From assembly GCF_947242115.1 (NCBI RefSeq), contig NC_074716.1, forward strand, positions 24,048,637 to 24,112,636: DNA of 64,000 nucleotides, read 5' to 3'. Origin of the DNA: Biomphalaria glabrata (taxonomy: Eukaryota). Below the pieces are notes generated by a model. It made no database searches. It was not told where the DNA came from and was given only the letters and a program-made list of their open reading frames with translations. The translations under genes and the position numbers were made by a program. How positions within the stretch are numbered: the first letter of the stretch is position 1; each line of letters begins with the position of its first letter. Shown in pieces: positions 1-64,000 of the stretch.

Positions 1-24532: not shown

Positions 24533-27500
24533 ACCTTACCTCATATGGGTGCTGTGACATTTCTTTTCTCACCTTACCTCATATGAGTGCTGTGAGAGTT
24601 ATCGTCTCACCTTACATCATATGGGTGGTGTGACATTTCTTTTCTCACCTTACCTCATATGAGTGCTGTGAGAGTTATCGTCTCACCTTACCTCATATGA
24701 GTGCTGTGACAGTTCTTTTCTCACCTTACCTCATATGAGTGCTGTGACAGTTCTCGTCTCACCTTACCTCATATGGGTGCTGTGACAGTTCTCATCTCAC
24801 CTTACCTCATATGAGTGCTGTGACAGTTCTCGTCTCACCTTACCTCATATGGGTGCTGTGACAGTTCTCGTCTCACCTTACCTCATATGGGTGCTGTGAC
24901 AGTTCTCGTCTCACCTTACCTCATATGGGTGCTGTGACAGTTCTCGTCTCACCTTACCTCATATGAGTGCTGTGACAGTTCTCGTCTCACCTTACCTCAT
25001 ATGGGTGCTGTGACAGTTCTTTTCTCACCTTACCTCATATGAGTGCTGTGACAGTTCTCGTCTCACCTTACCTCATATGGGTGCTGTGACAGTTCTCGTC
25101 TCACCTTACCTCATATGGGTGCTGTGACAGTTCTCGTCTCACCTTACCTCATATGGGTGCTGTGACAGTTCTCGTCTCACCTTACCTCATATGGGTGCTG
25201 TGACAGTTCTCGTCTCACCTTACCTCATATGAGTGCTGTGACAGTTCATTTCTCACCTTACCTCATATGGGTGCTGTGACAGTTCTCGTCTCACCTTACC
25301 TCATATGGGTGCTGTGACAGTTCTCGTCTCACCTTACCTCATATGGGTGCTGTGACAGTTCTCGTCTCACCTTACCTCATATGGGTGCTGTGACAGTTCT
25401 TTTCTCACCTTACATCATATGAGTGCTGTGACAGTTCCTCATCTCACCTTACCTCATATGGGTGCTGTGACAGTTCTCGTCTCACCTTACCTCATATGAG
25501 TGCTGTGACAATTCTTTTCTCACCTTACCTCATATGGGTGCTGTGACAGTTCTCGTCTCATCTTACCTCATATGGGTGCTGTGACAGTTCCTCATCTCAC
25601 CTTACCTCATATGGGTGCTGTGACAGTTCCTCATCTCACCTTACCTCCTATGGGTGCTGTGACAGTTCCTCATCTCACCTTACCTCATATGGGTGCTGTG
25701 ACAGTTCCTCATCTCACCTTACCTCATATGGGTGCTGTGACAGTTCCTCATCTCACCTTACCTCATATGAGTGCTGTGACAGTTCTCGTCTCACCTTACC
25801 TCATATGGGTGCTGTGACAGTTCCTCATCTCACCTTACCTCATATGGGTGCTGTGACAGTTCCTCATCTCACCTTACCTCATATGGGTGCTGTGACAGTT
25901 CCTCATCTCACCTTACCTCATATGGGTGCTGTGACAGTTCTCGTCTCACCTTACCTCATATGGGTGCTGTGACAGTTCTTTTCTCACTTTACCTCATATG
26001 GGTGCTGTGACAGTTCCTCATCTCACCTTACCTCATATGGGTGCTGTGACAGTTCCTCATCTCACCTTACCTCATATGGGTGCTGTGACAGTTCTCGTCT
26101 CACCTTACCTCATATGAGTGCTGTGACAGTTCCTCATCTCACCTTACCTCATATGGGTGCTGTGACAGTTCTCGTCTCACCTTACCTCATATGGGTGCTG
26201 TGACAGTTCCTCATCTCACCTTACCTCATATGGGTGCTGTGACAGTTCTCGTCTCACCTTACCTCATATGGGTGCTGTGACAGTTCTTTTCTCACCTTAC
26301 CTCATATTAGTGCTGTGACAGTTCCTCATCTCACCTTACCTCATATGGGTGCTGTGACAGTTCTCGTCTCACCTTACCTCATATGAGTGCTGTGACAGTT
26401 CATTTCTCACCTTACCTCATATGGGTGCTGTGACAGTTCTCGTCTCACCTTACCTCATATGGGTGCTGTGACAGTTCTCGTCTCACCTTACCTCATATGG
26501 GTGCTGTGACAGTTCTCGTCTCACCTTACCTCATATGGGTGCTGTGACAGTTCTTTTCTCACCTTACATCATATGAGTGCTGTGACAGTTCCTCATCTCA
26601 CCTTACCTCATATGGGTGCTGTGACAGTTCTCGTCTCACCTTACCTCATATGAGTGCTGTGACAATTCTTTTCTCACCTTACCTCATATGGGTGCTGTGA
26701 CAGTTCTCGTCTCATCTTACCTCATATGGGTGCTGTGACAGTTCCTCATCTCACCTTACCTCATATGGGTGCTGTGACAGTTCTCGTCTCACCTTACCTC
26801 ATATGGGTGCTGTGACAGTTCCTCATCTCACCTTACCTCATATGGGTGCTGTGACAGTTCCTCATCTCACCTTACCTCATATGGGTGCTGTGACAGTTCC
26901 TCATCTCACCTTACCTCATATGAGTGCTGTGACAGTTCTCGTCTCACCTTACCTCATATGGGTGCTGTGACAGTTCCTCATCTCACCTTACCTCATATGG
27001 GTGCTGTGACAGTTCCTCATCTCACCTTACCTCATATGGGTGCTGTGACAGTTCCTCATCTCACCTTACCTCATATGGGTGCTGTGACAGTTCTCGTCTC
27101 ACCTTACCTCATATGGGTGCTGTGACAGTTCTTTTCTCACTTTACCTCATATGGGTGCTGTGACAGTTCCTCATCTCACCTTACCTCATATGGGTGCTGT
27201 GACAGTTCCTCATCTCACCTTACCTCATATGGGTGCTGTGACAGTTCTCGTCTCACCTTACCTCATATGGGTGCTGTGACAGTTCCTCATCTCACCTTAC
27301 CTCATATGTGTGCTGTGACAGTTCTCGTCTCACCTTACCTCATATGGGTGCTGTGACAGTTCCTCATCTCACCTTACCTCATATGGGTGCTGTGACAGTT
27401 CCTCATCTCACCTTACCTCATATGGGTGCTGTGACAGTTCTCGTCTCACCTTACCTCATATGAGTGCTGTGACAGTTCTTTTCTCACCTTACCTCATATG

Positions 27501-28940
27501 GGTGCTGTGACAGTTCTCGTCTCACCTTACCTCATATGGGTGCTGTGACAGTTCTCGTCTCACCTTACATCATATGGGTGCTGTGACAGTTCTCGTCTCA
27601 CCTTACCTCATATGGGTGCTGTGACAGTTCTCGTCTCACCTTACCTCATATGGGTGCTGTGACAGTTCTTTTCTCACCTTACCTCATATGAGTGCTGTGA
27701 CAGTTCTCGTCTCACCTTACCTCATATGGGTGCTGTGACAGTTCTCGTCTCACCTTACCTCATATGGGTGCTGTGACAGTTCTAGTCTCACCTTACCTCA
27801 TATGGGTGCTGTGACAGTTCTCGTCTCACCTTACCTCATATGGGTGCTGTGACAGTTCTTTTCTCACCTTACCTCATATGAGTGCTGTGACAGTTCTCGT
27901 CTCACCTTACCTCAAATGGGTGCTGTGACAGTTCCTCATCTCACCTTACCTCATATGGGTGCTGTGACAGTTCTCGTCTCACCTTACCTCATATGGGTGC
28001 TGTGACAGTTCCTCATCTCACCTTACCTCATATGGGTGCTGTGACAGTTCCTCATCTCACCTTACCTCATATGGGTGCTGTGACAGTTCCTCATCTCACC
28101 TTACCTCATATGAGTGCTGTGACAGTTCTCGTCTCACCTTACCTCATATGGGTGCTGTGACAGTTCCTCATCTCACCTTACCTCATATGGGTGCTGTGAC
28201 AGTTCCTCATCTCACCTTACCTCATATGGGTGCTGTGACAGTTCCTCATCTCACCTTACCTCATATGGGTGCTGTGACAGTTCTCGTCTCACCTTACCTC
28301 ATATGGGTGCTGTGACAGTTCTTTTCTCACTTTACCTCATATGGGTGCTGTGACAGTTCCTCATCTCACCTTACCTCATATGGGTGCTGTGACAGTTCCT
28401 CATCTCACCTTACCTCATATGGGTGCTGTGACAGTTCTCGTCTCACCTTACCTCATATGGGTGCTGTGACAGTTCCTCATCTCACCTTACCTCATATGGG
28501 TGCTGTGACAGTTCTCGTCTCACCTTACCTCATATGGGTGCTGTGACAGTTCCTCATCTCACCTTACCTCATATGGGTGCTGTGACAGTTCCTCATCTCA
28601 CCTTACCTCATATGGGTGCTGTGACAGTTCTCGTCTCACCTTACCTCATATGGGTGCTGTGACAGTTCCTCATCTCACCTTACCTCATATGGGTGCTGTG
28701 ACAGTTCTCGTCTCACCTTACCTCATATGAGTGCTGTGACAGTTCTCGTCTCACCTTACCTCATATGGGTGCTGTGACAGTTCTCGTCTCACCTTACCTC
28801 ATATGAGTGCTGTGACAGTTCCTCATCTCACCTTACCTCATATGGGTGCTGTGACAGTTCTCGTCTCACCTTACCTCATATGGGTGCTGTGACAGTTCTC
28901 GTCTCACCTTACCTCATATGGGTGCTGTGACAGTTCTCGT
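24533..28940. repeat. Giant minisatellite, 38-bp unit (caccttacctcatatgggtgctgtgacagttctcgtct) x ~116, with three sub-variants (ttctcgtc / tcctcatc / ttcttttc)
   Basis: Direct reading. Interspersion of the variants suggests higher-order structure. Confidence 0.97.
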
Positions 28941-29189
28941 CAACAAATATATTCACTTTCTCCGGTTAGCAGCTGTTCTTAACAGAATATCAAGAGAGAA
29001 GCCGGTCCATTCCTTTACGTCATCTAGCCAGCTTTTGTTTAGGACTCTTTCCTCGTGCTCCCGCCACTGTACGTTGAAGGATGACTGTCGACACTGTGAG
29101 TCATGTCTTGCAATAGGACTGAACCAGCAAAAAAAATAAATGTTACTTGGTTTTAAAATTGTATAGTTTATCCATATTTCCGTTTTAAG

Positions 29190-29452
29190 TACACCGATAT
29201 TCTATACACTAATATTCTATACATCGATATTATGTACAACGATATTCTGTACACCAATAGTCTGTACACCGATATTCTATACATCGATATTCTGTGCATC
29301 GATATTTTTTACATCGATATTCTGTACACCGGTATTATATACATCGATATTCTATACATCGATATTCTATATACCGATATTCTATACACCGATATTCTAT
29401 ACACCGATATTCTATACACCGATATTCTATACACCGATATTCTATACACCGA
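29190..29452. repeat. Minisatellite, 15-bp unit (tacaccgatattcta) x ~17
   Basis: Direct reading. Confidence 0.9.
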
Positions 29453-32400
29453 GTACATTAAAAAGCTTACTATTAATCGATATGCCTTTAGTTTCCAAGG
29501 TAGCAACTCTTCTAAAGTAGACTGCTCATGACGTGAATGCCCCTATTACAACATTTGTTTTTAGTGTTTTTGTTTCATGCTGGAAATTCTGAAAACATTC
29601 TAAAACTCAACATTTGTTTTATTAGTCCAACTTTCTTTTGACAATTATGTTTTGACGGATACAACTAGTTATTGTACGGTGTTTAAAAAGTATAAAAGAC
29701 CATGTCCAGATGATTGTACTATGGTAACAGAAACTACATAATAGCAATTCCAGTTTATTGTACGGTGTTAATAGATGTCATTGTGACCAACAGGACTCAG
29801 CGTAAGTTTTGGAATACTGCTTTTAGTGGAGCACGCCCTCTGCAGCTCTCGTTCCCCCCACCTGACTTTATGGAAGCTAGTTGTCCCCAATGGAAGCTAG
29901 TTGTCCCCCCAATGTCATCTTATTGGTTCATTCAAAGCAAACTTTCAAGGTGATATTGAGAATGCATGTTTTTAAAATGATTTTATTCTAGCTTAAATTG
30001 CATCTCGATGTGTCTTATTGGAGCAGGGAAGTTATCTTTCATTTGGGCGAAAATCGTCTGAAATCGTATGAAATTATTTTATTCCAACTTTTACTTCAAT
30101 TTATTTCCAAGTAGTTTTTTTTTAAACATTATTTCGAATTAGGAATCAGGCTTGCACTAGAATACACACACAAACCTATAGTTGGAAACCTTTGCACGAA
30201 GTACAACTACAATAATGAGTCATGAGATGTGTGGAACAAAGACCATAGGGTAATGGACTCTCTGGAAACAGCATAGTGAATGTAAATAGAGACTGATAAC
30301 TGCTCCCCACCCCCTTCCGCCCCACCCCCTCTTCAAATGAAACAGTTTGATGTATGCCTAATTAGAATAACGTTCTCTGTTATTTTATCACCAACCATTT
30401 TCTTAAACTGGTTTTGAAGGGTTATGTTCCTTTAAAATGAAAAGCGTTCTAAGCAAACAAACTCACTGTTGTCGCCCCTGCAAGTACGTTTTGTTTGCCT
30501 AGTTTGCCGTAGTGCACAATCAGCGTTGTGCTCCATGACCGGCAGCAGGTTTATGAAGTCACTTATTGAAACGTGTGAATAGACCTTCAGCACACAGAAT
30601 GTGTCTAGAGTGTCAGTGGTGTCCGTTAAGTCAAATATAGTCCATCTAATAGGGTAAGAGTTGTGTGCCCGTGATTCCAACACCAAGTTGTTTGTAGCAA
30701 TGTGTTATATAGGATCTAACGTCAACCTACTAGGTAGATCTATTTACAAACATTGACAGACGTTCAAGCATAGCTCAATTCATTAGACATCTTCACTCGT
30801 GTGTGTTACAGAATAAAAAAAAGATTATGGGAAATAGTAGACACTAGACATAATGTATATTGTATAGCTTTCGCTATTCTCATTATTTGGTTATTAACTA
30901 TCGAAACATTCAATACAATGGAAAGTAATAGAAATCAATAACTCTGTACATTTCTTAGGTTTCGGCTATCTTCCGTTAAAGTCTCCTTCCTTTCAAGACT
31001 CATCTATTATAAACGGATCTTACCTTCATGCCATCATTGATCTGTCTGGCGAGGGACGCTGTGACTGTACCACAAGAATGCAGCTATCAAAGCAAGGAGA
31101 GATTTATTGATTCTATAGGTGAGTACAAAAAAACACATTTTTCTTAGAACTATTTGTTTACTTGAGGAGATAACCACTATAGTGGGTTCCTAGCTAATAT
31201 TTGTCTCCTTGTGGACATAATATTGTATGACACTATCGAATATTATATAAATATAATATGAAAAAAGTAAGTGGTTAAAAGCCTTTAGTATATTTTTTAA
31301 ACAAGTTACTCATAAAAAATAGTAATTATCATCATCATTCGACTGGCGAAGGGATTTCCGGGAGTACGCTGGTTTGTGAAAATACGCTTAGCCTAGATGA
31401 CCTAAATGACCTATATTATCTTATAAATCGCAGACGTTCCTTCAAAAAACAATATATATATATATATATATATGTCTTTATCTAGACATGCATGTTGATT
31501 AGAGACTTCAACTCTGCTAGGTCTTTCGAATTCCAAGATGATTTAGGCAAGCCATTCCAACCTCTAACATGTGGGATAATTCAGTCGGTCTCCCTCTTCA
31601 ACGTGTCTGTAAAGCGACTTATTTTGAGGGGAAAAGAGTAAAAAGATCCCCTTTCAGACTTGGACAAGGCAGAAGATGTCAAGGTCATCTGTTTAGTATA
31701 GTATTCTAATCCACAGATCAAACCTAGAATATGACTTTTTTTATGCTATTCATTAAGCGTTTTGATCATGGCATTGGACTCTAGACCTCTTTTCTTTTTG
31801 TGGCCTCATTTATTTGCATTTTTTTAGGGGGGGGGGAGGATAGGTTTAATCTTTATTAAAAGTTAATTTAAATTTTGAAACAGTTGTCATATATTAAAAG
31901 ATTCTATCAACCAATACTAAAGCAGAAATTGTGTGAATAGACAATCATGTAGTCAACACACAAAATGTGTCTAGAGAGTCAGTAGAATCTTTTAAGTCGC
32001 ATGTATTAAATCTAGAGAGGAGATTAAGGTAAGAGTTGTGGTCTCGTTATTCTAACACTAAGTTGTTTGTTGCAGTACATTATTAGGACAACATCCTAAA
32101 CACCATCCCGAACCAAACTCACCAACCACTAGCCAGATCCACTCCTGTTAAACCTAAATCTACTAAAATTAATACAACAGCCTCACTAAACAAACCTACT
32201 AAAGAAGTAATACCAAAATACCTTAAAACCTTAGTTATAAATTTTCAAAGCATTAGGAACAAAACAGCAGACTTAGAAATTTTATTAGAATGTGAGAAAC
32301 CAGACATAATTGCTGGAACAGAAACTTGGCTACATCCTGAAATTTATAATGCAGAAATTTTCAATAGTAATTATGAAATTTTTAGAAAAGATAGGGCTGA

Positions 32401-32566
32401 TAATCATGGATGAGTTCTTTTAGCAATAAAAAACACGCTTATAGCAGAAGAAATTACCTTACCTAACTCAAAAAATGTAGAATCAACATTTTGTAAAATT
32501 AATACCACCTCAACATCCCTAATAATAGGCAGCATTTACAGACCACCAAATTCTAGTTTAGAATAC

Positions 32567-33091
32567 ATGCAGGAACTATGTAATCAGATTACTACACTTA
32601 AAGAGACAAATAAAAATGCAGTTTTTTGGATTATGGGTGATTTCAACCTACCTGATATAAATTGGAAAACACTAACCATAGATAAACACCAAAACCTTAA
32701 GGACATAAATGAGCTTTTCATAGAAACTTTACACAACCTAAGTTTAGATCAAATCATTAAAAAGCCAACTAGATTAAACAACACATTAGATCTCTTCTTA
32801 ACCAACAGACCTGGATTAGTAGTTGATTATGAAATTATCCCTGGTCTATCAGACCATGAGATCATAAAAATACACAGTCAGATAAAAGCAGTAGCCAATA
32901 CAAAACCCAAAAGAAAAATCTTATTCTGGAATAAATGTAACCTGACACAACTACACCAAGCTGCACTAAACTTTCAACAAACATTCTTATTAGAAAAAGA
33001 CATTAACCAACCAGTCGATGACCTCTGGAATTTCATTAAAAACCATCTTAAAAGCATTATAGAAAATCATATACCAACTAAATACACATGA
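32567..33091 (+). CDS. LINE endonuclease (APE-like) domain segment of the retrotransposon ORF
   Basis: AVFWIMGDFNLPDINWKT...LSDHEII, typical of the APE nuclease of non-LTR elements. Confidence 0.75.
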   Translation: MQELCNQITTLKETNKNAVFWIMGDFNLPDINWKTLTIDKHQNLKDINELFIETLHNLSLDQIIKKPTRLNNTLDLFLTNRPGLVVDYEIIPGLSDHEIIKIHSQIKAVANTKPKRKILFWNKCNLTQLHQAALNFQQTFLLEKDINQPVDDLWNFIKNHLKSIIENHIPTKYT

Positions 33092-33322
33092 AACAAAATA
33101 AATAAATGCTGGATTAATAATAGACTAAAGAAGCTTTGTAAACAGAAGGTAAACCTATATAAAAAATTTAAAGAAACTAATGCAGAAAGAGTTTACAAAA
33201 AGTATATAAAAATTAAACACTTAACCCAAAAAGTAAGCAGACAGCTGCAGAGTGAATACATAAACAATGTAATATCTAAAGATAACAACAAAAACCTATG
33301 GTCATACACCAAGTCTAAGACA

Positions 33323-34993
33323 ATGGAAACAACAGGCATAGCGCCATTAAAAGATGAACATAACATAACACATAATGATAATGAAACTAAAGCAAACATC
33401 CTAAACAAATACTTTGCATCAGCATTCTCAGCCCCAGGAGACAAAGACATATTACTGAATTTGAACCAAGTAAACAACATAGAAGATATAGTAGTACAAG
33501 AAAATGGAATTCAAAAACTATTAGCCAACACCAAACCAAATAAAGCTTCTGGACCTGATGGTATTCCAGCTAGATTACTCAAAGAACTAAGCAATGAGCT
33601 AGCCCCAGTGTTCAAAATACTCTTTCAGGCTTCACTTAACCAGGGCAGAGTACCAAAGGACTGGAAAGAAGCTAATGTCACCCCCCTATTTAAAAAAGGA
33701 GAAAAATCTGACCCAGGAAACTACAGACCAGTATCACTTACCAGCATCACATGTAAAATCCTAGAACACATAATATGTAGCAACATCATAAACCACTTAG
33801 ACAAACATAATGTCCTCACACCATACCAACATGGCTTTAGGAAATATAGATCATGTGAAACACAACTAATAGGACTAATTGATGATTTTTCAAAAGGTTT
33901 AGATAATAGTGAACAAATAGATGCTATCTTACTAGATTTTTCTAAGGCTTTTGACAAAGTTCACCACCATAGTTTGCTTAAAAAATTAAAATATTTCGGC
34001 ATTAATGGTCCACTGCATCAGTGGATTAAAGATTTTCTGATAGGGAGAGAACAAACTGTAATAATAAATGGCTCTAAATCAACACCGATAACAGTAAACT
34101 CAGGTGTACCTCAAGGAACAGTCTTGGGTCCACTACTATTTTTAATTTACATAAATGATTTACCAAATTGCATTAGTTCAGGAACAAAAGTCAGATTATT
34201 TGCAGACGATTGCATAATATATAGAACAATAAAAACAACACAAGACACAGATATTTTACAAAGAGAATTAGATGAATTACAGAAATGGGAATCAAATTGG
34301 AGCATGTCTTTCCACCCAGAAAAATGTCAGTTGTTAAGAGTAACAAAAAAACTAAAACAAATTAATTCCACTTATCTTATTCATGGCAAACCAGTAACAC
34401 AGACTAAAAACGCAAAATACCTAGGTGTTATAATAAATGAAAAACTATCATGGAATCCACATATTGATGAAACTACAAAAAAATCAAACAAAGCATTAGG
34501 ATTTATTAAAAGAAATTTCTATAAATCAAATAAGAACATAAAACTAAAATGTTATTTAACCTTGGTTAGGCCAATAATAGAATATGCATCCTCCGTTTGG
34601 GACCCCTCAACTCAAGAAAACATTAAGAAACTGGAACAGACACAAAATAGAGCAGTGAGATTCATAACAAACGAATATTCACATTTGACTAGAGTAACAC
34701 CTTTAGTAAAATCACTAAATTTAGAAAGCCTTCAGGACAGAAGGCTCAAAAGTAAAGTAGCAATCATACATAAAACACTGAACCATAATCTTCAAATACA
34801 AAAACAAAATTTAATAAAATACTCTGAAAGACACAAAGATAAAGGCACATTCCTCGTCCCATATGCTAGGACAAATTTGTACAAATACTCCTTCTTCCCT
34901 AGTGCTATTAGAGCATGGAATGGGTTGCCTGAGCTAGCAAGGAAAACCAGTGACTTGGCAGAATTTAAGTCATTGGTTAATATGCATGACTAA
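33323..34993 (+). CDS. LINE reverse transcriptase domain (556-aa intact ORF segment)
   Basis: Conserved RT blocks including the FADD variant of YXDD and the CR1/RTE-type C-terminal region. Confidence 0.85.
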   Translation: METTGIAPLKDEHNITHNDNETKANILNKYFASAFSAPGDKDILLNLNQVNNIEDIVVQENGIQKLLANTKPNKASGPDGIPARLLKELSNELAPVFKILFQASLNQGRVPKDWKEANVTPLFKKGEKSDPGNYRPVSLTSITCKILEHIICSNIINHLDKHNVLTPYQHGFRKYRSCETQLIGLIDDFSKGLDNSEQIDAILLDFSKAFDKVHHHSLLKKLKYFGINGPLHQWIKDFLIGREQTVIINGSKSTPITVNSGVPQGTVLGPLLFLIYINDLPNCISSGTKVRLFADDCIIYRTIKTTQDTDILQRELDELQKWESNWSMSFHPEKCQLLRVTKKLKQINSTYLIHGKPVTQTKNAKYLGVIINEKLSWNPHIDETTKKSNKALGFIKRNFYKSNKNIKLKCYLTLVRPIIEYASSVWDPSTQENIKKLEQTQNRAVRFITNEYSHLTRVTPLVKSLNLESLQDRRLKSKVAIIHKTLNHNLQIQKQNLIKYSERHKDKGTFLVPYARTNLYKYSFFPSAIRAWNGLPELARKTSDLAEFKSLVNMHD

Positions 34994-35320
34994 ATGCATG
35001 ACGCGTAGGACGTAACCATCTTCTTTTTTGAAGTAACGTCTGTATTATATAAGATAAGATAAGAAGACAATATAAATGTACTATTACACGGCCCTCTTAA
35101 TATGCAAACAATTTATAGAGCATTTAACACACAATAATTAATCATACATCGGCTAATTTAATTTTTTTTTCTTCCAAAAATGCTAAAATTTACAAATCTG
35201 ATTGGTCAAGTTTTCTTTTCAAAGCAAATGACTAACTATTCCCAGTTTCGAAAGCTTAGAATAGTTAATATTTTCTTACTATGCAGGGTAATAGTTTATT
35301 TTAGCTGTTGAATTATTACA

Positions 35321-35850
35321 ATGTGCTCAATCATCAATGTCTACTGTCCCATACCAAAAACAAAGGAAATGGTCATAACACGGTTTCTTTACGCCTTACT
35401 TGCTCATACGGAATATGATCCCCAGCTAGCGGTCAACGAGTTGGCGTACGCTGCCGCTTCTTTTGGTTTAACTATAAACCTCGGAAAAACGAAAGTCATG
35501 TTCAAGAAGTGACCCAATAAAATCTACTCAGCCCCGAAAATGACCGTGAATAGATAGCTTTTTAACGTGGTACACAAGTTCACAAATCTGGGAGGCATAG
35601 TATGACGCATTGCTTTTAAGGGAGGTTGATAAGCGTCTGATCAGAGCCAGTAGTATTTTGGACGCCTCCAAGCAAGAGTGTGGCGAAATAAATCACCCGC
35701 CTGCCTACAAAAAATCAGTGTCTACCAAGCAGTGGTTCTCTCAATTCTTCTATCGGATCTGAGACATGGGTACTTTATACTGAATATACTAATTGCAATA
35801 TTGAATGTCTGAACGTAACCATTTGAGAAGTTAGACTGCAAAGACTTTCT
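35321..35850 (+). mobile_element. L2/CR1-like LINE fragment (RT C-terminal part, degenerate)
   Basis: LYALLAHTEYDPQLAVNELAYAAASFGLTINLGKTKVMF, then ..VYQAVVLSILLSDL.. with stops. Confidence 0.6.
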
Positions 35851-36354
35851 TCTTAGCCACTAATAGTCCAATAACTTTACGCAGAAGATGTAAGACCACA
35901 CGACGTGAGCTCTGGTTTGTCTGCACTTTTGGAGGACCAAAGAGACTTTCTATTGAATCGCATTGCACAATTACATTGAGAACTAACAGAACACAAAGCT
36001 TTTCTAATTGGTAGTCTTGACCCGATCGTTCATTTTCCTAATTGCACAAATATTTCCAAAATGACTATCCTTCCTTATGAAATGATTCAACCGAGCAAGG
36101 CTCAGTCACCTGGTACTTTAGAATATAAGATAGTAGCCTACACAAATAAAATTTTAAAAAATGTATATTCCATTTCTTTTAATTAATTTTGTTAATTATA
36201 CTTTTTGCGATTTTTGTACATGGTTTATATTAACATACACTGTCAGTCTGGTACAGGTTGTGAACACGTGATTTCTTTCTCTTCCCATTCTTGGAGGATC
36301 AAGTTGAAACGTTGCACAATTATTTATTGTTCCGGACAAAACATAAAGAAATTT

Positions 36355-37040
36355 AAACAAACAAGATTACAAAGACAGTTTGTGTGGAAACACAAACTCG
36401 AAATCGGGCCACGAAGTGGTCCACCCAGGCAGGTAAAAAGGCAAAATATTTTCAGAAAGAACATCAGAATAAAATTCTATTAAAGACAAATGACAGATAA
36501 GAATGGAGAAAGAAGGTTGACAGATCTTGTGTTGTGCCCCAGCGGTCCAGCAGACCAAAGGATAGGTGAAGGTAACTGATAAGTTAAATGTGAACATTGC
36601 CTAACTGATGTCTTATAATGAATAATTGTTTTGTAAAGGGTCTATCTCTTATTCAAATCCTCAAAAAAAAAAAAAAATTCCGTAAAAAAATGTCCTTTAG
36701 TTGTGTGTCCTATGGCTATAGAGTTGCACGTGCAGTTCACGCGATAATATGAAAACCTACCTATTAATTGTTGTCCAACTTATATGCAGACTAAATAGAT
36801 TTTTTTTTTCTTAAAAAAAGTTTTTTTCGGGTAAATGTAGTAGTTAGTTTGACAGAACTTAAATAACAGAACTTACATAACGTAGCAATGCAAATGTAAA
36901 AAAAAAAAAATTTTGAACAAAAAGTCTAAAACCATTTGCATAAATGTGTTACTATTAATAGTGAATAATTGTAAAAGTGGTGTATTTTTATGAAAAAACT
37001 GCTTGTATAAGTGATTAAAAAATTAGATTTTTCGCTTTTA
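36355..37040 (+). repeat. Left arm of a ~700-bp inverted repeat pair. Interspersed repeat family, third copy at 45380-46110
   Basis: Reverse complement of 38990-39725 aligns over most of its length (e.g. caagattacaaagacagtttgtgtggaaacacaaactc / gagtttgtgtttccacacaaactgtctttgtaacc). Confidence 0.7.
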
Positions 37041-37493
37041 GAAAAGAAAAAAGTAGCCGTTGCATCAGAACTTTGAATGGACTAAAATATTATGATGTCG
37101 GATTTTCACTGTCTTTTCTAGTTTACGAGATCTATAAGGGACAGACAGACGGACAGACAGGCCACACCAAACTAATTGCGTCTTTTCTCCTTTCGGGAGC
37201 CGCTAAAAATAACAAATTAGTTAATTAGTGATACTTAATTTTGTAATGATATCGAAAATGGAAGATAAATCTTTCAGCATTGAGATTTATAGCTGTAAAT
37301 ATGCAGCTCTTTCCCTTTTATGGCCTTTGTTTTTTTTTGTTTTTTTTAAAGTATTTTTATAGATTCTTTTCAGATATGAATTGAAATTTCTCCCTGGAGG
37401 ATTGACTACATTTGCATGTGATCAGTTCTGTCTGGATAGATAGTTTCTTTTGTTTAGAAACACAGAGGTCTGTCTCATTAATCGGTCACCAAA

Positions 37494-37739
37494 ATGTCCA
37501 CTGTATTTGAGAACATTAGTTACACGTCTCTGGATAAGATGAAGCTCTGCAGGCCAGGTGATACACCGGAAGATATAATCAAGCTATACAATGCACCTGC
37601 CAATGAAGATAGAGTGAAGGTGTACAATGCCTCAACTCCTGCAGACAGGTACAGGTGTCCAGTCTCTACCCCTGTGCTTGGTGGTCAACGCAGAGGCTAC
37701 TCAGGTCTACCTGGACCAAGGCAAATATTTCTTACACAG
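37494..37739 (+). CDS. Possible first coding exon (MSTVFENISYTSLDKMKLCRPGDTPEDIIKLYNAPANEDRVKVYNASTPADRYRCPVSTPVLGGQRRGYSGLPGPRQIFLTQ, donor gtaaag). Unassigned
   Basis: ATG in reasonable context. ORF ends exactly at a strong GT donor. The phase does not fit the downstream exon at 39799, so linkage is unproven. Confidence 0.2.
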
Positions 37740-38084
37740 GTAAAGTATGCCAATTAAATTTGTAAGATACTATTCAAAATTATTTGAAACTTGTTTTGAA
37801 GTGTGTATATAGGATATTTGGACTAATGTATTACTAAGGTTAGCATAAAATTAGATTCTATTTTTAGGGAATGAATGAATAGTTGAGTTTTAAACTGTAC
37901 GTGTGAGTTTTACACAAGAGGAAAGGATGACGTAAAGGTGGGGAGGGGGAACGTGTGGAAACTGAATGGATTGGAGTGTGTTCAAAGTAAGGATGGAGAA
38001 TCCTATCACATCATGTATATGAAATTATGTTTTTGTTATTGATACACTGACATATACTGCGTGTTCTATTAGAAGGCTCCTTGA

Positions 38085-38520
38085 ACGCTTCAATCAAATG
38101 GACATTCGCTCCTTAATGGGCATTCTCTTGCATGACTATCTTGCAAATAGCCATGTTCTGCTGGAGGCCGGTGTGGACAGTACAGAAGCACTAATCATTC
38201 AACAGCTTCGCTGGGTCAGACACTTATCCCGCATAGGGGACAAACGCATGCCAAGGAAAATCTTTTTTGGCTAGCTTAAAGTAAAACGGGCTAACTGAGG
38301 TACCACTCGTAAGTGCTATAAACATCAACTCAGGCGCCATTTTGCCTTCAGTGGCACAGAAGAAAGTAGCTGGCAGTAGATTACCTCTGGAAGAGACAGT
38401 TGGAGTCTTGGAAAGCTCTCAATAAGAACGCGGAAAAAAACCCTAGTAGAGGACAGGCGCATAAGACGTCAAGAAAACTTAATTAGACGCCGGCGAACAA
38501 TGGATTTGTCTGCATCAGGA
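38085..38520 (+). mobile_element. L2/CR1-like LINE 3-prime fragment (..HVLLEAGVDSTEALIIQQLRWVRHLSRIGDKRMPRKIFFG.LKVKRA..)
   Basis: Matches the conserved CR1/L2 ORF2 C-terminus (LQAG.PS...LL.QRRLRWLGHV.RM.DGRIPK..LYGEL..GKR). Confidence 0.65.
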
Positions 38521-38989
38521 GTGGACAAATATGCAGGTACTGTGTAATGTGAAACACTGCACTATTCATTAATCTTCAAAATCGAACACATAGCCGTTAC
38601 ACTGAAATGGAATGTCTATAGATCTTTTGGAATGAGTGAGATTTATTTTATTTAAAGAAAAGGCTTGTAGCTTCGGATTCAAATTGTTATTTAATTTGAC
38701 ATCATAAATATGCCAGCTTGTATTACTGGATTAGCTATCTGGAGCCACGTCACAAACTTACCAAAACAGAACTGAATCCACTTATTTCTTTGTGTTTAAA
38801 TAGTAGAAGCCATGCAATGATATTTGTCATCATATACCAATAAAAAGTAATATACAGCCGAATCATGCAGGTATCTATATATACAAATATTTTTGTAGGA
38901 GGGGAGAATTTTAAGTATTCCTTTTTTAGCCCTCTAGCAACACTCCCTCACAGGAAAAGTTCTGTCACTTATATCTGAATCTCTACCGT

Positions 38990-39725
38990 TGGCACTTTTT
39001 TTCCATTAAAATACACCACTTTTACAACTATTCACTAATAATTGTAACTAACACGGTAGGCTCTCTAGTAGGGGAGATAACTATTTACCATATTTTTAAC
39101 ACATTTATGCAAATGGTTTTAGACTTTTTGTTTAAAAATTCTTTTTTTTTACATTTGCATTACTATTTTATGTTAGTTTTGTCATACTTACTACTACATT
39201 TACTCAAAAATAATATTTGTTTGTTTTTTTAAGAGAAAAAAATCTATTTAGTATGCATATAAGTTGGACATAATTTAAAACAAAAATTAATAAGTAGGTT
39301 TTCATATTATCGCGTGAACTGTAGCGCCACCTAGAAATCATAAAACACTAAACTAAAGGAATTTTTTTTTTTACGGAAATGTTTTTTTTTTCTTTTTTTT
39401 TTTTTTTGAGGATTTGCATAAGAGATTGACCCTTTTTAAAACAATTAGATCAATTAAATATTCATTATAAGACATCAGTTAGGCCAGGTTCGCATTTAAC
39501 TTCACATTCACTTTTACTTATCCTTTGGGCTGCTGGACCCCTGGGGCACCACACAGGATCTGTCAACCTTTTTTCTCCATTCTTCTCTGCCATTTGTCTT
39601 TGATAGAATTTAATTCTGATGTTCTTTCTGAAAATATTGATACCTGCCTTTTTACCTGCCTGGGTGGACCACTTCAGGGGCCGATTTTGAGTTTGTGTTT
39701 CCACACAAACTGTCTTTGTAACCTT
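38990..39725 (-). repeat. Right arm of the ~700-bp inverted repeat pair
   Basis: See the left arm at 36355-37040. Confidence 0.7.
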
Positions 39726-39798
39726 GTTTTTTTTTTTTACGTTTTGGATGTTCTTTCAGATTTTAAAGCTAATTACATCCAATCCTAACCTTCCACAG

Positions 39799-39892
39799 GA
39801 CAACAGTAGACAGTGTTCAAACCTTAGAGACCACCGAACGTCAGTTCGGAGTGCATACCACACGACCAGGCAGCTACTCCTTCTTTGACGTT
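39799..39892 (+). CDS. Internal exon of an unidentified host gene (..TTVDSVQTLETTERQFGVHTTRPGSYSFFDV), donor gtaaga
   Basis: Acceptor ccttccacag. Open frame ends at a strong donor. Requires a phase-2 upstream exon that I did not find. Confidence 0.35.
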
Positions 39893-39958
39893 GTAAGATA
39901 TAATCAAACGTACTGTTATTCACTTCAGAATTGTTCTATGGTATTGTTTCTTCTGCAG

Positions 39959-40050
39959 GTATTCAATGATGACACCTATAGGCCTACCAATCATATTAGT
40001 GGTAAACATGTTTTGGGCTATTATTTCCTCTCTACTAGGAATGGAGACAG
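39959..40050 (+). CDS. Internal exon (VFNDDTYRPTNHISGKHVLGYYFLSTRNGD..), phase-2 end, donor gtaaat
   Basis: Acceptor tattgtttcttctgcag. The intervening 66-nt intron is in frame without stops, so a read-through exon cannot be excluded. Confidence 0.35.
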
Positions 40051-41573
40051 GTAAATAACTCAAGTCGTTTGAATAGTCACACCAAAACAACGAGGCACAC
40101 GCATAGTAATGGCAATGTATTCATTGACGAATGTTAAGGATGAGTGCACTGTTTCCAATGACTACGCAAACCCTGTTTCGACCTACATAGTTTTCCGTAT
40201 CTCGTGCGGACAAAGTGGTTGTTTACCGGCAGTGCATACATATAATGTACATAGATAAAGGCCAAACAGTGGACCAAAGTTTATTGAGATTAAATGGTGG
40301 ATTAAATAAAGCAAAATAAAGGGCAGTCCTGTCCAGAAGAAGAATTACGGACCTTCCGATCGTGACGACCTGTGACGTGGCAACGAGCTATTGGTCTAAA
40401 CTGCCCACAGTTATGATACCTCTTATAGTGATTGGTCTTCCCTGACCATAGTTTGTCACGTCACGGTTCAGTGTTCAGGCCTACTGTGGCGATTAGTCTC
40501 CCGTGACGAGCATCAAGATATATTTTCGCTGCAGAAAATCCTTATGGTATAATTCTCAACATTACTTATTAATGAAAATAAGATGAAGTGAATTAATCTT
40601 TAAAAATTTGTGGGCGGCCCCTGCGGATCATTCAGATTTTTTTTATTACTTGCATTTGACCTATTTCAATCCTATGCCGAATGGGACTAATCTAAACCAA
40701 CGTTTACGATAAGTTCAAAGGGGCGCAATCCCGCTATGAGTTTATTTTAAAGAGTAAGTTACGTAAAAAATAAAAAGCCCAGTTTGTCAGCATCTTTCAG
40801 AAATTGTCATTAAAATATATTTTTATTTGATACAATTGAAATGTATGTCCAATTAAATAGAGCAAACGCTTGCGTTGAGTTTTTTTTTTCTTTTTACCAG
40901 TTTAAAAACAAATATTAATTAAATATATACTTTTAAGAATTAATTTTTAATAGTCCTAAATCAATAAAGTTTATCAGTAGTGAAACTAATATAATGAAAA
41001 TAACAGATAAAAAAATAAAAAATCCAATTCAAATAATATTTTGATTGGAATGTATCAATGAATTGTCGGTTAGCGAGGTGAGCTTTAGGATATATGGGAA
41101 ATGCAGAGTTGTTTTTACAAAATTTATAACAACTTACTCTGTCTGATTGGTAAAAAGCCCATCACCAAACTATAATCCTCTACACTCTACACCACTATCC
41201 AGATTTAGTATATTAATCTAGACCACTGTCTTTTAATATTGGATCTTATTCATGAAATTTACATTTATTTCACTTTGAGTAGACTTGTACATGCGCTTTT
41301 CATTTTTTTAAATCTTTCATTCATTAGTTATTAATAGAAACGTCGTCGCTCTTACAAGAAGTCATCAGATTATTCAAGGAGGAATGGTCTTTTACATTTA
41401 ATTTCTGTTACTTCTTTCCCTCCCTTTCCCCCACGTAACTCGTTTCAAAACTTATTGTAACATTCTGACAGAAAGCAGACAAATGTTTTCGAACGAATAT
41501 CAATTGTTTCATTAATTTTGTTAGTCTTTATCTGCTTCGCTGTCAGCTAATTTATTTTTATTTTATTTGTCAG

Positions 41574-42276
41574 CACTCTAAGACACAGCACCAACAATCC
41601 ATGGCTGGACAACCTTTGTGCCAGACCCGTCAATGAGATCCTCAGCAAGTCCCATGTCCAGTTTCCAATGGTGAAAGGACGTCCATTCTGGTCACATACG
41701 AAGCCTACGCAAGGGGAACAATCGTTATTGAAAGCCTGGGAACAAAACTCCAACATGTCTCGAGCGTCAAGAGGAGATAGTTCCCGAAGGGGCAAGCACT
41801 GGTCTCATCCGGGGCTTGTGAACATTAGTGACAGCGCATTTCCGGACGAGGTAGCCCAGGTAACTAGCGCTGGGGGCGCTGCTCCGAGGTATGGCGGACA
41901 CACGTTCAAGCTGAGCAATGAGCCAGATGACCACAGTGACGACGATACAATGATGTCGCTTGAGAAACAACTTGAAGGGCCGGTGGTCGTGTCGTGTACC
42001 ATACAGGAGCTACCACTGAAATCAGCTCGGTCAGAGCAAAGGAAGTCTTACAAACCTGCAGTACGCCTACCAAAGCTCAAAAAGGTGAAGAAGAAGACTA
42101 AAGACCAGACCCCAGAAACTGACTTATCTGGTTCCGATCCTGTTACAGAATGTACGCACCAGACGACATCGTCAGCAGACAGCGGAATACTAGAAAAACC
42201 TTCCGTGAATGTCAGGCCGTCGTCCATTATAAACATATTGCATCCGACTACAGATGACATACAAATCAATTATTGA
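41574..42276 (+). CDS. Terminal exon of the same gene (..STLRHSTNNPWLDNLCARPVNEILSKSHVQFPMVKGRPFW...TDDIQINY*). Ser/Lys-rich C-terminal region
   Basis: Strong acceptor ttttattttatttgtcag. The phase-2 join (ag+c gives AGC) keeps a 234-codon open frame to the stop at 42274-42276. Confidence 0.4.
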
Positions 42277-42879
42277 TAGGTGGCGGGGGGAGGGCTGATG
42301 CAATATAAAAATACATTGAAACATAAAAAAAAGGTGATCAAGATAATTTAAGATACTTAATTTATTTTTTTACACAATTTGTGTAATTTCTACACACAAA
42401 AAATACGTCCTCCCAGTTTGTTGATTGATGTGATCGCCCCTACCGACTCCCACCCGCCGGATCCGACAGTGACACATTAGGCCTATATGAACAACTAGGT
42501 TTTATAATGTTATGATAGCTGACTTTTCTTTCATAGAAGGTTCATAGAAGGTTCCAGCAGTCAAATGGATCCAATTAAAGACAAGGAATTAATGCCAATC
42601 AAGCGAAGCACTTTTCAAATGCTCTATAAAACTATTTACATGATCATTGACCATCTATTTATTTACCACAACGGGACCATTATACCGCTACGTGCCTCGT
42701 CTGAAACTTGATATGAAAGTCCAGAACAGTGTGAATTTCATAATTAGAAATGTTAACATCCACTTTAGTTAAAGTATTGAAACCACTTCTAAAACACATA
42801 TAGGATAATTCATCACAAACGCCGAAATCACCATAAAAACGCACCAGGCCCATGGAAAGTACCTTTTTCACACCTTTCC

Positions 42880-43067
42880 ATCTATTGGTCATATGCTGTA
42901 AAGCTTGTCTGTTTCTGTAGTCCAAGGTGTGGCCATCACAACGACCTTTACTTTTTCAACTAATGTCAGGTACGCCCTTAAAAATTCCGAAATTCAAATT
43001 CGAACCCGAGGAGACCCCTCTGTTTGAAAGCCAAGCGCTTGACCACTCAGCCACCTCGCCCACCTGT
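42880..43067 (-). mobile_element. Internally deleted SINE copy (head and tail of the tRNA-derived family)
   Basis: Reverse complement gives ggtgggcgaggtggctgagtggtcaagcgcttggc...ggttcgaat, and a tail gtaaaggtcgttgtgatggccac. Confidence 0.6.
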
Positions 43068-43077
43068 TCGTAACTTA

Positions 43078-44030
43078 CTTTTTGATTAGTTTGTCCTTTC
43101 AACTCTTCTGATTAGTTTGACCTTTCAACTCTTCTGATTAGTTTGTCTTTCAACTCTTCTGATTAGTTTGTCCTTTCAACTCTTCTGATTAGTTAGTCTT
43201 TCAACTCTTCTGATTAGTTTGACCTTTCAACTCTTCTGATTAGTTTGACCTTTCAACTCTTCTGATTAGTTTGACCTTTCAACTCTCTGATTAGTTTGAA
43301 CTTTCAACTCTTCTGATTAGTTTGTCTTCCAACTCTTCTGTTTAGTTTGACCTTTCAACTCTTCTGATTAGTTTGAACTTTTCAACTCTTCTGATTAGTT
43401 TGTCTTTCAACTCTTCTGATTAGTTTGTCTTTCAACTCTTCTGATTAGTTTGTCCTTTCAACTCTTCTGATTAGTTTGACCTTTCAACTCTTCTGATTAG
43501 TTTGTCTTTCAACTCTTCTGATTAGTTTGTCTTTCAACTCTTCTGATTAGTTTGAACTTTCAACTCTTCTGATTAGTTTGTCTTTCAACTCTTCTGATTA
43601 GTTTGACCTTTCAACTCTTCTGATTAGTTTGTCTTTCAACTCTTCTGATTAGTTTGTCTTTCAACTCTTCTGATTAGTTTGACCTTTCAACTCTTCTGAT
43701 TAGTTTGTCTTTCAACTCTTCTGATTAGTATGACCTTTCAACTCTTCTGATTAGTTTGACCTTTCAACTCTTCTGATTAGTTTGACCTTTCAACTCTTCT
43801 GATTAGTTTGTCTTTCAACTCTTCTGATTAGTTTGAACTTTCAACTCTTCTGATTAGTTTGTCCTTTCAACTCTTCTGATTAGTTTGACCTTTCAACTCT
43901 TCTGATTAGTTTGTCTTTCAACTCTTCTGATTAGTTTGACCTTTCAACTCTTCTGATTAGTTTGTCTTTCAACTCTTCTGATTAGTTTGACCTTTCAACT
44001 CTTCTGATTAGTTTGACCTTTCAACTCTTC
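43078..44030. repeat. Minisatellite, ~31-32 bp unit (tctgattagtttgacctttcaactcttc) x ~30
   Basis: Direct reading. Confidence 0.95.
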
Positions 44031-45379
44031 TATTCTAATTTTTTTCTCTGTTCTCGTAACGTTTTGAGCCAGCATCAAGTTACTGGACAGTGCTATAGAC
44101 ATTAAAGTGTTAGTGTCAATATTAGCAGCACATATCGTCAAGTTCTGTTGACATTATCCAAGTGGATAAGACGAAACAAGCATGTCAATCGGTCACTTAA
44201 GTTTCTATGGGAAATGCAGTTGTATTTAGATTGTATTACTAGTCTGGTGTGTTCTTACTGCAGTGATACTTTTGTTTACATTATATATGCTTAGATTTGA
44301 TCTAATACAAATGTACTTCTCATAAAAAGTTTCTCTTGTCTTCACATTTTTAAAACACCTGGACTTGTTTGTTCATTAAATCTTGTGCTAGGAGTTTCAA
44401 ACAGCAAACCATATTCAGAAGTTGGTTGCTCACAGGAACTCAAGTGTATGGCAAATCGTCACTTAAGAACCAGTTTCATCTACTTGTAAATAACATTCTC
44501 GAGCCATAGAGCTACAGTTTATGTTGAACATTGCGTCAAGCTCAAATTAACACTAAACTATTTTTTTTAAACTCTCATGCTGTACATTACTATATCAGTA
44601 TGTAATTAAGGGCCTACTCAGTGAGGCACCAGGCTTGAAAATGGATAGATTTAAAGACCGTGTTGTACATTATAACAGCACTATTCTTAATAACCCATAA
44701 ATATATAACGTCTAAAGTTATTATACATAACCCTTGACCTTTTAAGGACCTGTCTCTACACACTTTCTTCTTAACCCATCCAATGTCCCTCTGTATTATC
44801 TGGTTACTTTGAATTGCTTTTTACCAAACTTATATCAACTCACTTTGTCTGTCTGTCAAAACTGTATACACGTTATTTCTCCCACTTCCCATTGTCGGAT
44901 CAAGTTGAAACGTGGCACAATTATTTATTGTTGATGACAACACATGAATCCAAAATAATTAACCTATTAATTAATCAATTACTCGTATACACACCTAATT
45001 ATTTTATATGGAAAATTGGAAATACATTAAACTAATGGAAGATAACCCTTGCAATAATAAAAGATACGGAGGGGATTGAACGGTGCTCTCCTCCCAAAAA
45101 GCGAATTGGACTCTTCTCAACATGCAACAAAACAAACGCGTAAAAGTTGCAGTATCATCAGAGTAATTTACGCGATTGTGTACAGTTATGATCGATTCAA
45201 GAATAATTAATGCAATCTCAATCTATATAAGCGAAGCTCCTACTAAAAAAAGTATTTTAATATTTGTCGATATTTCTTTCATACTTTAGCAGGCACTGGT
45301 CCATTCAGTTTTGTGGACCCGTAGGGGAGGGATGAGTTAGTGAGAACGTATGAAATTGAATTTTGAAAATCAACCATGC

Positions 45380-46110
45380 AAGCAGTTGTTGTTTGTTTTT
45401 TAATAAAAATACACCATTTTTACAACTATTCACTAATAATAGTAACAGACACAGGAGGCTATTTAGTAAGGGAGATGACTATTTACCATATGCTTAACAC
45501 ATTTATGCTAACGGTGCAGATTTTTTGTCAAATATTTTATTTTACCAATGTATTGCTAAGTAAAGTAAGTTCTGTCATATTGACTAATACAGCTATACAT
45601 TTTTAAAAACTTTTTTTTAAAAAAGAGAACAAATCTATTTATTATAAGTGAAACATATTTTAAAACAACAATCAATACGTAGTTATTTATGTTATCTCAT
45701 GAACTACAGTACCGGTATGTCAACATAGGACACTTAACCAAAGGAATTTGTTTTAAGCAACATATTTCTTATTTCTTGAGGCTTTGAATAAGAGATTAAC
45801 CCTTTACAAAACAATTAGATCCATTAGATATTCATTATATGACATCTATTAGGCCAGGTTCACATTTAAGTTCACTTTCACTTATTACTATCCCTTAGTC
45901 TGCTAGACCGTTGACATGATCTGTCAACCTTCTTTGTCCATTCTTCTCAGTCATTTGCCGTTTATAAAATTTCATTCAGATATTTTTACTGAAAATATTG
46001 AAATCAGCCTTTTTACCTGCCTGGATGGACTACTTCGGGGGCCGACCGGGGCCGATTTTGAGTTTGTGTTTCCACACAAACTGTCTTTGTAACCTTGTTT
46101 TTCTTTCCTT
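45380..46110 (-). repeat. Solo third copy of the ~700-bp interspersed repeat (same orientation as 38990-39725)
   Basis: Aligns with 38990-39725 over its length. Confidence 0.65.
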
Positions 46111-46477
46111 TTGTTCTTTAATTCTAACAGTTACTTAAGGGTCTTAAAATAAATTCATTAACATATTGTTTTATTTTGTTACGTAACAAATATCCAGATC
46201 CTTTTCCCCTTGTAACTAATCATAACAAATGTTTATACCTCTATCCCCTTGTAACTAATTGTAGTGATGGGCAAAAGTTAACTAAAAAGTTGCTAACTTT
46301 TAGTTTAACTAAAAAAAATTAGTTAAGGCCAAAGTTTAATTAAAAAAAAAAGTCTAGTTAAAATCCTAGTTTAATTTTTTTTTTTTAGTTACAAACTAAA
46401 AAATTTAATTACAAATTTTACAAACTTTTTTAACATACATACCAATAAATATTTAGATCTATGCAATTTGGAGAATA

Positions 46478-46707
46478 TATTGTAATAACATAAGTGAGGC
46501 AACTCAACGAGGACATACACGTTTATTTACATAGAGACATGACAAACACAAAGGGCATCTGCCTTGAGTACACCATCTCCATATTGGCTCTCTCCTTGGG
46601 AGGAAATCGTTAGTCTCTTCATGTCAACATCCTGTTCTAGTTTGGTTACTAGAAGTGCGCATCTCTGCACTAGCCTGGATGGTGGTGCGCATGGCAAAGT
46701 CATAACA
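46478..46707. repeat. Direct repeat copy 1 (~230 bp) immediately 3-prime of the SAP ORF
   Basis: Near-identical to 48253-48502 (attgtaataac...gtgaggcaactcaacgaggacata...ggcaaagtcataaca). Confidence 0.85.
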
Positions 46708-46718
46708 TTGCCCCCGTC

Positions 46719-48203
46719 TTAGCACTTTTCGTCCCGAAAAGAAACACTGCAGTGGAGCTTTGACAGTTCAGGTGGAGGTCGATCTGTGGGAACCACAGAC
46801 GTTAGGGTGCCTGTTGCCCACAAATCCATCTGCACAGTTTCCCGTGGTCGTCGCTTCCTCTTCTTCCAGTTGGCAAGTCTACGCTTGAGGAGATATCGTG
46901 GTCGCTGCTTCGACCTCATGACGATAGTCGGTGATGCCAGCCAGCTGACACAGGGAGAGTTAGTGGAGGTCAGGGTTGCCAGCCACGTAACACAAATGGA
47001 TGTTGTGACGATCACCGTAGATTCCAGGGTTGTTGTTCTAAGACGCTGAGTCAGCGGACCTTTTCCATAGACGTGTTGTGACACAGTTGTAGGCCCACAG
47101 CTAGCCATGGTTTCAAGCACATAGTCTTTCTCAGCTTCATCTGTAAGGTATGCCCATGAAGCATCCTTGTAATGTTCATCCACCACTACATCAGGTTTCG
47201 CTGGGATTAATTCACCACCGTTCAAGTCACTTTCACTGATGTGGGCAGAAGTACACATTTCTGTCAAGTTCAGGTCTTGTAGCTGGGTTTCTTGGCATGG
47301 GCACTGTCCCCACAGGACGCCGCATATACAGTTCATGTCAATCGCCTGGATGCAATTGCCAAGCATCGAGTTCTCTCTTATGCCGCTGCCAAAGTCAAAT
47401 TCGTTGTTTCTGCCTCGGCCATTGTTGGGGCCCGTATTCGCAATTTCACCCGACGACATCCAAGGCAAGGAATCAGAAACGGTCTTGAGGCTTTCATGGT
47501 TTGAGTTCTTATCAAAGGTACTGACAGATAAACAGAGGTCTTTAAGGTCCATAGCAGCCAGCTTGGACGCAGACCCAACGTTGTCTTGATCTGTCCGGCT
47601 CGTTGCAGGTATACCAGGAACAAAAGTTTCAGGCTCATAACAGACTTCTCTAGTTTCTTCATTTTTTTCTTTTCTTTCAATTCTGTATATCCCATTGATA
47701 TCGCCGCAGCAATCGTTGGCACGTTTCTCGCCATGAAAGTCATCCCCGCCAGACTTGCCCACAACACAGTCACAGACAGCGCTCCAATCCCCAGCGCCTC
47801 CATCACCACTGTTTGTGCAGCCACAGTCCTGACCAGGCAACTGCTCCTTCCCTAACGAGTTTATTCCTCCTTTTGCTAGCGACACAATTTTATCACTTTG
47901 GTCTATTTGGCCTTCTACTTGCAATACACTTTCATCTACTTTACTCCCCATCCTATTAATTTGTGCACGCATTGCATCAATTTCTTCCTGTACCCTGCCA
48001 AAGAACTCAACAATCCCAAGTTCAATTTCAAATGTGTAGGTCTCCGGATCTTCTTCTTCATCGACCAAGGCTTGCCGCAGACGATCCGTGAGCGTTTCCC
48101 TGCTACCGAGGGATTTTAAACCTAGATCTAGGTCCCGAAGCTCTTGTCGTAGCTCTTTAATTGAGAGCTGATGTAATACCTTCAAATATGTCATTGTAAT
48201 CAA
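46719..48203 (-). CDS. 494-codon ORF (first ATG at 48194, 491 aa). Has an N-terminal SAP-like motif (LSIKELRQELRDLDLGLKSLGSRETLTDRLRQAL), an acidic region, Cys clusters, and a basic NLS-like C-terminus (KRRLANWKKRKRRPR). Function unknown
   Basis: Long uninterrupted ORF on the minus strand inside the hAT-like element. No BED finger, DDE or hATC motifs are recognisable. Confidence 0.5.
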   Translation of the reverse strand: MITMTYLKVLHQLSIKELRQELRDLDLGLKSLGSRETLTDRLRQALVDEEEDPETYTFEIELGIVEFFGRVQEEIDAMRAQINRMGSKVDESVLQVEGQIDQSDKIVSLAKGGINSLGKEQLPGQDCGCTNSGDGGAGDWSAVCDCVVGKSGGDDFHGEKRANDCCGDINGIYRIERKEKNEETREVCYEPETFVPGIPATSRTDQDNVGSASKLAAMDLKDLCLSVSTFDKNSNHESLKTVSDSLPWMSSGEIANTGPNNGRGRNNEFDFGSGIRENSMLGNCIQAIDMNCICGVLWGQCPCQETQLQDLNLTEMCTSAHISESDLNGGELIPAKPDVVVDEHYKDASWAYLTDEAEKDYVLETMASCGPTTVSQHVYGKGPLTQRLRTTTLESTVIVTTSICVTWLATLTSTNSPCVSWLASPTIVMRSKQRPRYLLKRRLANWKKRKRRPRETVQMDLWATGTLTSVVPTDRPPPELSKLHCSVSFRDEKC

Positions 48204-48252
48204 AGCCTACCTCCTCTCGTTGAGTTGCCAATAATCCCACTTCTGACAACCA

Positions 48253-48502
48253 ATTGTAATAACTTAAGTGAGGCAACTCAACGAGGACATAGACGTTTAT
48301 TTACATAGAGACATGACAAACACAAAGGGCATCTGCCTTGAGTACAGCATCTCCATATTAGCTCTCTCCTTGGGCGGAAATCGTTAGTCTCTTCATGTCA
48401 ACATCCTGTTCTAGTTTGGTTACTAGTAATTACTAGAAGTTACTAGAAGTGCGCATCTCTGTACTAACCTGGATGGTGGTGCGCATGGCAAAGTCATAAC
48501 AA
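48253..48502. repeat. Direct repeat copy 2 (~250 bp) 49 bp 5-prime of the SAP ORF
   Basis: See copy 1. Contains a small tactagaagt expansion. Confidence 0.85.
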
Positions 48503-48699
48503 TATATAATGGATAATAGAGAGGAGAATAAACTAGAGGGTGCAGGTCACTAGAAAGCCTTTTGACCTTTACCTTATAATGGTCGCTATTCCCGCCAATT
48601 CAAGGTATTTGAAAGGCGAGAAAAATAAACGTGTTCATTATATTTCTAGCAAGTTTCGCTGCTTGATAAATCCCGATAATTCCTTGCTTCTATAGATCT

Positions 48700-49500
48700 A
48701 CATTTTGCAGCTTTTTATTAAACTCCAGAATTTAGCTTTACTATAGATCTAAAAGAAATGTCGACTCTTTTTATTTTAAAACTTTTTACTAGATAGATCT
48801 AGAGTTAGAGTCTAGTGAAGTCTAGCCTATTAGTATTAGACTATTACTACTATTAGATCTATAGTCTATAATAATCTATATTTAATTATTTAAGTCTCTT
48901 AGTCTTAAGTAGAGTCTAACTCTTAGTAGGCCTAGTCTTAGTCTTAGATCTAGAAAATCTAGATGTAAATTTAAAATTATAAGTAAATAATATAGATCTA
49001 TTAATTGGTTTAGAGATTATACAATATAAAATTAGAGTCTAGATATATCTAGATTACTTATTATACTTAAGACCTGAGATGCATAGATGATAGATCTATA
49101 ATGAGTGACTATAATACTAATAATAGTCGTCACTATACTAGATCTAATACTAAATTAACTAAATCTAGACTAGATCTACATCTACTTCTATTATAATTAT
49201 ACTTATATCTACTATCTAGATTCTAGATCTATTAGATCTAGTATTATCTACTAGAGTATATAGACATAGATCTAAATACCCATATCTAGTTATAATCATA
49301 ATTATAATAATCTAAAATCTCTAGATCAAGAGTTACTAAGATATCTACTAGACTCTATCTAGATTTTAGATCATCTAGTAGTAGTAGTAGTAGTAACTAG
49401 TATTTCTTAGATTATTTTTAGATCTAGGTCTAGTAGTAGCTAGATCTAATTCTAGATCCAGATTATATTTCTGATCATTTCGTTTGTAGAAGATATTAGA
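48700..49500. repeat. Low-complexity tagatcta / tctaga-rich palindromic tract
   Basis: Dense recurrence of agatct, tctaga and tagtag. Similar tracts at 58300-58480. Confidence 0.8.
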
Positions 49501-50013
49501 TCCAGAATATTCTAGAACCTAGAGTCTAGAGTTAATTAGAGAGTCAACATGCAGTTTTATCATTACTTCTAAAGGTAACAATTACTTCTAATTTCTTTCT
49601 ATAATAGTATCATTCTAGTGATTCTATTAAGATCTACATCTATCCCATAAAGACATTTAAATCTTTTTTCATGTGCACAAATAAATGTTTATTACATTTT
49701 GCTAAAGAGATTGGTTGTTGTTTATATTTTTCATGTTTGGCTGTTTTGTCCTTAAAAAGGTCAAAATAGTTAGTAAAAGTTTAACTAAAGTTTCTTAGTT
49801 TAGTTTAACTAATTTTTTTCAATTTGTGATTAACTAAAAGTTTAATTACTTTTTTTTAGTTCAAACTTAGTTTTAGTTTAACTAAAAAAATTTAGTTTAG
49901 TTCCCATCACTAACTAATTGTAACAAAAGTTTATACCTCCATCCCCTCCCCCTTTCAGGCGTTTCGTAATATCCAAACGTTCCGTTACTTCGAACTTTTT
50001 TTTTTGGTGAACA

Positions 50014-51848
50014 ATGAGTTAATGAGTGAGTGAGTTAATGAGCTAGTGAATTAATGAGCTAGTGAGTTAATGAGTGGGGGAGTTAATGAGCTAATGAGTT
50101 AATGAGCTAGTGAGTTAATGAGATAGTGAGTTAATGAGCTAGTGAGTTAATGAGTGGGTGAGTTAATGAGCTAGTGAGTTAATAAGTGGGTGAGCTAATA
50201 AGCTAGTGAGTTAATGAGTGGGTGAGTTAATGAGCTAGTGAGTTAATGAGCTAAAGAATTAATGAGTGGGTGAGTTAATGAGCTAGTGAGTTAATGAGTG
50301 GGTAAGTTAATGAGTGGGTGAGTTAATGAGTGGGTGAGTTAATGAGCTAGTGAGTTAATGAGCTAGTGAGTTAATGAGCTAGTGAGTTAATGAGCTAATG
50401 AGTTAATGAGCTAGTGAGTTAATGAGCTAAAGAATTAATGAGTGGGTGAGTTAATGAGCTAGTGAGTTAATGAGTGGGTAAGTTAATAAGTGGGTGAGTA
50501 AATGAGTGGGTGAGTTAATGAGCTAGTAAGTTAATGAGCTAGTGAGTTAATGAGCTAGTGAGTTAATGAGCTAGTGAGTTAATGAGTGGGTGAGTTAATG
50601 AGCTAGTGAGTTAATGAGTGAATGAGCTAGTGAGTTAATGAGTGGGTGAGTTAATGAGTGGGTGAGTTAATAGGTTAGTGAGTTAATGAGTTGGTGAGTT
50701 AATGAGCTAGTGAGTTAATGAGTGGGTGAGTTAATGAGTGGGTGAGTCAATGAGCTAGTGAGTTAATGAGTGGGTGAGTTAATGAGTGGGTGAGTTAATG
50801 AGCTAATGAGTTAATGAGTGGGTGAGTTAATGAACTAGTGAGTAAATGAGCTAGTAAGTTAATGAGTGGGTGAGTTAATGAGCTAGTGAGTTAATGAGCT
50901 AGTGAGTTAATGAGTGGGTGAGTTAATGAGTGGGTGAAGTAATAAGCTAGTGAGTTAATGAGTGGGTGAGTTAATGAACTAGTGAGTTAATGAGCTAGTG
51001 AGTTAATGAGCTAGTGAGTTAATGAGCTAGTGAGTTAATGAGTGGGTGAGTTAATGAACTAGTAAGTAAATAAGTGGGTGAGTTAATGAGCTAGTGAGTT
51101 AATGAGTGGGTGAGTTAATAAGCTAGGGAGTTAATGAGTGGGTGAGTTAATGAGTGGGTGAGTTAATGAGCTAGTGAGTTAAAGAGCTAAAGAATTAATG
51201 AGTGGATGAATTAATGAGCTAGTGAGTTAATGAGTGGGTGAGTTAATGAGTGGGTGAGTTAATGAGCTAGTGAGTTAATGAGCTAGTGAGTTAATTAGCT
51301 AGTGATTTAATGAGTGGGTGAGTTAATGAGCTAGTGAGTTAATGAGTGGGTGAGTTAATGAGCTAGTGAGTTAATGAGCTAGTGAGTTAATGAGTGGGTG
51401 AGTTAATGAGCTAATGAGTTAATGAGTGGGTGAGTTAATGAGTGGGTTAGTTAATGAGTGGGTGAGTTAATGAGTGGGTGAGTTAATGAGCTAGTGAGTT
51501 AATGAGCTAGTGAGTTAATGAGTGGGTGCGTTAATGAGCTAGTGAGTTAATGAGCTAGTGAGTTAATGAGCTAGTGAGTTAATGAGTGGGTGAGTTAATG
51601 AGCTAGTAAGTTAATGAGTGGGTGAGTTAATGAGTGGGTGAGTTAATGAGCAAGTGAGTTAATGAGTGGGTGAGTTAATGAGCTAGCGAGTTAATGAGTG
51701 GATGAGTTAATGAGTGGATGAGTTAATGAGCAATTGAGTTAATGAGTGGGTGAGTTAATGAGCTAGTGAGTCAATGAGTTCCTGAGTTAATGCGTTGGTG
51801 AGTTAGTGAGTAAGATAGTTAGTGATTAAGTTAGTTAGTGAGTTAACA
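50014..51848. repeat. Minisatellite, 16-bp units (gagttaatgagctagt / gagttaatgagtgggt) x ~110
   Basis: Direct reading. Confidence 0.95.
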
Positions 51849-51881
51849 CCATCTCGTTGATGTGATACCTTTCTTCTAAAT

Positions 51882-53325
51882 CAGGGGTGGGCAACATTTT
51901 TGTATCGAGGGCCGCATTAACAGAATATATATATACAACTTATAAAAATAAGCTAGCTAACTGTATAATGTCTTTTAATTCATATTTATACTGTATTATA
52001 CATTCGCTTTTCCTTTTTTCACACTTCAAATTGAGGAATTACCACAAGAGTTAGCAATTTCTGAAACCAATTAACGATTTTTTTTTTAATTTGCTATTGC
52101 CTTTTCATATCATAACATTTCACCACAAATGTACAGTTGTACTTAACGTGAAGTATTTAACTGTTTACACTCGTGCGTAATGTTCCTGAATTGTGGAACT
52201 AGTTTTCTAGTTGTTGTACTTGTGACTGCTGTCAAATTATAGTCATTCACCATCGACCTGTGATTACAGTTGTTGTTTTTTATCCACAAAAAAAAAATAC
52301 TTGTTCACATATGGATGTGTACCAAAATAATGTTAAAGCTTAGCAACAACGTTTTTTTATATGTGGAAATAAAACTTCTGGCACCCATTAAGCTACCGCG
52401 GAAGTACTGACTTGAACTTCTCTTACAGGTCATAATTTGCATGGAGTTATGTTCTTTGGAACTGAATCAGTTTCTGCACTAAATGGTGAGCTGATGGTAT
52501 TGAAGACTGGTTCCAGACGTCTTAAAATTTGCCTTTATAAATTCCATAATTAAGGAGTCCAAATAAATCTGGTACTATTAACCATTTCACTAGAAACATT
52601 TCTACCTTTCAACAAAGGAAAATGACAAAACCTGTTTTCACCTGCTGGCCTGGAGAAATTGAAAAGCCTTGTTAGAATAGATTTAACATGCATTACATAA
52701 GCAAGCAGCCTATTGCAATAGCTACCATGAAAATCATAAAATGTCTTCCACTCTTCATTAGACATATTAGTAGCAAGGTCACAGTCAATGTCCTTCAAAG
52801 AACATATCCACATTCCTTCCTTGTTCTATTCTTCTCACGACCTTGTCAACGCTAGGCCAGCTGATACATCGGAAAAAAGTTTGTTTCTAAACTGCCTGCG
52901 GTTAAGGCCCCCTAGCTCTGTTGCTTTTTATTTCACTTTTGGCGGTTAGCAATATCAGGAGAAATCACGCAACTTTGTGCAAACTTTTCAGTTTAGAGTT
53001 TATGGTTGGGATATTCTTAAAAAAGTTTGTTTAAGTCAAAGATCGAGCTCCATCAGTTGTTACACTTGCCATCTTGTTCCAAGCTACCCAACACTCAACA
53101 CAGTTCTTTAAAGCATTGAATAAATACTGGCCTGAAATTCTGTCTTAGACTTTCTATAATGAGAGAGTTTCGATAATTTATAGAGGTATTTAGAATTAGT
53201 TTTAATAGATTAACAAATTTTTATGTATATTCTGTGGGCACACATGATTTCTGTAGGTATTCGCGGCCGCATAAAACACTTCGGCGGGCCGCATGTGGCC
53301 CGCGGTCCGTAATTTGCCCACCCCT
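51882..53325. mobile_element. Non-autonomous hAT-type element (1444 bp). 13-bp TIR CAGGGGTGGGCAA. Perfect 8-bp TSD TTCTAAAT at 51874-51881 and 53326-53333
   Basis: Termini caggggtgggcaacattt ... atttgcccacccctg and identical 8-bp flanks read directly. Confidence 0.75.
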
Positions 53326-53829
53326 GTTCTAAATCAATGTATTGAACAAGATTCCTGCTGTAAAATACCCTAGGGCCATGACCTGCTTTGATAGAAGTCA
53401 CGTAATGAAACATGTTAAGTTAAAAAAGCAACACATTGCTTGGCTACACATTTATTTCCAAAAAAGCAGACGTTAACGAGAGAGCTAAAAATAGCTACAT
53501 AAGTCAAGGGAGCTAAAATTAAACATAAACTATTTAGTTTTGATTATTCTGGAGTCCATTTGAAAGAGAGTAGGGTGAGTAGCAGAGAGATTGAAGCTCC
53601 TTTATTTAATGTGCTTCATTTCGTTACTACCTAATAGGGATCAATTATTGAAATGAATTTATTAAATTACTTTAGGATATATTGTCTATCTGTACTTGTA
53701 GTATTGTAATCAGTTTGTTTATGTTCTTATTACACCAGTTAATACAACTATTACACTCCACAATTTCTTGAGCGAACAGACATACCATGATTATTTTGGC
53801 TCACTGCTTGAAACAATAATCTCTTTCTG

Positions 53830-53861
<32 letters not shown>

Positions 53862-54863
53862 ATGTCGGTACAAAACCTTTATGTTCATTTAAACCCAGAT
53901 TTAAAGCACTACTAAAATAAATACAATAATTAAAAGGACAGTAGTAATATCGAACAGTGATAATAATATTTTAATAAATAAATTTACATATTGTCTCCAT
54001 CACTGAAAAATCTTTGTTTGGCAAAATCATATTCAACCATCTGCATGGTTACATTGTTTACGCTGGGCTCTGCTAACATATCACCCAATGCTGTATCGTC
54101 TGCTTATTTCTTCTCCCAGCTTGGAATCTGACAACTGGTTGATCTGTCACAATCTGCATCCTGGAACTAACTTAGTGCTTTTTCGCTGTTAGGACATTTC
54201 AGTTAATGATTTCTGTCATAAAAATCTTTGTACACATCTGAGGTGTATCTTTATTCTTTTATTATTATTATTATTATTATTTTGACATCTTTTTTTCCCT
54301 TTTTATTTCATGCCAAGATCTACTTAAGGGACTTAAAATAATTAAGGTATTTATTGGTTATTTCCCTTGCTACATGAATTTTGCAAAGGTATGAAGTAAA
54401 CATCTGTATTTCACGTTCATCTAATTCTAAACTATTCTATATCATCGTTTGCCTTGTCCAGTGCTGAGATGAGAGAATTATGGACTTGCTCGTGTTGTTC
54501 GAGGTAAATAAAAACTTCAGTGTTCAGTGTTGATATCATTGCAGTTGATCAAGTTATGTTTTATTTCCAATAGTTTGTTCGACTTCAGTTCATCAGTTCA
54601 AAGTCTGGGGTAAAAAAAAAAGCCCAACTCACTATAAATAGTCACACAAACTATAAGCATGTCTGACAGTTCTGGATAGCGAACGCTAAAAGCATGTGTC
54701 CGTGACTGTACGAAATAGGATAGTGAATTACATAAACTTTGCATTGAGCATGAAAATTTCGACATGATCGTATTAATAGATTGTCTTTAAAAGCTCAAAT
54801 TTTGACGGACAATTCCCATATTGCCATATTGTGTTTCTTAAATGCCTGACATTATGACTGACT

Positions 54864-55679
54864 TTATGGAAATAAAATGCGTGGGTATTCCATTCTTTTA
54901 ACAACTGTTTTTGTCTGACGAGTCTTGTTGAACCGCTCAAGGTCACGGAGAAAGTTGTGAACTTTGACCTGAAGCTCCATGTTCTGGTTCCTGAGCTCCA
55001 GAAGGTGAGACTTTCTCCTTCTCTCTCCCAGAATCTCCATGTTCCTTCGTCTGTTTTCAAATGTCATGATAATCTCATCGTCTCTTGGGGCGACCCTGCT
55101 CAAAATTTCCAGCTCTCTCCTTGACCTTGACCTTATCACCGCAGTCTTGGCGCGAGGAGGTAAAATATCGTTAGGGTCCACCTCTCTCGTGTATCCGACG
55201 TCAGCAGTGATGGGCCTCAAGCCGCTCATAGAGGAAGACGTCGGTTTGAGGTAACCTTTTGCGCTCTTGGCGCGCGGCGGCGGTTTCAATTCCGGGATGA
55301 AAACAGATTTATCGTCAGAGACGACAGTCACGTGATCAGCGACCTCTTCCGTTATCTCCGACTCGACGATCGGTGGAGTGAAGAATTTTTTGGGATGCGG
55401 TAAAGTCTCGAACCCCAGCACTGTCTTTGACCGCCGAACGTTAAACAAGTTTTTAGCGCTGTATTTCTCCCTCTCGGCCTCAATTCTTTGCTGAGATTTG
55501 TTCCCCTTGTGATCTTCACCGATACTTCCGTGGCGAATGACCCTAGTGTTGGCCAACAGGTCAGCAGATTCTCCCGGAGCACGACTGTTGACCGCTTCTT
55601 GTAACTTAGTGATGACCTCAACCTGTTTCCGGATTTCTTCCAACTGTTCTCCAGTCTCGGCCAGCTGACGCTTCTCGTC
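54864..55679 (-). CDS. Large terminal coding exon of an unidentified gene (DEKRQLAETGEQLEEIRKQVEVITKLQEAVNS...KRMEYPRILFP*). Coiled-coil/charged character
   Basis: 272-codon open frame starting right after a minus-strand acceptor (tatttttgatttgtccaacag) in phase 0. AATAAA on the minus strand ~300 bp downstream of the stop (~54553). Confidence 0.4.
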   Translation of the reverse strand, partial: DEKRQLAETGEQLEEIRKQVEVITKLQEAVNSRAPGESADLLANTRVIRHGSIGEDHKGNKSQQRIEAEREKYSAKNLFNVRRSKTVLGFETLPHPKKFFTPPIVESEITEEVADHVTVVSDDKSVFIPELKPPPRAKSAKGYLKPTSSSMSGLRPITADVGYTREVDPNDILPPRAKTAVIRSRSRRELEILSRVAPRDDEIIMTFENRRRNMEILGERRRKSHLLELRNQNMELQVKVHNFLRDLERFNKTRQTKTVVKRMEYPRILFP

Positions 55680-55962
55680 CTGTTGGACAAATCAAAAATA
55701 AAAAACAATTTAATACTAAAAATAAGAACACCCAATCCCAGTGTTACGATGTTATTTGGAGAGAGCTTTGTAGTGTCTTGTCTTCACAATCATATGACAA
55801 ATGCTGATTTAAAACACTACCAAGATACAACGAGGCACTGAATATAATTTCTTGAGTTTAATACCTTTAAACTCTAGATTCAACAAGCTTCTACCTGACC
55901 CTACATCACGTTTATGCAGTTAAAGGTTATCCAGAAAGGTCTGCCTCACGCACATTCAATGG

Positions 55963-56222
55963 AGGCGCGGTGGCTGAGCGGTCAAGCGCTTGGCTTCCGA
56001 ACCGGGGACCGGGGTTCGAATCCTGGTGAGGACTGGGATTTTTAATTTCGGGATCTTCGGGCGCCTCTGAGTCCACCCAGCTCTAGTGGGTACATTAGTT
56101 AGGGAAAAGTAAAGGCGGTTGGTCGTTGTGCTGGCCACATGACACCCTCGTTAACCGTAGGCCACAAAAACAGACGACCTTTACATCATCTGCCCCAGAG
56201 ACCACAAGGTCTGAAAGGGGAA
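55963..56222 (+). mobile_element. Full-length tRNA-derived SINE (reference copy)
   Basis: tRNA-like head ggcgcggtggctgagcggtcaagcgcttgg...ggggttcgaatcc (A and B boxes). Body gggatttttaatttcgggatc...ggttggtcgttgtgctggccacatgacaccctcgttaacc. Confidence 0.8.
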
Positions 56223-56448
56223 CTTTATTCTACATTCAATGTGACCTAATAATACCAACAGTTAAAGTACTTTCAGACAACGTTCTTCTTCCCCTTTCGC
56301 AGTGAGGCGTGACTAGCCCGCTCTTTCTGTTCTGCTGAATTAAAGTGTGACACCCAAGTTATTGTAAATTTTCTTCTGTGGCCAATAGCTTTTTATAGAT
56401 AGCGTTTCTCTTTTACGAGGTGCATAGTTTGAATGTCTTCCAAACGGA

Positions 56449-56686
56449 GGGGTCCCGGGTTCAATTCTGATCAAGAGTGGGATTTTTAATTTCGGGATCT
56501 TTAGAGCGCCCCTGGGTCCACCCAGCTCTATTGGGTACCTGACTTTAGCTTGGGGAAAAGTAAAGACGGTTGGTCGTTGTGTTGGCCACATGACACCCTC
56601 GTTAACCGAGGGTCACAGAAACAGACGACCTTTACATCATCTGCCCTATAGGGCGTAAGGTCTGAAAGGGTGTAAGGTCTCAAAGG
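56449..56686 (+). mobile_element. Second SINE copy (slightly 5-prime truncated), tandem to the first
   Basis: High identity with 55963-56222. Confidence 0.8.
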
Positions 56687-57309
56687 GAAACGTAACTATT
56701 TTTTTAACTTCATCTTTTACACTGGGAGTAATCAAATAGCTAGCTATTTATAGCCATGTTTAAAAATATTGATACAATAGTAAATAGTCGAATACAATGT
56801 TACACGTAATATCGGACATTTAATTTAATTTAATTTAAATATACGAGTATAAAATCATACTATTGAGCATATAATTTTACGTGAAACTTGTAAAGTATTA
56901 CAAAAGAATAAATCTATCTTTTTCTTACAATTTCTCTTATCAGCTTGCAAGCTCTTCATAGGTTCTGGGTGAGTGGATGGACATGTATCTCGAAAACGGC
57001 CTAAACGATTTCCATAGAAATTGGACAGCTTATGTTATGTATATCTTTTTTTTTTTTTTGGGGGGGGGGGGAACATTAGCTAATTGGTCACATAAGGAAA
57101 ACTGGATTCACCGTTAATTTTTTCAAATCTTATAATCTTAAAACTAAATCTGATTTAGAGAGTAAATTCACTTCAATAATCCAATAGACGTCCAGGAACA
57201 TTCTGCGCACCAACTTATTGAGAAATAAATCTAGACTCTAGACTACAGTCTTTTTACATTTCTAGGTCTCGATCTGTAACACCAAACTCAAATCTTCTAT
57301 ATCTATTTC

Positions 57310-57742
57310 CAGGGCCGGTCCTAACAATTGCGAGGCCCTATGCGAAACAGTTTGCGCAGGGCCCGTCTGGGTAGGGATAAGCAGAATGTCAAAATTAAGA
57401 TTTTTTTATTAGAAAATACATTCGTATTTGCAATAAATTTTTATTAAATGAAAGCTGACAATGACGCTTATTTTATATCGCGTGTAGGATTGGCTCCCCA
57501 AAAGGACAATTTTGCTATTTTTCAGGATATTTTAATAATTTCAGGAGATTTCTTGACTTCTTTGATATATTTTGCAATTACAGGAGATTTCCAAGAGGTC
57601 CTGGAAAATAAGGAGGCCGCTGAAACCATGTTATATAAAAGTTATAATAGTTTCATTGAATAATTTACTCCTTGAATTAGCGCGTGGTCTATGAAAGTGC
57701 GGGGCCCACCGCATAGGTTGCAGTGGCTTAAGTCCGGCCCTG
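57310..57742. mobile_element. GGGCCGGCC-TIR hAT-type MITE copy (opposite orientation to 5633 copy). Flanks tctatttc / cctatttc (7 of 8)
   Basis: Termini cagggccggtcctaacaattgcgaggccctatgcgaaac ... gcataggttgcagtggcttaagtccggccctg. Confidence 0.7.
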
Positions 57743-57957
57743 CCTATTTCTAATGAAATCCAGTATTCTAGACCAGACTACTGTCTTTTATAAAGTTTCC
57801 AAGTCTGGATCAATATATTCAAACTAGAATTTTAGATACTTATCTTTTATATAGCGAGATTTTCATACTTACAGCATGCTCAGTGCGATATGGTCCAATG
57901 TCTTTTGTGGACCAGTTTTTTTTTTTTTTTTTTTTTTTTTTGGGGGGGGGGGGGTGG

Positions 57958-58075
57958 AGGGGGAGAAGGTTTTCCGTGTTGCCAATAGGCTCTCAGTCAA
58001 CACAACTCTGCTAGAGTCGGGATTCGAGCTCGAGCCCCCTTGTTAGGTGGTCAAGTCACACATCCCACTCTGATT
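57958..58075 (-). mobile_element. SINE-like retroposon (minus) with a C-run plus poly(A) tail, seen as T(n)G(n) at 57925-57965 on the plus strand
   Basis: tRNA-like B box on the minus strand (ggctcgagctcgaatcccgac). The homopolymer tail abuts the element. Confidence 0.45.
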
Positions 58076-59368
58076 TGTTTCGAGAAATAAGAAACGGAGT
58101 AAAAACAAAATGTTGTTTTTAAACTACCTCAAGTCAGAACTTCGTATAAACTTCAGAAACCTGGATCCAGGAATCTGGACAGCTGATCTCAATAACGCCT
58201 CTAACGATTTTCTAAGAAATTCGTTGGCCACACGTAGAAAACTCAAGTTTGACTGTTATAATTTTTCAGAGTAAAAAATAAATTTGGCTTGAGACTTATA
58301 TCTAGGTCTAGAGCCAACATGGCGTAAATTTAAAGTTACATTAAAGTTTATAAGCGTTGCTTATATTTTTACGTAAATCTAATATATAGTATTATATCTA
58401 GATTCTAGATTTAGAAGTAGATCTAGACTAGATATTAAGAATTCTAAATCAGAACTCTACTTCTAGTGTTAGATCTAGATGTCCATATAATGACCATACC
58501 ATTAAATAATGGCAAAAGTATACCTGGACGATAAATGCTTAAGATCTAGCAGCTGACGGTGTTACGTGTTCTATACCTGGACGATACATGCTTAAGATCT
58601 AGCAGCTGACGGTGTTACGTGTTCTATACCTGAATGGATCCAAACATTTTTTTTTACTGTTTTAAAATTATTTTATTATATTTGAAGTTGAATAATGGCG
58701 TGTGACATAAAGGGGAACTAACTAACATGGCGGTAAAGAAAAAGTTTTTTTTTTTAATGTTTTTCTTGTTAAATATTAAAAGCCAAGTAACATGCTCTTA
58801 CAAAATGTCATCAGCTTCATAAAGGAGGAGTTGTCTTTTTTTTTTTAAAAAAAAAGTATTTTTAAAGTATAATAAATTTGTGCTATAAAACAATATTACA
58901 CTTTCAATTAACCCGGTTTTAAATTAACACACAACAGTGCAGTGTAACAGTGAACTATAAATTACCTTTACTGCTGTAAAGATTTATCGTACAAGCCTGT
59001 CATTAGATCTGTTGAATATGTAGGAACTATGAATTACGACCCACTTTATGCCGTTCTTCAAACTACAACTAAATGTTCCTGTTATTACAGCGCAGGTCAG
59101 AAAACGTTGGAGCGCGTCCCAAAAAAATAATAAGCAAATAATAAGGAACATAACTTTATATTGTTGTTATAAATCTTTCCGTCGTCCTTCTCTTCTCTGA
59201 TACCAAAAGTTCAGGCCCTTGAATTCATAGGAATGATAAGATGTGTTCTTTTTGTGGAAATTATAAATACAGGTTATTCCAAAAGTATGTGGACAGTATG
59301 TAGTCCTATTAGTATCACACACATACACACACATACACACACACACACATATATAGAGAGAGGCGGGA

Positions 59369-59369
59369 T

Positions 59370-59433
<64 letters not shown>
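59369..59433. repeat. (GATA)n microsatellite, preceded by (AC)n at 59316-59350
   Basis: Direct reading. Confidence 0.95.
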
Positions 59434-61762
59434 CTCAAACCAAGATACTGACCTGTCTAGTTATTAAAGTAGGTGTCTCGGTATTTTAACACGATGATAA
59501 CATACAAAGCAATGCAATAACACGAGAGTGGAAAGCTTACTTGAGTATCAACTAGGCTTGTATTTCTTAATGTCGGAATGCTTGTGAGTGTAAGTCAATC
59601 ATTGCAACCCTATTTAAGAACTGGAGTAGCACGACATCACCAGCCATACTTTTCTATCACATCCATCCATTCCAGTGGCGCTACAACCCATGGGGTGCTC
59701 TGCTTCAACACATTCCTCCATTCAGATCTCCCCTGGGCTTTAACTCTTTAAGTACGAAACAACACGATATCACCAGCCATACTTAGCTATCTATTACAAA
59801 CCAAATCAAACTATCTTACCCTGTTCAGGTTGTAGATATGTTCCACGAGACCCTCTTCCAAAATATCGTTCTCCTTGTAAATATTGCTGTGGTCCATCTT
59901 GACCATGGGCAGGTGGGCCTGGTCATCAGGTCCTTTGTTTCTAGACTTGAACCTTCAGTCGTTTCAAAGACAACAGGAGAGAAAAGACTTTCATTAGATC
60001 ATGCCATTTATCCGACATACTTGACATCTAATGTCTGCCCATAATTGACATCTAAATGTGTAATGTCTGCCCATAATTGACATCTAAATGTGTATTGTCT
60101 GCCCACCTCAAGCTGACCTGTAAAAATGAAATGTCAACTAGCTTTGTGGCACGAGGAACGATAACTCAGCAGGTAAATGTTTTAAAAATACTTTCAGCTG
60201 TTTCAAGTTAACTATAAACCTCGAGTTGTGGCAACAGGAAGCTTTGTGGGTAGAGGCAGTTGCAGAGGGGACATACGTTTCCACCAGGCCTCTATACAAT
60301 AATGTTTCGATTTTGTTCGCATCATTGATTGCAGAATCTATTAGCCGATGATTGATAAGAAAGTGATCGCTTTGAGTGCAGTCATTTGGGCTTCAAGTGT
60401 TTATTTTACAATAGAGTCCCAGTGACTAAGAAAGTCTGGGCGATGGTAGGGGCGGGCGAAGGGAGAAGGCACGGGGGGGGGGGAGTTCCATACAGTAAGA
60501 AAACAAAGGTGTGTCCTGATTGTGTATGTGTAGATATTCTTTATGTACTCAATAGGACATGTGTACATCCAAGTTCAACTGTGCAATCAGCTTATTGAAA
60601 TCTGACAATTAACACAATGTCAAACACAAGATAAGTGGGGAAAGGGTGCAGGCGAAGATCACATATACAGTCCACAACTGCACACACACACGCACACACC
60701 CATTCAGGAAGGTAAAATGACTTCGGTCTATAAATGGCGTAACACTTCATTGATTAGAACATATTTCATTGAATGTAAATGACTTTGACACTTGCAACCA
60801 AAACAAATGTTTCGAAAGAGATGACAACTGTCTTAAGATTTCTTATAAAATCCTCTCACGAAATAAAACCCATTAAACCCGTGTCTATTATCATTAAACC
60901 GTGATCAGTTTCTGTGGACTATATCTTTTATTGAATTCATTTACATGCTATAAGGACCTCATCCAAATTAAATTATTTTAAAGTACTACGTGTACTACTA
61001 ATCCTGGACAAAAACAACATTAACAACAAAATTATGTAAAAATTACATGATCGGTACATCATCACTATATTCTAACATATGAGGTAATGTATGGCCAAGT
61101 TGAGCGCATACACTTCATCTCAAACAGAGGCAGAACTAATAGTGAAATGAATATAGATATATTCGTTGTTTATTTCTTTAGTTCGTTCAATTCATTACAT
61201 GAAAGCTTTTACATTAATTATTAGTAGGAAAGACGGGCAGACCCTGGAACTATACTACCAAGGGTAGACAAAAGATAAACGCGGACTGTTCATCGCACTG
61301 TGTTAGATGAGAAAGTAATCTGCATTTTAATGTAACGGTAGTTTCCCTTGAATCGACTTTCTTTTTTCTTTCATCTAGAAGATATCGATTTCTTAGATTT
61401 TGAACAAACTTGTATACTTAGTCCAAGAACTAGTTTAGAGAAAGTAAGAGAAAGAGAGAACGTTAGAAAGGAGGGAAGTGAAAGATGGTGAGAGAGAGAG
61501 AGAGAGAGAAATGGAAAATAAGGGGGAATTGAGAGACGAGAGAAGGTTCAATGGAATGTAGAGGAAAAAAAACGAGATAAGGAGAGAAACAGAGAACAAA
61601 AGAGAGAAATAGAGAATAAAAGAGAATAAAAAGAGAGAAATGGAAGATGAAAGTGAAAAATAAGAAACTGAATGCTTAATACACCATAAGAGAGAGAGAG
61701 AGATAGATACAAACCTTTTAGTCTCTTTGATAATACCTTAAAATAATAGTTCCAGGTCAAAA

Positions 61763-62088
61763 TTGAGAGCAGCCATAAGACATACTCCTCACGTGTACAG
61801 AGTTGAGAGCAGCTATAACAAATAACTTTCACGGTTAAAGAGCAGCCATAAAACATTACCTTTCACGTGTATAGAGCAGCCATAAAACACCTTTCACGTG
61901 TAAAGATTGAGAGCAGCCATAAGGCATACCTTTAATATGTAAATAATTGAAAGCTGACATAAGATCTACCTTTCACGTGTGCAGGGCAGCCATAAGAAAT
62001 ACCTTTCATGTGTACAGAATTGAGAGCTGCCATAAGAAGTACCTTTCACGTGTGCAGGGCAGCCATACGATACCTTTCACGTCTACAG
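61763..62088. repeat. Minisatellite, ~40-bp unit (gagagcagccataagacatacctttcacgtgtacagagtt) x8. Adjacent GA-rich low complexity at 61480-61700
   Basis: Direct reading. Confidence 0.9.

Positions 62089-64000: not shown

Follow-up and report, generated by a model that had tools for sequence, protein, structure and literature searches.

An LTR retroelement lacking pol, with an open reading frame that begins like a SAP-containing Gag, is nested in a hAT-like element of Biomphalaria glabrata

The stretch of B. glabrata DNA analyzed here (64,000 bp; hereafter the window) contains two unrelated mobile elements nested one inside the other, an arrangement that is in itself ordinary. The outer one (46262-49912), ∼1.6 kb long without its insert, is a DNA transposon that is non-autonomous and has no coding sequence. 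The inner one is a 2,021-bp LTR retroelement on the minus strand (46481-48501) that carries a single ORF (Table 1). The evidence below makes it very probable that the inner element is a non-autonomous Ty3/gypsy derivative with a remodelled Gag and that it sits in a non-autonomous hAT-like element. An initial annotation of the region had instead described one hAT-type element carrying the ORF in the place of a transposase; the look of a hAT element with cargo results from the nesting.

Table 1. Coordinates of the outer and inner elements within the window
Feature	Position	Strand	Remarks
Left 8-bp TSD of outer TIR element, ACTAATTG	46254-46261		inside 39-bp tandem unit (46184-46259)
Left TIR of outer element, TAGTGATGGG(CA)	46262-46273	+	
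Left arm, non-autonomous hAT-like element	46262-46476		subterminal AGTTTAACTAAA repeats at 46299-46344
TSD copy ATAT of nested LTR element	46477-46480		L003 empty site has one ATAT fewer
3' LTR, 227 bp	46481-46707	-	minus strand reads TGTTATGAC...GTTATTACA; contains AATAAA
Polypurine tract (PPT), GACGGGGGCAA	46708-46718	-	between stop codon and 3' LTR, abutting both
Single ORF, 491 aa from ATG	46719-48194	-	
Leader arm, GGCAACTCAACGAGAGG	48213-48229	-	pairs with 5' LTR U5 end, CCTCGTTGAGTTGCC
PBS, TGGTTGTCAGAAGTGGGATT	48233-48252	-	2 nt after 5' LTR
5' LTR, 247 bp	48255-48501	-	20-bp internal duplication absent from 3' LTR
Second TSD copy ATAT of LTR element	48502-48505		
Right arm and interior of hAT-like element	48506-49912		AT-rich; many TAGATCTA palindromes
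Right TIR of outer element	49901-49912	-	plus strand reads TTCCCATCACTA
Right 8-bp TSD of outer element, ACTAATTG	49913-49920		

The TIRs, 8-bp TSD, subterminal repeats, direct repeats and long ORF listed in the initial annotation are all present in the sequence. The outer TIR TAGTGATGGG (46262-46271, with its complement at 49903-49912) occurs twice in the whole 64 kb, against 0.03 expected occurrences. The AGTTTAACTAAA motif is found 10 times in the window (1.6 expected), eight of these within ∼140 bp of the element ends, and the subterminal repeats of the right arm lie at 49778-49886. B. glabrata BS90 (locus L003) holds another copy of the outer element, with TIRs and an 8-bp TSD of different sequence, TACCTAGG; the left arm of the window element is 96% identical to L003 12263-12482, and the right arm and interior are 79–83% identical. 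With the two copies only 79–96% identical, recent mobilization of the outer element is not established. MITE-like copies in metagenome contigs are bounded by perfect 8-bp TSDs in L064, L077, L074, L039, and L112 and by TSDs matching at 7/8 positions in L036 and L079. The TIR/TSD element is thus a real family, with the TIR consensus YAGTGATGGGCA, and not a coincidental pairing.

TIRs of hAT elements are short and start with 5'-YARNG, a start that the outer-element TIRs (TAGTGATGGG/CAGTGATGGGCA) share, and at least seven copies from the window, L003 and the metagenome have TSDs of the 8 bp that mark hAT insertions. Non-autonomous hAT elements and MITEs resemble the outer element in their 8-bp TSDs, TIRs starting YAGTG, short subterminal repeats and non-coding sequence. 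Ac-type hAT elements, in contrast, have the TSD consensus nTnnnnAn, from which seven outer-element TSDs depart. Judged by TIRs and TSDs alone, the element is best called hAT-like. The outer termini in the window differ from what is known of the TIRs of the SPIN-like hAT element reported for B. glabrata. Neither the window nor the Biomphalaria loci yielded a transposase ORF for the outer element: the right arm and interior (48506-49912) contain no ORF of at least 60 aa, and 117 metagenome loci contain no relevant ORF of at least 200 aa. The outer element would move only with transposase supplied from elsewhere. The report of the SPIN-like hAT in B. glabrata does not print its TIR sequence (PMC5440852).

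The L003 outer element is uninterrupted at the position of the window insert, and at the junction the window sequence minus the insert and one ATAT is exactly that of L003. Conversely, L003 carries an LTR-ORF-LTR copy at another ATAT site, where the window is uninterrupted. Five further LTR-ORF-LTR copies were located (one each in L001, L002, and L003 and two in L004), and the four outside L003 are located in (AT)n tracts without a surrounding TIR element, so that the repeat-flanked ORF does occur outside hAT termini. ATAT flanks the insert on both sides in the window, in L003 and in the related element L007; the other copies are in (AT)n. The LTRs of the L003 inner element differ at a single position, indicating that the inner-element family was active recently. 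The LTR element probably integrated after the outer element, at an ATAT site in its AT-rich interior.

These findings bear directly on the reading of the locus as a hAT-type element with a captured or transduplicated gene, or a new kind of transposase, as cargo. Such a reading is suggested by the position of the ORF between perfect TIRs and a TSD and by the absence of a canonical transposase. The insert, however, is a self-contained retroelement with LTRs, PBS, PPT, and a TSD of its own, the TIR paralogue in L003 is without it at this position, and four of the five other copies are outside TIR elements. The ORF, moreover, has the head of a retrotransposon Gag, which leaves neither a novel transposase nor a host gene captured inside a hAT element with support; none of the DDE, BED, or hATC signatures of hAT transposases was found in it, in agreement with the initial annotation, and structure prediction gave no folded catalytic domain. 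The cargo reading is refuted by the L003 empty site, and we regard it as having next to no likelihood. Pack-type capture or transduplication was rejected as well, the insert having its own mobility signals and being absent from the corresponding site of the paralogous TIR element. A nested element flanked by direct repeats, the third alternative originally listed, is borne out by the LTRs, PBS, PPT, 4-bp TSD, and empty site.

The direct repeats are LTRs with TG...CA ends, and their original coordinates needed correction to 46481-46707 and 48255-48501; 7 substitutions and one 20-bp indel separate the pair in the window. The PBS (TGGTTGTCAGAAGTGGGATT) complements the tRNA-Leu(CAA) 3' end except for one additional T. 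In L002 and L006 all 19 nt of the PBS are complementary to the tRNA-Leu-CAA 3' end, using the tRNA as printed in PMC10359600, which is not the snail's own. The junction of PPT and LTR reads GACGGGGGCAA/TGTTAT in all inner-element copies, and a U5/leader stem in the window copy encloses the LTR end and the PBS (z −5.2). TG...CA LTRs, a PBS, a PPT and a short TSD with an empty site together are the structural marks of an LTR retrotransposon. No protease, RT, RNase H, integrase, capsid, or nucleocapsid is present in the window inner element; without any pol, it is a derivative of Ty3/gypsy and not an autonomous member. The ORF had been given as 494 aa (46719-48203), which presupposes the bacterial code and a TTG start; from the first ATG, at 48194, it encodes 491 aa. 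Its stop codon lies 11 bp from one repeat, as first noted, whereas the ATG is 60 bp from the other.

The encoded protein begins with a probable SAP domain (∼residues 5-45), followed by an acidic linker and a long helix or coiled coil (residues 59-111). Residues 112-430 are Cys-rich, acidic, and predicted to be disordered, and the C-terminal part consists of a basic tail (RRLANWKKRKRRPR) and a conserved end (PTDRPPPELSKLHCSVSFRDEKC). The SAP-like motif of the initial annotation falls below the Pfam threshold in the window copy itself (PF02037, E 0.31, 11.2 bits against a cut-off of 23.9) because of a 2-residue insertion in the SAP loop, but Pfam SAP is matched by 12 of 14 related N-termini (best E 6e-11), and the family profile matches the solved SAP domains 1zrj, 2kvu, and 2do1 with E values of ∼1e-6 to 4e-7. 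The AF2 model of the window ORF contains two helices in this region (residues 12-21 and 32-47, pLDDT 60-75). We conclude that the SAP domain is solid at the family level. The model as a whole, built from 14 sequences, has a mean pLDDT of 39, so that disorder of the remaining chain is a weak statement; no helical capsid-like fold is predicted in this low-confidence model, and the window ORF has no Pfam gag match. Homologues of the protein number 47, and every member looked up is from Biomphalaria. A 20-aa unit is present in one to seven repeats within the family. In Biomphalaria assemblies, inner-element sequences are annotated as 'alpha-actinin A', 'DHX29', and 'uncharacterized protein'.

Sequence and profile searches connect the N-terminus of this protein to the Gag of autonomous Ty3/gypsy elements. 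The family profile matches proteins with the order SAP, coiled coil, Retrotrans_gag, and zf-CCHC, over positions ∼1-100 only; in BLASTP, the window ORF and the gag P0199 align over residues 1-119 (38% identity, E 1e-19), and the hhalign match between the family and SAP-Gag, at 99.5% probability, is confined to the first 60 columns. P0198 and P0199 are encoded upstream of pol ORFs of the order PR-RT-RNaseH-IN, and protease, RT, RNase H, and integrase follow one another in this order in L005, L006, and L007. L007 is a complete relative of ∼5.5 kb, compared with 2.0 kb for the window element. Its 300-bp LTRs are identical, start with TGTTATAAC and end with TTATTACA, its PBS is TGGTGTCAGGAGTGGGAT, its junction reads TAA+GAAGGGGGCAA/TGTTAT, and its TSD is ATAT. 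A PBS-enclosing U5/leader stem is also found in the autonomous L006 (z −3.3), with a sequence that differs from the window stem.

Autonomous SAP-Gag Ty3/gypsy elements (Metaviridae; L005, L006, and L007, B. glabrata P0081 and P0197, and the beetle protein KAJ8957289.1) encode a Gag composed of SAP, coiled coil, capsid, and CCHC. They have in common with the window element the LTR termini TGTTAT...TTATTACA, a tRNA-Leu PBS 1-2 nt after the LTR, the PBS-enclosing stem, a stop codon abutting the PPT GA(A/C)GGGGGCAA, the ATAT TSD, and the N-terminal 60-120 residues of the first ORF. Homology of the ORF to Gag is robustly indicated, by sequence comparison, for the first 60 residues only. The ORF would accordingly be read as a remodelled Gag in which the first ∼60-120 residues (SAP and coiled coil) and the last few codons were inherited from the SAP-Gag lineage, and in which the capsid and zinc knuckle may have been replaced by a stretch of ∼350 residues, Cys-rich, acidic and predicted to be disordered, and by the basic tail. 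The term 'remodelled Gag' applies to the ends of the protein, and not to residues ∼120-470.

The middle of the ORF (∼residues 120-470) might alternatively derive from host coding sequence that a gypsy element picked up, making the protein a Gag-host fusion and not a diverged Gag; retroviruses do transduce cellular genes. Consistent with capture, the match to the autonomous lineage is limited to residues 1 to 60-120 and a few codons at the end, and the middle, with its acidic tracts and Cys clusters, is different in character. When 1.84 billion representative proteins were searched with a HMMER profile, however, the middle matched family members or fragments only, Biomphalaria was the source of every member looked up, and LTRs flank all six copies whose DNA was read. 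We rate host capture as quite unlikely, although an LTR-less parent gene could exist among the other members.

Coding capacity has been kept over considerable divergence. Subfamilies with 27–55% protein identity each have one ORF that starts ∼55 nt after the PBS and stops at the PPT, and dN/dS between subfamilies is 0.43-0.54 (∼0.45) at dS ∼0.6-0.75. Five of the six copies are intact; the ORF of L001 is interrupted by a premature stop. The dN/dS values within subfamilies, 0.6-0.9, are those that neutral decay following insertion would produce. Besides the 2-aa insertion in its SAP loop, the copy in the window has a 1-nt insertion in its PBS, and may for these reasons be impaired. Had the LTR element moved purely as an RNA template, in the manner of TRIM and LARD elements, the ORF would be a functionless leftover that looks conserved since the copies are young. 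The within-subfamily dN/dS values, the premature stop in L001, the free variation of the 20-aa unit between 1 and 7, and a mostly disordered (as predicted) protein without relatives outside the genus are compatible with such a history. Retention of one ORF with the same start and stop by subfamilies at dS ∼0.7, the between-subfamily dN/dS, and the 5/6 intact copies nevertheless argue against it, and we consider it unlikely.

Among the closest known systems are the plant non-autonomous LTR elements TR-GAG, TRIM, and LARD (PMC13570524). These are similarly short and LTR-bounded, with a PBS and PPT, no pol, one gag-derived ORF, and presumed mobilization in trans by a related autonomous element. 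The window element differs from plant TR-GAG in being from an animal (a gastropod) and in that its ORF lacks the capsid and zinc knuckle that define GAG, so that it does not encode the capsid-domain GAG of a TR-GAG element; it has only the Gag N-terminal SAP/coiled-coil module, together with ∼350 residues without relatives outside the family. Palindromic targets (TATA, CGCG or ATAT) are used by Drosophila errantiviruses and their two-ORF derivatives (PMC5408687), and the 4-bp duplication of a palindromic ATAT target is common to errantiviruses and the window element (PMC5408687). The latter differs in its host phylum, in that no env was seen, and in its tRNA-Leu PBS. Among named entries, the pol proteins of the autonomous relatives match 'transposon 412' and 'erranti-like virus', names that place them in the errantivirus clade by annotation transfer and not by phylogeny.

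Since it has no protease, RT, or integrase, the inner element must be copied by the enzymes of autonomous Ty3/gypsy elements. We infer that a SAP-Gag gypsy element mobilizes it in trans. A seemingly intact SAP-Gag with both SAP and zf-CCHC, P0197, is encoded in B. glabrata; Biomphalaria itself yielded no autonomous partner whose LTRs match, and no Biomphalaria protein was among the best 120 matches of the pol search. How the protein helps its own RNA can be proposed from its parts: in our preferred reading it would join helper particles via the shared SAP/coiled-coil head, and the basic tail would bind nucleic acid or direct nuclear import. An opposite role can also be envisaged, in which a truncated Gag head poisons assembly of the autonomous element, as do Ty1 p22 and Fv1-type Gag-derived restriction factors. 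Inhibition would agree with an ORF that is under selection and that keeps the coiled coil, likely the multimerization part of Gag, with the capsid absent. Yet this protein is encoded by a multicopy, recently transposing LTR element that needs the very machinery it would inhibit, and not by a fixed single-copy host locus, making inhibition very unlikely.

An ORF in which a Gag DNA-binding head is fused to a new, predicted-disordered body is mildly unusual. We tentatively suggest, as a possibility well short of probable, that the Biomphalaria SAP-ORF elements are a so far undescribed 'semi-autonomous' retroelement that has discarded capsid and nucleocapsid and whose protein, still selected, serves as an adaptor: the SAP/coiled-coil head would dock the RNA-protein complex into helper particles or onto AT-rich chromatin, and the Cys-rich, basic body would bind RNA. 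If true, LTR retrotransposons would include elements that hijack their helpers at the level of protein, and this would give a first functional clue to the N-terminal SAP on Gag, namely chromatin tethering; chromatin-binding parts are known in foamy-virus Gag and MLV p12.

Taken together, the data document a Ty3/gypsy lineage whose Gag starts with a SAP DNA-binding domain and which combines a tRNA-Leu PBS with strict ATAT integration, a lineage for which no description was found in the searchable literature. They also document a genus-restricted non-autonomous offshoot with a selected ORF that has no capsid domain. If the protein assists its own mobilization, the known ways in which non-autonomous retroelements parasitize helpers would be broadened. 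The inner-element family needs to be masked in Biomphalaria assemblies, as transposable-element sequence. The nearly identical LTRs of L003 imply that the family may still be active in this medically relevant snail vector, and its insertion polymorphisms are therefore potentially useful as strain markers.

The minus-strand ORF lies between two direct repeats, which had been recognised in the initial annotation and whose limits are corrected in the table below. Read on the ORF strand, each repeat starts TGTTATGAC and finishes GTTATTACA; a primer-binding site (PBS), TGGTTGTCAGAAGTGGGATT, is located two bases after the upstream repeat, and the TAA stop of the ORF is directly followed by a polypurine tract (PPT), GACGGGGGCAA, which directly precedes the downstream repeat. 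ATAT is present on each side of the unit. This layout (LTR, PBS, coding region, PPT, LTR and 4-bp target duplication) is that of a canonical retroelement. No further copies of either repeat type were found within the window. A protein search with the ORF returned 47 matches, all from B. glabrata or B. pfeifferi, and thus a multicopy family, and the DNA of the homologues contained five further copies of the LTR-ORF-LTR unit. Those at loci L001 and L002 and an adjacent pair at L004 are located within (AT)n microsatellites with no surrounding inverted-repeat element, that is, outside hAT termini, where the initial annotation had proposed to look for them. The L004 elements are full length and follow each other head to tail in a single (AT)n tract, with 30 bp between them, which suggests that one microsatellite was hit repeatedly. 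At L003, a locus of B. glabrata BS90, the unit resides in another outer-element copy, which has the TIRs of the window copy and a separate 8-bp duplication, TACCTAGG. The L003 unit occupies a different ATAT site, and the outer copy is uninterrupted exactly at the window insertion point: removal of the inner element and one ATAT from the window gives the L003 sequence at the junction. Because this empty site exists and copies occur outside TIR elements, the cassette is a later, independent insertion; a nested repeat-flanked element, the last of three explanations initially offered, is correct. The window copy has 7 substitutions between its LTRs over 227 bp and the L003 copy has 1, and the family has therefore been active recently.

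Features of the window and of related loci (window coordinates unless a locus is named)
Feature	Location	Strand	Details
Outer TIR element	46262-49912		non-coding, hAT-like
Outer 10-bp termini	46262-46271; 49903-49912		TAGTGATGGG/CCCATCACTA
Inner LTR element	46481-48501	-	2,021 bp
LTRs	46481-46707; 48255-48501	-	
ORF	48194 to 46719	-	ATG start, 491 aa
PBS with extra T	48233-48252; L003 9719; L004 9719 and 11619		TGGTTGTCAG...
22-mer at SAP-loop insertion	48113-48134	-	GACCTAGATCTAGGTTTAAAAT
46-bp tandem repeat	6550-6810		4 exact copies of GACCTAGATCTAGGTTTAAAAT as its core
Palindrome-rich outer interior (1.26 kb)	48506-49760		14 of 28 window occurrences of TAGATCTA
Interior of outer-element copy	L003 8900-9480, 11600-12260		core AGATCT at similar density
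Tandem LTR-ORF-LTR pair	L004 9488-11357, 11388-13490		
20-aa tandem repeat	L003 10280-10620; L004 10280-10520 and 12210-12650		TEVCYVPEADVPVVPVTSTL
True start of P0014	L003 9774		
16-bp satellite (8-bp sub-period)	50015-51843		TGAGTTAATGAGCTAG, ~1.8 kb, ~113 copies
Non-LTR (LINE) remnant	32567-34993	+	endonuclease ORF (Exo_endo_phos_2, E 6e-9), then 556-aa RT ORF (RVT_1, E 5e-40)
4-kb block	25000-29000		GC 0.48 vs ~0.35 around; GC skew -0.2, AT skew -0.33; no ORF of at least 150 aa
JGI contigs	L008-L124		Ga0209364, Ga0056xxx, Ga0049xxx, Ga0066xxx, Ga0126xxx, others

The 10-bp outer termini occur just twice in the 64-kb window, compared with 0.03 expected, with a perfect 8-bp duplication, ACTAATTG, on their outer sides. 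The subterminal motif AGTTTAACTAAA has 10 matches in the window (1.6 expected), eight of which are near the two ends of the element. The TIRs, TSD and subterminal repeats first described are all present. The target of the outer element is a 39-bp tandem unit. Without the insert and one ATAT the outer element is 1,626 bp long and contains no ORF of at least 60 aa; its interior is AT-rich and dense in palindromes, and this palindrome-rich interior received two independent LTR-element insertions. The 16-bp satellite, with an extreme GC skew of +0.7 to +0.8, starts ~100 bp downstream. The claim that the outer element was recently mobilised is not demonstrated, because the two Biomphalaria copies are just 79-96% identical, segment by segment. 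By its 8-bp TSDs and YAGTG termini the element fits hAT, "hAT-like" being a label; for B. glabrata, the genome paper describes DNA transposons that are old, without intact transposases, as well as a SPIN-like hAT (PMC5440852).

The exact terminal 21-mer of the outer element is also present in 117 JGI metagenome contigs, which match the window element at 75-83% identity over their terminal ~150 bp. The contigs (42% GC, with eukaryote-like genes) contain MITE-like copies of 280-850 bp with YAGTGATGGGCA termini, five of them surrounded by perfect 8-bp duplications; neither a transposase ORF nor the SAP-ORF element was found at the 117 loci. The contig series may be gutless marine worm symbiont metagenomes, in which case the outer transposon family would span phyla or have been horizontally transferred.

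A Pfam search of the window ORF gave nothing significant. Among related N-termini, however, 12 of 14 match PF02037 (SAP), and the family profile matches the solved SAP domains 1zrj, 2kvu and 2do1; to judge from these matches, the N-terminus at family level is a true SAP domain. The SAP-like motif of the initial annotation holds for the family, whereas the window copy itself scores poorly, solely because a 6-nt insertion lengthens the SAP loop by two residues. This insertion creates a 22-mer that exactly matches the core of a tandem repeat located 40 kb from it. L001 and L002 are without the 6 nt, yet have most of the 7- and 9-nt flanks (one mismatch each), and the identity could be a templated patch or coincidence. 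The other parts conserved in the family are a short DQDNVGSA..KP.A.DLKD motif, a basic NW(R/K)KRKR tail and a C-terminal PTDRPPP... segment adjoining the PPT; the Cys clusters noted earlier are present in some subfamilies but are not family-wide, being absent from P0045 and P0047. AlphaFold2 modelling of the whole ORF from 14 sequences had low confidence (mean pLDDT 39); the model shows the SAP helices and a long helix at 59-111, and predicts nothing structured for residues 112 to ~430.

Five of six copies keep an uninterrupted frame with shared start and stop positions. Comparisons between subfamilies (dS 0.6-0.75) give dN/dS values of 0.43-0.54, and those between close copies give 0.6-0.9, a pattern that would be expected if the ORF was selected during activity and decayed neutrally after insertion. 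A functionless ORF, towards which the close-copy values lean and from which the open frames and the subfamily values point away, seems unlikely. One SAP-ORF subfamily carries 1 to 7 copies of a 60-nt (20-aa) tandem repeat whose number varies among otherwise near-identical elements. This repeat is the cause of spurious Pol_BBD matches: a Ty1/copia lead from precomputed PF22936 matches in several homologues was rejected, as the matches are faint, coincide with the repeat and have no pol after them. The BS90 annotation labels family members P0001-P0047 "alpha-actinin A", "ATP-dependent RNA helicase DHX29", "protocadherin Fat 3" and similar, and many gene models lack the SAP head because they begin at an internal Met, as P0014 does.

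With a profile built from full-length members of the family, 1.84 billion representative proteins were searched. Besides family fragments, the longer matches cover the first ~100 positions only and have the architecture SAP, coiled coil, Retrotrans_gag and CCHC knuckle. One is the B. glabrata protein P0081, whose paralogue P0197 combines SAP and a zinc knuckle, and the homologous gag genes P0198 and P0199 are directly upstream of pol ORFs with the Ty3/gypsy order protease-RT-RNase H-integrase. Residues 1-119 of the window ORF align with P0199 (38% identity, E 1e-19), and profile-profile comparison of the family with SAP-Gag gives 99.5% probability over the first 60 columns only. The capsid and nucleocapsid parts of Gag have no counterpart in the window ORF. 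A middle transduced from a host gene would fit such a break in homology; set against a search of that breadth, whose longer matches end near position 100, it is rather improbable.

L007, a complete autonomous relative, has 300-bp LTRs that are 100% identical, start TGTTATAAC and end TTATTACA, a PBS (TGGTGTCAGGAGTGGGAT) 1 base after the LTR, a pol stop TAA adjoining GAAGGGGGCAA at its junction with TGTTAT, and ATAT/ATAT flanks; thus this lineage has all the cis features of the window element. Over the last codons, PPT and LTR start, 30 of 38 bases match between the window and L007 in a by-eye alignment. Homology of the ORF C-terminus to the integrase C-terminus was rejected (weak end-to-end alignment only, E 7.9), and the match is treated as conserved cis sequence rather than protein homology. 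L002 and the autonomous L006 have as PBS a perfect 19-nt complement to the 3′ end of tRNA-Leu-CAA, and L007 has the complement of the tRNA-Leu-CAG 3′ end, with reference to mammalian sequences printed in PMC10359600; no tRNA-Leu gene was found in the window or in any of the 124 loci. Relative to the exact complement in L002 and L006, the window copy and the young copies at L003 and L004 have an extra T, a variant inherited despite recent activity. RNA folding predicts a stem, formed by the U5 end of the LTR and the leader, that encloses the PBS (z -5.2 in the window, -4.4 in L003 and -3.3 in L006, where the sequence is different).

The inner element carries the complete set of cis signals required for reverse transcription and integration and encodes none of the corresponding enzymes, and it shares these signals with the autonomous gypsy lineage with SAP-Gag, for which Gag genes are present in B. 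glabrata. We infer that it is mobilised in trans by the RT and integrase of that lineage, and this would account for the ATAT target as well. In Drosophila, errantiviruses and derivatives of them with two ORFs integrate sequence-specifically at palindromic 4-bp targets including ATAT (PMC5408687), and the names of pol matches ("transposon 412", "erranti-like virus") point the same way, towards an errantivirus-like affinity, on the basis of annotation names. A search for a Biomphalaria partner with the L006 pol gave other animals only among the best 120 matches. With its retained Gag head, the ORF protein would benefit its own RNA; it may join helper particles via the coiled coil, and its basic tail may bind nucleic acid or serve as a nuclear-localisation signal. 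A headpiece of Gag without capsid could instead act as an inhibitory Gag fragment, a reading that selection on the ORF would fit but that sits less easily with a multicopy, recently transposing element reliant on the very machinery to be inhibited, and that we consider improbable.

In logic the inner element resembles the TR-GAG elements, non-autonomous LTR elements retaining gag known from plants (PMC13570524); it falls outside their definition because its ORF is without a capsid domain. No description of a SAP-bearing retrotransposon Gag was found in the searchable literature, where mentions of SAP concern only a Penelope-like element and Zisupton DNA transposons. It is routine for a retroelement to be nested in a DNA transposon, and the inner element in its outer TIR element is neither a new element class nor a cargo-carrying hAT. 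The finding is useful for annotation and is a reasonable lead for retroelement biology.
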